Below are positions 1 to 64,000 of a stretch of 64,000 bases of DNA, piece after piece. The stretch covers positions 10,658 through 74,657 of IMG/VR virus record IMGVR_UViG_3300035698_011322; one strand, 5' to 3'. Each line of letters starts with the position of its first letter. Position 1 is the stretch's first letter. The translations under genes were made by a program, and so were the position numbers. Source of the DNA: a virus. The notes under the pieces are model-generated. The model worked only from the letters and a program-made list of their open reading frames with translations. It did not search any database and was not told the origin of the DNA.

Positions 1-223
1 CATCACTAGTCCATGGCAGTTCAGACCAGAATGTTGCGCCCATCTCAGCAACCTTAGTCCAAACATCTTCTGACTTCTTTTTAGTAATCCATTTTTTCCA
101 ACCATCTTTTATGTTTGGATCGATTTTATCACTCATACCTTGTAGAAAGTCAACCAGCACACCATCAAGATCACAATAAATTTTATATTCAATTTCTTCT
201 TTTATGTAGTTAGACAGTCTCAT
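1..223 (-). CDS. 5'(3')-deoxyribonucleotidase-like HAD phosphatase (partial, runs off window start)
   Basis: Own translation MRLSNYIKEEIEYKIYCDLDGVLVDF; HAD motif I DxDGV; ATGA overlap with upstream gene. Confidence 0.75.
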   Translation of the reverse strand, partial: MRLSNYIKEEIEYKIYCDLDGVLVDFLQGMSDKIDPNIKDGWKKWITKKKSEDVWTKVAEMGATFWSELPWTSD

Positions 224-546
224 TTGAGTTTCCTTTTGATGGATCGTAGTCCTAGCTCCATCTTCTTTCTAGCGGATGGATTCGCTGTATGGATTTTTAT
301 TTTGGGGCATTTGAATTCTTTGTTCGTGAATACTTGTTTCTCTATCCATAACAATACATCATTTCCAGTTCCGATTTTACGATCATCACCTAAATCATGG
401 TCAAGACTTATCTCGATAACATCGCCTTTTTTCAATAAATCTATAGCTTGAGTCGGTGTCTTAACACCAATCCACCCACTAGGTGATGTTCTTTCATCAT
501 CCAGATATACCTTTATACCTTCATTTATATAATGAGTTAGTCTCAT
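220..546 (-). CDS. cyclic-phosphate-processing receiver-like domain protein
   Basis: VYLDDER...ISLDHDLG...GNDVLLWI...IHTANP pattern; likely start MRLTHYINEG at 546. Confidence 0.65.
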   Translation of the reverse strand: MRLTHYINEGIKVYLDDERTSPSGWIGVKTPTQAIDLLKKGDVIEISLDHDLGDDRKIGTGNDVLLWIEKQVFTNKEFKCPKIKIHTANPSARKKMELGLRSIKRKLK

Positions 547-654
547 TTGAATATTCCTCTTATACGATACCCACCTATATTTCGATCCCATTCAAATGCA
601 ACATCTCCAGCAAACACAGAACCACTTACCAAAAATATTAAAGCAACAACTGTA

Positions 655-1155
655 CTAAACAGTTTTAATTTCATCAAAGCCCTCTTCTTTAGTTGGTGGT
701 TGATACTTAGCCTTCATTGATTTTATAACATCATCTGGTATAACCTTGCCAGTGTCTTTTCCACGTTTGTCTAATCTCTTCTTTAACTCAGATCCACCAA
801 CTTTGAATATGATAGCTATTTTCTTATAGTCCTCTGAGGCACTCTTCATAAAATAACTTCTTTGTTTTACAGTCATATTAGTATTATCAACTATTATATT
901 TCTTCCTTTACTTAGGGCCTTGTCAAACTCTTTTCTAGTATTACCTAGAGTATTATCTCTACCCGCTTTAACAAATGCCTCTGAATATGTTATTTTATTC
1001 TTCTTCGCAATCTTCTCAACATATAAATCATTAGACACAATATTATATTTTCCCTTGAGCTTCGAGATATATGTGGACTTACCGGATGCTGGAAGGCCAA
1101 TCAGTAGTATTATTTCCTTCTGTGCCTCTTCGTTTATATAGTTGCTTAGTCTCAT
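655..1155 (-). CDS. P-loop kinase (AAA_33 / polynucleotide kinase-like)
   Basis: GLPASGKST Walker A, IIVDNTN, R..R lid, P..EEGFD C-terminus. Confidence 0.8.
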   Translation of the reverse strand: MRLSNYINEEAQKEIILLIGLPASGKSTYISKLKGKYNIVSNDLYVEKIAKKNKITYSEAFVKAGRDNTLGNTRKEFDKALSKGRNIIVDNTNMTVKQRSYFMKSASEDYKKIAIIFKVGGSELKKRLDKRGKDTGKVIPDDVIKSMKAKYQPPTKEEGFDEIKTV

Positions 1156-1808
1156 AATAATACGTCCTCTACGAACTTATTATACCTTTCTCGCATTGTT
1201 AGTCCGCCTTTTGGATGGTACATTTGATCCAAAAACGATCCTTGAATGATTATATACTTCTTACAATTTAGAACAATCTCGCCCATTGTATTTAAAGCAT
1301 TACATAAATCCTTATCAGTATACATCCTAGAAACCTTTTCTGACCATTTTTTTCTATAGTGAAGCTCTTCTTTTGAATTCTTTATTCCAGCTGGTTTATA
1401 ATTAGTGCTCTGCCATATAAAAAAATCTTCAATTCTTGATGACCATACATAATTGAAGTCACCTATAGGAAAAACTAAACCAGCACCAGTTCCATATCCA
1501 CTACCCAATATTTTAGGTGGGAAAGTAAACAGACCCCCGCTTCTTGGTTTCCATTTAAATTTCTTAAAGAACTCTATATCAACGGCTGCCTGTATTTCCC
1601 TTGGAGTATCAACCGGTACTCTGTTAGATCTGGTGCTCTTTATCTCTACCAAGTCTTTTGCTACATATCCTCTTCTTACATATTTGTTATTACAACTCTT
1701 TACAGCATTAAGCCATGGTTTGCAATTAGCTTTTGTATACTTGATAAAGAAATCGTACTTGATCTGTGGTTTTTTATTAGCTTCGTTCAAATATGAGTTG
1801 AGTTTCAT
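1152..1808 (-). CDS. hypothetical protein with capsid-targeting-like N-terminus
   Basis: 218-aa ORF in tight operon; starts MKLNSYLNEA. Confidence 0.6.
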   Translation of the reverse strand: MKLNSYLNEANKKPQIKYDFFIKYTKANCKPWLNAVKSCNNKYVRRGYVAKDLVEIKSTRSNRVPVDTPREIQAAVDIEFFKKFKWKPRSGGLFTFPPKILGSGYGTGAGLVFPIGDFNYVWSSRIEDFFIWQSTNYKPAGIKNSKEELHYRKKWSEKVSRMYTDKDLCNALNTMGEIVLNCKKYIIIQGSFLDQMYHPKGGLTMRERYNKFVEDVLL

Positions 1809-2624
1809 TTATTTGATTCCTTGAATTTGCTTTGATAGTCTACCCATAGTTCTCTTCATGGTTTTAGTCAAAAGCTTTTCTCTAATCATTCTCTTTATGA
1901 AGAAAGGGAAGAAATTATCCATGTGTCTAACCCACTTTCGAACATCTGGAATCTCTTTCATAAACTCATCCCATGTTAGTTTATTATACTCTTTATCACC
2001 AAGTTGCTTTCTAACTTCATCAACAGCATGTATTATTGCTTGTATTTCTGCTGTCATATGGAAACCCAATCCTTCTTTTTCTTGTCTTATATCATCTCGC
2101 TTAGGTTCAGAGAAATACATATTATGCTTTACATCATCAATCCAATGTGTCAATTCATGTCTTATGTTGGATTTTATATTAATCTCTGTTGATACACCAA
2201 AGAAAAAGTCAAATACATTCTTTTTATCAATATCCTCTAACTCTCCAGGTTTTACAAAATGATCAAATAAAGATATTGTTGGGCCAATGAATATAACATT
2301 TTTATCAGGATAGTAAAAACCCCCATGTGATGTAAAACCAACAAATATATTTACAGGCTTTTCTTTATTTATTTCTTTAATAATAGGCGATTTCAATGAA
2401 CTAGATTTGATTCTTTTGAAAACCCATATCTCATCACCACCAACCTTGACTTTCTTTCCGGCCTTTCGGACATCACTTAAAACTTTTTTGAGTGTTTTTA
2501 TATCACGTTTCTTAACACTATTGTTTATTTGTTTGACAAACTTATCTATAGGCTTGTAGATCAAGTCTATATCACTCTTATCAACATCAATAATACTATT
2601 TTTTATATATTTGTCAAATCTCAT
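1809..2624 (-). CDS. HEXXH metallopeptidase-like protein
   Basis: IRHELTHWID plus downstream E (AEIQA). Confidence 0.55.
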   Translation of the reverse strand: MRFDKYIKNSIIDVDKSDIDLIYKPIDKFVKQINNSVKKRDIKTLKKVLSDVRKAGKKVKVGGDEIWVFKRIKSSSLKSPIIKEINKEKPVNIFVGFTSHGGFYYPDKNVIFIGPTISLFDHFVKPGELEDIDKKNVFDFFFGVSTEINIKSNIRHELTHWIDDVKHNMYFSEPKRDDIRQEKEGLGFHMTAEIQAIIHAVDEVRKQLGDKEYNKLTWDEFMKEIPDVRKWVRHMDNFFPFFIKRMIREKLLTKTMKRTMGRLSKQIQGIK

Positions 2625-3307
2625 TAGAGTATTTTATCCAGCTTCATCGATTTCAGTTTGGATTTATATGATTCGAGTCTCTTCAAAAACTTCTTGTATT
2701 CTTTACCCTCACCCGAAAAAACCATTTTAAACCATTTATATATACCACCATGTTTACCATACTTCAGAAATTCTATTGCGGCTTGAAATGCAAAGGAATC
2801 AATCTCCACATCTGATCCAACATATTTCCAAGTATCTTCGGCTTCTAATTCCGATGGATCAATAAAAACAGCTTTAAGATCCGATACACTTATTTGAGTC
2901 AAGTGCTTAAATTCATGCGATAAAATATTCAAAAGATCTGAGAAGAATTGGTTCTTTCTTATATCCAAGAACATCTTATCTTTACCAGGTTTTGCAAATC
3001 TCTTAAAGAACTCTGAAAGACCTGTTTGTAAATGAACTGTTATTGATAGTTCTCCACCACCTATTTCCACTTCGGCACCTGACATATATCTATATATTTT
3101 ATGCTTCACTCTACCAATGTCAAATATAATAGGTAGATCTTTGTCCTTAAATAATATGTTTAGGATTTCTGTAATCTCTTTATCACTTGTTATCCATTTA
3201 TTGCTTTTCAGAAACTTATATAAGAGTTTAATTTTGGGTTTTATTATATACGCAACAAGTTTAATTTCTTCGGCTGTTGCTTCAACCATATATTGTTTTA
3301 ATCTCAT
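2624..3307 (-). CDS. HEXXH metallopeptidase-like protein
   Basis: LSHEFKHLTQ plus Y....EIDSFA. Confidence 0.55.
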   Translation of the reverse strand: MRLKQYMVEATAEEIKLVAYIIKPKIKLLYKFLKSNKWITSDKEITEILNILFKDKDLPIIFDIGRVKHKIYRYMSGAEVEIGGGELSITVHLQTGLSEFFKRFAKPGKDKMFLDIRKNQFFSDLLNILSHEFKHLTQISVSDLKAVFIDPSELEAEDTWKYVGSDVEIDSFAFQAAIEFLKYGKHGGIYKWFKMVFSGEGKEYKKFLKRLESYKSKLKSMKLDKIL

Positions 3308-4263
3308 TTATGCCATTCCCATGCTGTTTTTATAATTGTGTTTATGTCACTCTGTTTCGGCTCCCAGCCAAGCTCGTTTTTTAACTTCGATGGATCGGCA
3401 ATCAAAGTGTCAGGCTCGTTTTTTCTTCTACCAACCTCTATTATATTTATTCTTTTGCCTGAGATTTCTCTGACCTTATCGATTATTTCTCTTACAGAAT
3501 ATCCTCTATTATTTCCTATGTTATATACTGTGTATCCACTCTTCAAGGCATCAATTGCCAAAATATGAGCATTAGCAATATCATTAACATGGATGTAATC
3601 CCTTACCCCTGTTCCATCTGGTGTATCATAATCTGTTCCATATATTTTGAATTCTTTTGATATCATTAATAACGGTATAATATGTGTTTCGGGGGCATGT
3701 AACTCACCAATATTTCCACCAGATCCCGCCGCATTAAAATATCTCAAAATAACCGAATTCATGCCATCACAGTCTTTAAGAACATTTTCTATTATAAGCT
3801 TTGTCTTACCATAAACATTCTCTGGATTACAAGCTGTTTCTTCTTTTATAGGAATTTCTTTTGGATTACCATATACAGAGGCTGATGATGAGAAAATAAA
3901 ATTCTTGACCTTATTCTCCATCATAACATATAACAGATTAATTGTATTCGACACATTATTCTTGTAGTATTTTAAACTACTTGTATCAGATTCACTTACA
4001 ATCGAAAATGCCGCAAAATGCATAACAATATCAATACTATACTGTTTAAATAATCTTCTTAATAATCCAACATCACCGAAATCACCTATTATAGTTCTTG
4101 TGTCTTGTAGAAGATGATCACTACCTGTTGAAAAGTTATCTAATACAGTAACATCATAATCCTTTGTCTCCAATAACATCTTTACAACATGTGATCCAAT
4201 ATAACCAGCACCACCTATTACCAATATATTTTTATACTTCACCCTTTGCCCTTCTCTCTTCAT
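3304..4263 (-). CDS. galE: UDP-glucose 4-epimerase
   Basis: GGAGYIGSH, FSSSASVYG, YGKTK, LRYFNAAG, DGTGVRDYIHV. Confidence 0.93.
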   Translation of the reverse strand: MKREGQRVKYKNILVIGGAGYIGSHVVKMLLETKDYDVTVLDNFSTGSDHLLQDTRTIIGDFGDVGLLRRLFKQYSIDIVMHFAAFSIVSESDTSSLKYYKNNVSNTINLLYVMMENKVKNFIFSSSASVYGNPKEIPIKEETACNPENVYGKTKLIIENVLKDCDGMNSVILRYFNAAGSGGNIGELHAPETHIIPLLMISKEFKIYGTDYDTPDGTGVRDYIHVNDIANAHILAIDALKSGYTVYNIGNNRGYSVREIIDKVREISGKRINIIEVGRRKNEPDTLIADPSKLKNELGWEPKQSDINTIIKTAWEWHK

Positions 4264-4361
4264 AATTTACCCATTTAACATATAAATGACCACATTTATG
4301 GCATATGCCTTGACCACTTTTTTGTTTCCATTGGTGCTCACATTTCTGACACTTGAATGTA

Positions 4362-5069
4362 TTATACTGCATACCACGCATCGACTCCTTTATTAATTTT
4401 CTCAAGTGACAGAATAGTTGGAGATAGATACTTTTCTCCAGTTTCTATGAGTGTCTTCTTATGATCAATTCCAACTGGATTTTGTATTGGAGAGTTATAG
4501 AATCCAGCCATGAATTTATATGCGTTGACAATTACTTCATTTGTGAGCATGCCCTCATTATTATCTATCTCCATCCATGTTGAAAACTTCCCTCTATAGA
4601 AGTTCTTAGCAGCGTTGACATTCTTATGTATTTGTCTAATAAAATCAACATCGACTTGTCGCTCTCTCTTTGAGGCTCGCTCGATTGCTGTTTCCAATGA
4701 TGTGTTGATAAATATTATTGCAACATCATAGCCAAAGTATTCAAGTATTCCAACTCGCTTTAAAACTGCTGATGTTTTATTGGCAGTACCATCAACAGCT
4801 AATGGTAACATAGAATTTATATATAAGGTAAGTTGGTTCTTGTTTATTGTTTTAACTTTTAAACTTATCTTACCCCAATCCGTATTCCACCATTTCTTGA
4901 AAAGTGGAAATGATTTATCGGTGTTGACTATACGAGGTTCAATAGATCCAGATTTTACTTTTGATAATGTATATGATTTACCTGATCCACTACTACCACA
5001 CATAAAACAAGCTTTAAAAATTCCGCGATCCATAATCCCTTCAGTTATATAGTCTTCTAGTCTACTCAT
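4362..5069 (-). CDS. zeta-toxin-like P-loop kinase
   Basis: FKACFMCGSSGSGKS, VDGT, INTSLETAIERASKRER. Confidence 0.7.
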   Translation of the reverse strand: MSRLEDYITEGIMDRGIFKACFMCGSSGSGKSYTLSKVKSGSIEPRIVNTDKSFPLFKKWWNTDWGKISLKVKTINKNQLTLYINSMLPLAVDGTANKTSAVLKRVGILEYFGYDVAIIFINTSLETAIERASKRERQVDVDFIRQIHKNVNAAKNFYRGKFSTWMEIDNNEGMLTNEVIVNAYKFMAGFYNSPIQNPVGIDHKKTLIETGEKYLSPTILSLEKINKGVDAWYAV

Positions 5070-5389
5070 TTAATAACTCCGAATAATTGTTTTTTGTATG
5101 GGTGTTTTTTAGTATCTGTTTTGATTTCTTTTTTCGACTTCCCAGATCCTCTCCAATACGTGCTATTATATGATTGATCTTTAATTGAAGCACAGAACCC
5201 TTTGGCTTTCTGTGTATCGAAGCCTTCTTTACTACTCATTCTTAAGACACAGGCATCAAAGAAACCATGCTCAGTAGGATCTTTACCAATTGTCTTGGCA
5301 AACTTTGCTATGGAGTTCTCTGTCCATCCCTTAGAGGCAATTGGAGCCTCGTCTAATTCATCCACCATTAGCTTTTCAAAGAATTTCAT
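5066..5389 (-). CDS. hypothetical protein
   Basis: 107-aa ORF overlapping its neighbours in the operon. Confidence 0.6.
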   Translation of the reverse strand: MKFFEKLMVDELDEAPIASKGWTENSIAKFAKTIGKDPTEHGFFDACVLRMSSKEGFDTQKAKGFCASIKDQSYNSTYWRGSGKSKKEIKTDTKKHPYKKQLFGVIK

Positions 5390-5759
5390 TTATCTTTTTC
5401 TTATCCTCCTCTTCATCATCTTCTTCTGGTGGATCTTCTTCTGGTGGATCTTCTTCTGGTGGATCTTCTTCTGGTGGATCTTCTTCTGGTGGATCTTCTT
5501 CACCATCTTCTGGAAATGGCCCAACGGCCTCTATTTCCTTTTCAACATTATTCCACTTTTCGAGTTTATCTTCCAGATCAGATAATATAGCCTCTTCTGC
5601 ATCATCATTTGGATCACCAACCTTCGAAATGGCATTTTCTATAGATTTCTTATTCTGGCTGATCACTCTCTCAGAATACTTTTCACCAATCTCCGGCTCA
5701 TCAATATCAAGAGCTGATTGCACAGAATCCTCTTCTCTTATATATCTATTAAATCTCAT
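5376..5759 (-). CDS. acidic protein with EEDPP repeats (internal head/scaffold-like)
   Basis: MRFNRYIREE start, SD GGAG, five EEDPP repeats. Confidence 0.6.
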   Translation of the reverse strand: MRFNRYIREEDSVQSALDIDEPEIGEKYSERVISQNKKSIENAISKVGDPNDDAEEAILSDLEDKLEKWNNVEKEIEAVGPFPEDGEEDPPEEDPPEEDPPEEDPPEEDPPEEDDEEEDKKKINEIL

Positions 5760-5775
5760 AACTCACTCCTTCCCC

Positions 5776-6324
5776 TTATAGTGCCAGAATCAATAACAAT
5801 ATACTACCAATTGTTATTAAATACATTCCACCTCTATTTATCATATTATCTGTTTTATGTTCATATTTTTCATCTCGATACATATTTTCTGAATTGATCC
5901 ATAGCTCTCTATATGATATAACCTTCTCACGTTCTAGCATACTTAATTCTTTTAGAGCATTTATTTCATCTATATATGTATTTGTTATTGATTCATTAAC
6001 CAATAATATTTCTTTATATGTCTTCGCTAACTTAACCACAGCACCAACCTTAGCATATTCTTTAGGTGCTAGTAAGATATGAGTACCTTCTTCTATACTA
6101 CCAACAACTTCATAACTCAATTCACCTGTTTTCTTTATATATATGGGGAAAAGTTTATCTGGTTTTGGTAGATTATCTAAATCACTCTTTATATCATAAG
6201 AAGGTGTTTCATTAATTTGTAAATCTGGTGGTTTATATGGTGTAAATGACTTAGGGGCACAAGAAACAAACAAGAAAAGGAAGAGTATACACAATACTAT
6301 TCTTGATCTCATATATCTTCCCAA
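5776..6324 (-). CDS. lipoprotein with C-terminal TM helix (spanin-like)
   Basis: Lipobox LFVS-C after hydrophobic stretch; C-terminal GGMYLITIGSILLLILAL. Confidence 0.6.
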   Translation of the reverse strand: MGRYMRSRIVLCILFLFLFVSCAPKSFTPYKPPDLQINETPSYDIKSDLDNLPKPDKLFPIYIKKTGELSYEVVGSIEEGTHILLAPKEYAKVGAVVKLAKTYKEILLVNESITNTYIDEINALKELSMLEREKVISYRELWINSENMYRDEKYEHKTDNMINRGGMYLITIGSILLLILAL

Positions 6325-6656
6325 TCATCATTCATTTGTTTCTCTATTTCAGCAAGCTTATCTTCTTTTAAAACTACTTGTATGTCTCTTGAAGCCTCTT
6401 GAAGTATAACTTTTATCTTTCCTTTTGTTTCCTCTGAGGAAATTTCAGCAACTTCTATCTGTTTCATTATTATATCTTGCTCTTTGGTTTTAGCTGCAAT
6501 TTCTCCCTGTTTAGTTTTATTTAAAAACTTATTCTTAAACGCATCTATAATTTTTTCTTTCTTGTTTCTACCAAAGAACTTTGTTAATATTAAAGTTACT
6601 AAAGCAATTAAACACGCACCACCACCACCTATGAACAGAATACTTGATATATCCAT
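6309..6656 (-). CDS. N-terminal TM + coiled-coil protein (i-spanin-like)
   Basis: Single N-terminal hydrophobic helix, charged helical remainder, overlaps the lipoprotein gene. Confidence 0.5.
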   Translation of the reverse strand: MDISSILFIGGGGACLIALVTLILTKFFGRNKKEKIIDAFKNKFLNKTKQGEIAAKTKEQDIIMKQIEVAEISSEETKGKIKVILQEASRDIQVVLKEDKLAEIEKQMNDDWEDI

Positions 6657-6673
6657 TTTATTTCACACTCCTC

Positions 6674-7036
6674 TTATACATTTACATTTTCAATTTTTTT
6701 TGCTTTTTTATCATCTGATGCTTCGTTAATTTCTTTTAGTTTACGAACTTTATAAACCTCACGAACGGCTATAATCGAACCAGTTAAAGTAATATTAAAC
6801 GTACACCATGCTATAAAGGTATCTGTCAGAACCTTTATTTGACCCAATAATGCAGCAATTAATTCTGGTTTGACAGCCATCAAGCTTATTGCGATTTCCA
6901 TAAACCCAAATTGTGACATACAGATATATATAAAAATACCCGTTGACGCCAGAAATGGTAAAAGAAAAAACCAAACCTTTACTGATGCCAAATTTTGAAG
7001 AACCTTTTTACTAAACAATCTAAACATTTCTTTCAT
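6674..7036 (-). CDS. holin-like membrane protein
   Basis: 2-3 hydrophobic segments, charged C-terminus, first gene after a late promoter. Confidence 0.5.
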   Translation of the reverse strand: MKEMFRLFSKKVLQNLASVKVWFFLLPFLASTGIFIYICMSQFGFMEIAISLMAVKPELIAALLGQIKVLTDTFIAWCTFNITLTGSIIAVREVYKVRKLKEINEASDDKKAKKIENVNV

Positions 7037-7066
7037 TATCTTACCTCCACTATATATTTCTGATAC

Positions 7067-7074
7067 TATTTATA
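7067..7074 (-). promoter_or_regulatory. T4-type late promoter TATAAATA
   Basis: Exact match on minus strand ~30 nt upstream of the holin-like gene. Confidence 0.7.
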
Positions 7075-7086
7075 TAGTTTGGGCAT

Positions 7087-7124
7087 AAAAAAGAGAAATA
7101 CAAATAAATCATATTTCTCTTTTG
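7087..7124 (-). terminator. intrinsic terminator after the Ubl operon
   Basis: AAAAGAGAAATA / TATTTCTCTTTT hairpin followed by a U-run on the minus strand. Confidence 0.6.
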
Positions 7125-7154
7125 TCCTGTAGTGGTACATCGCTTATATATTTC

Positions 7155-8039
7155 TTATATAAGATTAACTTCCGGGCCTTCAAAGTCAGTACTAATTTTC
7201 TCCATCTCCGACATCAAATCCATTTCCTCTTCTAATGTCTGTTCTTTAGAAAAATCAAGTTCTTCGATTTCAGCATCAATCTCTTCAACTTCAGCCTCTG
7301 TTAAAACAGTAGGCAAACCTGTTTTTAGATTTATATTACGAGGCACTTGTTTACCCATAAAAACACCTGGTTTAGACCATAATTCATTCTTAGCACGTGT
7401 ATCCCATGACCCACCAGGATAGTTACTATAAACAACATTTGTATCATATGTTTTTTTCTTAATTTTCTCTTTAGCGGCTTTAATAAAATCTTCTTTGTCC
7501 AAAATACATTCAGTTCTAATCTTCACAATACTCTCAATGATTTTATAAGCACCACATGGAGTTGCCCATCTTACATGACCATTTATACCATCTTTTGAAA
7601 TACAAAGTGATATGTTATGATTCTGATTAATATACTTATCATCTGTCTGTGAAAATGAATTACCCATTGTATGGTGTGAATGTATAACACCAACTACTGG
7701 CAATTCATTAAACTCTTTACACATAATATTATCAACACTTCCAGTGCTTATCTCTTGATCTGGAATAAAGATATCAGTTATTTCAATAGTTTCACCAAAA
7801 TCACCAAGAAGATAAGCCAACCACTCAATGTTTGAATATTCTTCCATAAGTGCTTCAATCTTTTCTTTTACCAATGGTTGAATCCACACAATAAGATTCT
7901 CAGGTGCCTTACCACAATCTGTTAAACACTCTACCTCGGTTTCCCAATAATCTGGTTCTTTATCAGAGGCAATAACATTGATTTTATTTTGTACATGCAT
8001 ATTATTTTTCCCTTTCTTCTTTCTATTCCTTCTTGACAT
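7155..8039 (-). CDS. JAB/MPN metallo-isopeptidase with acidic tail
   Basis: E (IEWLAYLLG) ... VIHSHH....FSQTD JAMM motif; start MSRRNRKK with SD AAGGA. Confidence 0.85.
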   Translation of the reverse strand: MSRRNRKKKGKNNMHVQNKINVIASDKEPDYWETEVECLTDCGKAPENLIVWIQPLVKEKIEALMEEYSNIEWLAYLLGDFGETIEITDIFIPDQEISTGSVDNIMCKEFNELPVVGVIHSHHTMGNSFSQTDDKYINQNHNISLCISKDGINGHVRWATPCGAYKIIESIVKIRTECILDKEDFIKAAKEKIKKKTYDTNVVYSNYPGGSWDTRAKNELWSKPGVFMGKQVPRNINLKTGLPTVLTEAEVEEIDAEIEELDFSKEQTLEEEMDLMSEMEKISTDFEGPEVNLI

Positions 8040-8049
8040 TTTTATTCCT

Positions 8050-8628
8050 TTATATATACAATTCAATAAGATTTGTGCTAATTTCTTTATCATAGTATTT
8101 CATTATTTTATTATCAGTAAGAGCGGCTATAATACTAGCAGGAACAACCCATGATGAAATTTCAGTATATCCATCTTCAGCTTCTCCCCACTCGGCCACT
8201 CTATTATTGATAGAAATATGTTCACCATTATACCCCGCCTTAACATATTTCGCACCAATGTTGTCAGCAATTCCTTGATTTGTCATTTGTGATTTTATAT
8301 TATCAGTACAATCGACAACCCAATCTGTTTTCTCAGATGTCAATTCAGAATACTTAAACGGAAAACTATGAATTGTACAATCGGGTCTAATGGACTCAAC
8401 CATCATTCTTACAACATCCGTTTTATTTTTCCCAATAAACTTTAAAGGAATATCTATTCTATTAAGATTATGAGCCTCAAATATATCTGGGTCCCATACA
8501 CATATATTGTCTATACCTGATAAAACAGCAAACTTTGATACCCAGAACCCAATTCCACCAACGCCACATACGCTTATACTTATATTCTGATTTAATTTTA
8601 AACTTTCTTGACGATCATAAAATGACAT
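8050..8628 (-). CDS. ThiF/E1-like adenylyltransferase
   Basis: YDRQ, GVGGIG, D.D....NLNR, VVDCTDN. Confidence 0.9.
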   Translation of the reverse strand: MSFYDRQESLKLNQNISISVCGVGGIGFWVSKFAVLSGIDNICVWDPDIFEAHNLNRIDIPLKFIGKNKTDVVRMMVESIRPDCTIHSFPFKYSELTSEKTDWVVDCTDNIKSQMTNQGIADNIGAKYVKAGYNGEHISINNRVAEWGEAEDGYTEISSWVVPASIIAALTDNKIMKYYDKEISTNLIELYI

Positions 8629-8646
8629 TATTTACTTCCTTTCTAT

Positions 8647-9495
8647 TTAAGAGCCCCATACATCCAAATCTTCCCTTCTTGTATCCGCAGATATACCTGA
8701 TCTTCTAATTTGTTGATTCAAATTACCAAGTGTATCATCTTCACCATCCTTCGCAATATGTTTTAAAACTGTTGTTTTTCTTGGCAAGCCCCTTGGTGAA
8801 CTTGTAGCAATGGATCTTGTATTAATATTTTCTAAAACAGCCTCCGCATCTCTTGCTACTTTAATTATATCATCAGGTGATTTAAAACTTTTAGGATATG
8901 ACCAACGACCCCAGCAATCTGGATTGGATTGATGATAATGATCAAAATAACCAAGCCCAATAGGTTGTCTCGTTGATACACTAATAATCGTATCTCCATG
9001 AGTTTTTATCATAAAAACAACAGGTGATATCATTTTCTTTGAAAACTTCTTCTCAAGTAATTTACCATCTAGAGTCTTTGGCCAATAAACACCCTGAACC
9101 AACCAAATTGTTTCATGACCCGATCCCTTTAGAACAGACAAACCTCTTTCTGCATGACAAAATGTTACATTAGGCATGACACTAGAATTCTCAAGGGTTC
9201 TCTTTAATTCTTTTTCTTTACGTGAGTACTCTCTTTTCACTTGATTAAAATATTCAATCATCTCTGAGATCTTAGCATTTATCTTATCTCTGATTATCTT
9301 TTGCTGAGTATTAATCTTCTCTCTCAACTCATTGCGTATTTCATCTTCAACGGTTATAGGATTGTCTTCAACTGATTTGAACACAACCAATTTACCACCT
9401 ATACGCAGAGACATACCATCAGTCTTTATTTTATCTATATCAATTTCATTTAAATCATTCAAAACTGATTTAAATTGATCCATTTTTTGATCCAT
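8647..9495 (-). CDS. coiled-coil + prokaryotic E2-like protein
   Basis: HYH....DCWG resembles the E2 HPx..C active-site segment; lies between the Ubl and E1 genes. Confidence 0.55.
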   Translation of the reverse strand: MDQKMDQFKSVLNDLNEIDIDKIKTDGMSLRIGGKLVVFKSVEDNPITVEDEIRNELREKINTQQKIIRDKINAKISEMIEYFNQVKREYSRKEKELKRTLENSSVMPNVTFCHAERGLSVLKGSGHETIWLVQGVYWPKTLDGKLLEKKFSKKMISPVVFMIKTHGDTIISVSTRQPIGLGYFDHYHQSNPDCWGRWSYPKSFKSPDDIIKVARDAEAVLENINTRSIATSSPRGLPRKTTVLKHIAKDGEDDTLGNLNQQIRRSGISADTRREDLDVWGS

Positions 9496-9562
9496 TATTA
9501 TATCCTTTTACATTTGATTTTCACTCCCTAGTGCTCTTAAATACTAGGGAGTGAAGGTGTAA

Positions 9563-9835
9563 TCAAGTCCCAGCCACATCAAATGGTCTTATCTCAATAT
9601 TATCATTTTCTTCGATAAGTGCCGGTGCAGCTGAGGGTAACACTTCATCGCTATTATAAAAAACACGAAACTTTCCCATACCAGCGTCTGCAGCATAATC
9701 TCTTACTGTGTCTTTAAATGATACACCTGGATCCAATTCGATTTTAGAACCATTTACAACGATATAAGTTCCGCCATCCCTTGGTACTTCATTAACCTCT
9801 GCAGGATTTCCACCATCCCAATATTCATCATTCAT
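9563..9835 (-). CDS. ubiquitin-like beta-grasp protein
   Basis: 90 aa with beta-grasp-like pattern, ending IEIRPFDVAG-T; leads the E2-E1-JAB operon. Confidence 0.7.
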   Translation of the reverse strand: MNDEYWDGGNPAEVNEVPRDGGTYIVVNGSKIELDPGVSFKDTVRDYAADAGMGKFRVFYNSDEVLPSAAPALIEENDNIEIRPFDVAGT

Positions 9836-9905
9836 TTTTTAACTCCTCCTTTTCAATTTTTTATTATAATTTAATATAACAAATTTTTACAACAATGTAA
9901 ACCAA

Positions 9906-10646
9906 CTATATTTCTCTTGAAAACAAACAATATTGCTCGGACTCATCAGCAGACTTAACAAACAATATTCCCAAATCCTGCTCCTCTCTATATGCGAACC
10001 TTATAGAAAAGTTTTCAAAACTATCCTCAATCACAGCCATAATATTTACCACATCTTTATAGTCAAAGGACAATACAAGATCATCATGAACTACATCATC
10101 AATGCCGAATCTTAATCCATTTGAGAACTCATTTGATTTATCCGATGTTTCAATAAACAACTTATTTTCTTTCACTTCGAAATATATCTTCTGAAACCTT
10201 GAACCGATCTTCTTAATCTTCTTAAAGTGATCCATGAAATCATCATCAAGTTCTTTTTCATAAAACCATGTTACATCATTCCTTATTGATTCAGACCCAA
10301 ATTTATTTATAATAGTAGGTGAACAAAAATTAAGTATAGTCTTCTGCTTACCAGACTTTAATACAATCCTATTCTCAAAGATCTGGGTGTCGACCTCTTC
10401 CGAATCAAACAAATTCAAGAATGGAATGACATTACTTGATGGCTCCGAGAAATTAAGTTCAATTTCATCACCTGTATCAAAAACATCGTTATCCACATTC
10501 ACTATTGAAATACTACCATCATCGCTTGATATCATTCTTGATTTGGCCTTGCTGTCCGCAAATTTTATCTGAACATTATTAATTGAAAAATTTATTGTGG
10601 CCTTTTTTAACAACTCTTTTAGGTTGCTTACATTCGTTTTTATCAT
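9906..10646 (-). CDS. DNA sliding clamp (gp45/PCNA-like)
   Basis: 246 aa, acidic, two-domain clamp-like pattern, adjacent to clamp-loader genes. Confidence 0.7.
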   Translation of the reverse strand: MIKTNVSNLKELLKKATINFSINNVQIKFADSKAKSRMISSDDGSISIVNVDNDVFDTGDEIELNFSEPSSNVIPFLNLFDSEEVDTQIFENRIVLKSGKQKTILNFCSPTIINKFGSESIRNDVTWFYEKELDDDFMDHFKKIKKIGSRFQKIYFEVKENKLFIETSDKSNEFSNGLRFGIDDVVHDDLVLSFDYKDVVNIMAVIEDSFENFSIRFAYREEQDLGILFVKSADESEQYCLFSREI

Positions 10647-11028
10647 CTATCTTTAACTCCTTTTTAAATGTCACAAGCATCTTTGCTTCTCTTTTTGACA
10701 AATCTGTTTCTTCGACTACCTTTAAGACATCTTTCATAAACTGTTTTTCTTCAGTTGTCTTCTTGATCCACTTCACATATCTTCTGCCCTTTGGAACAAC
10801 AGCCATATAATAGTCATATATAGATTTATCAGGTATCTTAAACTGTAAGTGATTTATTTTCTCAACATATTGAATTAAATGTTTATCATGGCTCAACCAC
10901 ATTGATAACATATATGCAGATGCAAGTTTCTTGTCATATGAGTATTTTATTACCTTTGTATATATCTGATTCAAGAAGGTAAAGAGATTCGGTTCACTAC
11001 TTTTCTTCTTCTTAGCCATATTACACAA
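10579..11028 (-). CDS. clamp loader small subunit (gp62-like)
   Basis: LFTFLNQI...YMLSMWLS...YDYY...PKGRRYVKWIK. Confidence 0.75.
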   Translation of the reverse strand: MCNMAKKKKSSEPNLFTFLNQIYTKVIKYSYDKKLASAYMLSMWLSHDKHLIQYVEKINHLQFKIPDKSIYDYYMAVVPKGRRYVKWIKKTTEEKQFMKDVLKVVEETDLSKREAKMLVTFKKELKIDDKNECKQPKRVVKKGHNKFFN

Positions 11029-11127
11029 ACCCCATAATAAAAATAGTAGTCAAAATAACAATTACAATAGATATACTTATTTCTACAAACCACTCATTCA
11101 AAAAATCCATTAATTTATAAACCACTC

Positions 11128-12057
11128 TCATACTATTTTACCATATATCATATCAACAACCATGTGCATAAAATTTATTTCTTTTATATCTGATATAGCA
11201 TTTCTATGTAAATGCTCACCTATCATTAGAATAGCACCACCTGGTTCTTTGAACTCACCCGCGTTCTCAAATAGATAACTATATAGCTCTGTATAATCGA
11301 TATAATTTGATTTGAGAATTTGTCGTACAGTTTCAATATCCTTTAGTGTGATACCTCTTAATATCTTATCCCATACACCCTCTGACTTTGATAGTCTACT
11401 GCCAATCAAAACACCATCAATACAATTTTCTTGTAGAACATTAATAGTTTTTCGTATGTCTGGATAGCATTTCTCAACAATAGTTTTTATATGAGCAACA
11501 CTTTCCTTGGTAAGTTTTATCTTCTCACTCCTTAAGATCTTCAAACAAAACTTAGCTATATCAGGCTTAGGTGGGTTCTCTACCTTCAACACAGTGAAAC
11601 GTGATCTCAGTTCTGGAATAACATACCTATCATAATTACACAGAAGAACAAATCTAGTAATCTTTTGTACGTCTTCCATCATTTGTCTTAGCATCTTTTG
11701 GGCACCCTGTGGGCCTGAGGATAATGAGTCGCCCTCATTTAGAACAACAATTTTCATATCCCCATGAGAGGCCATAGATGTAGCAAACCGCCTAACCTTA
11801 TCTCTCATTGTATCTATACCTGTTTCATCAGAAGCATTAATCCACAGTTTAGGTAAGGCTGACTGCTCCAAAAGTATATGGGCAAAGGTACCTTTGCCAA
11901 TACCAGGACTACCATACAACATTATGTTTGGTAATTCTATAATAAACTTTCTAAACCTTTTTCTTATATCTTCATTTAGAACCATATCATCTATAGATTT
12001 TGGTTCATATCGAAATGACCAGATTGATTTACTATTCATTATATACACTCTATACAT
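11128..12057 (-). CDS. clamp loader AAA+ subunit (gp44/RFC-like)
   Basis: W..RYEPK, GSPGIGKGT, INASDETGID, LRSRF, YPDIRK. Confidence 0.9.
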   Translation of the reverse strand: MYRVYIMNSKSIWSFRYEPKSIDDMVLNEDIRKRFRKFIIELPNIMLYGSPGIGKGTFAHILLEQSALPKLWINASDETGIDTMRDKVRRFATSMASHGDMKIVVLNEGDSLSSGPQGAQKMLRQMMEDVQKITRFVLLCNYDRYVIPELRSRFTVLKVENPPKPDIAKFCLKILRSEKIKLTKESVAHIKTIVEKCYPDIRKTINVLQENCIDGVLIGSRLSKSEGVWDKILRGITLKDIETVRQILKSNYIDYTELYSYLFENAGEFKEPGGAILMIGEHLHRNAISDIKEINFMHMVVDMIYGKIV

Positions 12058-12512
12058 TTTATTTTATTTGGTTCTGTTTCTATACCATCATTACAACAAG
12101 GTCTTTCACAACTATCATCGTGTATATGTGACTTTATATGCATGCAATCCTGAAACTCACAATTTTCGGCCTCTATACATTTCACCACAGTTTTTTTTTC
12201 ATCTATTGTTTCTATTTTTACCGAATCAATTCCACCACTACCCATAACAACATTCACATCTGCTGTTCTCCGCACATCATCTTTTAGTTGAAGACTCATA
12301 TCATACTCAATATCATTCATAGCATCTTCAATAAGATTCTCAACTTGATTTAAAATATCTGATATGTTACCACCTATTTTCTTCTCCATCTTTTGTAAGA
12401 ATAATAAATACTCATCTTTGTCCATAGAAGATTCCAATTCTTTTTTGAACTCATAATTCTTAATGCCATACAAAAAATACTTACAAAATAACCTTTTGAG
12501 AATTTTTTTCAT
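12039..12512 (-). CDS. hypothetical protein, Cys/His-rich C-terminus
   Basis: ORF with SD and upstream early promoter. Confidence 0.5.
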   Translation of the reverse strand: MKKILKRLFCKYFLYGIKNYEFKKELESSMDKDEYLLFLQKMEKKIGGNISDILNQVENLIEDAMNDIEYDMSLQLKDDVRRTADVNVVMGSGGIDSVKIETIDEKKTVVKCIEAENCEFQDCMHIKSHIHDDSCERPCCNDGIETEPNKIKCIECI

Positions 12513-12580
12513 TTATCTATTTCCTTTTTATGTTTTATTATATTAATTATACAGCAAAATTATAGATAAGTAAATACAAT

Positions 12581-13036
12581 TTATAATCTTTCAAGGAGAA
12601 AGTTTTTAGATGAATATACTTGATTCCTTTTAGTATTAACAAAGGCATCAATTATCTTTTCATGTTGATCGGAGTTGGTTATTTTATCTGGTATACAAAT
12701 CACATTCATATCATATTTTTCGATTGCTCTTGTTACCATTAGTTCATTTATACAAACGACTGCTCTTGTATGTTTATTTCTGTTTGCCATAATAGATGAA
12801 TACATTGAATACTCTGATATAATAATTCCAAGATCATTATATTCAGACACAGCTTCAGAAAGCATTGATACAATAATAGAAAAATCTTTATTGTCAATAC
12901 TCAAGTTTATTATATTATGGAATTGGAATTTTTTGCTCAGATAAGTTGTTATTAGGTAGGATGTTTCAACACAATTTTTATCATTGCATATATATATTGT
13001 GGGTTTTTCACTTGACATTTTATTACTTCCTTTCAC
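12581..13036 (-). CDS. RpiB/LacA/LacB-like protein, degenerate active site
   Basis: GIIIS....SIMANRNKHTRAVVC...YDMNVICI pattern of the RpiB fold. Confidence 0.65.
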   Translation of the reverse strand: MKGSNKMSSEKPTIYICNDKNCVETSYLITTYLSKKFQFHNIINLSIDNKDFSIIVSMLSEAVSEYNDLGIIISEYSMYSSIMANRNKHTRAVVCINELMVTRAIEKYDMNVICIPDKITNSDQHEKIIDAFVNTKRNQVYSSKNFLLERL

Positions 13037-13046
13037 AAATTATTAT

Positions 13047-13136
13047 TGGCGGAAGAGGAGAGGATTGAACTCCCACCGGCTTTTACACCGTAGCGCCTTA
13101 GCAGGGCGTTCCAATACCAATTATGGTTACTCTTCC
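13047..13136 (-). tRNA. tRNA-Ser(GCT)
   Basis: Cloverleaf, loop CTGCTAA, long variable arm, G73-CCA. Confidence 0.85.
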
Positions 13137-13142
13137 ATTTTT

Positions 13143-13215
13143 TGGAGCGACTTGGGGATTTGAACCCTACCTTCCCGCTGGACGCAAGACGTGCTGCCAA
13201 TTACACCATCGCCGC
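13143..13215 (-). tRNA. tRNA-Gly(TCC), atypical
   Basis: GCG.. acceptor, loop CGTCCAG (G33), U73-CCA. Confidence 0.6.
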
Positions 13216-13641
13216 TTATACTATCCTTATTAGGTTTCCATCATAGTTCTTACCTAAATGTCGTTCTACTTTTCTTAAAGTATCTTCTGTACCACCTTTT
13301 CTATCAGGTGACACACAGGCTATAACTATTGTATTTGGCTCTGATTCTCTTGCAACAACTGTATTTCTTTCGTAGAACCATTGTGCCCATTTATGTCTTG
13401 GTGAATATTCTACTGGTTTCTTTTCTGGATCGGGTCTATGAATTATTAGCTTTCCATTTGATTCTGTTAGGTTCATCTTTCTAGCAATGATTTCAGCAAA
13501 CCGATCCCCACCCTTTGGGCAACCGCCAGAAATAATCACATCACCTTTATCATACCATTTCTTGAACTCATTATAAACTTGATGGTAATCGGAAGGATTG
13601 TTTCTTCTTCTAGATCCAATGATAATTATCTTCTTAGACAT
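13216..13641 (-). CDS. SLOG/DprA-like Rossmann protein
   Basis: IIGSR, IISGGCPKGGDRFAE, ERN, GGTEDT. Confidence 0.75.
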   Translation of the reverse strand: MSKKIIIIGSRRRNNPSDYHQVYNEFKKWYDKGDVIISGGCPKGGDRFAEIIARKMNLTESNGKLIIHRPDPEKKPVEYSPRHKWAQWFYERNTVVARESEPNTIVIACVSPDRKGGTEDTLRKVERHLGKNYDGNLIRIV

Positions 13642-13849
13642 AGATTATCCTTTGAGATAATTCTTCACCTATTTCCCAATCCTCTATAGTAACTTTTACT
13701 TTTGTCGCTTCGAAAATCGCATACCAAACAGATCCACAATCATCGCATACTCCTTCAAGACCTGCTGTTTGTGGATCTGTTTGTGGTATCAAATGAGGTT
13801 CTGATCTATAACTTATATTACCATTACATTCTGGGCATACATCTTTCAT
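13634..13849 (-). CDS. small Zn-ribbon protein
   Basis: CPEC...CDDC. Confidence 0.5.
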   Translation of the reverse strand: MKDVCPECNGNISYRSEPHLIPQTDPQTAGLEGVCDDCGSVWYAIFEATKVKVTIEDWEIGEELSQRIIYV

Positions 13850-13864
13850 TTAACTTTTACCTTT

Positions 13865-14002
13865 CTATTTCTTTACTGGGGTGTCTCTTCCACGACCTCG
13901 ACCTTTTCCACGACCTCGACCTCGACCATCTTTTTCTGGCCAACCCTTTTTATCTTTCTTTGGGCCTTTTCCATCTGGGCCCGTTCCATCACCTCTTGGC
14001 AT
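13865..14002 (-). CDS. small RG-rich protein, DUF5320-like
   Basis: Own translation MPRGDGTGPDGKGP...GRGRGRGKGRGRGR; SD AGGAG; below ORF-track cutoff. Confidence 0.7.
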   Translation of the reverse strand: MPRGDGTGPDGKGPKKDKKGWPEKDGRGRGRGKGRGRGRDTPVKK

Positions 14003-14017
14003 AATTACTCCTCCTTT

Positions 14018-14608
14018 TCAATTTTTTATTACTTCATTAACAAAATCATATAGTGGCAAATCTTCCATTTCCTCAATCTTAATAGACCACATATCACACT
14101 CTTTGCTTTCTTTTATATCACCAGCCAGTTTCTTTATATCAGAGGAAATTATCTTACCACTATCTTGTGATATCTTTACATCCATATATGAATCTTCTTC
14201 CTTATATTCTAACTTACCAGATAATACCATACTTGCCCACTTTTGTAAATAAGATTTTGATTTACTTGATAGGTTAGATAAATTGATACTCCAGAAGTTT
14301 CTATATCTTCTCAATCTCATCCACCCCTTCTTGAACAAAGACAACATTATTTGCTCTCTAGCTTTGCCTTCAATCCCCATTTTTTCATTATAAAAATCAT
14401 ATATATATTCTATGAATTCTTTATTCAGTCCGAACTTCTTAGGATACCTTATAATCGTTTGTATATGAGTTGTTGGAGCATAAACAATTTCACCCTTTGG
14501 TGAAATAAAGAATGCTGCCATAAACACACCTTCCTCAAGAATACTTTCAAAAACAAATGTTCTCTTACCTTTTATTGAAGTTTCTTTTAAATAATTTTCG
14601 AATTTCAT
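14018..14608 (-). CDS. hypothetical protein with capsid-targeting-like N-terminus
   Basis: Start MKFENYLKET; TATAAATA at 14643-14650 on minus strand. Confidence 0.65.
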   Translation of the reverse strand: MKFENYLKETSIKGKRTFVFESILEEGVFMAAFFISPKGEIVYAPTTHIQTIIRYPKKFGLNKEFIEYIYDFYNEKMGIEGKAREQIMLSLFKKGWMRLRRYRNFWSINLSNLSSKSKSYLQKWASMVLSGKLEYKEEDSYMDVKISQDSGKIISSDIKKLAGDIKESKECDMWSIKIEEMEDLPLYDFVNEVIKN

Positions 14609-14651
14609 TATTATTTTCTCTCTATGACTTTTAATTGACTCATATTTATAA

Positions 14652-15227
14652 TTATACACTATTATATAGTAAATGTAAACTCTCATATAAATCTTTAAAT
14701 TTTATTGGTGTATAGTTGATGTTCTCTACAGATATATTTATATAATAATTGTCATATAAGTTTCTAAAGAGCGGAGATTTATTGTGCAAATGGCCGTGAA
14801 TAGAGATGGCATTGTGTTTACAAGGTTTTGGTTTATGACTAAAAATAATTGGCACATCTCCATCATATATAGTGAATGGTTTCTTTGTAAGTGTTATTCC
14901 TATGTCTTTGAACCAACCAACACTATGTCCATCATGATTGCCTCTTATCATATATATTTCACCATTCAATTTACTTCTTATTTCAAATATTCTCTCTTGA
15001 CCACCAAAACCAAAGTCTCCAAGATGAAGAACTATATCATCATTACCAACAACATTGTTCCAGTTTCTTATTATAATATTTTGCCAATCATTTGGTCTGC
15101 TACAATACTCTCCTATTTTTTTATGGTTGAAATGTGTGTCTGATATAAGAAAAACATTTTGTATGCTTCCCATAGTAAAATATTTTGATTTATTTTTTAT
15201 CAAATCGTCGAATGTATTATTTGTCAT
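14652..15227 (-). CDS. calcineurin-like metallophosphoesterase
   Basis: SDTHF, HLGDF, GNHD, HGHLH. Confidence 0.9.
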   Translation of the reverse strand: MTNNTFDDLIKNKSKYFTMGSIQNVFLISDTHFNHKKIGEYCSRPNDWQNIIIRNWNNVVGNDDIVLHLGDFGFGGQERIFEIRSKLNGEIYMIRGNHDGHSVGWFKDIGITLTKKPFTIYDGDVPIIFSHKPKPCKHNAISIHGHLHNKSPLFRNLYDNYYINISVENINYTPIKFKDLYESLHLLYNSV

Positions 15228-15320
15228 ATATTCCCATTTATTTTATTTTTTATGTTTACAATTATTTTTTTTATGGTATACTAGAGCATGCTCGCGCGGC
15301 AGGAAGGTTTAAATTCTGAT

Positions 15321-15365
15321 AATATAAAAATATAGAATATAAAAATATAGAATATAAAAATATAT
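15321..15365. repeat. 15-bp tandem repeat x3 (AATATAAAAATATAG)
   Basis: Read directly. Confidence 0.8.
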
Positions 15366-15381
15366 AAAGAATAATATATAA

Positions 15382-15567
15382 TTATTTAATATACTTTTTA
15401 AGATTAAGTTTAGCCTTTTTCCTATCATATTTTCTATCATTCTTTTTTCCATGAATAACTTTTGTACCTTTTGTTGTGGGTATCCTTCCAATATTAAGAT
15501 CATTCATCCTAATTATAATATCCTTTTTCTTTTTCTTATCATTAACTGACTTCATTCTCTTAGGCAT
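15382..15567 (-). CDS. small basic protein
   Basis: SD GGAGG; TATAAATA at 15601-15608 on minus strand. Confidence 0.55.
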   Translation of the reverse strand: MPKRMKSVNDKKKKKDIIIRMNDLNIGRIPTTKGTKVIHGKKNDRKYDRKKAKLNLKKYIK

Positions 15568-15629
15568 AAAAATACCCTCCTATTTTACTACATTCAACAG
15601 TATTTATATAAGAGGGTATGGTTATTTTA

Positions 15630-16019
15630 TTATTTTTCTTTGATTAAGTTTCTTTGCTTATCCTTTTCTTGTTCGGATGCCATTCGTCGTCTACCCTCTA
15701 TAAATGCTGTAATAATATTATCAATGTGTTCCAAATCTTGTACAAGAAAAGATTCCTCTAGCTCGATATATCCTGTAAATAACATTTTTAAAGATCCTGT
15801 TATTCTTTTCCATATTCTTCTATACCAGTTGTCTTCCCAACCAGTACACCAACATACATTCTTATAAAAGGTCATTTCGAACATATTGATTTTTTTATCA
15901 TATTCGAATGATATCATTGCATTATGATCGGTACTACCACAATCACATGCTATTTGATATAGAACATAATTTTCCCATTCATCTACATTCATCACACCCT
16001 TTGATATTTCACTTTTCAT
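15630..16019 (-). CDS. hypothetical protein
   Basis: ORF with SD AGGAG. Confidence 0.55.
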   Translation of the reverse strand: MKSEISKGVMNVDEWENYVLYQIACDCGSTDHNAMISFEYDKKINMFEMTFYKNVCWCTGWEDNWYRRIWKRITGSLKMLFTGYIELEESFLVQDLEHIDNIITAFIEGRRRMASEQEKDKQRNLIKEK

Positions 16020-16035
16020 TAAACTTACTCCTTTA

Positions 16036-16335
16036 TTATTTCAAATACAATCCAAAATTGACATTAAGATGTTTGAATTTTGATAATGATTCATTCAAAC
16101 TATTTGGATGAGCAATTAATAGTTCGGCCATGGACCATCCACGATCTTTAAAGTCCGAGTTGATGAACTTATTCCGTGAACACAGGATAGCATTGTTTAA
16201 TAAGGCATTACGTGTTGCTTTTTCTGACACGGGATTCTGTTTGAATTCAAGCTCACAAAACTTATTAGTATTGATCAAGTTATGATCAATACAAAATTTA
16301 CAATTCTTACAATAGTTTCTCAATTTTTTAGCCAT
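16036..16335 (-). CDS. Cys-rich hypothetical protein
   Basis: CKNCKFC; coupled to neighbour. Confidence 0.5.
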   Translation of the reverse strand: MAKKLRNYCKNCKFCIDHNLINTNKFCELEFKQNPVSEKATRNALLNNAILCSRNKFINSDFKDRGWSMAELLIAHPNSLNESLSKFKHLNVNFGLYLK

Positions 16336-16667
16336 TATACTTTTTCCTTTCTTATCTCTGATTCTTTACGAGCATCAATATCTCTCTGATCAAACACCCT
16401 GCCATATATATCTTTTATCATATTATTTATTCTATCTTTTTTACCATAATACTGTGATATACACATAATAATTTTTGGTGCATATTGTTGGTTATCTTTT
16501 AAGAACATCATTACATCATAACCAGATTTCTTAAATTTTTCTAAATCATGATCTATATATAATAGATCCCATTTTTTTCTCGATAACTGTTTTATACCCT
16601 TTTCAAATGTAGTCGCTATATAATCACATTTTAGTATTTTATTATAACTAATAACTAATATTTCCAT
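16335..16667 (-). CDS. second cyclic-phosphate receiver-like protein
   Basis: WDLLYIDHDLE...SGYDVMMFL, similar to 220..546. Confidence 0.55.
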   Translation of the reverse strand: MEILVISYNKILKCDYIATTFEKGIKQLSRKKWDLLYIDHDLEKFKKSGYDVMMFLKDNQQYAPKIIMCISQYYGKKDRINNMIKDIYGRVFDQRDIDARKESEIRKEKV

Positions 16668-16686
16668 TCACTTTACTCCTTACCAT

Positions 16687-16914
16687 CTATTTCTTTTTTG
16701 TGGCAATAACTGTTTTCGCCGCGGCCTTAAAGGCATAGGCCGTGCCTCTTTTATTTCTCCATCTTGAGGCCATTCTGGTTGTATTATCAACACCTGCTTG
16801 TTTACAAGCCTCTACGAAAATCTCATTCTTCAAAGCAAACTCAGCGTTCTTTTGAGCATACTTGGGTTCAATCGGATCGGCCTGTATTCTATCCCACTTA
16901 AAATTTCTCCACAT
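16687..16914 (-). CDS. hypothetical protein
   Basis: SD GAGGAG. Confidence 0.55.
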   Translation of the reverse strand: MWRNFKWDRIQADPIEPKYAQKNAEFALKNEIFVEACKQAGVDNTTRMASRWRNKRGTAYAFKAAAKTVIATKKK

Positions 16915-16917
16915 GTT

Positions 16918-17478
16918 TTACTTACTCCTCTTCTTTATAATAGATTTTGGTTTATAAAGTTTAAGTTTTTTCTTTGGTTTCTTTGCTAATGTTAATTTCT
17001 TCTTTTTTGGTTTTTTATCACTCTCTTCGCCAACATCATCATATGATTCAGTTGCTGTTGGATCATCATTCCATATATCTGTTGGATCATCATAAGATAA
17101 CTTTAACATTTCCTCCAGTTTTTGTAAATGTTTACGTGGAAAATAACCATCTATTGTAAGCTCATCAAGGATTTTAATGAGAATATTCTCCGATATTTTT
17201 GTTATACTGAACCTTACATCTCTTGGTATGCCTGTTCTTTTATCACCCGATCCTCTTTTCAAATTCATATTAAGAACACAACTAATGTCCTCATGTATCT
17301 TCATATATTTTTTCTTTTTTGCTTTTGAACCAGATACACAAACACTACTTACTTGTTTGGATCTGAATACCATAAACTTGAAACCCTTATCTTGATGTTC
17401 AGTAGTTTTAGAAAAAATGAGCATACCATTACCAAAGTCTATATACGGCATGCCTGTTTCTGAGTATTTTAATTCCAA
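16918..17478 (-). CDS. hypothetical protein with Lys-rich tail
   Basis: 186-aa ORF. Confidence 0.55.
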   Translation of the reverse strand: MELKYSETGMPYIDFGNGMLIFSKTTEHQDKGFKFMVFRSKQVSSVCVSGSKAKKKKYMKIHEDISCVLNMNLKRGSGDKRTGIPRDVRFSITKISENILIKILDELTIDGYFPRKHLQKLEEMLKLSYDDPTDIWNDDPTATESYDDVGEESDKKPKKKKLTLAKKPKKKLKLYKPKSIIKKRSK

Positions 17479-18175
17479 AGTATTATTCCTTTTTATTTAA
17501 TTCTGGATGAATAAAAAATTCTCTTTCTCATTCATTATTTTATCCTTTATTATACTATACTTAGCTAAAAATGTAAACACATTCTCTTATATTAATCGTT
17601 TATTTGATATTTGATTATCAATACCTGCTTTAAAGGCAGCCTGACAAAATGATTCTTTGACTATAGGTTTTCTATATTCACCATCATATCCCGCAAAGTA
17701 AGCATCATGTAAAGATGAGCACCGCATTCTATCCGGTGGATGGTTTATGTAATGCTCATACATTTTCTGCAATTCTAGTATTTTAAATCGTTTTATCATC
17801 TACGTATTCATCCCCCCTCCGTGATGTAACACATAGACCCAGAATGAAAAATCCTGCAATCGTGCCTATGAAAATCCCTGTTATAAAGGCGATCCAAATC
17901 ATATTGTCTCCTATCCTCTTCTTAATTATTTTGATACATAATTATATCTCTAAAGCTAAAATATAGTGCATAATATTATACCATAATGGATATATTTCTG
18001 GCACTCCAATTGCGAATAAGAGTGTCCAAAATAAAATTACTACAAAATTAAACATTATTTTAATCATTATCGATATTCTCCTTTATATTTTAAAAGCGGT
18101 CAGGATTCCAACCTGAGATAACCGTGATTTGATCAGATCACCGACTGATAGCCACTTATATCCCCGCTTTAATGT

Positions 18176-19027
18176 TTACGCTGCCAAGAGCAGTTGATTT
18201 TCCTCATCACCATACAGATCCCCAGCCAGTCTACCCATAGTGCCGTAACGGGCTGAGAAAATATTGGAACCATTTCTAGCCTTGGTTTCGTGGGTCATAA
18301 GGTAAGTAAGGATATTAAAGGCACCCCATTTGGTGTCAGCCAATTTTTGTTCGTTCAAAAGAGGCTCATAAGATTCACCAATAGTATTTGCCATTTTTTC
18401 GGACAAGTACTGAGTTGCCTTAGATTTACCAGTGGTAGGTTTTGTATGAAGACTAAGAAAATCATCGAAAGCCTTTTGATCAAAGGATTCTTTAGTCCAT
18501 TTTTCCCACACCTTCGCGTTTTTGTGAAACATGTTGAACTTGAAGGCGAAGGATTCTCTCAGCCTATCAACATTACCATCATAGTGAGCGAATGACTCTG
18601 AGAACAAGTTTTTCTTACCCATGATCATACCATTAGAGCACATCCAACGAAAACCCATAAGATTGTAACCGAAAGCGGTTCTACCATCATAACCATTATA
18701 CACTTCAAGGCACACACCGACCACATCGGAAGGCAAGATCTCAGCGTTCAAACGACTATCATCGAAAAGGAACTGACGCTTCCACCTTTTGGTAGTCGAA
18801 TCCATATGATCCTTGACCTTGGCAACACCAAACTCGCTGACTGCTTCTTCAAACAAATTACTGACAGCCTGATTTTCAACAATATCATAACCAGGTGAAA
18901 CAAAACCAATCACAGTATTCAGTTCATCATTAACGAGTGCTACTTTGTTAGGTATCTCAACACCCGAAGCCGTATGAACGGTTTCTTTCTTTACATTGAA
19001 AAACGGATTTCTTGGTTCGATATACAT
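18176..19027 (-). CDS. DUF932-like protein
   Basis: VSPGYDIVEN, NGYDG..AF, FRWMCSNGM, TKWGAFN..T...TH. Confidence 0.75.
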   Translation of the reverse strand: MYIEPRNPFFNVKKETVHTASGVEIPNKVALVNDELNTVIGFVSPGYDIVENQAVSNLFEEAVSEFGVAKVKDHMDSTTKRWKRQFLFDDSRLNAEILPSDVVGVCLEVYNGYDGRTAFGYNLMGFRWMCSNGMIMGKKNLFSESFAHYDGNVDRLRESFAFKFNMFHKNAKVWEKWTKESFDQKAFDDFLSLHTKPTTGKSKATQYLSEKMANTIGESYEPLLNEQKLADTKWGAFNILTYLMTHETKARNGSNIFSARYGTMGRLAGDLYGDEENQLLLAA

Positions 19028-19030
19028 ATT

Positions 19031-19104
19031 TCACACTCCTTTTTGATTTCTAAGAACATTGTAACACAAAATAAAGTTTGTGTAAATCACTTTTTAATTT
19101 CTTT
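19031..19104 (-). promoter_or_regulatory. repeated early promoter + stem-loop + SD cassette (copy 1)
   Basis: TTTACA-N17-TACAAT with internal ACACAAA/TTTGTGT inverted repeat and AGGAG; near-identical copy at 23431-23505. Confidence 0.8.
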
Positions 19105-19125
19105 TACTCTCCTCTATATATTGTT

Positions 19126-19377
19126 TTAGTTTATTCCCCCTTTATACGAAAAAAACATATCTGCTGATTTAAACATGACACTGCAATTTTTGCAGATACA
19201 ATATTCTATCCAGCTGCTCCCCCCAGGCCCTAATATCCCATTGTTTGATACGATTTCAGTGTATCCTTTATCTGAAAGACATACTGGGCATATACAGTCG
19301 TCCGTTATGTCAGTTGCTTCTATCTTGCTGTGTCTATCACACACGGCATCTTGTTCAAACGGTACATCTCTTAACAT
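19126..19377 (-). CDS. small Cys-rich protein
   Basis: CPVC...CKNC; SD AAGGAGG. Confidence 0.55.
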   Translation of the reverse strand: MLRDVPFEQDAVCDRHSKIEATDITDDCICPVCLSDKGYTEIVSNNGILGPGGSSWIEYCICKNCSVMFKSADMFFSYKGGIN

Positions 19378-19502
19378 AATACCTCCTTAGTTTGTCGCTC
19401 CCTGATTGGTTTCATTTTTCTTTTGTATCGGGATTAATATATTCAGTACACTTGCCTTCTTTGTCAACATAAATCCCCATTTAATCATGCTTTGGATTGT
19501 GT

Positions 19503-20372
19503 TCATGCGGCCTTGTCTTTGACGGCGGTTTCAATTTCGTACAGCGCCTTGCAATACTCATAAGCCATGCAACATTTCTCGTAGTCGTCACCAGGCTCGA
19601 CTTGGCTTCTATATTTGTCTGTGGCAACGATCTTGTCCCACTCAGCCATGGTATGAAGGTTGCATCCAATTTGCAGAAATTTGTCGTAAAGTGTGACATT
19701 AAAGCTACACGTACCGATTAAATTAATGACAGTTTTAGTGATTTTCGCATCGCCGGAGACCCTCGCATCGCCGGAGACTATCGCATCACCACAGACCTTC
19801 GCATCACCACAGACCCACGCATTGCTGGAGACCCCCGCATTGCCGTAGACCCATGCATTGCCGTAAACCTTCGTATCACCACAGACCCTCGCCTTGCCGT
19901 AGACCCATGCATTGCCGTAAACCTTCGTATCACCACAGACCCACGCATTGCCGTAAACCTTCGTATTACCATAGACCCTCGCATTGCCGTAGACCCATGC
20001 ATTACCATAGACCCTCGCATTGCCGTAGACCCATGCATTGCCGTAAACCTTCGCATCACCACAGACCCACGCATTGCCGGAGACATCCACATCGCCGTAG
20101 ACCATCGCATCACCGCAGACCTCCGCATCGCCGGAGACCTTCGCATTGCCGGAGACCTTCGCATTGCCGGAGACCCTCGCATTGCCGGAGACCCACGCAT
20201 CGCCGAAGACCCACGCATCGCCGAAGACATCCAGGTTTTTACCAGATTCCACAAACCCACCCTTTTCTCTTTTTTCCACGTCTCCAAACGAGATTAGCGC
20301 CTCAATGCGGAATAAGGTTCGGCCAAGAAATGTTTTTGTTTCTTTGGTGAGTTTGTACTTTTTGTTTTTCAT
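19503..20372 (-). CDS. hexapeptide (G[ND]AxVx) repeat beta-helix protein
   Basis: About 26 hexapeptide repeats after KYKLT..LFRIEAL..GG.VES..NL; SD GAGG before ATG 20372. Confidence 0.8.
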   Translation of the reverse strand: MKNKKYKLTKETKTFLGRTLFRIEALISFGDVEKREKGGFVESGKNLDVFGDAWVFGDAWVSGNARVSGNAKVSGNAKVSGDAEVCGDAMVYGDVDVSGNAWVCGDAKVYGNAWVYGNARVYGNAWVYGNARVYGNTKVYGNAWVCGDTKVYGNAWVYGKARVCGDTKVYGNAWVYGNAGVSSNAWVCGDAKVCGDAIVSGDARVSGDAKITKTVINLIGTCSFNVTLYDKFLQIGCNLHTMAEWDKIVATDKYRSQVEPGDDYEKCCMAYEYCKALYEIETAVKDKAA

Positions 20373-20497
20373 GTTTTCCTCCTTTAAGTTAGGCAGCGAG
20401 GCTTTACCAGGGCTTGTCTCCCTGGCGTCACCCGTTGTGACTTGCCCCACCGTTGTTGCCGAAGTGCGTAAGCATTGAAGGTGGCTTCGGCAAAACA

Positions 20498-21208
20498 TTA
20501 AATCTTAATTCCAATGTTGTAAAAAACCAGTGCGAATATTGCCGCGAATGCCGCTATTTCTATTAGTATTTTTTTCATGTTCCCCCCCCTTTTCTTTACA
20601 ATCATTGATGTTAATCTACGATTATATTTATCTAATATTTTTTCGTTTATGTTAGGATCCCAATCACCCTTGGTAATGTCCCTAGTAGCATCCCAGGCAG
20701 CGTTCCAGGCAGCGGCTATGGCAGTGCCCCCGGCAGTGCCCCCGGCAGCTGCCCTGGCAGCGGCCCCGGCAGCGGCCCTGGCAGCAAGAGTGGCAGAGTA
20801 CCAGGCAGCATCCCAAGCAGCGGTCCAGGCAGCGACTCTTAATAAGTCATTGCCTGTTTTTAAATATTCGGTGACAATAGCAGGTGCCTCCCATAAGTGT
20901 ATAACGTCAAGAGCACAGCGACGAGTAAAGTCATTGAGTACATCTGTTGCATCATATCCCCACAGATATTTTCGTTTAGTAGCTGCGATTTTATCAGCAC
21001 CAATATCAAATTTTCCAGAAAGTTCTACTCGCCAGATTATCGGCCCGGGAGAATATAACAGCGCATCAATTATTCTTTGAGATCCGTGTAGCCCTTGAAG
21101 GCAAAGTCGTGGTATACAATTAACTTTGTGCATTCGGTTTTTCCGAATTTGTCGGCAATCACCATATTTAAGCTTTCTATCAAGTTGAGAAAACCACCAT
21201 ACTTTCAT
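20498..21208 (-). CDS. Ala/Trp-rich phage protein
   Basis: LC..GLHGS, AAWDAAW repeats; SD GGAGGAG before 21208. Confidence 0.65.
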   Translation of the reverse strand: MKVWWFSQLDRKLKYGDCRQIRKNRMHKVNCIPRLCLQGLHGSQRIIDALLYSPGPIIWRVELSGKFDIGADKIAATKRKYLWGYDATDVLNDFTRRCALDVIHLWEAPAIVTEYLKTGNDLLRVAAWTAAWDAAWYSATLAARAAAGAAARAAAGGTAGGTAIAAAWNAAWDATRDITKGDWDPNINEKILDKYNRRLTSMIVKKRGGNMKKILIEIAAFAAIFALVFYNIGIKI

Positions 21209-21209
21209 T

Positions 21210-21407
21210 TTATTCTCCTCCTTTAGTTGGCTCGGGTATCGGGCCAGCCCATTTGCTATTATCTGATAATCCCCAGCCGATAGTACATACATCGCCATTC
21301 AAAATCTTGACAAAAACTACCCGTGGACTGTTATTGCCTGGGTGAGATTTTGGTGGTTTTTCCCAATACCAACCCATCGTTGTTGGTTTTTCTTTTGTCC
21401 ATTTCAT
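21210..21407 (-). CDS. hypothetical protein
   Basis: MKWTKEKPT..GWYW...WAGPIPEP pattern. Confidence 0.6.
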   Translation of the reverse strand: MKWTKEKPTTMGWYWEKPPKSHPGNNSPRVVFVKILNGDVCTIGWGLSDNSKWAGPIPEPTKGGE

Positions 21408-21417
21408 TTTGTATTCC

Positions 21418-21630
21418 TTATTCTACCGTTACGGCGTCCATTACAGTTGTTAGTAAATGGGTATAGTCGCCCGTGGTGGCCTCGTCGATTACTGATGTTA
21501 TATAATCCTGATCCGCCCCGGCTGCTTTGAGTGCTCGTTTCATGGTTCCAATTATCGCAAAAGCATTTCCAGATTTTCCTTCTAAAGAAATTGTCGGTTT
21601 TGTTTTTGGTATTTCCATGTTTTCCTCCAT
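21418..21630 (-). CDS. hypothetical protein
   Basis: GNAFAIIG...GDY.HLL pattern. Confidence 0.6.
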   Translation of the reverse strand: MEENMEIPKTKPTISLEGKSGNAFAIIGTMKRALKAAGADQDYITSVIDEATTGDYTHLLTTVMDAVTVE

Positions 21631-21678
21631 TTCCCAAAAATGTTGTTCTTAATCCCTTAGTGTCAAACTTACTTGTTC

Positions 21679-21984
21679 CTAATATCCTCCATCAAACGGT
21701 TGGGTTCTCCTTGACGCCATAATCTCCGCTCTACTCTTACCTTTTTTCGGAACAGAATCCCCTCCTGTACATCCTGCAGAAAATCTATATACATCCTGCA
21801 GAACATTTAACTCTTCTTTCAAAGTTGTAATCTCGTTTGATAAAATCTTCTCTTTGAGCAAGAGCCATCTATCGGGCCATGTATCCCTGGCATCTGATTC
21901 ATATTCACTACTCAATGGTTTTTGAGCAATTATTTCATTCATCAATTCTATGATCTTTGAACTTTTCATAACCCGTCTATCCAA
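21679..21984 (-). CDS. hypothetical protein
   Basis: Co-oriented ORF. Confidence 0.45.
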   Translation of the reverse strand: MDRRVMKSSKIIELMNEIIAQKPLSSEYESDARDTWPDRWLLLKEKILSNEITTLKEELNVLQDVYRFSAGCTGGDSVPKKGKSRAEIMASRRTQPFDGGY

Positions 21985-22205
21985 GATATAGATTTTAATT
22001 CGTTATTATCATTAAGCTGAAAAGATATTTTCCCATCTTTAGGAACCTCAGGATAAAGCACCCTTATAGCATCCCAAAAGTTGTCTGAAGTTCTTTTGAC
22101 AAGAATTGCACTTTCCTGAAATGCTACTCGCGCCGCATCATGTGATTCTCTTAGTGTTTCTAAATGATCTACGTGGTCTTCTTCCACTTCAATTCTGTTT
22201 AACAT
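21966..22205 (-). CDS. hypothetical protein (MLNRIEVEE start)
   Basis: SD AGGAG; N-terminus duplicated in 22251..22487. Confidence 0.55.
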   Translation of the reverse strand: MLNRIEVEEDHVDHLETLRESHDAARVAFQESAILVKRTSDNFWDAIRVLYPEVPKDGKISFQLNDNNELKSISWIDGL

Positions 22206-22250
22206 TTTTTCTCCTTTTTTGCGAATGGGATTTGTTACGAAGCGCCCTCA

Positions 22251-22487
22251 TTATTCGTTTTCTTCTCCACCATATTTTTTGAAACAGCGAATGGCATATC
22301 CTAAAGACATAAAATAACGTGACGGTCTTACCGGATCTTTCATTAATTCCATATATACCTCTAGCAATGCTTTAAGAACCTTCTCTTTTGCCATTGCTCT
22401 TATTTGAGGTTCATCTACCCACTCGATAGTGCTATTGTCAGACCGTCCACTATGTTGGCCTTCTTCCACTTCAATTCTGTTTAACAT
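22251..22487 (-). CDS. hypothetical protein (MLNRIEVEE start)
   Basis: SD AGGAG. Confidence 0.5.
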   Translation of the reverse strand: MLNRIEVEEGQHSGRSDNSTIEWVDEPQIRAMAKEKVLKALLEVYMELMKDPVRPSRYFMSLGYAIRCFKKYGGEENE

Positions 22488-22515
22488 TTTCTACTCCTTC
22501 TTAAATTTTCAAGTA

Positions 22516-22761
22516 CTATGATAATTCCCAAAAGTGTTTATCAATTAACGCGCTAATTTTTGGTGGTAAATCTTTTTGGTTTCTGATAATATTTTCAAAT
22601 ACTTCAACGTGTGCCGCACAAAGAGCCACAACCTCCATGTCGTCCTCGTCAAATTTACAGCAGCATCCACTTCTATTTTTTCGCAGAGCAGAATCTTTCC
22701 CTGCTTGCCATCTTTTTGCAAAATCTTTAGCCATAATTTTTCTCCTCCTTAGCGCCACCAT
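22516..22761 (-). CDS. hypothetical protein
   Basis: ORF in operon. Confidence 0.5.
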   Translation of the reverse strand: MVALRRRKIMAKDFAKRWQAGKDSALRKNRSGCCCKFDEDDMEVVALCAAHVEVFENIIRNQKDLPPKISALIDKHFWELS

Positions 22762-23141
22762 TGCATAAGTTCTGGATTCTCATATATATTGCCCACTATT
22801 TGCATTTCTGGGTATGAATATCCACCTAGTGATGTAACTGGGCCAGAAAAGAAGCCAAATCCCATGTAGCATTCGTCCCACTGGCAGACATAAATAGTGC
22901 CATTTACATCAACAATATCCCCCTCGTAAATCTCTATACCTGATTTATCTTTTAGCCATATGTATTGCATGAGTGTCCAGCCGTCATCAGTCCACGGCGC
23001 AGTAAATGGGTATCCAATATCAGGATCTTTCTCACATATAAACCACACGTCTAGATCGATAATTTCTTGATAAAACATTAGATAACCATCTTTAGTATCT
23101 TTGAATGGTTCATAAATTGCTCTAAATTTAATCTTTTGCAT
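22749..23141 (-). CDS. YopX-family protein
   Basis: IKFRA...LMQY..LKDK.G.EIYEGDIV...VGNIYENPEL. Confidence 0.9.
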   Translation of the reverse strand: MQKIKFRAIYEPFKDTKDGYLMFYQEIIDLDVWFICEKDPDIGYPFTAPWTDDGWTLMQYIWLKDKSGIEIYEGDIVDVNGTIYVCQWDECYMGFGFFSGPVTSLGGYSYPEMQIVGNIYENPELMQWWR

Positions 23142-23191
23142 TTTGTGCCCTCCTTCTTTACAGGCGCAATCACAGTAAGTTTCTGCTTTTA

Positions 23192-23434
23192 TTATATTTT
23201 TCTCCGTTTGAACTTACGTTTCACCGAGTATTTCGGTTTTTCATAGTCCACAATTTTATTCGTTTTGAGAGCACACCCACCAAGTCTAGCGAATACGGAA
23301 GGATCAATATAGGCTTTACAAATAGAGTCCTCATAAACCTTATCGCATCCCGTACACATTTTTTCGTCAATAGGTTTTCTTGTCACATTCTCATTTGGAA
23401 GTACATCAATATATTTTCTTTTAGACATTTTCAC
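23192..23434 (-). CDS. small Cys-containing protein
   Basis: Directly downstream of the repeated promoter cassette. Confidence 0.55.
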   Translation of the reverse strand: MKMSKRKYIDVLPNENVTRKPIDEKMCTGCDKVYEDSICKAYIDPSVFARLGGCALKTNKIVDYEKPKYSVKRKFKRRKI

Positions 23435-23505
23435 ACTCCTTTTTGATTTCTAAGAACATTGTAACACAAAATAAAGTTTGTGTAAACCACTTTTTTAATT
23501 TCTTT
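23431..23505 (-). promoter_or_regulatory. repeated early promoter cassette (copy 2)
   Basis: Near-identical to 19031-19104; diverged third copy at ~25070-25122. Confidence 0.8.
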
Positions 23506-23524
23506 CATCTTTATTACTGTTTAA

Positions 23525-23601
23525 TGGCATGCCTGGTAGGATCAAAACCCACGACAATCTGATTAGAAGTCAGATGCTCTATTCCCTGAGATACAGCGCA
23601 T
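23525..23601 (-). tRNA. tRNA-Arg(TCT), degenerate T-loop
   Basis: TCTGA-CTTCTAA-TCAGA anticodon arm, CCA end. Confidence 0.6.
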
Positions 23602-23864
23602 TATTTATTATTTCTTTACGTAACCCTTTCCCTCACATGTTCTACAGTATTCAGTGACATCATGACCACAGAATATAGTAATTTCTCCATCGCCAAGACA
23701 ATCTTCGCATACTTTTATCGGTAAATTAAATTCTTTTTTAAGTTCCTCAATTTGTTCTACACCCATTGGTTAACCTCCAGTCAATTCAATATCTACAATG
23801 ATATCACTAATTTGCTCTAAATTATGCCTTATTACTCTTTTGTCAATTACTTCATTTAACATAG

Positions 23865-24611
23865 TCAAAAGTGCATCCTATTCATTTTATCAACACTATG
23901 AATGTTTATACGCCTTTCATCATTTTTATAACCATTACAAAGAATATAAGCAGATTTAGGTGTAGTTCTAGTAAGTCGTTCCCACTTTAGGCCATTCTTA
24001 TATCTCACAAGAACTTTAACACCCTCATAATGTTTATTCTTTCTCAGACCAAGTTTTTCAAACTGAACATCTGCAATAGTTTGTTTAACTTTGGCAATTG
24101 ATTTTCTCTGATTCTTATTAAATTCAAGTTTTTGCTGGCCTTCGTTTACTATGAATTCGTCAGCCATACCAACGATATCAAACACAACCGCATTGGTAAC
24201 AACTTTCCATAACTCATTGTTTTTAAAGTCATATATACTGAATTCGCGTTTGCCTCTATTATATCCCTTTTTTATTTCACGGATTGCAATGATAACACCA
24301 TGAAGGGTTTTTTCTTTTTTCTTGAAAATAAATCTATGGCGAATGATAGCACCGACAACGGCCTCGAATACTGAATTAGCGAAAGAACTAGCTTTCTGAT
24401 CAAAAGCAGATGTATTGAATGAACCGTCAAGAGCCAATCCCCATTTTCTGGCAAGAGTCAAAAGTGCATAAGGTCGGTCTTTATTAGCAATGACTTCACG
24501 CATTTTAGCACCTGATGCAAATTCCGAATTGGTCATATCGGGGTGAACTTGTTTAGATATTTCTCTGAATAGTGATTTATCATTCATTATACAATCTCCC
24601 CTTCCCCCCAA
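23865..24611 (-). CDS. protein with N-terminal J-domain-like HPD segment
   Basis: LFREISKQVHPDM. Confidence 0.55.
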   Translation of the reverse strand: MGGRGDCIMNDKSLFREISKQVHPDMTNSEFASGAKMREVIANKDRPYALLTLARKWGLALDGSFNTSAFDQKASSFANSVFEAVVGAIIRHRFIFKKKEKTLHGVIIAIREIKKGYNRGKREFSIYDFKNNELWKVVTNAVVFDIVGMADEFIVNEGQQKLEFNKNQRKSIAKVKQTIADVQFEKLGLRKNKHYEGVKVLVRYKNGLKWERLTRTTPKSAYILCNGYKNDERRINIHSVDKMNRMHF

Positions 24612-24802
24612 CCGCCTGACCTTACTTTAATTTTTTCGATATTACCCTCGTTACGCGGGCACAATATATTATTCATATGTTCCTTAACAAGTTTTTCGCA
24701 CTTTTCTGCCAATTTCCAACCAAGATCATATGTCCCTGTTCCATCATCCTCAATTGATGCTTCAAAAGACATATCTATATATACTGTAAATTTCTTTTTC
24801 AT
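24587..24802 (-). CDS. hypothetical protein
   Basis: Coupled ORF. Confidence 0.5.
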   Translation of the reverse strand: MKKKFTVYIDMSFEASIEDDGTGTYDLGWKLAEKCEKLVKEHMNNILCPRNEGNIEKIKVRSGGWGEGEIV

Positions 24803-25048
24803 TTAGGCCACCACCTTTGTGAGCAATCTATCAATTCTTTCATGTGTAACAGATTTACCGAAAACAGCACGACTTTGGCTGGATATTCTGCCAGACCGAA
24901 AAGCACCACCTTTACCAATAAAAATTTTAGGGTCAATGCCATCTTTTTCAAAGGTTCTGTACTTTCTGGATTTAGTCAAAATTTCCTCATATCCTCGAAG
25001 GGTTACGAATTCCACAAGTTTTTCAGATACCGTTTTTCTTTTAGCCAT
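24803..25048 (-). CDS. hypothetical basic protein
   Basis: Follows promoter cassette copy 3. Confidence 0.55.
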   Translation of the reverse strand: MAKRKTVSEKLVEFVTLRGYEEILTKSRKYRTFEKDGIDPKIFIGKGGAFRSGRISSQSRAVFGKSVTHERIDRLLTKVVA

Positions 25049-25189
25049 GATTTTCGATTCCTTTCAATTTTTTCTTGATTATAAAAATATTGTAACACAG
25101 AAAATGTTTTATGTAAACCACTTATTCTAGAGCATAAAAAATGGGGATTCTAAGGATATCCCCAAAGCCTGTCGGGTCACAGCAGACAA

Positions 25190-25317
25190 CACTGGGTGAT
25201 TTCGGTTCTAGCTTGATTTAAGTGAGTGAACCTGGCATGACCTACAATGCTCACTGGGTGATTTCGGTTCTAGCTTGATTTAAGTGAGTGAACCTGGCAT
25301 GACCTACAATGCTCACT
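25190..25317. repeat. exact 62-bp tandem duplication
   Basis: 25190-25251 is identical to 25252-25313. Confidence 0.9.
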
Positions 25318-25344
25318 ATCCGAATCCAATAATTAGGGGGTTCA

Positions 25345-25518
25345 TTACCCTATGGTAATGAACTCAAAGTCATTGAATTTCAGGTTATCGCTCATGCGAA
25401 TCATATTGCGGACGAACTTTTCAGCCTTGAAACGAGCGGAGAAAACGCGGGCTTTGGAAGTGGATTTGGAAGCTACAAGAACACGACCTTCTTTAATAAC
25501 AATAGTGGATTTTGCCAT
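25345..25518 (-). CDS. small basic early protein (57 aa)
   Basis: Own translation MAKSTIVIKEGRVLVASK...; SD AAGGAG; early promoter upstream. Confidence 0.65.
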   Translation of the reverse strand: MAKSTIVIKEGRVLVASKSTSKARVFSARFKAEKFVRNMIRMSDNLKFNDFEFITIG

Positions 25519-25599
25519 GATATAATCTCCTTTGATTTTTTATTGAACTGTTTTAATATAACCCATTGTATCGCCAATGTAAATGCCTAATGTTTTAAT

Positions 25600-25842
25600 T
25601 CATATAAAAAACAACTCTTCTTCTAATTCAAACTCATTATATAATTGAAACCTATCATCCATATATCCTTGACCAGTGCAATCCCCTTCTAATGTAATAC
25701 TATGAGGTCTAGTAGATTTAACAACTACATATGTATACTCAGAAAAAAGCCAATCCAGATGTTTAATAAAATCATCAATCCATGCCGGTCCGGTAAAACA
25801 GATATTCTGTACTACTTTATCTCCAACTTCAAATTTACTCAT
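25600..25842 (-). CDS. hypothetical protein
   Basis: MSKFEVGDKV; SD GAGG. Confidence 0.55.
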   Translation of the reverse strand: MSKFEVGDKVVQNICFTGPAWIDDFIKHLDWLFSEYTYVVVKSTRPHSITLEGDCTGQGYMDDRFQLYNEFELEEELFFI

Positions 25843-26494
25843 ATCAACCCCTCATGTAACGTTTTAATTTTGTTTTTCTCTCGACTGAAACCATACTAAC
25901 AACCTTGAACCGACTTGTAAATCATAAATAAAATTTTAAGAATAATTAAAAAATATGGCTAAATGAATGTATAACTTCTCACCTTATTTAATTCGCTTCT
26001 GAAACCATACTTTCCAATTGAAATTGGTTGTAACGTTTTGATTTTGTTTCGTTTTTGACCGTACCAACGTTGGAGTTTGTTTAAATTGTTTTTGTTTTAT
26101 TTTCCGAAGAAAATTTGGTAGGAAAATCAAGGGTTTACTAAACGTCTTAAGCCGTTTTTCAACTCTTCCAATGTTTTATGACATCGGCTACCCGAACTGT
26201 TTTAATATAATTCATTGTATCGCCAATGTAAACGCCTATGGTTTTTTCTTTAATTAACTCATAGGGTAAAAATTTAGATTCTTAAATGAAATCGGTGGTT
26301 TATATAACCAAAGTTTCGGGCAGAATCGACATCTTTGTAAAATGTTTTTAATATAATTTATTTTTCCTCTCGACTGAAACTATAATACCAAATTCCACCC
26401 ACAATGTAAATCATAAAATTATCTCCAATAAAATCAGATCCTTATATAATCCTATGGGTTTTCAAGAGAAAATCGAATCAGGATTTTACTCAAA

Positions 26495-27000
26495 ATATCG
26501 ATTCTGGGCAACTCAGGTGACGCTGGTTGGGTCAAAAAACATTTCGAATGTTATGGGTCGCGTTATGGAATCAAATATTTTCTGTGGTCTAATATCAATA
26601 TCCTTAATGATGTCAGGGTGTTATCCTATATAATTATATGCCGCAACAGTATCCTCAATGATTTCTGGGGTTTATGTGTGCAGTGTTTTACCACAGTGAC
26701 CTACCCGATGCATGCCTCATATTAGGGGCACTTATGCTCTACCTGAGGCACAGTGCCCAACTTGAGGCACAGTGCCACCTACCTGAGGCACAAAATGTGC
26801 AGTGAAATCCTGCACCTTTTATCCAATGATCTCAGGGAATTATAACGTGTCATATAATTATACATGGCAAGGCCCTGATTTTATTGGAGATATTGATAAT
26901 GGATCGATTTTCTGGTCGTGATTCCATAACGGCCCATTATATCTCTTTTGGATTTTAACCCACCAGAATTGACCTGAGTTGCTCTGAGGGTATATTTTGA
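26495..27000. repeat. degenerate inverted repeat (axis ~26745) with central TGAGGCACA direct repeats; origin/packaging-site candidate
   Basis: Four anchor pairs share one axis; gene orientation switches here. Confidence 0.75.
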
Positions 27001-27060
27001 ATGTACTTTCAGGAGGTTATGGTGATCCAAATATGCCCCAAAATTTTTAATATGAGGCGG

Positions 27061-27278
27061 TTTACATCTGAGTCAAAAATTGGTAGAATGGTTTTGTGGT
27101 TGGGAGATTTACCCCGACCCATGTGTCTCAAAAAACAAATTAATATGAGACAGTTTACAATCGAGTTAAAAATTGTTATAGTGTACGTGTTGTTCGGAAA
27201 TTGTTTTTAAAAACGGAAATGGTTTTAAAAATTGTTTGAAAATTGTTCGTTTACAAGTTAGTTCAAAGTTGTTAGAAT
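27061..27278 (+). promoter_or_regulatory. three tandem sigma70-like promoters
   Basis: TTTACA-N17-TAGAAT (27061), -TATAGT (27154), -TAGAAT (27250). Confidence 0.8.
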
Positions 27279-27284
27279 GTGTTT

Positions 27285-27945
27285 ATTGAGTGAGTAAATT
27301 GTTAAAGAAATTGTTAACTAAATAGTCTTGTAATCTTGGCCGATTGGCGGTTAATAGTCCTGTGAAGAAAAACACCTAGCGCTGGGTGCAAAGTAACAGG
27401 TTAAATTGGGATGGCTAGTTCTTCAAACCTTTAAAAACCCTTGAGTCGCGACTCAAGGAACCGATTGAAATTCAAAACAAATTGATATACTCGACAGCAA
27501 ACGTGATGGTTAGTCGCAACAAGTACTAGCTAGGCTAATAGCGGACTATATTGATCTTTGGGTTAACATTATCGGATATTAAAATCCCAAGTGGGGATAT
27601 TGTTTAGGGAATTAACCTGGTTAGATATTCCTTCTTGTAAGGTCGGTGGCGTGGCATCGAATAATAAAATAATCCACGACGCTTTAATAATGATACCCCA
27701 GTCCTACAGATAATGCTTCTGAAATAAGAGTATATGGCCGCATGGTGAAACAATATCGCTGGGGGATTTACAATTTTATTGGTTCCAGTGGATTAAATGC
27801 AACGGATTCAGACCGTTCAGCCAATAATGAATTAAACATATGATCTAAAACCCTGTATCACCTATCACCTAATAGGTGGGAAACCTACAAGCAAGAGGTA
27901 TAGAAAAGGGTATTCGTCTGTTAAAATCAGAAGAGATCATATAAA
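27285..27945 (+). ncRNA. putative large structured ncRNA (~650 nt)
   Basis: No ORF of 60 aa or more; many nested helices read by eye; begins at the predicted start site of a strong promoter. Confidence 0.6.
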
Positions 27946-28019
27946 TTTTTATTCGTGTACAATGGTAAATGATTGTGTTATTCTTAATATTATTAACTAC
28001 AGAAGGGAGTAACTCTCAA

Positions 28020-28268
28020 ATGGCAAGATATGACCGTAGTAAAGACATTGCGGTTTTTGAAAGAACGATAGGTGATGAAATCAACAAATCGCTTAAAGTG
28101 TCCGTAATGTCCTATAATGATGGAGAAAGAAAACTCCAGATTGGCCCCCGTACTTATATTAAACGCAATAGGTCCACTGGTTACGGCAAAGCAGGTCGCA
28201 TGACCCTTGATGAAGTAAAGTCAATCACAGACCTTATGCCTGAAATCGAAGGTGCAATGAACGCTTAA
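28020..28268 (+). CDS. PC4-like ssDNA/RNA-binding protein
   Basis: LKVSVMSYNDGERKLQIG.R...GRMTLDE; SD GGGAG. Confidence 0.55.
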   Translation: MARYDRSKDIAVFERTIGDEINKSLKVSVMSYNDGERKLQIGPRTYIKRNRSTGYGKAGRMTLDEVKSITDLMPEIEGAMNA

Positions 28269-28353
28269 TAATCAACAGGGCGGTGTTTTTCTGGGGACCA
28301 CAGTAGGTCCCAGCCGCCCATTAACAAGATTGTAAGAAAAAAGGGAACATGAA

Positions 28354-28722
28354 ATGAAAATAACACATGATAGATTTAATAGGACAGTGTGGGCTATTAA
28401 GAAAGACTTTACAGGAGCGCTGGCTAAGTACTTAGTAATACAATCACCGTATACCGTGCCAGAGAACCTATCAACGTGCATAGAGAAATTCGACCAGAAG
28501 CTTGACAAACTGGCATCATTTGACACCAATGGAATGGCTGAAATCTCTTTGTTGGGGTTAACCGCTAATGTAAATTCAATCCTTGAAAGCATCCCCGAAA
28601 TAATGGCTTTGAACGAGCCAAACGATGATTTTATAGACATCCTGGCGGTAGCTCAAAACATAACCTGTGCATTCGCAGAGGAAGCAGAGTCTCAATGTTA
28701 TCGGGAACACTGCATGGGCTGA
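28354..28722 (+). CDS. hypothetical protein
   Basis: 122-aa ORF with SD. Confidence 0.55.
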   Translation: MKITHDRFNRTVWAIKKDFTGALAKYLVIQSPYTVPENLSTCIEKFDQKLDKLASFDTNGMAEISLLGLTANVNSILESIPEIMALNEPNDDFIDILAVAQNITCAFAEEAESQCYREHCMG

Positions 28723-28817
28723 TCCTATTATTAACATGGGATCATATCTGGTGTAAGGCATTACCCAGTGATAACATGGGTTTAAAAGATATTATTGACT
28801 ACAATATAACAAAAGCA

Positions 28818-28868
28818 CTCGCATAGAGATCATTCTCGCATAGAGATCGTTCTCGCATAGAGATCGTT
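28818..28868. repeat. 17-bp tandem repeat x3 (CTCGCATAGAGATCRTT)
   Basis: Read directly; intergenic. Confidence 0.85.
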
Positions 28869-29077
28869 TAGTTTGAATAGTTCAGATATCTTCTTAACCA
28901 ATCCGCAAAAATCCTTGTGGTTTACATCATATCGATCATTTATTATGGTGATAATAACGCAAAAACTATAATAAGCTTGATCGAGTGTAAAGTAGAAATA
29001 AGTCGTGTTCATTTTAGCGTTATGGATAAAAGCACACTTAAAGTAAACCGGGTATGAATTTAAAAAAGGAGTGTACA

Positions 29078-29281
29078 ATGATTAAACAAGATGATATATT
29101 AGAAATTAAGTTCAGGATCAAAGAAGTTCAAGAATCATTACTTAATCTTACATGTTCTTTAGAAGAAATTGGTTTTAGAGAAAGCGATTTAGAAATAATA
29201 AATTTATCGAATACAATTGATTCACATTTTGATAGTATTAACGAAGTAATGAAGTTGAGTTTGTTTAAAAGGAAAGTTTAG
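29078..29281 (+). CDS. hypothetical protein
   Basis: SD AGGAG before MIKQDD. Confidence 0.5.
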   Translation: MIKQDDILEIKFRIKEVQESLLNLTCSLEEIGFRESDLEIINLSNTIDSHFDSINEVMKLSLFKRKV

Positions 29282-29384
29282 AAAAGTGATTTACATATTA
29301 TCTTAATTTTGAGATAATAAATCCAACTGTTAGAAAAATCTTCTTCAAGGTTTTGAAAAAACAGTAAAAATCAAAGGAGGCAAC

Positions 29385-29681
29385 ATGAATAAGAAAGGAT
29401 TGACGAATTTCGTAGCAGAGGAAGCAGGGATTACTAAAAAGGACGCTAACGCACTGATCGGTGTGGTTCTGGATGGTGTCACCAGCGGTATTACTACCGA
29501 TGGTAAAGTGACCCTGGTTGGTTTCGGGACATTTTCAGTAGTGACCAGGAACGCCCGTATGGCTCGGAACCCACGGACTGGGGAAGCGATTTCGGTTCCT
29601 GAGAAAACGGTTCCGAAGTTCAAACCGTCCAAGAAACTGAAGGAAGCTACCCTCGGTTTCGAGGCACCTGCCGCAGAGTAA
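29385..29681 (+). CDS. hup: HU/IHF-family DNA-binding protein
   Basis: MNKKGL...VTLVGFGTF...ARNPRTGE...PKFKPSK.LK. Confidence 0.95.
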   Translation: MNKKGLTNFVAEEAGITKKDANALIGVVLDGVTSGITTDGKVTLVGFGTFSVVTRNARMARNPRTGEAISVPEKTVPKFKPSKKLKEATLGFEAPAAE

Positions 29682-29701
29682 TAATACTCGGTAGGATTGA
29701 C

Positions 29702-29738
29702 AAAAAAGGGATGATGGCGAGTTCATCATCCCTTTTTT
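29702..29738 (+). terminator. intrinsic terminator
   Basis: GGGATGATG / CATCATCCC stem followed by T7. Confidence 0.85.
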
Positions 29739-29811
29739 GTTTACATTTTGAATTGTGTGTGGTACACTTCTTATGAATGAGGGCAAATCAAATGAAAAAA
29801 GGATAAATCAA

Positions 29812-30078
29812 ATGAAAAAAGAAAAAATAATAGTTTTTGATTATACTGATGCTATTCATGGTTCCGCGCCTTGGCATTATAAAGATGATCACTCGCCTGT
29901 AAAATATGAAGTTGAGGCATGGTGCCTTCAAGGTGATACAGGGTTTAGAGCGTTTTTTTATTTAGGCGACAAAATATGTGAAGCTCATGGCGATGATGGT
30001 CATTGGTGGTTGATAGGGTGCATGCATAAAAACTGGATTAAAGACTTCAAAAATGTTGTTAATTCTATTGAAGAGTAA
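29812..30078 (+). CDS. hypothetical protein
   Basis: ORF after early promoter; start MKKEKII. Confidence 0.5.
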   Translation: MKKEKIIVFDYTDAIHGSAPWHYKDDHSPVKYEVEAWCLQGDTGFRAFFYLGDKICEAHGDDGHWWLIGCMHKNWIKDFKNVVNSIEE

Positions 30079-30091
30079 AGGGTGATCAAAA

Positions 30092-30445
30092 ATGGCAAAG
30101 ATCACAACTCATTGTGAGGACTGCGTAAGATTATTAGGAAAACCATATAAAGAAGTCCATGTGTGGTTGGATCATTATGCCAAGAAGTTCAATCCTTTTA
30201 TCTATCTTGAATATCATAGACAATTCAGGCACACAGAGGTGGCACTTAATAAAAAATTCAAGGAATGGGGTTTCTATAGACAACAAGCCGCTAAAATCCA
30301 TATCATAAGAGACAATGAAGATTTTGTTCTCAGTAAACTATTTTGTCAAGTAGAAGTTGAGGAAATAGATGCTCTGTATGAAAAAGCAAAACAGTGTTTA
30401 CATCCTGGTGAAATCGATTATAATGTAGATAACTATAAATTTTAA
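30092..30445 (+). CDS. His-rich conserved phage protein
   Basis: H......G....VH.WLD...HR..RH...A..HI..D pattern. Confidence 0.6.
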   Translation: MAKITTHCEDCVRLLGKPYKEVHVWLDHYAKKFNPFIYLEYHRQFRHTEVALNKKFKEWGFYRQQAAKIHIIRDNEDFVLSKLFCQVEVEEIDALYEKAKQCLHPGEIDYNVDNYKF

Positions 30446-30465
30446 GGTGGGGGTGGGGGGTTAAA

Positions 30466-30708
30466 ATGGTAAAAATTTGTGTTAAATGTAATGTGTGCCA
30501 TGATCGATATCCAAAGATAATAGAAGTAGATGCTCGAGAAGTCAATGAGCAAATGCGGGAACTGTTGGGAATTGTAGAACAAGATAATTGGATAGTTGAT
30601 TGGCAGTCCGGTGACGCGACTTGTACAGACTGTTTGGGTGAAATAGGTATAGAGGTTGAAATTGACCCCAAAACCGGTGATTACAAAACACTGTCATTTA
30701 AGGAGTAA
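30466..30708 (+). CDS. Zn-ribbon protein
   Basis: CNVC...CTDC. Confidence 0.5.
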   Translation: MVKICVKCNVCHDRYPKIIEVDAREVNEQMRELLGIVEQDNWIVDWQSGDATCTDCLGEIGIEVEIDPKTGDYKTLSFKE

Positions 30709-30770
30709 ATACACAGAAATACTCATGATAAATATAGAAGCAAAGAAAAATATTTTTTTCAAATAACTAG

Positions 30771-30833
30771 TTTACATTTTATCTCAAAAAAGTTATAATA
30801 AATCTTAGTCAAAGTAAGAAAGTTATATAAATA
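30771..30833 (+). promoter_or_regulatory. dual early (TTTACA-N17-TATAAT) + late (TATAAATA) promoter of tRNA array 1
   Basis: 30771-30799 and 30826-30833; paralogous to 34487-34549. Confidence 0.8.
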
Positions 30834-30941
30834 GAATTGAGGATAACGTTGAAGAATATTTTAGTCAAATATTGCAAAATCTGGATAAAGTGGACTATAA
30901 AACAAACTCCAGTATATTCTCTTCAATAAAAGGAAAATATT

Positions 30942-31064
30942 ATGTCAAGAACAACTAAAAAAACTACTACAAGGGGCAATGATTATCGATATATAGTCGA
31001 ACATCATATTTATGCAATCGTACCGACAACGCATATTATCCCAACAGAGGAACATAATATGTAA
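30942..31064 (+). CDS. attenuator leader peptide 1 (40 aa)
   Basis: MSRTTKKTTTRGNDYRYIVEHHIYAIVPTTHIIPTEEHNM; SD AAGGA; stop 3 nt before antiterminator arm. Confidence 0.75.
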   Translation: MSRTTKKTTTRGNDYRYIVEHHIYAIVPTTHIIPTEEHNM

Positions 31065-31067
31065 GTA

Positions 31068-31136
31068 TTAGCTGAAATATAAGTAATAACCTAAAGGGTT
31101 TCAGCTAAGTTAAAAGTTGAAATCCTTTTTTAGTTT
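31068..31136 (+). terminator. alternative antiterminator/terminator switch 1
   Basis: 31068-78 pairs with 31098-108; 31093-106 pairs with 31115-128, followed by a U-run. Confidence 0.8.
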
Positions 31137-31138
31137 AT

Positions 31139-31212
31139 GGTTCCATCGTCTAATGGTAGGACACCAGACTTTCGATCTGAGAATCGGGGTTCGATCCCCC
31201 GTGGAATCGCCA
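31139..31212 (+). tRNA. tRNA-Glu(TTC)
   Basis: Cloverleaf, loop CTTTCGA, GTTCGA, CCA. Confidence 0.85.
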
Positions 31213-31261
31213 AATTCACCCCGCGAAGAGGGTGTTGAAATAATATCTTCGACAAACATAT

Positions 31262-31336
31262 CGCCGAGAAGGCTTGGGGTAAGCCCCTGGTTTTGGGTAC
31301 CAGTAGCTGTGAGTTCAACTCTCACCTCGGCGACCA
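31262..31336 (+). tRNA. tRNA-Pro(TGG)
   Basis: C1-G72, loop TTTGGGT, CCA. Confidence 0.8.
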
Positions 31337-31344
31337 ATTTTTAT

Positions 31345-31421
31345 GGTGGTTGTGGCGAATTGGTAAACGCGATCGGTTGTGGCCCGATTATTAGTGGGAT
31401 CGTTACCCACCAATCACCCCA
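31345..31421 (+). tRNA. tRNA-His(GTG)
   Basis: G-1/C73, loop TTGTGGC, CCA. Confidence 0.85.
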
Positions 31422-31497
31422 TTTTATGATCCATATATGAGGCATGTTTACAAAATAATTTGATAGTGTTATAATATAATCTTGAAAGGAAAGAATA

Positions 31498-31812
31498 ATG
31501 AATGAAAATTATGAAAAACAAATGAAAGTTAATGAATCCTTTGAAGAGTGTCTTTATAAATTAAAAGATAAAATACAAGTCACCAAATATAGTTATGAAA
31601 TGTATAATGCCTTGAGTAATATACAATGGCAGAATATAAAAGATCCAGAAAATATTTATTCATGTTCATGGCGATATGCAGGTGGTATGATTGCAGAAAT
31701 AAAAGGATATGGTGAAAACTATTTAGATTTTTATTGTTCTGGCAATGAAGGTATGGTAACAGAAGAGATTGAGAATGATCTTAATGAATTAGGTTGGAAA
31801 TCATTAGAATGA
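31498..31812 (+). CDS. conserved phage hypothetical protein
   Basis: YSCSWRYAGG.IA...YLDFYCSG.EG.VT.EI..DL..LGW. Confidence 0.7.
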   Translation: MNENYEKQMKVNESFEECLYKLKDKIQVTKYSYEMYNALSNIQWQNIKDPENIYSCSWRYAGGMIAEIKGYGENYLDFYCSGNEGMVTEEIENDLNELGWKSLE

Positions 31813-31839
31813 AATTTTGATATAATATGAAGTAAATGA

Positions 31840-31929
31840 GCGTCGGCCAATAGTGTAAGTGGAGAACACAAGTGGCTGTAACCCACCCGCTGAAAAGCTT
31901 TGGGGGTTCGACTCCCTCCCGGCGCACCA
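31840..31929 (+). tRNA. tRNA-Tyr(GTA)
   Basis: Loop CTGTAAC, variable arm, T arm, CCA; extra nucleotides before the D arm. Confidence 0.75.
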
Positions 31930-32158
31930 TTTATGATTCGTATATAGACCATAAGACACCTTTATGATCCATGTACGAATCACGTTTACAAAATAAAATA
32001 TCTATGTTATAGTGGGGTATATTAAATGGAATATTGTATTTTGAGAGAATCATTAAATGAGTGGACAACAGATACAATTTGTTCAAGTAAGAAATATAGA
32101 CCAATCAAGGGAATTAAGTATAAGTACACTTGTGATAACTATAAATTGGAGATAATAA

Positions 32159-32347
32159 ATGGAATACAATGATCTAGTAAAAAATGTTTCAAAGGATGCC
32201 GGTATTGATGAAGAAGAAGCAGAAAAATGTACGGAATCTTTCTTTAAATATTTTGAAGGTAAACCAGAAAGTGTACTGGAAGAATTCTTTGGTTATAATC
32301 TGATAGAAATAGATTTTAAATATGATGATATGAGATACAAATGGTAA
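32159..32347 (+). CDS. small acidic protein
   Basis: SD GGAG. Confidence 0.5.
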   Translation: MEYNDLVKNVSKDAGIDEEEAEKCTESFFKYFEGKPESVLEEFFGYNLIEIDFKYDDMRYKW

Positions 32348-32784
32348 TAGAAAATTATAAACCTTTTAGTGAACAGTTTACAGAGTGTCAAGAGAATGGT
32401 AATCTGATAAAGATCGATACATCGATGATGAAAGGATTATATGGTCATGATGTTGGTGAGATAAATGTCTGTATAAAATATAAATCAATTTGTCATTCTG
32501 GAGTATGTAGAGAAGAAAGGACAAAGATGAGAATTAAATGTACCGCAATACGATATGAAGGTAAAATATATGAAGGCAAACGTCATGCTGTAATTGGTTT
32601 AAAAATGGTACATGATGATATTTGTTCCGCACCTTATCCATTCGGTGATGATCAGGGTTTTGTAACAGAATGTGGAAAGTATGTTCACAGAGCACCGGCA
32701 CTTATGATTGCACTTAGATCAGGTCAAGTGAAAGAAGGCGAACATATACGACCAAATGAATTATATAGTGAAGATTTAAAGTAA
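32341..32784 (+). CDS. hypothetical protein
   Basis: C-terminal G.RH...QGFVT..G.YV.R..A...LYSEDL pattern. Confidence 0.6.
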   Translation: MVIENYKPFSEQFTECQENGNLIKIDTSMMKGLYGHDVGEINVCIKYKSICHSGVCREERTKMRIKCTAIRYEGKIYEGKRHAVIGLKMVHDDICSAPYPFGDDQGFVTECGKYVHRAPALMIALRSGQVKEGEHIRPNELYSEDLK

Positions 32785-32790
32785 GTAATA

Positions 32791-32885
32791 GAGGGGGATG
32801 TTCCGGTGAGCGGACTGTAAATTCGTTGCACGTTAAAATTTCATCGGCGGCTGTGTGAGTGGTTCGATTCCTCCATCCCTCACCA
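32791..32885 (+). tRNA. tRNA-Tyr(GTA)-like, D-armless
   Basis: Anticodon arm GCGGA-CTGTAAA-TTCGT, GTTCGATT loop, CCA; no D arm. Confidence 0.55.
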
Positions 32886-32895
32886 AAAAATATAA

Positions 32896-32982
32896 GCTCT
32901 TGTCGCATAGTGATCGATTGCACTGGTTTCGTAATCCAGCGGAATAATTCCCACGTAGGTTTAAATCCTATCAAGGGCTCCA
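32896..32982 (+). tRNA. tRNA-Thr(CGT) with long variable arm
   Basis: GCTCTTG/CAAGGGC acceptor, loop TTCGTAA, CCA. Confidence 0.75.
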
Positions 32983-33025
32983 GAAACAATAATAAAGATA
33001 AAGATAAAGGATTAAGGGTAATCAA

Positions 33026-33727
33026 ATGAAAATTATAATAGCAGGCGATGTTCATGGTCGATTCGGTGAACTAAACACACTTATCAGTAAACAAAAACCA
33101 AATCTTGTGATCTGTTGTGGTGACTTTGGTTACTGGCCTCACTTTGGTAAAGATGAGTTTAATAAAATCAAACCACAAGGCTCAAAGATACTGTGGTGTG
33201 ATGGGAACCATGAAGATCATTGGTCTTTGAGAGACAGAAAAACCGATGAATTCGTGAAAGACGTTCATTATATGCCAAGAGGATCAACATTTACATTAAG
33301 CGATGGTCGTGTCTTACTCTTTATGGGTGGCGGAGATTCAATTGATAAAAATTCTAGAACAACTGGTGTTGATTGGTTTCCAGAAGAAGTGATTGGACAA
33401 AAAGATATTGAGAACCTTCCTGACAAGAAAATTGATATTGTTATATCTCATACTTGCCCACTTGAGCTATTAGGTGAAATGAGAGGATATCGAGAAAAAA
33501 AAGTAGAACCTTCTAATCACGCTCTTAGCTACATTTTAGAAAAATATAATCCTCGCCAATGGTTTTATGGTCACTGGCATTCATATAAAGAAGTGTTACT
33601 GAGAAGCACAAAGTTTACTGCTCTATCATGTTTGCCTACTTACATGGGTCATGGTAGATGGTGGATTGAGTTAGATGAGAAAATATCGAGTAAAATATCA
33701 ACATTTAGTTTTAATGATAATTTTTAA
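33026..33727 (+). CDS. metallophosphoesterase
   Basis: GDVHG, GDFG, DGNHE, ISHTCP, YGHWH. Confidence 0.9.
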   Translation: MKIIIAGDVHGRFGELNTLISKQKPNLVICCGDFGYWPHFGKDEFNKIKPQGSKILWCDGNHEDHWSLRDRKTDEFVKDVHYMPRGSTFTLSDGRVLLFMGGGDSIDKNSRTTGVDWFPEEVIGQKDIENLPDKKIDIVISHTCPLELLGEMRGYREKKVEPSNHALSYILEKYNPRQWFYGHWHSYKEVLLRSTKFTALSCLPTYMGHGRWWIELDEKISSKISTFSFNDNF

Positions 33728-33943
33728 ATTTGGTTCGTAGTCGGAATTCTAACCAATAGAAGACGATGTTTCCAAGGGTGAAATTGATCAAAACAGGGAA
33801 GGGTGGTTCCTTTCAATGTCGTGATAAAGTAACCCAAAAACATAATATTGTAACATAAAAAGTTAATGTTGACCAGAGCGCGCACTAAATCAGTTAGTGC
33901 GCGCTGTGGTTTACATTAAGTATATAGAAAGGAGAAAGTAACA

Positions 33944-33990
33944 ATGATTTATCTATCCAATACCTTCTGATGTAACTTAACATTAGGAGG
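33944..33990 (+). promoter_or_regulatory. uORF MIYLSNTF overlapping an SD-sequestering hairpin
   Basis: 33963-73 pairs with 33980-90, which contains AGGAGG. Confidence 0.6.
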
Positions 33991-33997
33991 CATACAA

Positions 33998-34330
33998 ATG
34001 AAACATGGCGATATTATTCAAGAAGCAGATTGGCTACATTGGTGGCCTAAGTGGAAAAGATATCCACGTTTACAATACAGATTTAGATACGATCCTGTAC
34101 CATTATATATCAATAACTATCATAGAGGTTGTTGGTGTAAAAGACCACATCACATGAATGAAGAAAAACAATTCTATGCATGTGATCCAAAACTAGTAAG
34201 AGGAAAAAGACATCCAAGACACCTTCCAGATCCTTGGGATGATCACAAAAGAAGTGATCTAAGAGACAAAAGATCATGGAAAAAAGGATATAGAGTTCGT
34301 AAACAATGGATGAAACATATAGCCAGTTAG
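33998..34330 (+). CDS. basic Arg/Trp-rich protein (LPDPWDD...SWK...KQW)
   Basis: Strong SD; stop codon overlaps tRNA-Ile. Confidence 0.7.
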   Translation: MKHGDIIQEADWLHWWPKWKRYPRLQYRFRYDPVPLYINNYHRGCWCKRPHHMNEEKQFYACDPKLVRGKRHPRHLPDPWDDHKRSDLRDKRSWKKGYRVRKQWMKHIAS

Positions 34331-34394
34331 CTCAACGGAAGAGCCCGCGATCGATAATCGCGTGATAAAAGTTCAATTCTTTTACTGGCTACCA
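34321..34394 (+). tRNA. tRNA-Ile(GAT)
   Basis: Cloverleaf, loop TCGATAA, CCA. Confidence 0.8.
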
Positions 34395-34399
34395 AATTT

Positions 34400-34473
34400 A
34401 GCCCTATAATAGAATGGTAGAATATTTCTTTTACAAGGAAATTAACTTGGTTCGATTCCAAGTGGGGCTACCA
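34400..34473 (+). tRNA. tRNA-Val(TAC)
   Basis: Loop TTTACAA, GGTTCGATTCC, CCA. Confidence 0.75.
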
Positions 34474-34486
34474 AAATAAAAAGTAG

Positions 34487-34549
34487 TTTACAATTATTTC
34501 AAAAAAAGTTATAATAAATGTAATTGAAGTTGAGAAAGTTATATAAATA
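34487..34549 (+). promoter_or_regulatory. dual early + late promoter of tRNA array 2
   Basis: TTTACA 34487-92, TATAAT 34510-15, TATAAATA 34542-49. Confidence 0.8.
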
Positions 34550-34563
34550 GAAAGTAGGAGTAA

Positions 34564-34677
34564 ATGATGATGGCGAGAAAAATTAATAGGCAAAAACAGA
34601 ATAATAGATGTTTATCGACAGGCATACTTGCGTTCTCCTCATCATTTTTGAATTGGGCAGGAGATAAGTGCCTATGA
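34564..34677 (+). CDS. attenuator leader peptide 2 (up to 37 aa)
   Basis: MMMARKINRQKQNNRCLSTGILAFSSSFLNWAGDKCL; SD AGGAG; stop 2 nt before antiterminator arm. Confidence 0.75.
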   Translation: MMMARKINRQKQNNRCLSTGILAFSSSFLNWAGDKCL

Positions 34678-34679
34678 TC

Positions 34680-34751
34680 TAGCTGAAACATAAAGTAATA
34701 TTTTAAGGGGGTTTCAGCTAAAAAGTTAAAGTTGTAACCCCTTTTTAGTTT
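34680..34751 (+). terminator. alternative antiterminator/terminator switch 2
   Basis: 34680-89 pairs with 34711-20; 34705-19 pairs with 34730-44, followed by a U-run. Confidence 0.8.
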
Positions 34752-34755
34752 ATTC

Positions 34756-34830
34756 GGATATGTCGTATAAAGGGAATTATACTTGACTCTTAATCAAGAT
34801 GATGTTGGTTCAAATCAAATCGTACCATCA
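34756..34830 (+). tRNA. tRNA-Lys(CTT)-like, degenerate acceptor stem
   Basis: CTTGA-CTCTTAA-TCAAG arm and GGTTCAAATC loop; poor acceptor pairing. Confidence 0.5.
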
Positions 34831-34854
34831 AACAATAGAAAGGAAAATATTAAA

Positions 34855-35496
34855 ATGAACACATATCATAAAATCCAAACGGTATTTTTAAGAGATCCTA
34901 AAACTAAGTTCAAAACACTTTTAGAAGGTCAGTTTGCTAAATTTGAGTTTGAATATCTCGCAGAACTTATGTGGGCATGGACAGAAAAAGTTGATGGTAC
35001 TAATATTCGCGTACAGTATGATAGTGATGAAAAGAGCCTTAACTTTAATGGCAAGACAGATAGGGCTCAGTTACAGGCAACTCTTTTCGAGTACCTAACA
35101 GAAACCTTTACACCAAAGAAACAACTTTTTATGGATACATTTGATAAAGAGAATGTTAAAGTATGTTTATACGGTGAGGGTTATGGCCCCAGAATTCAAA
35201 AAGGTGGTGGCCTGTATCGTAAAGATCAGAGTTTTGTATTGTTCGATGTAAAGATCAATGATTGGTGGTTAAAACGTGGTGATGTAGAAAATATCGGACA
35301 TAAGTTTGGTATTGATGTTGTACCAATCATTCGCCATGGTAATCTTTATGAAATGGTCGAGTTTGTTAGAAATGGTTTTAATTCACAATGGGGAGATTTT
35401 CTAGCAGAAGGTATTGTTGCAAGACCATTCGTGGATTTGAGAGCAAGAAGTGGTGAAAGAATCATTACTAAACTAAAATGTAAAGATTTTGTATAA
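34855..35496 (+). CDS. RNA ligase (Rnl2-like nucleotidyltransferase)
   Basis: YHKI, TEKVDGTN, LYGEGYG, LFDV, AEGIV.RP, ITKLK. Confidence 0.85.
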   Translation: MNTYHKIQTVFLRDPKTKFKTLLEGQFAKFEFEYLAELMWAWTEKVDGTNIRVQYDSDEKSLNFNGKTDRAQLQATLFEYLTETFTPKKQLFMDTFDKENVKVCLYGEGYGPRIQKGGGLYRKDQSFVLFDVKINDWWLKRGDVENIGHKFGIDVVPIIRHGNLYEMVEFVRNGFNSQWGDFLAEGIVARPFVDLRARSGERIITKLKCKDFV

Positions 35497-35588
35497 AATG
35501 AATATTGTGGATTAGAGAAGTGGCCTATATAGGAGGGTTCGAATCCTTCAGATAGGTGGGGGTGATCGATTTCCAACCCGCCATATAA

Positions 35589-35661
35589 GGGTTTGTAGTT
35601 CAATGGTAGAACATTCGGTTCTTACCCGAAAAATTAGGTTTCGATACCTACGAACCCACCA
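35589..35661 (+). tRNA. tRNA-Lys(CTT)
   Basis: Cloverleaf, loop TTCTTAC, CCA. Confidence 0.7.
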
Positions 35662-35683
35662 TACAATAGAAAGGAGTATTAAA

Positions 35684-36382
35684 ATGGAAAAGTTAACTAA
35701 TTACCCAAAAACATATTGCCCCTTTATAAGAAAAACATTTGATGTTAATAAAGATCAATGGAAAAAATATGGTCGAAAACTTCAACTACGTGAGCCTAAT
35801 GTTTATCTTGCAGTGAATGAGATTAATCCTGGTTATGAATGGGTTCTTGATGATCCTGATACGTTTGCAGTTGAAAAACTTGATGGTACAAATGTTAAAC
35901 TCAAAACAGAAAATGGTAGATTAATTGCTCTTCAAAATAGATTGAATATCATTGATCCACTTCAAATAGTAAAAGGTAAGGCATTTATTCTCGAAGGCGT
36001 TTTTCAAGCAATTGGGAAGGGTTATGTTGAGAAAGATGGGGAACAATCAGGCGAAGTTATTGGAACAAAACTTCAAGGCAATCCATATGAACTCAATAAT
36101 ACACATCTATGGTATCCTTTTGAAAAGTCTATAAAGCATTTAAAATACAAGTCTTTTTTTAATCATGATAGAACTTTTGATAATTGGAGTTCATGGTTCA
36201 AAGATTACTTATTTTCCCTCTTTGCAATGAAAAGAGGTAACAAGGATATTATGGCAGAAGGTGTAATATTTTATAATCTAAAAAGAAAAGCCGAAGGTAA
36301 AATATATAGAGCAAAACTTAGAAGAGACATGTTTGAATGGTATTATAGTGATAAGATTGATATTTACAATTATCATGGGTAA
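35684..36382 (+). CDS. second RNA-ligase-like nucleotidyltransferase
   Basis: EKLDGTN, GEVIG.K.QGNPY, AEGVIF, AKLRRDMF. Confidence 0.75.
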   Translation: MEKLTNYPKTYCPFIRKTFDVNKDQWKKYGRKLQLREPNVYLAVNEINPGYEWVLDDPDTFAVEKLDGTNVKLKTENGRLIALQNRLNIIDPLQIVKGKAFILEGVFQAIGKGYVEKDGEQSGEVIGTKLQGNPYELNNTHLWYPFEKSIKHLKYKSFFNHDRTFDNWSSWFKDYLFSLFAMKRGNKDIMAEGVIFYNLKRKAEGKIYRAKLRRDMFEWYYSDKIDIYNYHG

Positions 36383-36402
36383 TGATATTATAAAATAAAT
36401 GA

Positions 36403-36491
36403 TGCGGGTTAGAGTAGCCAGGTCAACTCACTAGTCTCATAAGCTAGAGCTCTTAACGAGCACGGGGGTTCGAGTCCCCCACCCGCTACCA
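36403..36491 (+). tRNA. tRNA-Met(CAT), 1:72 mismatch, long variable arm
   Basis: Loop CTCATAA, T arm, CCA. Confidence 0.75.
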
Positions 36492-36724
36492 AAAAAGATA
36501 AACGAGTTTGACTCATGTTTATAGTGTTCTAGACACCATTTAAAAATAGTTGGTTTGTGCTCAAAGAATATCAATTATGGCATATTCATTGTAGTATACT
36601 GAGTGAAAGCCTCAGGACTCGTTTGTTGATAAAAAAGTAGTGAGAATGTATAATAAAGATTACGTTGTGAACACGAACGTTATGTGGTAAAACATGGTTT
36701 TGTATAGGTCCTGGAGTGCCCTAA

Positions 36725-36801
36725 GCCCTTGTAGCTGAACTGGATCAGCACGAAACTTCTAATTTCGTTCTATGTGGGTTCGAATCCCATCAAGGGTTCC
36801 A
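36725..36801 (+). tRNA. tRNA-Arg(TCT)
   Basis: Loop CTTCTAA, cloverleaf, CCA. Confidence 0.85.
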
Positions 36802-36809
36802 AAAAATAC

Positions 36810-36887
36810 GGTCTGTTGGAAGTAGGTGGTGAACTTCGTGAGACTGTCAATCTCAAGTAGCGGGTTCGATTCCCGTACAGACCGCCA
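36810..36887 (+). tRNA. tRNA-Asp(GTC)
   Basis: Loop CTGTCAA, G73-CCA. Confidence 0.9.
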
Positions 36888-37063
36888 AAGAAATGGTATC
36901 ATAAGTTAATACCATAGAAGAAGATTATAAGTTAAAATCTATTCCAGAATGGTGTCCTTTAGAAAATGCAGAAGAGTATCATTTACATGGACGTATAGAT
37001 CATCCATTTTAATAGAATGAGGAAGGCGCCGTCAACAGTGACAAACAATATAAATTAATCTTA

Positions 37064-37149
37064 GGAAGAAATCCGGTTGGATGAGGACGCAGTCTTGAAA
37101 ACTGTTGGGTGTAAAAGCTTTGGGGGTTCGAATCCCTCTTCTTCCGCCA
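37064..37149 (+). tRNA. tRNA-Ser(TGA)
   Basis: Loop CTTGAAA, variable arm, G73-CCA. Confidence 0.85.
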
Positions 37150-37196
37150 TTAAAGAGTTTTGATGATTTTTATACATTTTGAACTAAATTATTATT

Positions 37197-37262
37197 GCGG
37201 CCTGAGCTAGTGTGGTCATATCGTTCGGTTTAAACCCGGAAGAATTCAGAGAGGTCGCGCCA
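37197..37262 (+). pseudogene. tRNA remnant lacking a T arm (loop TTTAAAC)
   Basis: Acceptor GCGGCCT/AGGTCGC + CCA; anticodon arm present; T arm missing. Confidence 0.55.
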
Positions 37263-37448
37263 AAATTAAAGGAGTATGATAGTGAGTAAAACAATAATAA
37301 TGGCAGAAGAATTTGGTATTTATTGGTCTAAAGATGATCTAAAGAACCTAAGAGAACTGTTATACATAGGTTTGGGTGGTAATATTGGCGATGAAAGAAT
37401 AAATTATATAGGAATCGCGGTTATAGACAGAATAGAGGAGAGATTAAA

Positions 37449-37880
37449 ATGAACTTAATACCACTTGAAAAATGTGTAAAGGGCAGAGTATATAAACTCG
37501 ATTGCCGTAATTTTAATTATGGTGTGTATAATGGTAAATATGGCTTCATTGGTATTCGCCGCAAGTTCAATGATAGATTTCTATTTACTGAATATCACAA
37601 AGATATAGATCCCCACTATGGTACTGTTATAAGAATGGAAGACATGGGTATCGATGTTCCGGATGATATAGAACTAAAAGAAGACGAGCCAACCATTGAT
37701 AGAAATACTGGCAGACACGTGTGGTTCGATAAACCAGTTGTTGATGGTGGTCGAGGCTGGGTATACAAAGATACTGATGAAAATAGTTATGATATAAAAC
37801 CAGTCTCTCATGTGAATAGAAAATTGTTTAAATTCTTGGATGATATGTGGGAGGATTTTAATTATACAGAAGTAGAGTAA
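37449..37880 (+). CDS. hypothetical protein
   Basis: SD GAGGAG; 143 aa. Confidence 0.65.
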   Translation: MNLIPLEKCVKGRVYKLDCRNFNYGVYNGKYGFIGIRRKFNDRFLFTEYHKDIDPHYGTVIRMEDMGIDVPDDIELKEDEPTIDRNTGRHVWFDKPVVDGGRGWVYKDTDENSYDIKPVSHVNRKLFKFLDDMWEDFNYTEVE

Positions 37881-37885
37881 TATAA

Positions 37886-37970
37886 GCACCCAGCCCTTAA
37901 TCTGAGAGGGACTCAGGCAAGTCTCCAAAGCTTGTGGCATAAAGGCGTTCAACTCGTCCTGGGTGTGCCA
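37886..37970 (+). tRNA. tRNA-Trp(CCA), atypical D region
   Basis: Loop CTCCAAA, G73-CCA. Confidence 0.65.
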
Positions 37971-37980
37971 AAATAAATAT

Positions 37981-38056
37981 GGGGGCGTAGCCAAATCGGG
38001 AAGGCACTTGGTTTGCAACCAAGAGATTGAGGGATCGTTCCCCTCCGCCTCCACCA
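37981..38056 (+). tRNA. tRNA-Ala(TGC)
   Basis: G3:U70, loop TTTGCAA, CCA. Confidence 0.85.
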
Positions 38057-38133
38057 AATGATTTAATAGATAAAAAAACATCAATACTTTATGGTTGGAA
38101 AAGAGGTAGATCAAAAGGTAATTTTAATCCTAT

Positions 38134-38212
38134 ACCCTAGTATACCCTCTGGCTACGAACCAGTTGAAAGGTTAACGAACACATGTGGGTTTGAATCCCA
38201 TCTAGGGTTCCA
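38134..38212 (+). tRNA. tRNA-Arg(ACG)-like, D-armless
   Basis: ACCCTAG/CTAGGGT acceptor, CTGG-CTACGAA-CCAG arm, T arm, CCA; no D arm. Confidence 0.6.
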
Positions 38213-38216
38213 CTAA

Positions 38217-38293
38217 GGGCTGTGTTATCAGATGGTTTTCTGGTGACTGGTTGCAATCCAGTTTTTGAGGTTCAATTCCTCCGCGGCCCTCCA
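38217..38293 (+). tRNA. tRNA-Cys(GCA)
   Basis: Loop TTGCAAT, U73-CCA. Confidence 0.7.
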
Positions 38294-38345
38294 ACTTTAA
38301 AAAAAAGTAGTTTACAATAAATATGATTTGAGATATAATAGTTAA

Positions 38346-38575
38346 ATATGACATAGATAGTTCCTATAAAAATATTAATAAATAAGAAATACTATCCGTC
38401 ATATAATTAGTTATCAAGTGACATAAATGGTTCCTCTATAAAAACTGGAACCGGATGCTGGCGAGCCTTTGGTTCGTACCAGACCGGTTATTAAATTACC
38501 ATTCGTCATTTAAAATATTGGGCAAATGAAAGTTCCTATAAAACACACTTGATATGTATAATTACTTTCCGCCCA
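38346..38575 (+). ncRNA. array of three covarying bulged hairpins in the leader of the TerD-like gene
   Basis: Units at 38346-404, 38416-511 and 38519-575; promoter TTTACA-N17-TATAAT at 38311-39. Confidence 0.7.
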
Positions 38576-38591
38576 TAACAAATTAAAAGGA

Positions 38592-40502
38592 GTGAAAATG
38601 AAACGATCATTGTTAAGATTATTTAAAGCTGTTGAGATCGAATCCACACCTAAACATAAAGATGCCGAAGTTAGCCGTTATATCAATGGTATAACATTAA
38701 AGAGTGGTTTCGTTTTCTCTCCAGAGATTCATTATAATTGTCCTCAAAGCAAAATGATAGAGATGGCCAATGTAATAACTAATGAATTGGGTATCACTTC
38801 AGAACAAATGAATAATGCTTTCCATAAGTCATGGGATAAGGTTGCCAATGCTGATCTGTTATTGCTTCAATTAGAACAAGCAATTCATTATGCAACAACC
38901 TATGGTTATGAATCAATCGGTATATTCAAGAACAGTACTGTATTCATTCCAGATGAACAATTGGATGTACCTGGTTTAGAAAATGGTATTAAGTTAACTG
39001 TTATCAAAGGTATGACAAAGTATGATATGAGAGTTGCCTTGATGGACTTGCTTGATACGGGCATTGCATTGAAAGAAGATACAGTTGTTGATTGTGTTGT
39101 ATTGGGTAAATATCTTGAACTGTCAAATGATGAAATCAATAGTATCAATAATAAAGAAGTAAAGACTGCTCTTTTTGATGAACTAGGTGGTGTTCCAAAG
39201 AATCCAATTGAGTTCCTGAGATATGTTGTTTATAGAGTTACTGGTAAAACATTATTGATCAAAAATCAAGCACTTATTGCTCAAATCAAAGAAGGTAATT
39301 TGGATAGAGCACTTGATCCATTTAAAATGTATGATATTGGATATGGTATGAATCATTTGTCAGGAATCTTCAATAGATTCAAACCATTGTTCTTGGCTTT
39401 CAAGGCTCATAGGGAATTGAAGCCTGTTATAAACAAGTTGAGTAAACTTTCTAAGAAATATCATGAACCAATGAAGAGTGATTATTTAAATGATATTACA
39501 GCTATGATTAAGAATAGTATACACATTGATGTTCGTACTCTTCGAGACAAACTTAACAAAGCAAACGCTTTCAGAAAAATCAGATTGGCTTATGCTTTAA
39601 ACTATAGAACCAATGATGTTAGTTCAATCCTTTATAGAGTCAGAAATGGCAAGGGGTTTTCAACTGAATTTTCGTTTGATAATAAGAGAGTTGCCAAGAG
39701 AGCACTGAACATTGTATTGGATTCGATTGCCAAAGATCTTAAAAGAAATGTGGAAGGCAAGAAAATATATGTTCCATCTAATATTAGATATGCTCTGCCT
39801 GCAACTGAGAAACAATTTACAGGCAACTTCCCAACTGGCACAAGTGTAGTGGTTGATAGTGATATGATCTTTGGTATTCATTGGAATGATATTGGTGGAT
39901 ATAGAATTGATTTGGATCTATCATTAATTGATGTAACTGGATATAAATATGGCTGGGATAGCAATTATCGTAATGAAGATAAGAGTATTTTGTTTTCTGG
40001 TGATATGACTTCCGCTCCTGGGCCAATGGGTGCAACGGAGTTGTTCTATGTTAGAAATAATGTTGTTGGATCAAACATCTTGTCAGTTAATTATTACAAC
40101 TATATGGATGATGTTCCTGTTCCATTCAAGATCATTGTTGGTAAAGATAAAACAGATAAGTTCAGAAATAACTATGTACTCGATCCTAATAATGTAGTAA
40201 TGACGTCTTCATCAAAAATGAATGTTAAACAAAAGGTATTGGGTCTACTGAACACTACTAAAGATGAATGTAGATTTTACTTCACAGAGGTTGATATGGG
40301 TAACTCTATAACATCATCTTCTACGTATGATTATGTTACTCATGCTAGAAAGTATATGTTCGACTTCTATAAAAACAACATAGACCTTGATGTGATGCTA
40401 CTAATGGCGGGTGCTGAGTTTGTAGAAAATGTAGAAGATTGTGACATTGATCTTTCACCTGAGAATATTAAAAAGGATGATATAATTAATATGTTAGTGT
40501 AA
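38592..40502 (+). CDS. large helical protein with C-terminal TerD-like domain
   Basis: FGIHW...IDLDLS...W...FSGDMTSAP...GATE pattern. Confidence 0.65.
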   Translation: MKMKRSLLRLFKAVEIESTPKHKDAEVSRYINGITLKSGFVFSPEIHYNCPQSKMIEMANVITNELGITSEQMNNAFHKSWDKVANADLLLLQLEQAIHYATTYGYESIGIFKNSTVFIPDEQLDVPGLENGIKLTVIKGMTKYDMRVALMDLLDTGIALKEDTVVDCVVLGKYLELSNDEINSINNKEVKTALFDELGGVPKNPIEFLRYVVYRVTGKTLLIKNQALIAQIKEGNLDRALDPFKMYDIGYGMNHLSGIFNRFKPLFLAFKAHRELKPVINKLSKLSKKYHEPMKSDYLNDITAMIKNSIHIDVRTLRDKLNKANAFRKIRLAYALNYRTNDVSSILYRVRNGKGFSTEFSFDNKRVAKRALNIVLDSIAKDLKRNVEGKKIYVPSNIRYALPATEKQFTGNFPTGTSVVVDSDMIFGIHWNDIGGYRIDLDLSLIDVTGYKYGWDSNYRNEDKSILFSGDMTSAPGPMGATELFYVRNNVVGSNILSVNYYNYMDDVPVPFKIIVGKDKTDKFRNNYVLDPNNVVMTSSSKMNVKQKVLGLLNTTKDECRFYFTEVDMGNSITSSSTYDYVTHARKYMFDFYKNNIDLDVMLLMAGAEFVENVEDCDIDLSPENIKKDDIINMLV

Positions 40503-40511
40503 GGGAATCAA

Positions 40512-40595
40512 GCCACCATAGAGGAAATGGTCTACTCAACAGGTTTAGGCCCTGTGCCTTCGGGCGTCTCGGTTCGAATCCGAGTGGTGGTACCA
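40512..40595 (+). tRNA. tRNA-Leu(TAG)
   Basis: Loop TTTAGGC, variable arm, CCA. Confidence 0.9.
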
Positions 40596-40607
40596 GTTAA
40601 TAATTAA

Positions 40608-40694
40608 GCGGTTGTAGACTAATTGATAAGTCACCAGTCTTCCAAGCTGGCGTCAGAAATGACATTGTGAGTTTGAATCTCACCAGCCGCTCCA
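40608..40694 (+). tRNA. tRNA-Gly(TCC) with long variable arm
   Basis: GCGGTTG/CAGCCGC acceptor, loop CTTCCAA, U73-CCA. Confidence 0.8.
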
Positions 40695-40930
40695 ATAAAG
40701 GATTGGTGATTATGATGGACACAATAAAAGATAGAGCTAAAGAATTATTGAGACTAAGTAGAATAGAACTGAAAAGAAGATCAGAGTTACTTAAACTAAA
40801 GAATATAGAAGGGGCTGGTAAAATAAAACTAGCTGTTATGATCGCTGTGAAAGAATATATTGATGATCCAGACTAGTTTACATTTTATATACTATCTGAT
40901 ATACTATATACAAGTTAAAGAATTGTGTAT

Positions 40931-41123
40931 TTATAGGGAGAGAGTTGAGATTGGGGATGATAAACTCAACAGAGATATGGGCAAATCCGGATAAGCCCCA
41001 TATAGCATAAAGGTTAATTGCGAGAAAGAACTGTTCAATTCGAATATCGCGACATCCTGTAAAAAGTTATGCTTGTCTCAATAGAGGCAAGTATAACAAC
41101 AATATGTAACTCTCCCGCTATAA
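40931..41123 (+). ncRNA. putative ~190-nt multibranch RNA
   Basis: Closing stem GGGAGAGTT/AACTCTCCC plus internal hairpins; promoter at ~40877. Confidence 0.45.
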
Positions 41124-41134
41124 GTACATAATTT

Positions 41135-41212
41135 GCCGGAGTGGTGTAAATGGTAGCCACGCGAGGTTTAAGCCTTCGTGCCTGAGATGGTGTAGGGGGG
41201 TTTCCGGTATCA
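41135..41212 (+). pseudogene. tRNA-Leu(TAA) with damaged T arm
   Basis: D arm, loop TTTAAGC and variable arm intact; T loop missing. Confidence 0.6.
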
Positions 41213-41217
41213 TATAT

Positions 41218-41292
41218 CGCGGAGAGGATGCTGGTTTCCAACTAGGGCTCATATCCCTGGTCGCGTCGGTTCGATTCCGATCTCCGCTCCCA
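41218..41292 (+). tRNA. initiator-type tRNA-Met(CAT)
   Basis: C1 mismatch, GGG/CCC anticodon stem, loop CTCATAT. Confidence 0.75.
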
Positions 41293-41299
41293 AAAATAA

Positions 41300-41376
41300 T
41301 GGGGTATCGTCCAATTGGCAGGACAGCGGACTTTGAATCCGCTAATGATCTGGTTCGAATCCATCTACCCCAGCCA
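41300..41376 (+). tRNA. tRNA-Gln(TTG)
   Basis: U1-A72, loop CTTTGAA, CCA. Confidence 0.85.
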
Positions 41377-41387
41377 TAATACAGCAT

Positions 41388-41473
41388 GCCCGCATAGACG
41401 AAATGTGGCATAGTCACTAGTTTCAAACACTAGGCCCTCGGGCGTGTAGGTTCGACCCCTACTGCGGGTACCA
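41388..41473 (+). tRNA. tRNA-Leu(CAA)
   Basis: Loop TTCAAAC, variable arm, CCA. Confidence 0.85.
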
Positions 41474-41487
41474 GAAAGGAAAAACAA

Positions 41488-41718
41488 ATGAAACTATGTA
41501 TAGATTGTAGATATTATGATAGTGTTAAAGGTATATCTTTATTCTTTAAAACAAAGGCATGCATACATCCAAAGAATATTGAAATAAATCCAGTCACTGG
41601 TGATATAGAGTATGGATCCACACCAAGTCATTTAAGAAAATTTGTTGATGCTTATTGTGATAAAGATGCTTATTGTGATAAAGATGGTAAGTGGTTTAAG
41701 AAAAGAGTGAAGAAATAA
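41488..41718 (+). CDS. small Cys-rich protein
   Basis: MKLCIDC..Y; short internal duplication DAYCDK. Confidence 0.6.
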   Translation: MKLCIDCRYYDSVKGISLFFKTKACIHPKNIEINPVTGDIEYGSTPSHLRKFVDAYCDKDAYCDKDGKWFKKRVKK

Positions 41719-41721
41719 TAT

Positions 41722-41796
41722 AGTCTAGTAGCTCAATGGTAGAGCATTCAACTTATAATTGAAAAACGTAAGGTTCGATTCCTTTCTAGACTACCA
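41722..41796 (+). tRNA. tRNA-Ile(TAT)
   Basis: Cloverleaf, loop CTTATAA, A73-CCA. Confidence 0.8.
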
Positions 41797-41888
41797 AATA
41801 ATTTTTATAGTTCAAAGTACTACAATGTTGCTCAAAAAAGAATTAGAGAGTATGTAAAGACACAGAATAGCAAAGGGGAATTTTTCAA

Positions 41889-42071
41889 ATGAAAATATTA
41901 CAAAAAGTTTTAATATTGGTTGGTCTTAGTGGGTTTCTATTAAGTGTTCTAGTTGCCATATTATTACCATCAGCCATTTCTCTCGCAGTGATTATATGGT
42001 TTTGTTCATCTTGTATTATGGCAATAATAGGTCTTGTATGGTATTATAGAAATCCAATTAAAATGTATTAG
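41889..42071 (+). CDS. small 2-TM membrane protein
   Basis: Two hydrophobic helices. Confidence 0.5.
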   Translation: MKILQKVLILVGLSGFLLSVLVAILLPSAISLAVIIWFCSSCIMAIIGLVWYYRNPIKMY

Positions 42072-42089
42072 GAGGAGGGGGGGGGGTTT

Positions 42090-42299
42090 ATGACAGATAT
42101 GAAATTTAAGCATTATATTTTATCACCGGATTTAGACGAAGCAGCATATATGGGTAACATAGGCTTTGAAGAACTTGTAAGCTACTATAAAAAAGCATCT
42201 AAAAAAGAAATTAAAATTATAGAAGATATAATTAAAAAAGAAGATTGGGAAGAATTTAAGAATCAAATCTTTAAGGTATTGGGTAAAAAACTAAAATAA
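42090..42299 (+). CDS. hypothetical protein
   Basis: MKFKHYI...LDEA...GNIGFEELV. Confidence 0.6.
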   Translation: MTDMKFKHYILSPDLDEAAYMGNIGFEELVSYYKKASKKEIKIIEDIIKKEDWEEFKNQIFKVLGKKLK

Positions 42300-42320
42300 G
42301 ATAATTCACAACTAAACACT

Positions 42321-42358
42321 AAATCGGCATAGGATTTTCATTCTATGCTGATTTTTTT
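42321..42358 (+). terminator. intrinsic terminator
   Basis: AAATCGGCATAG / CTATGCTGATTT followed by a T-run. Confidence 0.75.
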
Positions 42359-42560
42359 GTTTACATTTTTTACATAATTTAGTATAATATATGTAATGTT
42401 CTACACAATAAATTAAATTATGTAATTTATTTCATAGTAATTAATATTTTATAATGCTTTGTTTTCATATGTTTTGAAGTATTTTTTAAAATATTGGGAT
42501 ATTGGCATAATTATTGTATATAACATGTAGTAAAATAATAATAAAAAGGAGAATGAGAAA

Positions 42561-43283
42561 ATGAGAAAAATTTTAATGAGTTTAACGATTTTAATGTTAG
42601 GAATGTTTTTAGTAGTTGGGAATGTGTCAGCGTTAGCAATTAATTCCGATTCAACAATGTCTACAGAAGGTGTGATATATAATGAATCAAATGCTGAGAC
42701 ATTGGTTTTGAATGATGTTGATCAAGCTGATATGCATGCTTATTTTATATTAGAGCTAGCAGGTTGGTCTGGTCAAAATGTATTTGGGATTTATGGTATT
42801 TCAGAAGATGGTAATGGTAATGCTCTTGCACCTAGTTCAAATCAAATGCTTTCTTTATTTGATGGCGTGGAGGGTACATATTCAGTTAGTATTAAATTTG
42901 ATCTAGTTAATGATCAAGCATGGAGAGTGGATAATCCAACAGATGTTAAAGATATAGGAATGGAATTTGGTTTGTATCTTGATTCATCAGCTACAATAAG
43001 TAATCTATCAGGTATTTTCTTTTCACAGAATGATCTTAATATTAATTCACATGACTATTTTTGGATCTATGATGTGTCTAATGGTATTTCAACAGAGATC
43101 GGTGGATATGAGACTGTTGTAGCAATGGAAGATCAATTGTTTGGTGGTGGGGATAATGATCATAATGACTTGGTTGTTGGTATTACTGATGCGTCGCCAG
43201 TACCCGAGCCAGCAACAATGCTACTATTAGGAACAGGATTGCTTGGATTTGTATCTATAGGTAGAAGAAAATTTAAAAAATAA
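42561..43283 (+). CDS. PEP-CTERM sorting-domain surface protein (DUF4114-like C-terminus)
   Basis: Signal peptide; EDQ..GGDNDHNDLVV; PVPEPATMLLLGTGLLG...RRKFKK. Confidence 0.92.
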   Translation: MRKILMSLTILMLGMFLVVGNVSALAINSDSTMSTEGVIYNESNAETLVLNDVDQADMHAYFILELAGWSGQNVFGIYGISEDGNGNALAPSSNQMLSLFDGVEGTYSVSIKFDLVNDQAWRVDNPTDVKDIGMEFGLYLDSSATISNLSGIFFSQNDLNINSHDYFWIYDVSNGISTEIGGYETVVAMEDQLFGGGDNDHNDLVVGITDASPVPEPATMLLLGTGLLGFVSIGRRKFKK

Positions 43284-43308
43284 TATAAATAAAATATAAT
43301 AGAATATT

Positions 43309-43347
43309 TAATCGATATAGGCATTACGCCTATATCGATTTTTTTTG
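43309..43347 (+). terminator. intrinsic terminator
   Basis: AATCGATATAGGC / GCCTATATCGATT followed by a T-run. Confidence 0.8.
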
Positions 43348-43397
43348 TTTACATTTTGTATTATGTATAGTATAATATAATATAAAGGAGAAATAAA

Positions 43398-44165
43398 ATG
43401 AATGATGAAAATATGGATAGTATTGGTGAGCCATTTGATTTTAAAAAGTACTTAGACTCGAAATATCCTTTACTGGAAGTGTTTAGAGAAAAAACACCAG
43501 GAACACATAAGCATTCACAAAATGTTGCTTTGCTGTGTGAGGCTGTTGCATTAGGTCTTGATTTGAATGTTGATGAAATGAAGGTAATTGGGTTGTATCA
43601 TGATATTGGTAAAATGAACTTCCCAGAAAATTTCTCAGAAAATCAGAATGGAACTAATGTGCATGATGGTTATGATTCTTTTGTATCATATCATCTAATA
43701 ACAAGACATATTGGTGATTCGGCTGTTATTTTATTGAATAAAACAAATTTACCTAGAGATACTATTTCAAAAATAACAGAGCATCATGGCAATACTGTTC
43801 TTCAATATTTTTATGAAAAATCTGAATCAAGTACAGAAGAATCATATAGATATAAATGTTCATCACCAAGTACCATTGAGTCAACTGTTTTAATGCTCTG
43901 TGATTCTATTGATGCTACCGCTAGAGCACTTTCTGCTGCGGGTAAATTGGGTTCAATAGAAGATAGAAAGGCTGTTGTTAGTAGTACTATAAATAGATTG
44001 ATGGATGATGATCAACTTGATGGAATGACGGTTGGTTCTATTAAAGTTATAAGAAGAGTTCTGTTACGAGAGTTAGAAACGATTTATCATAAACGTGAAG
44101 TATATGGTAACGAAAAAAAAGAAGTTAAAAATGATGATTCTGTAAGGATAGAAGATAAGGAGTAA
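43398..44165 (+). CDS. stand-alone HD phosphohydrolase (PgpH/7TM-HD-type HD domain)
   Basis: PGT.KHS.NVA, YHDIGK..P..F.ENQ, EHHG.T...YFY, LML.DS. Confidence 0.85.
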   Translation: MNDENMDSIGEPFDFKKYLDSKYPLLEVFREKTPGTHKHSQNVALLCEAVALGLDLNVDEMKVIGLYHDIGKMNFPENFSENQNGTNVHDGYDSFVSYHLITRHIGDSAVILLNKTNLPRDTISKITEHHGNTVLQYFYEKSESSTEESYRYKCSSPSTIESTVLMLCDSIDATARALSAAGKLGSIEDRKAVVSSTINRLMDDDQLDGMTVGSIKVIRRVLLRELETIYHKREVYGNEKKEVKNDDSVRIEDKE

Positions 44166-44178
44166 AGGGGGGTGTGTT

Positions 44179-44610
44179 GTGGTCGTAAGGGGTTATAAAG
44201 TTAAAGTATGGCAAGTTGTAGTCGGTGTGGGTGTTGTATTAAGTGTGCTTGGTGGTTTCTTTACAGCAGAAGATAGATGGAATCAAATGGATGAAGTCAT
44301 GGCGGCTGAAAAGGAAGCTGATTATAAGATAGTAACAGCCGGAAAGGATTATGATAATAAGTTGTTACTTGTGTCTCAGGAGATCATTCAAACCTTTGAG
44401 TCATATCAAAAAAAACAAGATGTTCAAACCAAAGGTCAGGCATTAGAAATATTGGATATGCAGTATGAAACTCTTACAAGACAATATTATGAGGTTCGTA
44501 AACAATTAAAAGCTAATCCAGGTGATGTTGAGTTAAGAGAAGAACTAGATAGAATAAAAAGAGATAGAGAAAGAGTTCTGAACAGAAAAAATAAAATAAT
44601 GGGTGAATAA
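44179..44610 (+). CDS. membrane-anchored coiled-coil protein
   Basis: N-terminal hydrophobic helix. Confidence 0.55.
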   Translation: MVVRGYKVKVWQVVVGVGVVLSVLGGFFTAEDRWNQMDEVMAAEKEADYKIVTAGKDYDNKLLLVSQEIIQTFESYQKKQDVQTKGQALEILDMQYETLTRQYYEVRKQLKANPGDVELREELDRIKRDRERVLNRKNKIMGE

Positions 44611-44625
44611 AAATAAGGATATCTA

Positions 44626-46476
44626 ATGAGTGAACTGAATAAACTGATCGAATATGATAATTTGTATTATAATGAAGGAACGTCGCCTCTTGATGATGGC
44701 GAGTATGATAATCTAAAGAAAGAACTCAAATTAAAGTTTCCTGACGATCTATATTTTACTGAGGTAGGAAGTCAGGTAAAAAATAATGGAAAGGTGAAAC
44801 TCAAGTATACACTAGGTTCGCTCAATAAAGTCAAACTTGATACATTACAGAAATGGCTTGATAAGCAGACATCTGATATTTTTATCATAAGTGAAAAAAT
44901 GGATGGTGTGTCTTTTTATGTGAACTATAAAAATAAAGAAGTGGTGTCTGCATCAACAAGGGGTGATGGTAGTTATGGTCAAGATATAACTGATAAAGCT
45001 AAGGTTTTTTGTGGCCCTATAAAAACAAATAAAGATTCATGGTTTCGATGTGAGGCAATGCTTGTTGGATCAAAAATCAATGAACAACTTGGTTTCAAAA
45101 CAAGAAGAAATGGCGTTGCTGGTATTATAAATCGTGATGGTTTAAAAAATGTAGAACACATTACACCATTTTTCTATGAACTACTAAATTATGATGAAAT
45201 ACTTCCAGACTCAGATGAAATAGGAAGATTTGATTTTATGAATGAAGTTGTGGATATGGGTAGCTCTAAAAATTTCATACCTTTGTTTTTTATATACAAC
45301 AAGAATAATCACACAACAGCAGATATCATAACATTTTATGATAAAATGAAAGAAAAGAATGCATATGATATAGATGGTCTTGTTATAACACCAATTGACT
45401 ATAAAAGAGAGAATGTCCTCTACCCTAAGAATAAAGTAGCATTTAAAATCAATGAAAAACCCATTAATGTCGTTGTGAAAGAAGTAATGTGGAGTGTTAC
45501 AAGAACAAGTAGAGTGGTTCCATTAATTAATATCGAGCCTACTGAAATTCAAGGTGTTACTATTTCTAAGGCAACGGGATTTAATGCAAAATATATTGTT
45601 GACAATAATATAGGTAAAGGATCTATTGTAAAAATTATTAGATCGGGGGATGTTATACCCACAATAGTTGGTGTTCAGAAGGAATCCAATCCTTATTTAC
45701 CAACAAAATGCCCAGCCTGTGGTGCTGATCTGGTATGGGAAAGTGTTGATCTAAAATGTACCAATGATGATTGTTGGCGAAAATCATATAAAGAACTTGA
45801 GCACTTTCTCAGAGCAATGGGCGCCGAGAACATAACAGAGAAAACACTCATGAAGCTCGGTGTGTCTCACATTGAAATGTTATATGAGATCGATGAGTGG
45901 AGTATTTCAACTATGGAAGGATTCGGTGTAAAGAGAGCACAACAAATAATAGACGAGATACAAGGAACATTGTTTTCAACACCCGAAACACTACTAAGAT
46001 CATTTGGTATAAAGAATATTGGCAAATCATTATCAAGAGATATAACAAAACATTTGTACAGAATATCCGATGATGATAATACAGTAATGGAATATATATT
46101 TTCATTGCCATATGAAGAACTAATAAAAATTGAAGGAATCGGAGAAAAAATTGCTGAAGTATTTGTTTCGGAGATAAATAAACATAGATGGAAGTATGAT
46201 TTTCTTAAAAGTGTTGGTTTGGTCTTTTCAAACGAAAACGAAACAGGAAAGTTTGATGGAATGAAATTTACTTTAACAGGGAAGGGGAGTTTGGGAAGAA
46301 ATGAAATTCGGACTCTTATTGAACGTAAGGGTGGTTTGGTCAAGGGTATTAGTAAAACTACTAACTATCTTGTTGTTGGTGATATAAATACAACAACTAG
46401 TAAGGCTAAAAAGGCTAGAGAATATGGTGTAGAAATTATCATATATGAAGATCTGATGAAAATGTTAGGAGTATAA
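44626..46476 (+). CDS. ligA: NAD-dependent DNA ligase
   Basis: YY...DGEYD, SEKMDG, STRGDG, DGLVI, AFK, RSGDVIP, Zn finger, HhH, BRCT. Confidence 0.95.
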   Translation: MSELNKLIEYDNLYYNEGTSPLDDGEYDNLKKELKLKFPDDLYFTEVGSQVKNNGKVKLKYTLGSLNKVKLDTLQKWLDKQTSDIFIISEKMDGVSFYVNYKNKEVVSASTRGDGSYGQDITDKAKVFCGPIKTNKDSWFRCEAMLVGSKINEQLGFKTRRNGVAGIINRDGLKNVEHITPFFYELLNYDEILPDSDEIGRFDFMNEVVDMGSSKNFIPLFFIYNKNNHTTADIITFYDKMKEKNAYDIDGLVITPIDYKRENVLYPKNKVAFKINEKPINVVVKEVMWSVTRTSRVVPLINIEPTEIQGVTISKATGFNAKYIVDNNIGKGSIVKIIRSGDVIPTIVGVQKESNPYLPTKCPACGADLVWESVDLKCTNDDCWRKSYKELEHFLRAMGAENITEKTLMKLGVSHIEMLYEIDEWSISTMEGFGVKRAQQIIDEIQGTLFSTPETLLRSFGIKNIGKSLSRDITKHLYRISDDDNTVMEYIFSLPYEELIKIEGIGEKIAEVFVSEINKHRWKYDFLKSVGLVFSNENETGKFDGMKFTLTGKGSLGRNEIRTLIERKGGLVKGISKTTNYLVVGDINTTTSKAKKAREYGVEIIIYEDLMKMLGV

Positions 46477-46477
46477 T

Positions 46478-46702
46478 ATGTTAGAAAACATTAAAAAGTA
46501 TATAAGAATTAATGAAAGTTACTTTGAAACCGAATCATTCTTTTCATTTATAATATTTAGAGTCGTCCCTAGTGATAGTGATACTTATAAAGTTAAATTT
46601 TCTTCGAAATATGGTAAAGAACATGATATAATTATAGGTTTGAAAGCCAAAAATAAATTAGATGCAAGAAAAGAATTTGAAAAAAATATAAGAGAGGTAT
46701 AG
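46478..46702 (+). CDS. hypothetical protein
   Basis: Coupled ORF. Confidence 0.45.
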   Translation: MLENIKKYIRINESYFETESFFSFIIFRVVPSDSDTYKVKFSSKYGKEHDIIIGLKAKNKLDARKEFEKNIREV

Positions 46703-46703
46703 T

Positions 46704-46949
46704 ATGGGAAAGTGTATGCGGTGTTATTCAGTATACCCACCACAATATATGCGAGATATTGAAGGATCTGAAGATGGTGATCAGCAATGTGTATATTGTA
46801 AGAGGGGAAACGATTTTGTAATGTTAGTAAAAGAGGGTGCTATGGATGAAAAATATACAAAAAAGCAATGTATAAGTGATTACAAAGTATTTCTAAATGA
46901 ACTAAAAAACATGCCAAATATTGCGAATAAATTGGCAAAGCCAAAATAG
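46704..46949 (+). CDS. small Zn-finger protein
   Basis: CMRC...CVYC. Confidence 0.55.
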   Translation: MGKCMRCYSVYPPQYMRDIEGSEDGDQQCVYCKRGNDFVMLVKEGAMDEKYTKKQCISDYKVFLNELKNMPNIANKLAKPK

Positions 46950-46966
46950 AGAAGGAAAGTGATGTC

Positions 46967-47488
46967 ATGAATACAATAATAAGAGGCAATCCTGTAATAC
47001 TATTAAATGCGGATTATAGTTATCTGAATACAATCAAATGGAAAAAAGCATTAACTCTTGTTACAAAAGATAAGGTTAGTGTTGTTAAATACAGTAAGAA
47101 TGTAATAAGATCAGCATCTGGTATTATAATCAAAATACCTTTAATAATGAAATTGATAAAATTCATTAGAACTGTATACAGAACCCGTGTGCCTTTTTCA
47201 AAGAAAAATATTATGATTCGTGATGGTATGAAGTGTGTTTACTGTGGTGCTACAAATGTTAGACTAACAATAGACCATATTCTCCCAAAGGCTAAAGGTG
47301 GTAAATCGACCTTTGAAAATACTGTTGCTGCATGTAAACCATGTAACAATAAAAAAGGTAGTAAGCTTTGCTCAGAGGTTAAAATGTATCCAAAGAGCAG
47401 AGCGAACTCACCTACGATTTCTGAGTTTTTGATGATCAAAATGAAGATACTCGGAATAGATAAGATAATAAGTGATTTGTTTAAATAA
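46967..47488 (+). CDS. HNH endonuclease
   Basis: RDG..CVYCG...TIDHILPK..GG...N.VAAC..CN.KKG. Confidence 0.9.
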   Translation: MNTIIRGNPVILLNADYSYLNTIKWKKALTLVTKDKVSVVKYSKNVIRSASGIIIKIPLIMKLIKFIRTVYRTRVPFSKKNIMIRDGMKCVYCGATNVRLTIDHILPKAKGGKSTFENTVAACKPCNNKKGSKLCSEVKMYPKSRANSPTISEFLMIKMKILGIDKIISDLFK

Positions 47489-47557
47489 AAGTGAACATAG
47501 ATAGTAGATCGTTAGTGTTTTACTATCTATGTTTGAAAGGTTTGGAGAATATGTTAA

Positions 47558-48676
47558 ATGACAAAAAAGAAAAAAGATGTACTAAATCGTATAAAAAAAC
47601 CCGCACAAATAAATTTCCTCAGTTATATAGCAGATAATCAAGGATGTGGTACAATAAGAGTAATGTATCCATTTATATTACTTCCACACTCAACAGATAA
47701 AGATAACAAATATATAACACAATATCAATCACAATATGTATCCAATCCAGATTATTATCAAGGGTATACTTTTACCCAATTTCAGAGATCAGCAACAAAA
47801 GAACATTTGAGTCTATTTTTACATTATAAAAAGAAGATTCAAAAGAGATTCAAAATACCATTGATATATGAAATTGATGATATGTTGATTAATATTCCTA
47901 AGTTCAATTATGCTTCATTATATTATGTTAAAAACGAGGAATATATAAAAAAAATGATTGCAATGGCTGATGGTGTTATCACATCAACACAAAAATTAAA
48001 AGAAGTATATAGTAAATATAATAATAATATAGAAGTAATACCAAATCATCTTCCAAAATTTGTATGGGGCGATGTATTTCCGGCTCATGAATATAAAAAT
48101 GAAAAGGAGAAAATAAAAATCTTATGGGCTGGTTCTATGAATCACTTTCCATTGCCAGAAATGAAGCAAGCGGGTATAAAGGGTGGTGATTTTAGTGATA
48201 TACTCATAGACTTTATGAAAAAGACTACTGATAAATATGAGTGGATATTTATGGGCGCTCTTCCACAAGAATTAAAACAACAAGTCAAATTTAATAAAAT
48301 TAAGTATATTAAGTGGGTAAACATTTTTCAATACCCATCGGTAGTAAAGAAATTAGAGCCTGATATATGTATAGCTCCGTTATTTCCAGATAAATTCAAT
48401 GAGTGTAAATCAAATATAAAATGTCTTGAGTACTCGGCTTTAGGAGCACCTGGTGTCTATACAAATATAAGACCTTATCAAGATATGACACTTACTGCTA
48501 ACCTTGAAGAAGAAATGATATCACACATTGAAAAATTAGCTAGTGATATTAATTTTAGAGCAAAAGTATGGAAGAAGGATTATAAGACAGTTGAAGAAAA
48601 TTTATATTGGGAAGAGAATAATAATCTAATAAAGTATGTCAATTCTTATTTAAAGTTGTTTGGTAAGCGTTTATAG
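47558..48676 (+). CDS. glycosyltransferase (GT-B-like)
   Basis: GCG..R, YEIDD, VIPNH, WAGS..H, APL...FNECKSNIK.LEY. Confidence 0.85.
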   Translation: MTKKKKDVLNRIKKPAQINFLSYIADNQGCGTIRVMYPFILLPHSTDKDNKYITQYQSQYVSNPDYYQGYTFTQFQRSATKEHLSLFLHYKKKIQKRFKIPLIYEIDDMLINIPKFNYASLYYVKNEEYIKKMIAMADGVITSTQKLKEVYSKYNNNIEVIPNHLPKFVWGDVFPAHEYKNEKEKIKILWAGSMNHFPLPEMKQAGIKGGDFSDILIDFMKKTTDKYEWIFMGALPQELKQQVKFNKIKYIKWVNIFQYPSVVKKLEPDICIAPLFPDKFNECKSNIKCLEYSALGAPGVYTNIRPYQDMTLTANLEEEMISHIEKLASDINFRAKVWKKDYKTVEENLYWEENNNLIKYVNSYLKLFGKRL

Positions 48677-48722
48677 AATGTTTACAAAGTTTATATAATT
48701 TGTTATAATATATTAAAATGAA

Positions 48723-48950
48723 ATGAAAGGAAAAAGTATAATGGTAAACATAAGAGTTGAAAAATTATGCAAGAAGGATCATAAGAAAGAAGATTCGTGG
48801 ATATTATCTCATGTAAAATTTTGTAGAGAGGGTGATATTGTTCGTATCAATGGAAAGAAGGATAAGTTCTTTCAATCTGTTTCTGATCCTATATGGTCTA
48901 CGGCACATAAGGATTATGATATGAAGTTTACCATGTGGGTACCAGAATAG
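48723..48950 (+). CDS. hypothetical protein
   Basis: Follows an early promoter. Confidence 0.5.
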   Translation: MKGKSIMVNIRVEKLCKKDHKKEDSWILSHVKFCREGDIVRINGKKDKFFQSVSDPIWSTAHKDYDMKFTMWVPE

Positions 48951-49553
48951 ATGGACGCTGAAAACATATACTACTTCTTTCGAAAGGCTCAGTCTGAATC
49001 AAAGAATAGAGGGTTTAGATTACCCAAGGACTGGGAATCTCACTTACAAAATAGATTCACTGCAAAGAATAGAGAATCGCTCTTAATGGCAACTGGTTTC
49101 TTCAATACGAAATGGGAGAACGTTGATCCATATAGATACTTTCAATGTGGTTTTGAAATACTAAAGACATTCTCTTATATTAATTTTTTCGATCCAAGAG
49201 TATTGAGATTGTATATTCAAAGAGATAAGAATATAAAAAGAGAGCTGAGTAACTGTAAGAAAGAAATAATAAACTCGATTGTCTTTATTAAAAAGTATAT
49301 GAAGAAACATAACATCATTATGTTTAGTGATTACATACAAATAACAGATGGAAATAGAAGTATTGTAATAAAGCACTATACACAGAATAAAGTAAGTAAG
49401 TTTTTTATTGTATGGTTGATGATGTTGGGTAAAATATCTCTGAGTGATAGTGATTTGGCTTTCATGCCATATCTTCAAGATCAGTATAGAGAAATAAGAG
49501 TCAAATTAGATGATATTGGGCCATTCTTGAGAAAAATAATAAGGAAACTATAA
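48951..49553 (+). CDS. hypothetical protein in the replication region
   Basis: 200-aa coupled ORF. Confidence 0.6.
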   Translation: MDAENIYYFFRKAQSESKNRGFRLPKDWESHLQNRFTAKNRESLLMATGFFNTKWENVDPYRYFQCGFEILKTFSYINFFDPRVLRLYIQRDKNIKRELSNCKKEIINSIVFIKKYMKKHNIIMFSDYIQITDGNRSIVIKHYTQNKVSKFFIVWLMMLGKISLSDSDLAFMPYLQDQYREIRVKLDDIGPFLRKIIRKL

Positions 49554-49564
49554 AGGAAAAACAA

Positions 49565-50017
49565 ATGATTAATTGGACAAGAAATATATATTATGGTGTT
49601 AGAAATATAATCAAATGGGTTCCTTTGATCTATAAAGATAGAGACTGGGATCATACATATCTTATGGGGATTATGCAATTCAAACTGAAAAATATGGAAG
49701 AAAATTTCAGAAAATATGGACACCATGTTAATTCAGATAGAGATGCAAGAGAGATTCGTAAATGCATTTTATTACTTGATAGAATTATAAAAGACGATTA
49801 TATTAAAAAAGACTGGGATAAGTTTGAAAAAAGATGGGGCGAATTAGGGTTTGAATCACATAGGTTGGTTCGTTCTAATGTTGTAACCGAAGATGATAAA
49901 GAACAAGAAAAAAAAGGCTTTAAGAGATTGATTGAAAAAGAAGATTCTATAAAAAGTCAAGATATGGATCTTTTGTTTAATATAATGAGAAAGCAAATAC
50001 TTGGATGGTGGGACTAA
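49565..50017 (+). CDS. conserved phage hypothetical protein
   Basis: W.P.I.KDRDWD...KL..M...C..LLDR...WWD. Confidence 0.7.
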   Translation: MINWTRNIYYGVRNIIKWVPLIYKDRDWDHTYLMGIMQFKLKNMEENFRKYGHHVNSDRDAREIRKCILLLDRIIKDDYIKKDWDKFEKRWGELGFESHRLVRSNVVTEDDKEQEKKGFKRLIEKEDSIKSQDMDLLFNIMRKQILGWWD

Positions 50018-50018
50018 T

Positions 50019-50552
50019 ATGTTAAAATCTAGTAAAACAAAAAAGCGTAAGATATTATTAGATTCGATTCTGAAAGTCATATCAAATAAGGATATATATA
50101 ATACTATAAACTATAAAAAGAAGAACGAAGAGTATATAAAACAGTTTATGTATCAGCCATTACTACAAAGCCTTATTAAAAGATATAGTGATGAAGGGTT
50201 CAGGGACAAAACTTGTGTTAAGAAATCCAAAGAGTCATTAATTTGGGAATCTAATAAACAAACAGTATTACATAATATGATGTTGTTTGGAACACAACAT
50301 AGACCAGATATGGAAATTAATACAGATAATATTTCTATAGCAATCGAGGTCAAGAGAGGTAGTTGTGGTTGTGATATTCGACAAGGCATAGGTCAATGTA
50401 TTGTTTATTCTACAAAGTATGATTTTGTAGTATTTCTTTTTATTGATACATCGGATGATAAAAGAATATTCAATAGCATGTGTTCCAAGAAAGAACTTGA
50501 GATCAGAGCAAACTTATGGAAGAACTATAATATAATGTTCGATGCTGTATAA
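50019..50552 (+). CDS. PD-(D/E)xK nuclease-like protein
   Basis: RPD......IAIEVK...GQC..Y. Confidence 0.6.
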   Translation: MLKSSKTKKRKILLDSILKVISNKDIYNTINYKKKNEEYIKQFMYQPLLQSLIKRYSDEGFRDKTCVKKSKESLIWESNKQTVLHNMMLFGTQHRPDMEINTDNISIAIEVKRGSCGCDIRQGIGQCIVYSTKYDFVVFLFIDTSDDKRIFNSMCSKKELEIRANLWKNYNIMFDAV

Positions 50553-50616
50553 AGGAATGACAAAGACTGTGGATTTTTATAACAAAGAAGAAGAAGAAGA
50601 AGAAGAGGAAGAGTAG

Positions 50617-50793
50617 ATGAGTAAAGAATATGATAAAGAAAAGTACTTGAAAGACAAAAAGAAGAAAGATCTTTTGAAAAAAAGCTTGCCAGAAGGTAAG
50701 ATATTAAAACCTAAGTCACCAGAAGGTAGACCATTATGGGTTTATGATAAACTAAACGAAGAAAAGAAGAAGAAGAAAAAGCTCAATGAGTAA
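50617..50793 (+). CDS. small Lys-rich protein
   Basis: Own translation MSKEYDKEKYLKDKKKK...; 58 aa. Confidence 0.4.
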   Translation: MSKEYDKEKYLKDKKKKDLLKKSLPEGKILKPKSPEGRPLWVYDKLNEEKKKKKKLNE

Positions 50794-50872
50794 AATTTTA
50801 TGTTTACTTTTATAATATAATTGTGTATAATTATATTATAGTAAATAAAAAAGTATATAAAGGAGTAAGAAT

Positions 50873-51832
50873 ATGTCCAAATGGATTTCAAAAGATTTGT
50901 TTAACGACTTTCAGAAAGAAAAGAAAGCCGAGGCTGACAAGCCAAATGATTATGGTATGCGAAGAAGTGAAATTATATGGGAAACACCAGTAAAAGGTAC
51001 ACAAGAAAAACCTAAAACTTATGAGGGCCGATTTTTACCAGATATAGATGGTGGTTTTTATAAAAAGTACTCATACCATATGTTCAAAAGTGGTGAAAAA
51101 TGGATGTTTATACTATGTCCGAAAACATATAATTTTGAAAATTATTGTCCACTATGCTCCGCTACTTCTCAATTGTACCAAGGAACAGCAGCTGATAAGA
51201 AAATGGCATACAGTTATAAGAGAAAAGAAAAGTTCGTTAGTAATTTCTTTCTTGTAAATGATCCCAGGGATGCTGAAAGAGAAGCAGAGAACAAAGTAAA
51301 TGGTAAGGTCAAATTGTATGAGTTTCCTGGTAAAGTAGAAATGAAACTCAAGAACGAAATAACCGATACTAAAGAAGGGTATGGTTATTTGATATTTGAT
51401 CCAGGTGAAGAAGGTCACAATTTCATTCTAAAAGTATTGGCAACAAAGCAAGATACAAATGGAAACATATGGCCTGATTATGCTTCATCATTATTTTCAA
51501 GAAGTTCGGAGCCAATAGGCACAGAAGGCGATATTGATAAAATAATGGAATCAAGAATCAATATTACTGAGTATATCAAGACACTTGAAAAGACAGATGA
51601 TGAAATTGTTCAAATTTTAAAAGCTGAAATGTTATGGGATTTGGTCGAAGATGAGTGGAACAGATATAAGAACGTTCAAGAAAAGACAACAGTAAAAGTA
51701 GAAGAGGATGATATTGATGATTCACAATGGAGTGATGACACTACTCCAGAAGAGAAAGATCAAGGAACTGAGAAAGAAACTGATCAGGAATTAGATGATG
51801 AAGAATTATTACGAGAATTAGAGGATATGTAG
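50873..51832 (+). CDS. single-stranded DNA-binding protein (gp32-like)
   Basis: RFLP, H.F, CP.T...CPLC, V.DP..ENK.NGKV.LY, FDP..G.NF.LK, acidic tail. Confidence 0.9.
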   Translation: MSKWISKDLFNDFQKEKKAEADKPNDYGMRRSEIIWETPVKGTQEKPKTYEGRFLPDIDGGFYKKYSYHMFKSGEKWMFILCPKTYNFENYCPLCSATSQLYQGTAADKKMAYSYKRKEKFVSNFFLVNDPRDAEREAENKVNGKVKLYEFPGKVEMKLKNEITDTKEGYGYLIFDPGEEGHNFILKVLATKQDTNGNIWPDYASSLFSRSSEPIGTEGDIDKIMESRINITEYIKTLEKTDDEIVQILKAEMLWDLVEDEWNRYKNVQEKTTVKVEEDDIDDSQWSDDTTPEEKDQGTEKETDQELDDEELLRELEDM

Positions 51833-51977
51833 TAATAACAAGGGTTTACACTTTTTGTTGAAAGAATTGGAAAAATATGTAATATTGTTGAAAAAGAAAT
51901 TCATTTGATATTCATTAAAAAGTGATTATATTATGTATAGGAAAAAATATTAATTATAAAAAAGGAGTAAATGTTAT

Positions 51978-52442
51978 ATGAATTTATGGTCCACAAGTAA
52001 ATTTGGAAATCGAATGTATAAGACTATGTTCGATGAAAGTGATCCATTGGAAAATCTTTGGAATGATTTTAATTATATGTTTCATCGTGATAGTGATTGT
52101 GATTGTTGTAAAGAAGAAGAAGATGAGGAAGGTAGTTTGCTTCTTACCTTGGATGTTCCTGGATTTAATAAGGATAATCTAAAAGTAGACATATCTGATG
52201 GTATTTTAACTATAAGCGGCGAAAGTGAGGTGAGAAAACAAACTGAATATGGTCGCAATAAGATTATGAAAAGATATCAAATTGGTGATGTGGAAGATGT
52301 AGAGGCTGCTATAAAAGATGGTATTTTAACTATTAATATAAAATATCCTAGCAAAGAAGTAAAAACAAAACGGATTAAAATTAGTGATGGAATATGTGGA
52401 TGTGGATGTGGATGTAATGATGTTGATTGTGCTGTATCTTAG
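51978..52442 (+). CDS. Hsp20 small heat-shock protein
   Basis: DVPGF.K....V....GILTISGE; A..KDGILTI. Confidence 0.9.
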   Translation: MNLWSTSKFGNRMYKTMFDESDPLENLWNDFNYMFHRDSDCDCCKEEEDEEGSLLLTLDVPGFNKDNLKVDISDGILTISGESEVRKQTEYGRNKIMKRYQIGDVEDVEAAIKDGILTINIKYPSKEVKTKRIKISDGICGCGCGCNDVDCAVS

Positions 52443-52694
52443 TAATGGTAAGAGTTATTAAAAATAATAGATCGGCGAGAAAAGCGGAACTATTAACCAT
52501 AACTTTTAATACTTGAACATAATACTAAACTAATTATAAATTATGATGAAAAAATCCTTCAGTTAAAATTTAACAACTGGGGGATTTTTTTGCCTTTTTT
52601 ATTGAAAAACCCAATTCATAACATAAATATAAAATGAATTAGTAGTTTTAAACAAGAAAATTTTGTAAAAAAGGTTGGAAAATAGAGGTAAATA

Positions 52695-53249
52695 ATGAGT
52701 AAATCTAGTAAGGGCAGTGCATTTGAAAGGGAGGTATCTAAATATCTTACTGAATGGATTAGTGGAAAAAAGGCCCCTCTTTTGTTTTGGCGAACCCCTC
52801 TTAGTGGTGGACTTGCAACAATAAATGAATTAAATAAAAATATATCTGGTGATGTTTTTCCAATTGACGAATCAGTAATGAAATGGTGGCCGTTTTCGGT
52901 CGAATGTAAAAATGGGTATCCATCTACTTCCTTTTGGCAACACTTTAAAAACATAAAGACATTCAATCTGAAAAGTTTTTGGAAACAATGTTGTGGTGAT
53001 GCTAGCAAATCTAGTAAATATCCGATGCTAATATATAGGAAAAAGGGTAGAAAACCTATAGTTGGTATAGATATGACTGTATTTTCGATCATTGATACAA
53101 TTATTCCTATTTCTAGATTGAGTAGTGTTATATTGAATTGGAATAATGGATTGGATAGTTTGTTACCAAGTGTTATATTTTTTGACTGCAATGATTTTTT
53201 TGAAATGATAAAACCAGATGACATAAAGGAGATTTTTACTAATGGCTAA
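52695..53249 (+). CDS. Holliday junction resolvase (Hjc-like)
   Basis: KGSAFERE...R.PLSGG...GD...SVECK. Confidence 0.85.
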   Translation: MSKSSKGSAFEREVSKYLTEWISGKKAPLLFWRTPLSGGLATINELNKNISGDVFPIDESVMKWWPFSVECKNGYPSTSFWQHFKNIKTFNLKSFWKQCCGDASKSSKYPMLIYRKKGRKPIVGIDMTVFSIIDTIIPISRLSSVILNWNNGLDSLLPSVIFFDCNDFFEMIKPDDIKEIFTNG

Positions 53250-53655
53250 ATTAGATCTAACACCCAGCCAATTTGCTGATTATATATCAGCTCTTATGCT
53301 TGATAAAATGATCAATGACAAGGTTATGCATAAAAATAAAGAATTCACAGAACTTATGAATGATTTCAAAGGCATGGGTGGTAAGAGCAAACTTATGAAA
53401 TATTATCTGGATATGTCGTCTGAAATGAGGATGAAATATAAATGGACTAAGAAAACACTTACAGGTGAATCAAATGCTATCCAAACTATAAGAATAATAT
53501 CAGAGGATAAAATAGAACCTGATAAAGAGAAGGAAGGATTGATCAAAAGGGCTATAAGAAAAATAAAGAAGCTCGTGATTGGCGATTCTGTAAATCTCAC
53601 ACAACAAGAAGCTAAAATAATACAGGAAATAATAGGAGATGATGAAAATGGGTGA
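53242..53655 (+). CDS. hypothetical protein
   Basis: Coupled ORF. Confidence 0.55.
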   Translation: MAKLDLTPSQFADYISALMLDKMINDKVMHKNKEFTELMNDFKGMGGKSKLMKYYLDMSSEMRMKYKWTKKTLTGESNAIQTIRIISEDKIEPDKEKEGLIKRAIRKIKKLVIGDSVNLTQQEAKIIQEIIGDDENG

Positions 53656-53956
53656 AATTTCAGGAAATTTTCAAGACTCACCGGAAGGAATAGCAGCAAA
53701 AGATATTTCTGCTACAACACCGGGAGAGGGAAAAATAAAAACAGATGTTACTGATGTGTTTGCTGATGGTGAATATAAAGGAACACCTGTATTCGATGTA
53801 ACCAAAAATGAATTTTATAATAATATGAAACAAGATAGAAAAAGACTAAGGTTTAAAACTGGTTCACCAGCGGGTACTTATATGAGAAAAACTAGATACA
53901 ATATACCATTTTATATTAGAAATGCAGAAGATGGATATTTAAGAAAGATTAAATAG
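53639..53956 (+). CDS. hypothetical protein
   Basis: Coupled ORF. Confidence 0.55.
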   Translation: MMKMGEISGNFQDSPEGIAAKDISATTPGEGKIKTDVTDVFADGEYKGTPVFDVTKNEFYNNMKQDRKRLRFKTGSPAGTYMRKTRYNIPFYIRNAEDGYLRKIK

Positions 53957-54025
53957 AAGGTTTACATTCATAGTGTAATTTGATATAATTAAACAAAATG
54001 TGAGTTAGAAGAAGGAGATATTTAT

Positions 54026-54937
54026 ATGAATAATAAAGTTGTTTTGTTTGATTTTAATAATCTGGTTTTTAGGAATTTTTTCATAAAAGAAGTTGAGCCA
54101 CATACAGAAAAACCAAATTTCATGTTATGGAGATATAATATATTTAACTCCATATATCAATCGTTGTGGAAAGAAAAAGATATAGTTGAAGTTGTTATTG
54201 CTGTTGATGATAAAAATTCATGGAGAAAGTCATATTTTCCAAGATATAAGGAGTCAAGGAAAAAACAACGAGACAAATCTGATGTAAAATGGGATCTTTT
54301 ATTTGGTAACTTGGACAAATTAGTTGCTGACCTTAAACATTATATGCCATTCAAGGTTATAAAATTACGATCCGCTGAGGCTGATGATATTATAGCAGTG
54401 ATTGCTAAGAACATTGAAGAGGAAGTTGTAGTAATATCTAATGATGAAGATTATTTGCAATTGTCCTCGGATAGAGTAAAGTTATATAATCCACAAAAGA
54501 AAGACTATGTTAAATGTAATAGTAAAAAGTTTCTGTTAGAAAAAATAATGTTGGGACAAAAGAAAGATGATATATTCAACATTATTACACCCGATGATTG
54601 GGGTCAGACTAAAGAAACAAAGGATAAAAGAAAACCAGGATTTGGCCCAGCGGCACTGAAAAAAGTTTTAAATGAAGGTATTGATGGGTGGTTGGAGAAG
54701 AAGAATATTAATAAACTATACGGTGAAGTAGATGTTAAAAAGAATTATAAACGAAATCAAGTTCTTATAGACTTTGATAAAATACCAGTGACAATAACTA
54801 ACCGCATTCTTGATCAATATGATAACTATTCTTTTCCACCACCTTCAAATATATTTCAGTTCTTCAAGAGATACAAGATGCGTGGATTCTTAGAAAATTT
54901 TAATAGTGTAGAGAATAAATTAATGGAATTATATTAG
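54026..54937 (+). CDS. T4-type RNase H / 5'-3' exonuclease
   Basis: LFD.NN, SWRK..FP.YK..R, EADDII, S.D.D..QL, RN..LIDF..IP. Confidence 0.9.
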   Translation: MNNKVVLFDFNNLVFRNFFIKEVEPHTEKPNFMLWRYNIFNSIYQSLWKEKDIVEVVIAVDDKNSWRKSYFPRYKESRKKQRDKSDVKWDLLFGNLDKLVADLKHYMPFKVIKLRSAEADDIIAVIAKNIEEEVVVISNDEDYLQLSSDRVKLYNPQKKDYVKCNSKKFLLEKIMLGQKKDDIFNIITPDDWGQTKETKDKRKPGFGPAALKKVLNEGIDGWLEKKNINKLYGEVDVKKNYKRNQVLIDFDKIPVTITNRILDQYDNYSFPPPSNIFQFFKRYKMRGFLENFNSVENKLMELY

Positions 54938-54938
54938 T

Positions 54939-55142
54939 ATGAAGGTTTTGATAGAATATCATTCTGAAACAGATACAATAACAGTAAAATCAGAATTCAG
55001 AGATGTCAATGACACTCTAAAATTAATAGCTATAGGTTATGATAAATGGCTAAAGGAAAAGATTGGTTTGAAATGTGATAAATGTGGTGAATATCTTGAT
55101 GTGGATTGGGAATATTGTGCTAAATGTGGAGGGGATGTCTAA
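54939..55142 (+). CDS. Zn-ribbon protein
   Basis: CDKCG...CAKCG. Confidence 0.55.
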   Translation: MKVLIEYHSETDTITVKSEFRDVNDTLKLIAIGYDKWLKEKIGLKCDKCGEYLDVDWEYCAKCGGDV

Positions 55143-55417
55143 TGTCTAAAACGAAAGTAGTAAATGTTCTTCATTATGAAGGCGAATACATACCTATACA
55201 TAGAGGAACCATATGGGGAAACCCCTATAAGATAGGTATTGATGGTAACAGAGATCAAATAATAGAAAAGTATGAGAAACATATAAGATCTAATCCTATA
55301 TTGATGACTGAATTACCAAAACTAGAAGATGAAGCACTAGGGTGCTTCTGTTCTCCCCAAAAATGTCATGGCGACGTAATAATTAAATTGTTGAAAGAAA
55401 TAAGAGGTGTTAAATGA
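55142..55417 (+). CDS. DUF4326-like protein
   Basis: RG..WGNPY...LGCFC.P..CHGDV. Confidence 0.85.
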   Translation: MSKTKVVNVLHYEGEYIPIHRGTIWGNPYKIGIDGNRDQIIEKYEKHIRSNPILMTELPKLEDEALGCFCSPQKCHGDVIIKLLKEIRGVK

Positions 55418-55620
55418 TTCCAAGATTTGCGATAGTTAATATTAGTGAGAGGAATGAGTTCGAAAAAATGTATCAAATCCCTTATGGTTATGGTGATTGT
55501 AGTATATTTGATAACATAGATGATGCTATTAGAGAAATAAAATCAGTTCCAGAAATATATAGTGGATGCTCTGTTGAGAAGATCGATGATAATGGTAGGG
55601 ATGTAGTATATAAACGATGA
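55414..55620 (+). CDS. hypothetical protein
   Basis: ATGA overlaps on both sides. Confidence 0.5.
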   Translation: MIPRFAIVNISERNEFEKMYQIPYGYGDCSIFDNIDDAIREIKSVPEIYSGCSVEKIDDNGRDVVYKR

Positions 55621-56393
55621 GCAAAAATTGTTTTGTAGAAGGATATTCTATTGATGATGTTTATTTTCAGCTACTTAGTAATCTGTATAAGTATGGTAGA
55701 AAGAATCCAATAGATTATGGTAGCTTTGCTGGATCATCAAGATTGGAGTTTGATTTCGCGGCTGGAACTATACTTAATCCCACCGTTAGACCACTTGCTC
55801 CGATCATGCCAGATGGTGTGCCACCTGTTACCACCGATGATGAGATACAAAAGTATTTTATCAACTATATAATGGATGGACATAACCTTGCTGAGAATGA
55901 ACATTATCGATATTCTACATTTATTTCTGGTGGTCTTTATACATTACCACATGCGGAAATCGCTTCATGGTTTACTGGCACTTCGGCTGAAGTGCCAATA
56001 ACGATGTGTGTTCCCAACCAAGTTGAATGGGTTATCAAACATTATAAAGAAAAGGGGTTCGGTAATAATCATTGTTATATTCAAGTTGGTTATCCAGAGA
56101 GTTCTTTTGCATACGATGTGCCATGGAAAGATGAATCAGAAAGACAAACTAGCCCATGCCTGAGAGGTATAGATACACATATAAAAGATAATAAACTACA
56201 TATGTCTGTAACTTTTAGATCATGGGATTTGTTTGCTGGTTTTCCGGAGAACATGGGTGGTATCACTATGTTGGGTGAGTATATTTCTAATGAACTCGAT
56301 ATTACTATGGGGCCTTTATCTTTTAGTTGTCTAAAGTTACATTGTTATGATTCACAATTGGATGCAGTAAAAGCAAGATTACACATTGAATAA
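55617..56393 (+). CDS. thymidylate synthase-family protein
   Basis: SPCLR, FRSWD...FPEN, LH.Y. Confidence 0.85.
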   Translation: MSKNCFVEGYSIDDVYFQLLSNLYKYGRKNPIDYGSFAGSSRLEFDFAAGTILNPTVRPLAPIMPDGVPPVTTDDEIQKYFINYIMDGHNLAENEHYRYSTFISGGLYTLPHAEIASWFTGTSAEVPITMCVPNQVEWVIKHYKEKGFGNNHCYIQVGYPESSFAYDVPWKDESERQTSPCLRGIDTHIKDNKLHMSVTFRSWDLFAGFPENMGGITMLGEYISNELDITMGPLSFSCLKLHCYDSQLDAVKARLHIE

Positions 56394-56404
56394 AGAGGGT
56401 TAAA

Positions 56405-57073
56405 ATGAAATTTGAAAACTATATAAACAGAGAAACATCTTGGGATGATTATGGCCCTAATAGTGATAATGTAAATCTGATAACTGAGGCTGGTTTTAGT
56501 AGAGTCTTGAGTAGAATAGAAAAAAGTGATAGCTTTGCAATAATAACAGCATATAGAGATGCATATAATAAAAAGGAAAATATAAGTAAAAACAGGCAGT
56601 TACGGGGAGAGTTTAACAAGAGAAAAATGGGTGTATATCAGCTTGTTGGACATTGGAGAGAATGCCAAGATGATAAAATTCGTTATGAAGATTGTCCAGA
56701 AAATCAATTAAAAGATGTGATTGAAAGATCATATCTAGTTATAAAACCAGATAGTATTGTGGATAAAGAGTTTGAGAAATTTATTGTTGATTTAGTTAAA
56801 AAATTTAATCAGGACACCGCATTAATCAAATTAGAGGATGCTTATTATGTTATAGATAAAAATGGTGGAAAATATATTGTTGGTAAGAAATTAACATCCA
56901 ATAAGATATCACAGGCATATTCCCAATTCATTAAGAAAACTAATATACCTTTTGTATTTGAAGGTGTTGAGATTCCATCATCAAATAGTGGTAGAATGAT
57001 GGCATTAGGTGTTGGAATATTTTATCCTGTGGGGAAATTTGATGATATGAGAGATTGGGATGAAATATGTTAG
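56405..57073 (+). CDS. hypothetical protein with capsid-targeting-like N-terminus
   Basis: MKFENYINRE...LITEA; IITAYR...N..L...G.W.E...E.S..V...FNQD. Confidence 0.65.
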   Translation: MKFENYINRETSWDDYGPNSDNVNLITEAGFSRVLSRIEKSDSFAIITAYRDAYNKKENISKNRQLRGEFNKRKMGVYQLVGHWRECQDDKIRYEDCPENQLKDVIERSYLVIKPDSIVDKEFEKFIVDLVKKFNQDTALIKLEDAYYVIDKNGGKYIVGKKLTSNKISQAYSQFIKKTNIPFVFEGVEIPSSNSGRMMALGVGIFYPVGKFDDMRDWDEIC

Positions 57074-57108
57074 ATGATATAGAAAAACTAAAAGAGGTTA
57101 ATTGATAT

Positions 57109-60100
57109 ATGAAGGAAAATAACAATTATGGTTTAAGTGAAAATGCAGTAAAAATCTTTAATGATCTTTATTGTTTTCAACATGAATCGATAGAAGATGC
57201 GTTTAAAAGAGTTGCAAAAGAATTTGTAGCAAAGGAAGAAGATTTTGATATAGCGTTTAATTTGTTATCTAGTGGATATTGGCGACCCAATACACCAACA
57301 TGGCTTAATGCAGGAACTAGTCATAAGATATTTTCAGGGTGTTTTGTAACTGGTCTTCGTGATTCAATGAATTCGATATATGAAGTGGCTGATACTGCTC
57401 GTAAGATTTTTCAACATGGCGCTGGTATTGGTATACCGATTGGAAACCTAAGAGAACAAGAGGCATGGATATATGAAAGTAATGCTGACATGCTCCCAAG
57501 AGGTAAAAGTTGTTTAACTGGTGATACCATTTTATTGAATGATAATGGATCTACGTCAATAGAATCACAAAAAATAACTATAAAATGGTTATATGATTTT
57601 TATCAAAATGTAAAAAATCCAAAATATATGGTTAGATCTATGCTAGATGATTTTGGAATTGGTAAAAATATAATTACAGATGTTATTTATAATGGGAAAA
57701 GACCAGTTTATAAAATTGAAACAAAAGATGGTTATAAAATAAAGGCAACATTAAATCACAGATTTTTATCAGAGAATGGTGAATGGAAAAGATTGGAAGA
57801 CTTTTCTTTAAAAGAAAAGATTGGTGTAAATGGAAAAACAAGACCAATTTCTGAATGTAAAAGATGTGGCAAGGTTAGATTATTAAGAGGGAATAGAAGT
57901 AAATATTCTGAATTATGTGAAAATTGTGTTGTTTCTACATTTTATGGCTGTTCTTTAAAAGGATCAAAAGAAGAATTTGAGAAAAGAAGTACGGCCAGAA
58001 AAGAATATAGAAATAGAGTAGAAATTAGGGAGTATTATTCTGAAATAAATTCTGGTGAAAATAATCCTATGTGGCGTGGTGATTTTGCTAATGAAACCAC
58101 AGCACGAAGTAGAAATAAAAATATTTATTTATGGAATAGAGAAAACAATATATGTGAGAGATGCAATGAAAATAAAAAAAGAATAGAAGTACATCATAAA
58201 GATGGTAATCCATATAATAATGAAATTAATAATTTAGAAGTTTTATGTATTCAATGTCATAATGATGAGCATAGAGAAAGAAGAGCAAAAGGTAACTATA
58301 GATTAACAAAAGAAGTATATTTTGATGAAATAATAAATATAGAATACATTGGTATTGATGATGTTTATGATATTAAAATGAAAGAACCTTATCATAATTT
58401 TATTGCTAATGGTTTTGTTTCTCATAATAGTGGGCCTATAACATTCATGAAATTATATGATGCTGTAGGTGAAACAACTAAAAGTGGTGGAAGAGTAAGG
58501 CGAGCCGCCATTCTTTGTTCTATGCCTATATGGCATCCAGATGTACTTGATTTTATTAAATGTAAAGAAGAGGATGGTAGGTTGTCAAGCATGAATATAT
58601 CTGTTTCTGTAACCGATAAGTTCATAGAGGCACTTGAAAGTAATATACCATTTGATCTTGTGACTCCTTATAATGGGAAAAAGGCTAGTGAAGTAAACCC
58701 ACAAGAAGTATGGGATATGATTTCTCTAATGTCATGGAAGACCGCTGATCCTGGTATATTCTTTATTGATACAGTCAATAAGTATAATCCACTATCATCT
58801 GATATTCTTATAGAGACAAGTAATCCATGTATTGTTGGTGATACAAAAATTATGACTGACAAGGGTGAAATTGAGATAAAAAGTCTTTTGATGGATATAT
58901 TTGATTATAAAATAGCAACATATAACATTGAAAGTAATGAAATAGAATGGGAAAATATCGTGTGGGGTGAAAAAACAAGAGAACATACTGATATTATAAG
59001 AATTGAGTTTGATGATGATAGTTTTATAGAATTGACACCAGATCATATGGTATATACTGAGAACAGAGGATATGTGAAAGCAGTTGAACTTAACAATGAA
59101 GATATCTTATATAAAAGCGCCACAATGGGAATGGAGATCTTGCAGATTGGAAAAAAAAGAATAAAAAGAGTTAAGGTAATAAAGAACCAAGATGTGTATG
59201 ATATAAAAACAGAAAGCAATCATAATTTTTTTGCTAACAGAACGTTAGTACATAATTGTGGTGAACAGTTCTTGATACCTAATAATTGTTGTAACTTATC
59301 AGCTATTAATATTAGTAAGTTTATTAAAGATGATGATTATGATTGGGAAAGTTTGTATAAATGTGCTTTTGATATAATGGGTTTAATGGATAACGTTATT
59401 GATGTGATGGATTATCCGGATGATAAGTTCAAAGAGAATTCTATAAAATATAGACCCGTGGGTATAGGTATCATGAGCCTTGCTGATTCACTTTTTGAAC
59501 TTGGATATCGATATGATGGGCCTGAGGGTAGAAAATTTGCTGGTAAGATTATGAGAACAATAACAACTGCATGTGTTCATAAAAGCACTTTATTAGCAAA
59601 AGAGCGTGGTACATTCCATAACTATGACAAGTACAGAGAAAAAGTAGAAGGAATAATAGAACAACATATAGGTCTGAATGATTCTGATGTAACACCTTCC
59701 ACAGAAGTAGTGTGGGATTTGGTTAAAGAGTATGGTCTTAGAAATGTTCAGTTTACTACTTGTATGCCTACGGGTTGTTTAACAGAAAACACAATGATAT
59801 CATCTAAAAATTCTGGTGTTAATTATATAAAGAATGGTGATAGATGTATAGATGAAAAAACAAAATCCGATAATGGCGATTATACATATAAAAATCATTA
59901 TGATCAAGGTATACAGCCAGTAAAGAAAATAGTTACAAAAAAAGGATATGAAATAGAAGGTACATATCATCATAAATTAAGAGTTTTAGAAAATCATGAA
60001 TATATATGGAAAAGAATAGATGATATTGAAATTGGTGATAATATTATTATGAGGAAAAATTTTATTCATAGTGATGTTTTATCAAATGAATTTTTTAATG

Positions 60101-61869
60101 ATGTATGTGAAGTTATTGGTTTTTTTATGGCTGATGGTTGGATGGCAAAAGTAAAAGATAAAAATACTGGTAGATTATATTTTGCTGTAAATAATAATAA
60201 TGAATGTTATGTTAATTCTAATATAATAACAACATTAAAAAGAATAGATAATGATATAAATCCGGTATATAGAGATCATGGTGAAAATTGTAAGAAGTTA
60301 GATATATGTTCCAAAAAAATATATGATTATTTCAATAACATGGGAATACAAAAACATGGATCACATAATGCTAATATACCAGAATATGTTATGAATCATG
60401 GTAGATCGGCTTTAAGAAGATTTTTAAGAGGATATTTTAAAGGTGATGGTTGTATTGTTGAAAGAACACAAAATGTTAATTTTACAACTGTTTCAGAAAA
60501 AATGAGATATCAACTGCATCATATTCTTTTGGGATTGGGTTTTCCATCTACTGTTACTAAATATAAAAAAACAGTAGATAAAATTAAAATTGGCGGCAGA
60601 GAAGTAAATCAAAATTATGATGTCTATAAGATAAATCTAAATAATTTTTATTCTTGTGAATTTTGTAAATTTATAGATGTTGAGGATGTAAAAAGAATCC
60701 ATAGAAATATATATGAAAAGATTTTTGTTGAAAATATAGATACAGTGGATCATAGAAATTGGAGATATAATAAAAATTTTAATTGGATAAGCCATGATAA
60801 ATGTAAATTTGATAATTGGTTTACCGATAATGAACTTTTTATTGATGTTGTTAAAGAATTAAAATACAATGGTAATCAGCAAGTATATGATATGGAGATT
60901 GCTGAAGATGGTCATACATATATTGCAAATGGATTTGTAACACATAATACAACAGCATTATCTTGTGATTCTTCATATGGTATGGAACCATCATTTGGTC
61001 TTGCATTTCAAAAGAACCTGACTTCTGGAGAAAAGATGATAGTTGTCAACTCTATATTCCATAAGAAGTATGAGAATGAAGATTGGTTTACAGATAACCT
61101 AACTGATAGAATACTAAAGAATGGTGGTTCACTAAAGGGTCTTCGTGGTATACCAAAAGAAGTAAGAGAGGTATTTGTTACAGCTCATGATATAAAATAT
61201 CGTGACCGCATAGATATGCAATCTGAAATTCAGAGGTTTACAAGTAATGCGATTTCTAGTACAATAAACTTACCTAGAGAAACTACAAAAGAAGAAATTT
61301 CTGAGATATTTTTGTATGCGTATAAAAAGGGGCTGAAAGGAATAACCATATATCGCGATGGTTCGAAACAAAATCAACCTGTAACATTCTCAACAATTGA
61401 AGAGTCCAAAGAATTCAAAAGACCGAATGTAATGGATTCAAAAACTTACATAGTTGAAACGGGTAATGGTAAGATGTATATAACTATCTCAGAGCATGAA
61501 GGAAAACCACTTGAGATTTTTGTGAACATAGGCAAGAGTGGTCAAATATTAAACACATTGACAGAAGCATTAGGTAGATCAGTATCTATAGCTCTACAGA
61601 GAGGTGTTCCTGTAGAAGAAATTATTAAAACATTAATAAATATAAATAGTGATAAGATAGCATGGCATAAATTTGAAGAAACGGATAAAAGACCTGTTCA
61701 AATTTTGAGTATTCCAGATGGCATAGCCAAACTGTTATCTAAGTATTATGCTGGAATTGTTTATGAGGGTGAGTTGTCTGGAGAATTATGTGAGAAGTGT
61801 GGAAATTCAATGACCGCAGTTGAAGGATGTTTTAGCTGCTCCGCGTGTGGTCATTCGAGGTGCTCATAA
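57109..61869 (+). CDS. nrdJ: class II (B12-dependent) ribonucleotide reductase with three inteins
   Basis: PNTPT..NAG, C, RRAA, NP/CGEQ, PTG/T, KG.T.YRDGS, C-terminal TSCPD-like domain and Zn ribbon. Confidence 0.92.
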   Translation: MKENNNYGLSENAVKIFNDLYCFQHESIEDAFKRVAKEFVAKEEDFDIAFNLLSSGYWRPNTPTWLNAGTSHKIFSGCFVTGLRDSMNSIYEVADTARKIFQHGAGIGIPIGNLREQEAWIYESNADMLPRGKSCLTGDTILLNDNGSTSIESQKITIKWLYDFYQNVKNPKYMVRSMLDDFGIGKNIITDVIYNGKRPVYKIETKDGYKIKATLNHRFLSENGEWKRLEDFSLKEKIGVNGKTRPISECKRCGKVRLLRGNRSKYSELCENCVVSTFYGCSLKGSKEEFEKRSTARKEYRNRVEIREYYSEINSGENNPMWRGDFANETTARSRNKNIYLWNRENNICERCNENKKRIEVHHKDGNPYNNEINNLEVLCIQCHNDEHRERRAKGNYRLTKEVYFDEIINIEYIGIDDVYDIKMKEPYHNFIANGFVSHNSGPITFMKLYDAVGETTKSGGRVRRAAILCSMPIWHPDVLDFIKCKEEDGRLSSMNISVSVTDKFIEALESNIPFDLVTPYNGKKASEVNPQEVWDMISLMSWKTADPGIFFIDTVNKYNPLSSDILIETSNPCIVGDTKIMTDKGEIEIKSLLMDIFDYKIATYNIESNEIEWENIVWGEKTREHTDIIRIEFDDDSFIELTPDHMVYTENRGYVKAVELNNEDILYKSATMGMEILQIGKKRIKRVKVIKNQDVYDIKTESNHNFFANRTLVHNCGEQFLIPNNCCNLSAINISKFIKDDDYDWESLYKCAFDIMGLMDNVIDVMDYPDDKFKENSIKYRPVGIGIMSLADSLFELGYRYDGPEGRKFAGKIMRTITTACVHKSTLLAKERGTFHNYDKYREKVEGIIEQHIGLNDSDVTPSTEVVWDLVKEYGLRNVQFTTCMPTGCLTENTMISSKNSGVNYIKNGDRCIDEKTKSDNGDYTYKNHYDQGIQPVKKIVTKKGYEIEGTYHHKLRVLENHEYIWKRIDDIEIGDNIIMRKNFIHSDVLSNEFFNDVCEVIGFFMADGWMAKVKDKNTGRLYFAVNNNNECYVNSNIITTLKRIDNDINPVYRDHGENCKKLDICSKKIYDYFNNMGIQKHGSHNANIPEYVMNHGRSALRRFLRGYFKGDGCIVERTQNVNFTTVSEKMRYQLHHILLGLGFPSTVTKYKKTVDKIKIGGREVNQNYDVYKINLNNFYSCEFCKFIDVEDVKRIHRNIYEKIFVENIDTVDHRNWRYNKNFNWISHDKCKFDNWFTDNELFIDVVKELKYNGNQQVYDMEIAEDGHTYIANGFVTHNTTALSCDSSYGMEPSFGLAFQKNLTSGEKMIVVNSIFHKKYENEDWFTDNLTDRILKNGGSLKGLRGIPKEVREVFVTAHDIKYRDRIDMQSEIQRFTSNAISSTINLPRETTKEEISEIFLYAYKKGLKGITIYRDGSKQNQPVTFSTIEESKEFKRPNVMDSKTYIVETGNGKMYITISEHEGKPLEIFVNIGKSGQILNTLTEALGRSVSIALQRGVPVEEIIKTLININSDKIAWHKFEETDKRPVQILSIPDGIAKLLSKYYAGIVYEGELSGELCEKCGNSMTAVEGCFSCSACGHSRCS
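57511..58428 (+). mobile_element. intein 1 with HNH endonuclease (306 aa)
   Basis: CLTGDT...TLNH...VHHKDGN..NN...NL..LC..CH...FVSHN/S. Confidence 0.9.
58828..59256 (+). mobile_element. mini-intein 2 (143 aa), immediately before the catalytic Cys
   Basis: NP/CIVGDT...TPDH...LVHN/CGEQ. Confidence 0.9.
59776..60948 (+). mobile_element. intein 3 with LAGLIDADG endonuclease (391 aa)
   Basis: PTG/CLTENT...IGFFMADG...FLRGYFKGDG...FVTHN/T. Confidence 0.9.
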
Positions 61870-61992
61870 TTATGAAATGTGAACAGTGTGGATCTGTTAT
61901 GAAGAAAATAAATTTACGAATGACAACTTTTGTTGGAAGTTATAAGTATGCTTATATCTGTCCAAAGAAATGTAACACGAAGGGAGATAAAA

Positions 61993-62346
61993 ATGAGTAT
62001 AAGAAAACATTTTAGAGAAGCTGAAGTTGAGGAAATGACTATGGATATACTGTTTGAGCAAACAAATCCAATGACAGGATCTCAAATAGCTAAAGAAGTA
62101 GGAATAACAAGACAAGCTGTATCAAATACTCTGAAAAGAGCTATGGATAAAGTGTTCGCTGAAGTTAAGAAACTAGAAAAAGGAATGGATAACTTTGAAG
62201 TCGCCGTTATAATGTCTCAAATATTTGGTGTTGATCAGGATAGTGAAGAAGAATTAAAGAAATTCTTCAAGTTGTTCAAACCAGCGACAAGGAAAAAGAT
62301 TGAACAAGATGGTGCAAAATATTTGTCTAAATTCCAACAAAAATAA
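61993..62346 (+). CDS. HTH DNA-binding protein
   Basis: MTGSQIAKEVGITRQAVSNTLKRA; SD GGAG. Confidence 0.75.
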   Translation: MSIRKHFREAEVEEMTMDILFEQTNPMTGSQIAKEVGITRQAVSNTLKRAMDKVFAEVKKLEKGMDNFEVAVIMSQIFGVDQDSEEELKKFFKLFKPATRKKIEQDGAKYLSKFQQK

Positions 62347-62500
62347 ACACTTTCTGTGTATTGAGTGTATAAACTGTAAAACCAAAAATGGATTGGTATA
62401 CTGTAAGAATAAGTATTTTAATGAAAAAAATAAAAACTCGTTAACGTATATGCCTATAGATTTTGATTGTTATGAATGGGAAGAGGCATGAAAGTAATTT

Positions 62501-63559
62501 GTGGTAAAAATGATAGATCTACAATCTGTTAGTGAATTAGTATATAGACATTTTGAGAAAGTTAATGTTTCCTCTAATGGATCGCATTTCCTTGCTCGTT
62601 GTTCTCTATGTGGTGATAGTACTAAAAGTAAAGCAAAAAGAAGATTTAATTTAGATTATAACAACGGAAACCCGATTTGGCATTGTTTTAACTGTGGCGA
62701 ATCGGGTTCTTTTTTGGAATTATTTTGCAGACTTGAAGGACTAACAATAGATGAAGCTAAGAAAGAATTATTTGGATTTGATCCCAACTATCTAATTCAA
62801 AAGCTATCTGAAAGAAAAAGAAAAAGGATTGTAAAAGAAATAAAACATGAAAATCATAATTGGTTACTAAATGATTGTATAGGATTAAAACTAGAACCAG
62901 GCGAATCAATTTTATATAAACAGTATTTGAATATATTATTGAATTTTTATGAGAGCCGAAAGATCAATAAGGCTTTCAATATATTCATTGCTTATAAGGG
63001 TGATTATAAAGGTAGAATTATAATTCCTGTATATGATGAGAATAATGATATATCATACTTTCAAGCTAGAAGATTACCAAAGTCTGATATGATACCAAAG
63101 TATAGGAATCCAACACTAGCAAAGGGTGGCATAGTTCTTAATAAAAATAAGTTTGATCGAGAAAAATATATTATAGTTGTTGAAGGTATTATTGATGCAT
63201 ACACAATTGGGAATCAAGGTACGTGTCCATTTGGTGCTAGTATATCAGAGAGTTTTCTCAAAGAAATACTACCACTAACAGATAAAGGAGTTATTGTTGC
63301 CTTGGATAACGACAAGGCTGGATATGATTTCTTAAAGAAATTCATGTTAGGACATAAGAAAAGAGGTAGGATAACAAAAAGAAATAAATATTCCAATAGA
63401 GTAAGATATTTTCTCTTCCCGGAGAAATATAAAGACTGTAAAGATATAAATATGATTAAGACTATTCATGAAGTAGATAATGTTTATAAAATGATGGTGG
63501 ACAACTTACATGAATACTCTAGTACATTAGTTAATCTAAAAATAAACAACTTGTTTTAA
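62501..63559 (+). CDS. DNA primase (gp61-like)
   Basis: RC..CGDS, HCFNCG, RIIIP, FQAR, VEG.ID, LDND.AG, KDIN. Confidence 0.92.
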   Translation: MVKMIDLQSVSELVYRHFEKVNVSSNGSHFLARCSLCGDSTKSKAKRRFNLDYNNGNPIWHCFNCGESGSFLELFCRLEGLTIDEAKKELFGFDPNYLIQKLSERKRKRIVKEIKHENHNWLLNDCIGLKLEPGESILYKQYLNILLNFYESRKINKAFNIFIAYKGDYKGRIIIPVYDENNDISYFQARRLPKSDMIPKYRNPTLAKGGIVLNKNKFDREKYIIVVEGIIDAYTIGNQGTCPFGASISESFLKEILPLTDKGVIVALDNDKAGYDFLKKFMLGHKKRGRITKRNKYSNRVRYFLFPEKYKDCKDINMIKTIHEVDNVYKMMVDNLHEYSSTLVNLKINNLF

Positions 63560-63577
63560 AGTAGGGGAGAGTGAAAT

Positions 63578-64000
63578 ATGATAATTACTTCTGTTGGAAC
63601 TGATTATATAGAGATAAATGAAAATAATCTATATAATAAAGATTTACAAGAAATACCAAGGGTTCATTTAATAAAACTAAACTTCAATGACCCAACCGAA
63701 AATAAAGTAAAAAAAGTTTTGAATTTGTTTCCTAAAACAAATAGATTTGTTATTGAAAAGGACATCAAGATCTATAATTTTATTTTAAGAGGAACGAGCA
63801 AAAAATATTATGTATCGAATGTTGTTAATACTAATATGATTTCGTTTTTTAGAAAGAATAATAAAATCTTAGTAAACTTTAATTATTTTGATTCTATCAA
63901 TCTTATGTACTATCTACAGGATTATATTTTTGAAGATCTATTAAAAAATGTCGAAGTTATAGATATAAATAACAATATTTTTAATGAAAAGGAAAATATT
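63578..64000 (+). CDS. hypothetical protein (partial)
   Basis: MIITSVGTDYIEINEN... continuing toward the window end; SD GGAG. Confidence 0.55.
   Translation, partial: MIITSVGTDYIEINENNLYNKDLQEIPRVHLIKLNFNDPTENKVKKVLNLFPKTNRFVIEKDIKIYNFILRGTSKKYYVSNVVNTNMISFFRKNNKILVNFNYFDSINLMYYLQDYIFEDLLKNVEVIDINNNIFNEKENI

What the first reader, a model, noticed from the sequence alone, without database searches (positions are those of the whole stretch)
34564..36382. Leader 2 matches array-2 anticodons and gates two RNA ligases
The last codons TTG-AAT-TGG-GCA-GGA-GAT-AAG-TGC-CTA correspond to Leu(CAA), [Asn, not found], Trp, Ala(TGC), Gly(TCC), Asp(GTC), Lys(CTT), Cys and Leu(TAG). ATA, TTA, TCA, AGA, CAA and ATG also match array-2 anticodons. 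The first two protein genes after the switch are different KxDG nucleotidyltransferases of RNA-ligase type, and I saw no promoter between them and the switch. Inference: tRNA repair (as with T4 Rnl1/Pnk versus PrrC) is co-induced with tRNA replacement.
Basis: partly seen in the sequence, partly recalled or inferred. Interest (0 to 1): 0.85.

Follow-up and report, generated by a model that had tools for sequence, protein, structure and literature searches.

The report
Leader-peptide switch before phage tRNAs, ligases
An uncultured giant phage puts a tiny "test" gene, written in the amino acids served by the tRNA genes behind it, in front of a stop/go RNA switch, so it probably makes more spare tRNAs and two RNA-sealing enzymes only when ribosomes read those codons slowly.

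Summary
Window 34487-34755 carries a strong promoter-like site, a 37-codon ORF with a ribosome-binding site, and a stop codon 3 nt before arm A. Arm A competes with the 3' arm of an intrinsic terminator for the same 5' arm. A paralogue sits at 30771-31138. Homologous switches stand before tRNA genes in five other uncultured phage contigs, and both alternative helices covary across them (63/63 and 60/63 cells paired).

Leader 2 uses the amino acids of the tRNA array behind it and avoids those of array 1; leader 1 does the reverse (p = 1/8008 by amino-acid kind; 9e-7 by codon). The match is mainly by amino acid. The anticodon match is weaker than claimed: TTA and AAA are not read, the Trp tRNA is weak and Asn is absent here.

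Both downstream proteins are RNA-ligase-type enzymes. No promoter-like site lies between the switch and the end of the second. Ligase 1 is not conserved at this place. Internal promoters follow ligase 2. tRNA repair is inference.

Best reading: a ribosome-sensed attenuator (confidence 0.6). I found no published case for tRNA genes. Earlier unchecked notes of this scan describe the same kind on other phage DNA.

The parts
34487..34515 (+). Promoter-like site TTTACA-17-TATAAT. It is 86% identical over 51 nt to the one in front of leader 1.
34542..34549 (+). TATAAATA box (the T4 late-promoter consensus), conserved at this place in leader 1, G008 and L119. Function not shown: the box is not enriched in the window overall.
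34556..34560 (+). Shine-Dalgarno AGGAG ahead of three in-frame ATG codons.
34564..34677 (+). Leader ORF 2: 37 codons plus TGA. It holds every amino-acid kind of array 2 and no E, P, H, Y or V.
   Evidence: frame kept by in-frame indels and synonymous changes in L116, L117 and L119
34681..34689 (+). Arm A (AGCTGAAAC), 3 nt after the stop codon. It is a near-copy of the terminator 3' arm and pairs with arm B to form the antiterminator.
34705..34719 (+). Arm B, the terminator 5' arm (core GTTTCAGCT 34711-34719). It is shared by both alternative helices.
34730..34750 (+). Arm C (AGTTGTAACCCCTT) and the T-run: the intrinsic terminator.
34756..34829 (+). tRNA-like gene with anticodon CTT (Rfam 38.7 bits, several mispairs). 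It is the positional homologue of tRNA-Asn(GTT) in relatives.
34855..35496 (+). Ligase 1: 213 aa, nucleotidyltransferase domain only, motif EKVDGTN. Matches Pfam RNA_ligase.
35589..35661 (+). tRNA-Lys(CTT).
35684..36382 (+). Ligase 2: 232 aa, motif EKLDGTN. It belongs to a large conserved phage family and has the RNA-ligase fold.
36363..36391 (+). The next promoter-like site (TTTACA-17-TATTAT), at the 3' end of ligase 2. The same position is occupied in L116 and L119. It marks the end of the stretch gated by the switch alone.
30771..31138 (+). Paralogous unit 1: promoter, TATAAATA, leader ORF 30942-31064, arm A 31070-31078 and terminator 31093-31128. tRNA-Glu starts at 31139.

Best explanation
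Window 34487-34755 is a ribosome-sensed (leader-peptide) transcription attenuator.

How it would work:
- Transcripts from the promoter carry a 37-codon ORF whose stop codon lies 3 nt before arm A.
- Arm B (34711-34719) can pair either with arm A, giving the antiterminator, or with arm C, giving the terminator followed by a T-run.
- A ribosome that runs quickly to the stop codon sits on arm A. B then pairs with C, and RNA polymerase stops at about 34745-34750.
- A ribosome delayed at any codon more than about 4 codons before the stop leaves arm A free. A pairs with B as soon as B is made, and transcription runs on.
- Read-through transcription enters a tRNA-like gene, ligase 1, tRNA-Lys(CTT) and ligase 2, and then the rest of array 2, which also has promoter-like sites of its own.

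What it senses: the leader is written in the amino acids whose tRNAs lie in array 2, while the paralogous leader 1 is written in those of array 1. The delay therefore most likely reports a shortage of those tRNA species, giving feedback control of spare-tRNA supply.

The ligases: both ligase genes ride in the only stretch that this switch gates alone. Sealing broken tRNA is their most likely job, but that step is inference.

Shown: the anatomy, the covariation, the composition statistics, the fold and family of the ligases, and the absence of promoter-like sites.
Inferred: that the leader is translated, that the ribosome occludes arm A, the nature of the signal, and the ligase substrate.
For: 1. 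The unit occurs twice in the contig. Promoter and switch are conserved but the ORFs are unrelated.
2. A strict detector asks for a terminator, a copy of its 3' arm upstream and an ORF of at least 15 codons ending at that copy. It found only these two units and five homologues (G008/L081, G007/L113, L116, L117, L119). Every one is on the tRNA strand, and five of the seven have an ARAGORN-called tRNA starting within 60 nt of the terminator; WIN L2 is followed after 11 nt by a tRNA-like gene that only Rfam calls, and in G008 the first called tRNA starts 96 nt on. There was no other hit in about 1.1 Mb on both strands.
3. Over the seven units the A:B helix is paired in 63/63 cells and B:C in 60/63. 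Changes on both sides occur at 5 and 4 of 9 positions; for example G-C becomes A-T in all three arms of L119.
4. Transcripts cut before arm C fold into A:B at -9 to -17.6 kcal/mol; full-length ones fold into the terminator.
5. The stop codon lies 1-7 nt before arm A in every unit.
6. The frame is kept by 3- and 6-nt indels and by synonymous changes (GCG/GCC/GCA, GGA/GGG, TTA/TTG) among the L2-type leaders.
7. Codon counts: L2 has 22/36 codons read by array 2 and 1 by array 1; L1 has 19/39 read by array 1. Fisher p = 9e-7. No 36-codon window in the phage's genes is as extreme.
8. By amino-acid kind, the six array-1-only kinds are exactly the six that are commoner in L1 than in L2 (p = 1/8008).
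9. The L2-type leaders of the window, L119 and L117 each hold all 14 amino-acid kinds of the array-2 set plus one other kind. For the window and L119, which hold a single other residue, the simulated joint P is 2e-5 to 3e-5; L117 holds three Thr, so its simulated figure does not apply.
10. Ligase 1 matches PF09414 at E 1.2e-14 and the Rnl2 model at 4e-9.
11. The ligase 2 model (pLDDT 84) gives Z 11.6 to NgrRnl, 10.9 to T4 Rnl2 and 10.6 to C12orf29, against 8.1 or less for DNA ligases. Its motif-I lysine is invariant.
12. There is no promoter-like site between switch and ligase 2 in the window, L116, L117 or L119.
Against: - There is no expression data.
- No 'protector' hairpin (the 1:2 helix of trp) was found, so an untranslated leader would read through by default.
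- Most of the signal is at the amino-acid level. Synonymous choice adds only p 0.04, and Ala, Gly and Leu codons drift among relatives. Sensing of specific anticodons is therefore not shown.
- Each amino acid occurs only 1-4 times, unlike the codon runs of his or trp leaders.
- In relatives with near-complete arrays the leader is not enriched over background (G008 P 0.8, G007 P 0.12).
- Lys, the only tRNA identity gated solely by this switch, is not enriched in leader 2.
- Promoter-like sites at 36363, 36626, 38311 and 40877 would feed most of array 2 independently.
- The motif [IL]NW[AS][GD], conserved 5-9 residues before the stop, hints that the peptide sequence itself matters.
- Ligase 1 is absent from this place in all relatives.
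- G008 has strong promoter-like sites between its switch and ligase 2.
Confidence: 0.6

Rival explanations
1. The switch is real but is a general translation-capacity sensor. Any slowing of ribosomes (host shut-off, ribosome-targeting defence, starvation) causes read-through. The leader is simply a broad sample of codons, not tuned to the tRNAs downstream.
For: The leaders of G008 and G007 use 19 and 17 amino-acid kinds and are not enriched for downstream tRNA codons. Synonymous codons drift among relatives. The published whiB7 uORF attenuator responds to many kinds of stalling (PMC10274678).
Against: The two leaders in one genome divide the amino-acid alphabet along the line between the two arrays (p 1/8008 and 9e-7). 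A general sensor does not need this division.
Confidence: 0.17
2. The leader encodes an arrest peptide. The conserved [IL]NW[AS][GD] block acts in the ribosome tunnel and stalls or releases the ribosome in response to a ligand or factor, as TnaC or SecM do. Amino-acid content reflects that function.
For: The block is conserved at the protein level, with synonymous changes, 5-9 residues before the stop in the window's L2, L116, L117, L119, L180 and in looser form G007. Flanking residues vary.
Against: Leader 1 and G008 lack the motif yet share the switch. The motif does not explain the absence of E, P, H, Y and V along the whole leader, or the mirror composition of leader 1.
Confidence: 0.08
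3. There is no sensing. A leaky terminator sets a fixed level of transcription into the tRNA and ligase genes, or separates early from late transcripts. The ORF is a small protein gene or a chance frame, and A:B is a processing or stability hairpin.
For: No expression data exist. Both an early-type and a TATAAATA site precede the leader. A TATAAATA-initiated RNA would start in or next to the Shine-Dalgarno sequence of leader 2, which by itself could make late transcripts read through (inference from T4 late start sites).
Against: Arm A covaries with B and C in seven units. The stop codon always abuts arm A. The frame is kept through indels. The composition is non-random.
Confidence: 0.08
4. 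The ligases are not tRNA-repair enzymes. They act on other RNA, for example in phage tRNA maturation or in sealing nicked duplex RNA or DNA-RNA hybrids, and lie among tRNA genes only because this region collects small accessory genes.
For: Both resemble the nick-sealing Rnl2 and Rnl5 clades rather than Rnl1. No Pnkp lies in the unit. Ligase 1 relatives elsewhere have no tRNA genes within 10 kb. Only 21 of 80 ligase 2 loci have a tRNA within 500 nt.
Against: Ligase 2 sits inside tRNA arrays in the window, G006, G007, G008 and L116-L123. The RLIG1/C12orf29 relatives ligate tRNA in vitro (PMC11494293, abstract). A metallophosphoesterase and a Pnk-like kinase are encoded on the contig.
Confidence: 0.4

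Closest known systems
Leader-peptide transcription attenuators of amino-acid operons (trpL, hisL, leuL, pheL; multivalent thrL and ilvL) - textbook knowledge
   Same: A short translated ORF sits in the 5' leader, with mutually exclusive antiterminator and terminator helices. The position of the ribosome chooses between them, and the leader codons relate to the product being controlled.
   Different: The genes controlled are tRNA genes and RNA ligases of a phage, not biosynthetic enzymes. There are only two competing helices: arm A abuts the stop codon and no 1:2 protector hairpin exists, so no translation should give read-through. The leader samples 14-15 amino-acid kinds once to four times each, instead of runs of one or a few.
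whiB7 uORF attenuator of mycobacteria (PMC10274678) and antibiotic-responsive ribosome-mediated attenuators
   Same: Stalling in a uORF leads to antitermination. The amino-acid content of the uORF decides which shortages are sensed. It responds to loss of tRNAs and tRNA synthetases.
   Different: That system is cellular and controls a transcription factor. Its uORF is Ala-rich rather than a near-complete sample of a tRNA set.
Anabaena trn L-array with rtcB, induced under translational stress (PMC8421152; repressor TrcR, PMC10272220)
   Same: A spare tRNA array and an RNA ligase thought to repair tRNA are switched on together when translation is impaired. This is the nearest published parallel to the 'replace and repair' idea.
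   Different: Control there is by a repressor binding direct repeats at the promoters, not by attenuation. The ligase is RtcB, not an ATP-dependent KxDG ligase. The array is bacterial and plasmid-borne, not phage.
T4 Rnl1 plus Pnkp repair of PrrC-cleaved tRNA-Lys (established knowledge)
   Same: A phage-encoded ATP-dependent RNA ligase linked to tRNA.
   Different: The ligases here group with Rnl2, Rnl5 and RLIG1, not Rnl1. There is no bifunctional Pnkp in the unit, and no attenuator is known for the T4 genes.
T-box riboswitches
   Same: Transcription antitermination that reports the state of a tRNA.
   Different: T-boxes bind uncharged tRNA directly and need no ORF. No T-box or other Rfam cis-regulator matches here.

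Membership tests
Ribosome-mediated (leader-peptide) transcription attenuator | A short ORF with a ribosome-binding site between the promoter and the regulated genes | tested here: met
   There are 37 codons, with AGGAG 3-9 nt before the three ATG codons. The ORF is kept in relatives through in-frame indels.
Ribosome-mediated (leader-peptide) transcription attenuator | An intrinsic terminator upstream of the regulated genes | tested here: met
   Stem 34705-34744 plus a T-run. The paralogue was called by the terminator scan.
Ribosome-mediated (leader-peptide) transcription attenuator | An antiterminator helix mutually exclusive with the terminator, supported by covariation | tested here: met
   A:B is paired in 63/63 cells with double-sided changes at 5 of 9 positions. 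B:C is paired in 60/63 cells with changes at 4 of 9 positions.
Ribosome-mediated (leader-peptide) transcription attenuator | ORF placed so that ribosome position decides which helix forms | tested here: met
   The stop codon lies 1-7 nt before arm A in all seven units. The occlusion itself is inferred from the known ribosome footprint.
Ribosome-mediated (leader-peptide) transcription attenuator | Regulatory codons correspond to the controlled product | tested here: met
   This holds at the amino-acid level (p 1/8008; Fisher 9e-7) and only weakly at the synonymous-codon level (p 0.04). It is not significant in relatives with near-complete arrays.
Ribosome-mediated (leader-peptide) transcription attenuator | Termination depends on translation of the leader | not testable with these tools
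   This needs a reporter, in vitro transcription-translation or 3'-end mapping.
ATP-dependent RNA ligase, Rnl2/Rnl5-like (Pfam PF09414) | Profile match above the curated cut-off | tested here: met
   Ligase 1 scores 55.3 bits against a cut-off of 27. Ligase 2 scores only 16.3 bits, below the cut-off, but some family members carry PF09414 in precomputed annotation.
ATP-dependent RNA ligase, Rnl2/Rnl5-like (Pfam PF09414) | Motif I KxDG with a conserved lysine nucleophile | tested here: met
   EKVDGTN in ligase 1. EKLDGTN in ligase 2, with K65, G68 and N70 invariant in 25 sequences.
ATP-dependent RNA ligase, Rnl2/Rnl5-like (Pfam PF09414) | Adenylyltransferase fold closest to RNA ligases | tested here: met
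   For the ligase 2 model: NgrRnl Z 11.6 (rmsd 3.7, 166 aligned), T4 Rnl2 Z 10.9, C12orf29 Z 10.6, DNA ligases Z 8.1 or less. Ligase 1 was not folded.
ATP-dependent RNA ligase, Rnl2/Rnl5-like (Pfam PF09414) | RNA-sealing activity | not testable with these tools
   This needs a biochemical assay.
T4-type tRNA repair pathway (Rnl1 + Pnkp) | Rnl1-family ligase | tested here: not met
   The Pfam scan at E<=0.1 gave no Rnl1-family match for either protein. For ligase 2, T4 Rnl1 gives Z 8.8, below Rnl5 and Rnl2.
T4-type tRNA repair pathway (Rnl1 + Pnkp) | Polynucleotide kinase-phosphatase co-encoded with the ligase | tested here: not met
   No kinase lies in either array. A Pnk-like AAA_33 kinase is at 655-1155 on the minus strand. 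A metallophosphoesterase is at 33026-33727 in array 1.
T-box riboswitch | Match to the Rfam T-box model | tested here: not met
   Only tRNA-type matches appear in the region, even at E<=5.

The most novel reading that the evidence does not exclude
The phage carries two sub-functionalised, amino-acid-resolved sensors of the tRNA pool. Each leader is a near-complete list of the amino acids served by its own tRNA array. A shortage of exactly those tRNAs, from host anticodon nucleases, host tRNA decay or the phage's own demand, opens transcription of the replacements. For leader 2 it also opens transcription of two RNA ligases that reseal the cleaved tRNAs. This would be a self-correcting 'replace and repair' circuit not described for any tRNA gene.
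Probability: 0.4. Interest if true: 0.9.

Novelty: new variant of a known kind. Interest (0 to 1): 0.76.

Why it matters
tRNA genes are thought to be controlled at promoters, and phage tRNA arrays are usually treated as constitutive cargo. A translated sensor wired to a terminator would mean that the phage measures decoding speed and adjusts its own tRNA supply.

This bears directly on the current debate over why large phages carry tRNAs: codon-usage matching, replacing degraded host tRNAs, or escaping anticodon nucleases. It also gives a compact part of about 270 nt that can be tested in vitro.

The link to RNA ligases suggests that repair and replacement are coupled, as proposed for the Anabaena trn and rtcB genes. 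Here the route would be RNA-based.

Tried and rejected
- **Exact-pattern scan.** AGCTGAAA..TTTCAGCTAA in viral contigs gave 59 loci, all chance matches inside genes.
- **Ligase 1 relatives.** Loci L063-L069 have no tRNA within 10 kb. Two of their records hold large tRNA arrays elsewhere; the 3-kb stretches fetched from those arrays (L070-L079) gave no hit with the strict detector.
- **tRNA-Glu search.** A 24-mer of tRNA-Glu, meant to find leader-1-type relatives, gave 0 hits.
- **RNA data.** No RNA holder is listed for the stretch. The only holders are DNA runs labelled salt lake metagenome.
- **Alignment.** MAFFT put the diverged arms of G007 and G008 one column out of register. Pair counts were therefore made on arms placed by their own pairing rather than with the count of structure pairs.
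- **Hairpin in the leader.** A hairpin UGGGCA/UGCCUA inside the last nine codons could have explained those codons, but it is not kept in L116, L117 or L119. Rejected.
- **Protector helix.** No segment of the leader complementary to arm A was seen by eye.
- **Small membrane peptide.** The C-terminal half of leader 2 is only moderately hydrophobic, and leader 1, G007 and G008 are not hydrophobic. Not pursued.
- **Stretch 35497-35588.** It has a T-arm-like GGAGGGTTCGAATCCTTC, but its fold is no better than shuffles (z -0.35) and it has no tRNA call.
- **Relaxed detector.** Relaxed settings gave scattered weak hits without tRNAs, taken as false, plus one looser homologue, L180.
Full report
**Context.** The window is bases 10658-74657 of a 74.7-kb uncultured-virus contig estimated 31% complete. 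Its gp32-like protein is only about 28% identical to those of T4-like cyanophages, and no cultured phage matches the region at the DNA level. The only sequencing runs that hold the stretch are DNA runs labelled salt lake metagenome. Between about 31.1 and 41.8 kb the + strand carries some two dozen tRNA genes interleaved with small protein genes.

**The observation.** ARAGORN or Rfam call tRNAs with anticodons CAA, TGC, TCC, GTC, CTT, GCA, TAG, TAT, TGA, TCT, TTG and CAT downstream.

Four details fail or are weak:
- No tRNA reads TTA.
- Anticodon CTT does not read the two AAA codons.
- tRNA-Trp (37893-37970) appears only at a relaxed threshold.
- There is no tRNA-Asn.

The tRNA-like gene that starts 11 nt after the terminator (34756-34829, Rfam 38.7 bits) aligns with tRNA-Asn(GTT) of three relatives but has CTT in the anticodon loop.

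With standard wobble rules, 22 of 36 leader codons are read by array-2 tRNAs against 35.5% in the phage's genes (p 1.5e-3). Eight of the last nine are read (p 1.6e-3). Only one codon is read by an array-1 tRNA, and no 36-codon window in the phage's own genes is as extreme on both counts.

**The switch.** The stop codon TGA (34675-34677) is followed after 3 nt by AGCTGAAAC (arm A). Arm A is complementary to GTTTCAGCT (arm B, 34711-34719). Arm B is also the 5' arm of a terminator whose 3' arm (arm C, 34730-34744) is a near-copy of A and is followed by a T-run.

A paralogue lies at 30771-31138. Its promoter (TTTACA-17-TATAAT), the TATAAATA box and the A/B/C region are 81-86% identical to unit 2, while the ORF between them is unrelated. 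tRNA-Glu starts right after its T-run.

**Relatives.** Exact-pattern searches found nothing. Loci fetched around homologues of ligase 2 did.

I wrote a strict detector that asks for three things: a terminator, a copy of its 3' arm of at least 8 nt within 60 nt upstream, and an ATG-ORF of at least 15 codons ending at that copy. It found the two window units and five more: G008 (L081 2252-2433), G007 (L113, reverse strand), L116, L117 and L119. Nothing else turned up in about 1.1 Mb on both strands. Every hit is on the tRNA strand. Five of the seven have an ARAGORN-called tRNA starting within 60 nt of the terminator. Leader 2 of the window is followed after 11 nt by a tRNA-like gene that only Rfam calls, and in G008 the first called tRNA starts 96 nt on.

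The arms differ between lineages but stay complementary:

| Unit(s) | Arm A | Arm B | Arm C |
|---|---|---|---|
| Window L2, L116 (L1 and L117 differ at one or two bases) | AGCTGAAAC | GTTTCAGCT | AGTTGAAAC (L116; AGTTGTAAC in L2) |
| L119 | AGCTAAAAC | GTTTTAGCT | AGTTAAAAT |
| G008 | AGTAAGAAC | GTTCTTACT | AGTAAGAAC |
| G007 | GGTAGAAAC | GTTTCTACC | GTAGAAAC |

A:B is paired in 63/63 cells, with double-sided changes at five of nine positions. B:C is paired in 60/63 cells, with changes at four positions. Transcripts cut before arm C fold into A:B at -9 to -17.6 kcal/mol, and full-length ones fold into the terminator. The stop codon lies 1-7 nt before arm A in all seven units.

**Is the ORF translated?** Among the L2-type leaders the frame survives 3- and 6-nt indels, and several changes are synonymous: GCG/GCC/GCA, GGA/GGG, TTA/TTG, AAG/AAA. 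This points to translation and to selection on amino-acid identity.

**Leader against array.**
- Leader 2 has no E, P, H, Y or V. Codons 17-38 of leader 1 are only Y, I, V, E, H, P and T plus one Ala.
- Array 1 encodes Glu, Pro, His, Thr, Ile and Val, plus weak Tyr and Arg(TCG).
- Array 2 encodes Lys, Met, Arg, Asp, Ser, Ala, Cys, Leu, Gly, Gln and Ile, plus weak Trp.
- Codon counts give Fisher p 9e-7.
- Treating amino-acid kinds as the units, the six array-1-only kinds are exactly the six that are commoner in leader 1 than in leader 2. That is 1 of 8008 partitions, or 1 of 2002 with confident tRNAs only.
- In relatives the L2-type array also holds Asn(GTT) and Phe(GAA). With these the array-2 set has 14 kinds. 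The L2-type leaders of the window, L119 and L117 each contain all 14 plus one other kind. For the window and L119, which hold a single other residue, the simulated joint P is 2e-5 to 3e-5. L117 holds three Thr, so its simulated figure does not apply.

Limits:
- Given the peptide, synonymous choice favours cognate codons only mildly (p 0.04 for each leader).
- In G008 and G007, whose arrays cover almost every amino acid, the leaders (19 and 17 kinds) are not enriched over background (two further G008 tRNAs were found).
- The set of 14 kinds was defined after seeing the data.

**The ligases.**
- Ligase 1 (34855-35496, 213 aa, EKVDGTN) matches Pfam RNA_ligase at 1.2e-14, PHROG 548 'RNA ligase' and the NCBIfam Rnl2 model at 4e-9. 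It also shows weak sequence similarity to T4 Rnl2.
- Ligase 2 (35684-36382, 232 aa, EKLDGTN) scores below the Pfam cut-off. It belongs to a family of more than 1200 proteins 67-85% identical to it, some annotated with PF09414.
- Its AlphaFold model (pLDDT 84) is closest to Naegleria RNA ligase (Z 11.6), T4 Rnl2 (Z 10.9), a viral C12orf29/RLIG1 ligase (Z 10.6) and REL1 (Z 10.0). T4 Rnl1 gives Z 8.8 and DNA ligases 8.1 or less.
- Both are thus RNA-ligase-type enzymes, but not of the Rnl1 kind.
- Ligase 2 lies among tRNA genes in many relatives. A tRNA lies within 500 nt in 21 of 80 metagenome loci, many of them short.
- Ligase 1 has no homologue in any of these loci, and its own relatives have no tRNAs nearby.

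**Gating.** On the + strand there is no promoter-like site of 10/12 or better and no TATAAATA between the terminator and 36363. At 36363 a TTTACA-17-TATTAT site overlaps the end of ligase 2. L116 and L119 show the same layout, with the next promoter-like site at the 3' end of ligase 2; L117 has no promoter-like site before ligase 2 either, and none was found at its end. L116 also has a TATAAATA after its first tRNA, and G008 has strong promoter-like sites in between.

Further promoter-like sites at 36626, 38311 and 40877 precede most of array 2. No terminator-like site was called on the + strand from the end of the switch to 42321, apart from one short stem inside the 143-aa ORF (37889-37906). 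The switch alone therefore controls the tRNA-like gene, ligase 1, tRNA-Lys(CTT) and ligase 2. It adds to the transcription of the rest.

**Repair pathway.** No kinase is in the arrays. A metallophosphoesterase lies in array 1 (33026-33727). A 166-aa AAA_33 protein resembling the kinase domains of polynucleotide kinases lies at 655-1155 on the other strand. The parts of a heal-and-seal route may thus exist, but they are not co-regulated by this switch.

**Mechanism and rivals.** The best reading is a two-helix ribosome-sensed attenuator. A ribosome at the stop codon covers arm A, so B pairs with C and transcription ends. A delayed ribosome leaves A free and transcription continues.

The partition of amino acids between the two leaders argues that the delay reports the tRNAs of the array behind each. 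The weak codon-level signal and the near-complete leaders of relatives keep a general translation-stress sensor in play.

A conserved [IL]NW[AS][GD] block 5-9 residues before the stop keeps an arrest-peptide reading alive. A fixed leaky terminator is unlikely given the three-way covariation and the conserved position of the stop codon.

**Known systems.** I found no paper describing leader-peptide attenuation of tRNA genes. The nearest in print are:
- the amino-acid operon attenuators;
- the whiB7 uORF attenuator (PMC10274678);
- for the 'replace and repair' logic, the Anabaena trn array, which is co-induced with rtcB under translational stress through promoter repeats and the repressor TrcR (PMC8421152 and PMC10272220).

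Earlier unchecked notes of this scan describe the same kind of switch on other phage DNA and on this genome.

**Verdict.** The switch and its composition match are real and well supported by comparison. The ligase identities are supported. Gating of the ligases follows from anatomy only, and tRNA repair is inference.

Noticed in passing
window 36403-36491, 40608-40694, 32896-32982; also L081 4976-5066 and 5193-5284: Several tRNAs that are not Leu, Ser or Tyr have long variable arms and encoded CCA ends: Met(CAT) 89 nt, Gly(TCC) 87 nt and Thr(CGT) 87 nt here, and Lys(TTT) 91 nt and Ile(TAT) 92 nt in a relative. This is unusual for these identities and recurs across the phage group.
   Followed up: partly
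window 34756-34829: The first gene after the switch is a low-GC tRNA-like sequence with several mispairs and anticodon CTT. Its positional homologues in L116, L117 and L119 are tRNA-Asn(GTT). It is either a decaying gene or a tRNA with a changed anticodon.
   Followed up: partly
window 34645-34662 and homologous leaders in L116, L117, L119, L180 and L113: A peptide block [IL]-N-W-[AS]-[GD] is conserved 5-9 residues before the leader stop, with synonymous changes, while flanking residues vary. Unexplained; it may be an arrest motif or a set of key sensing codons.
   Followed up: partly
L180 2180-2533: A looser homologue of the switch. A 98-codon ORF ends ...HINWADKGNTM, its stop codon lies inside arm A, and a terminator and tRNA-Pro(TGG) follow. 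Here ligase 2 (781-1482) lies upstream of the switch.
   Followed up: partly
window 30800-30941: Unit 1 has a 140-nt insert relative to unit 2. It holds a TTG-initiated 26-codon frame (30849-30929) behind a GAGGA site, ahead of the real leader 1. G008 likewise has a 15-codon mini-ORF before its leader.
   Followed up: no
window 34542-34560: TATAAATA ends 6 nt before the Shine-Dalgarno sequence of leader 2 (the same layout is seen in L119). If it is a T4-type late promoter, late transcripts would start in or next to the ribosome-binding site, and the untranslated leader might read through by default.
   Followed up: no
window 34564-34573 with 34636-34645: In the minimum-energy fold the start-codon run AUGAUGAUGG pairs with CCUCAUCAU inside the leader. 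This could limit initiation. It is not obviously kept in relatives.
   Followed up: no
window 35497-35588: The spacer between ligase 1 and tRNA-Lys contains a T-arm-like GGAGGGTTCGAATCCTTC, but there is no tRNA call and the fold is no better than shuffles. It may be a tRNA remnant.
   Followed up: partly
window 655-1155 (-) and 33026-33727 (+): A 166-aa P-loop kinase resembles polynucleotide kinase domains (PNK-3'Pase model E 8.5e-13). A calcineurin-type metallophosphoesterase is also present. Both are candidate RNA end-healing enzymes, encoded apart from the ligases.
   Followed up: partly
window 42561-43283 and 43398-44165: Just past the terminator that closes array 2 (42321-42354) lie a protein with DUF4114 and a PEP-CTERM motif, and an HD-domain protein.
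   Followed up: no
L179 5715-7077, L173 429-1791, L146 184-924: In more distant relatives a tRNA-Tyr(GTA) is followed directly by a homologue of the metallophosphoesterase (46-49% identity), so this enzyme too is a recurrent resident of the tRNA arrays.
   Followed up: no
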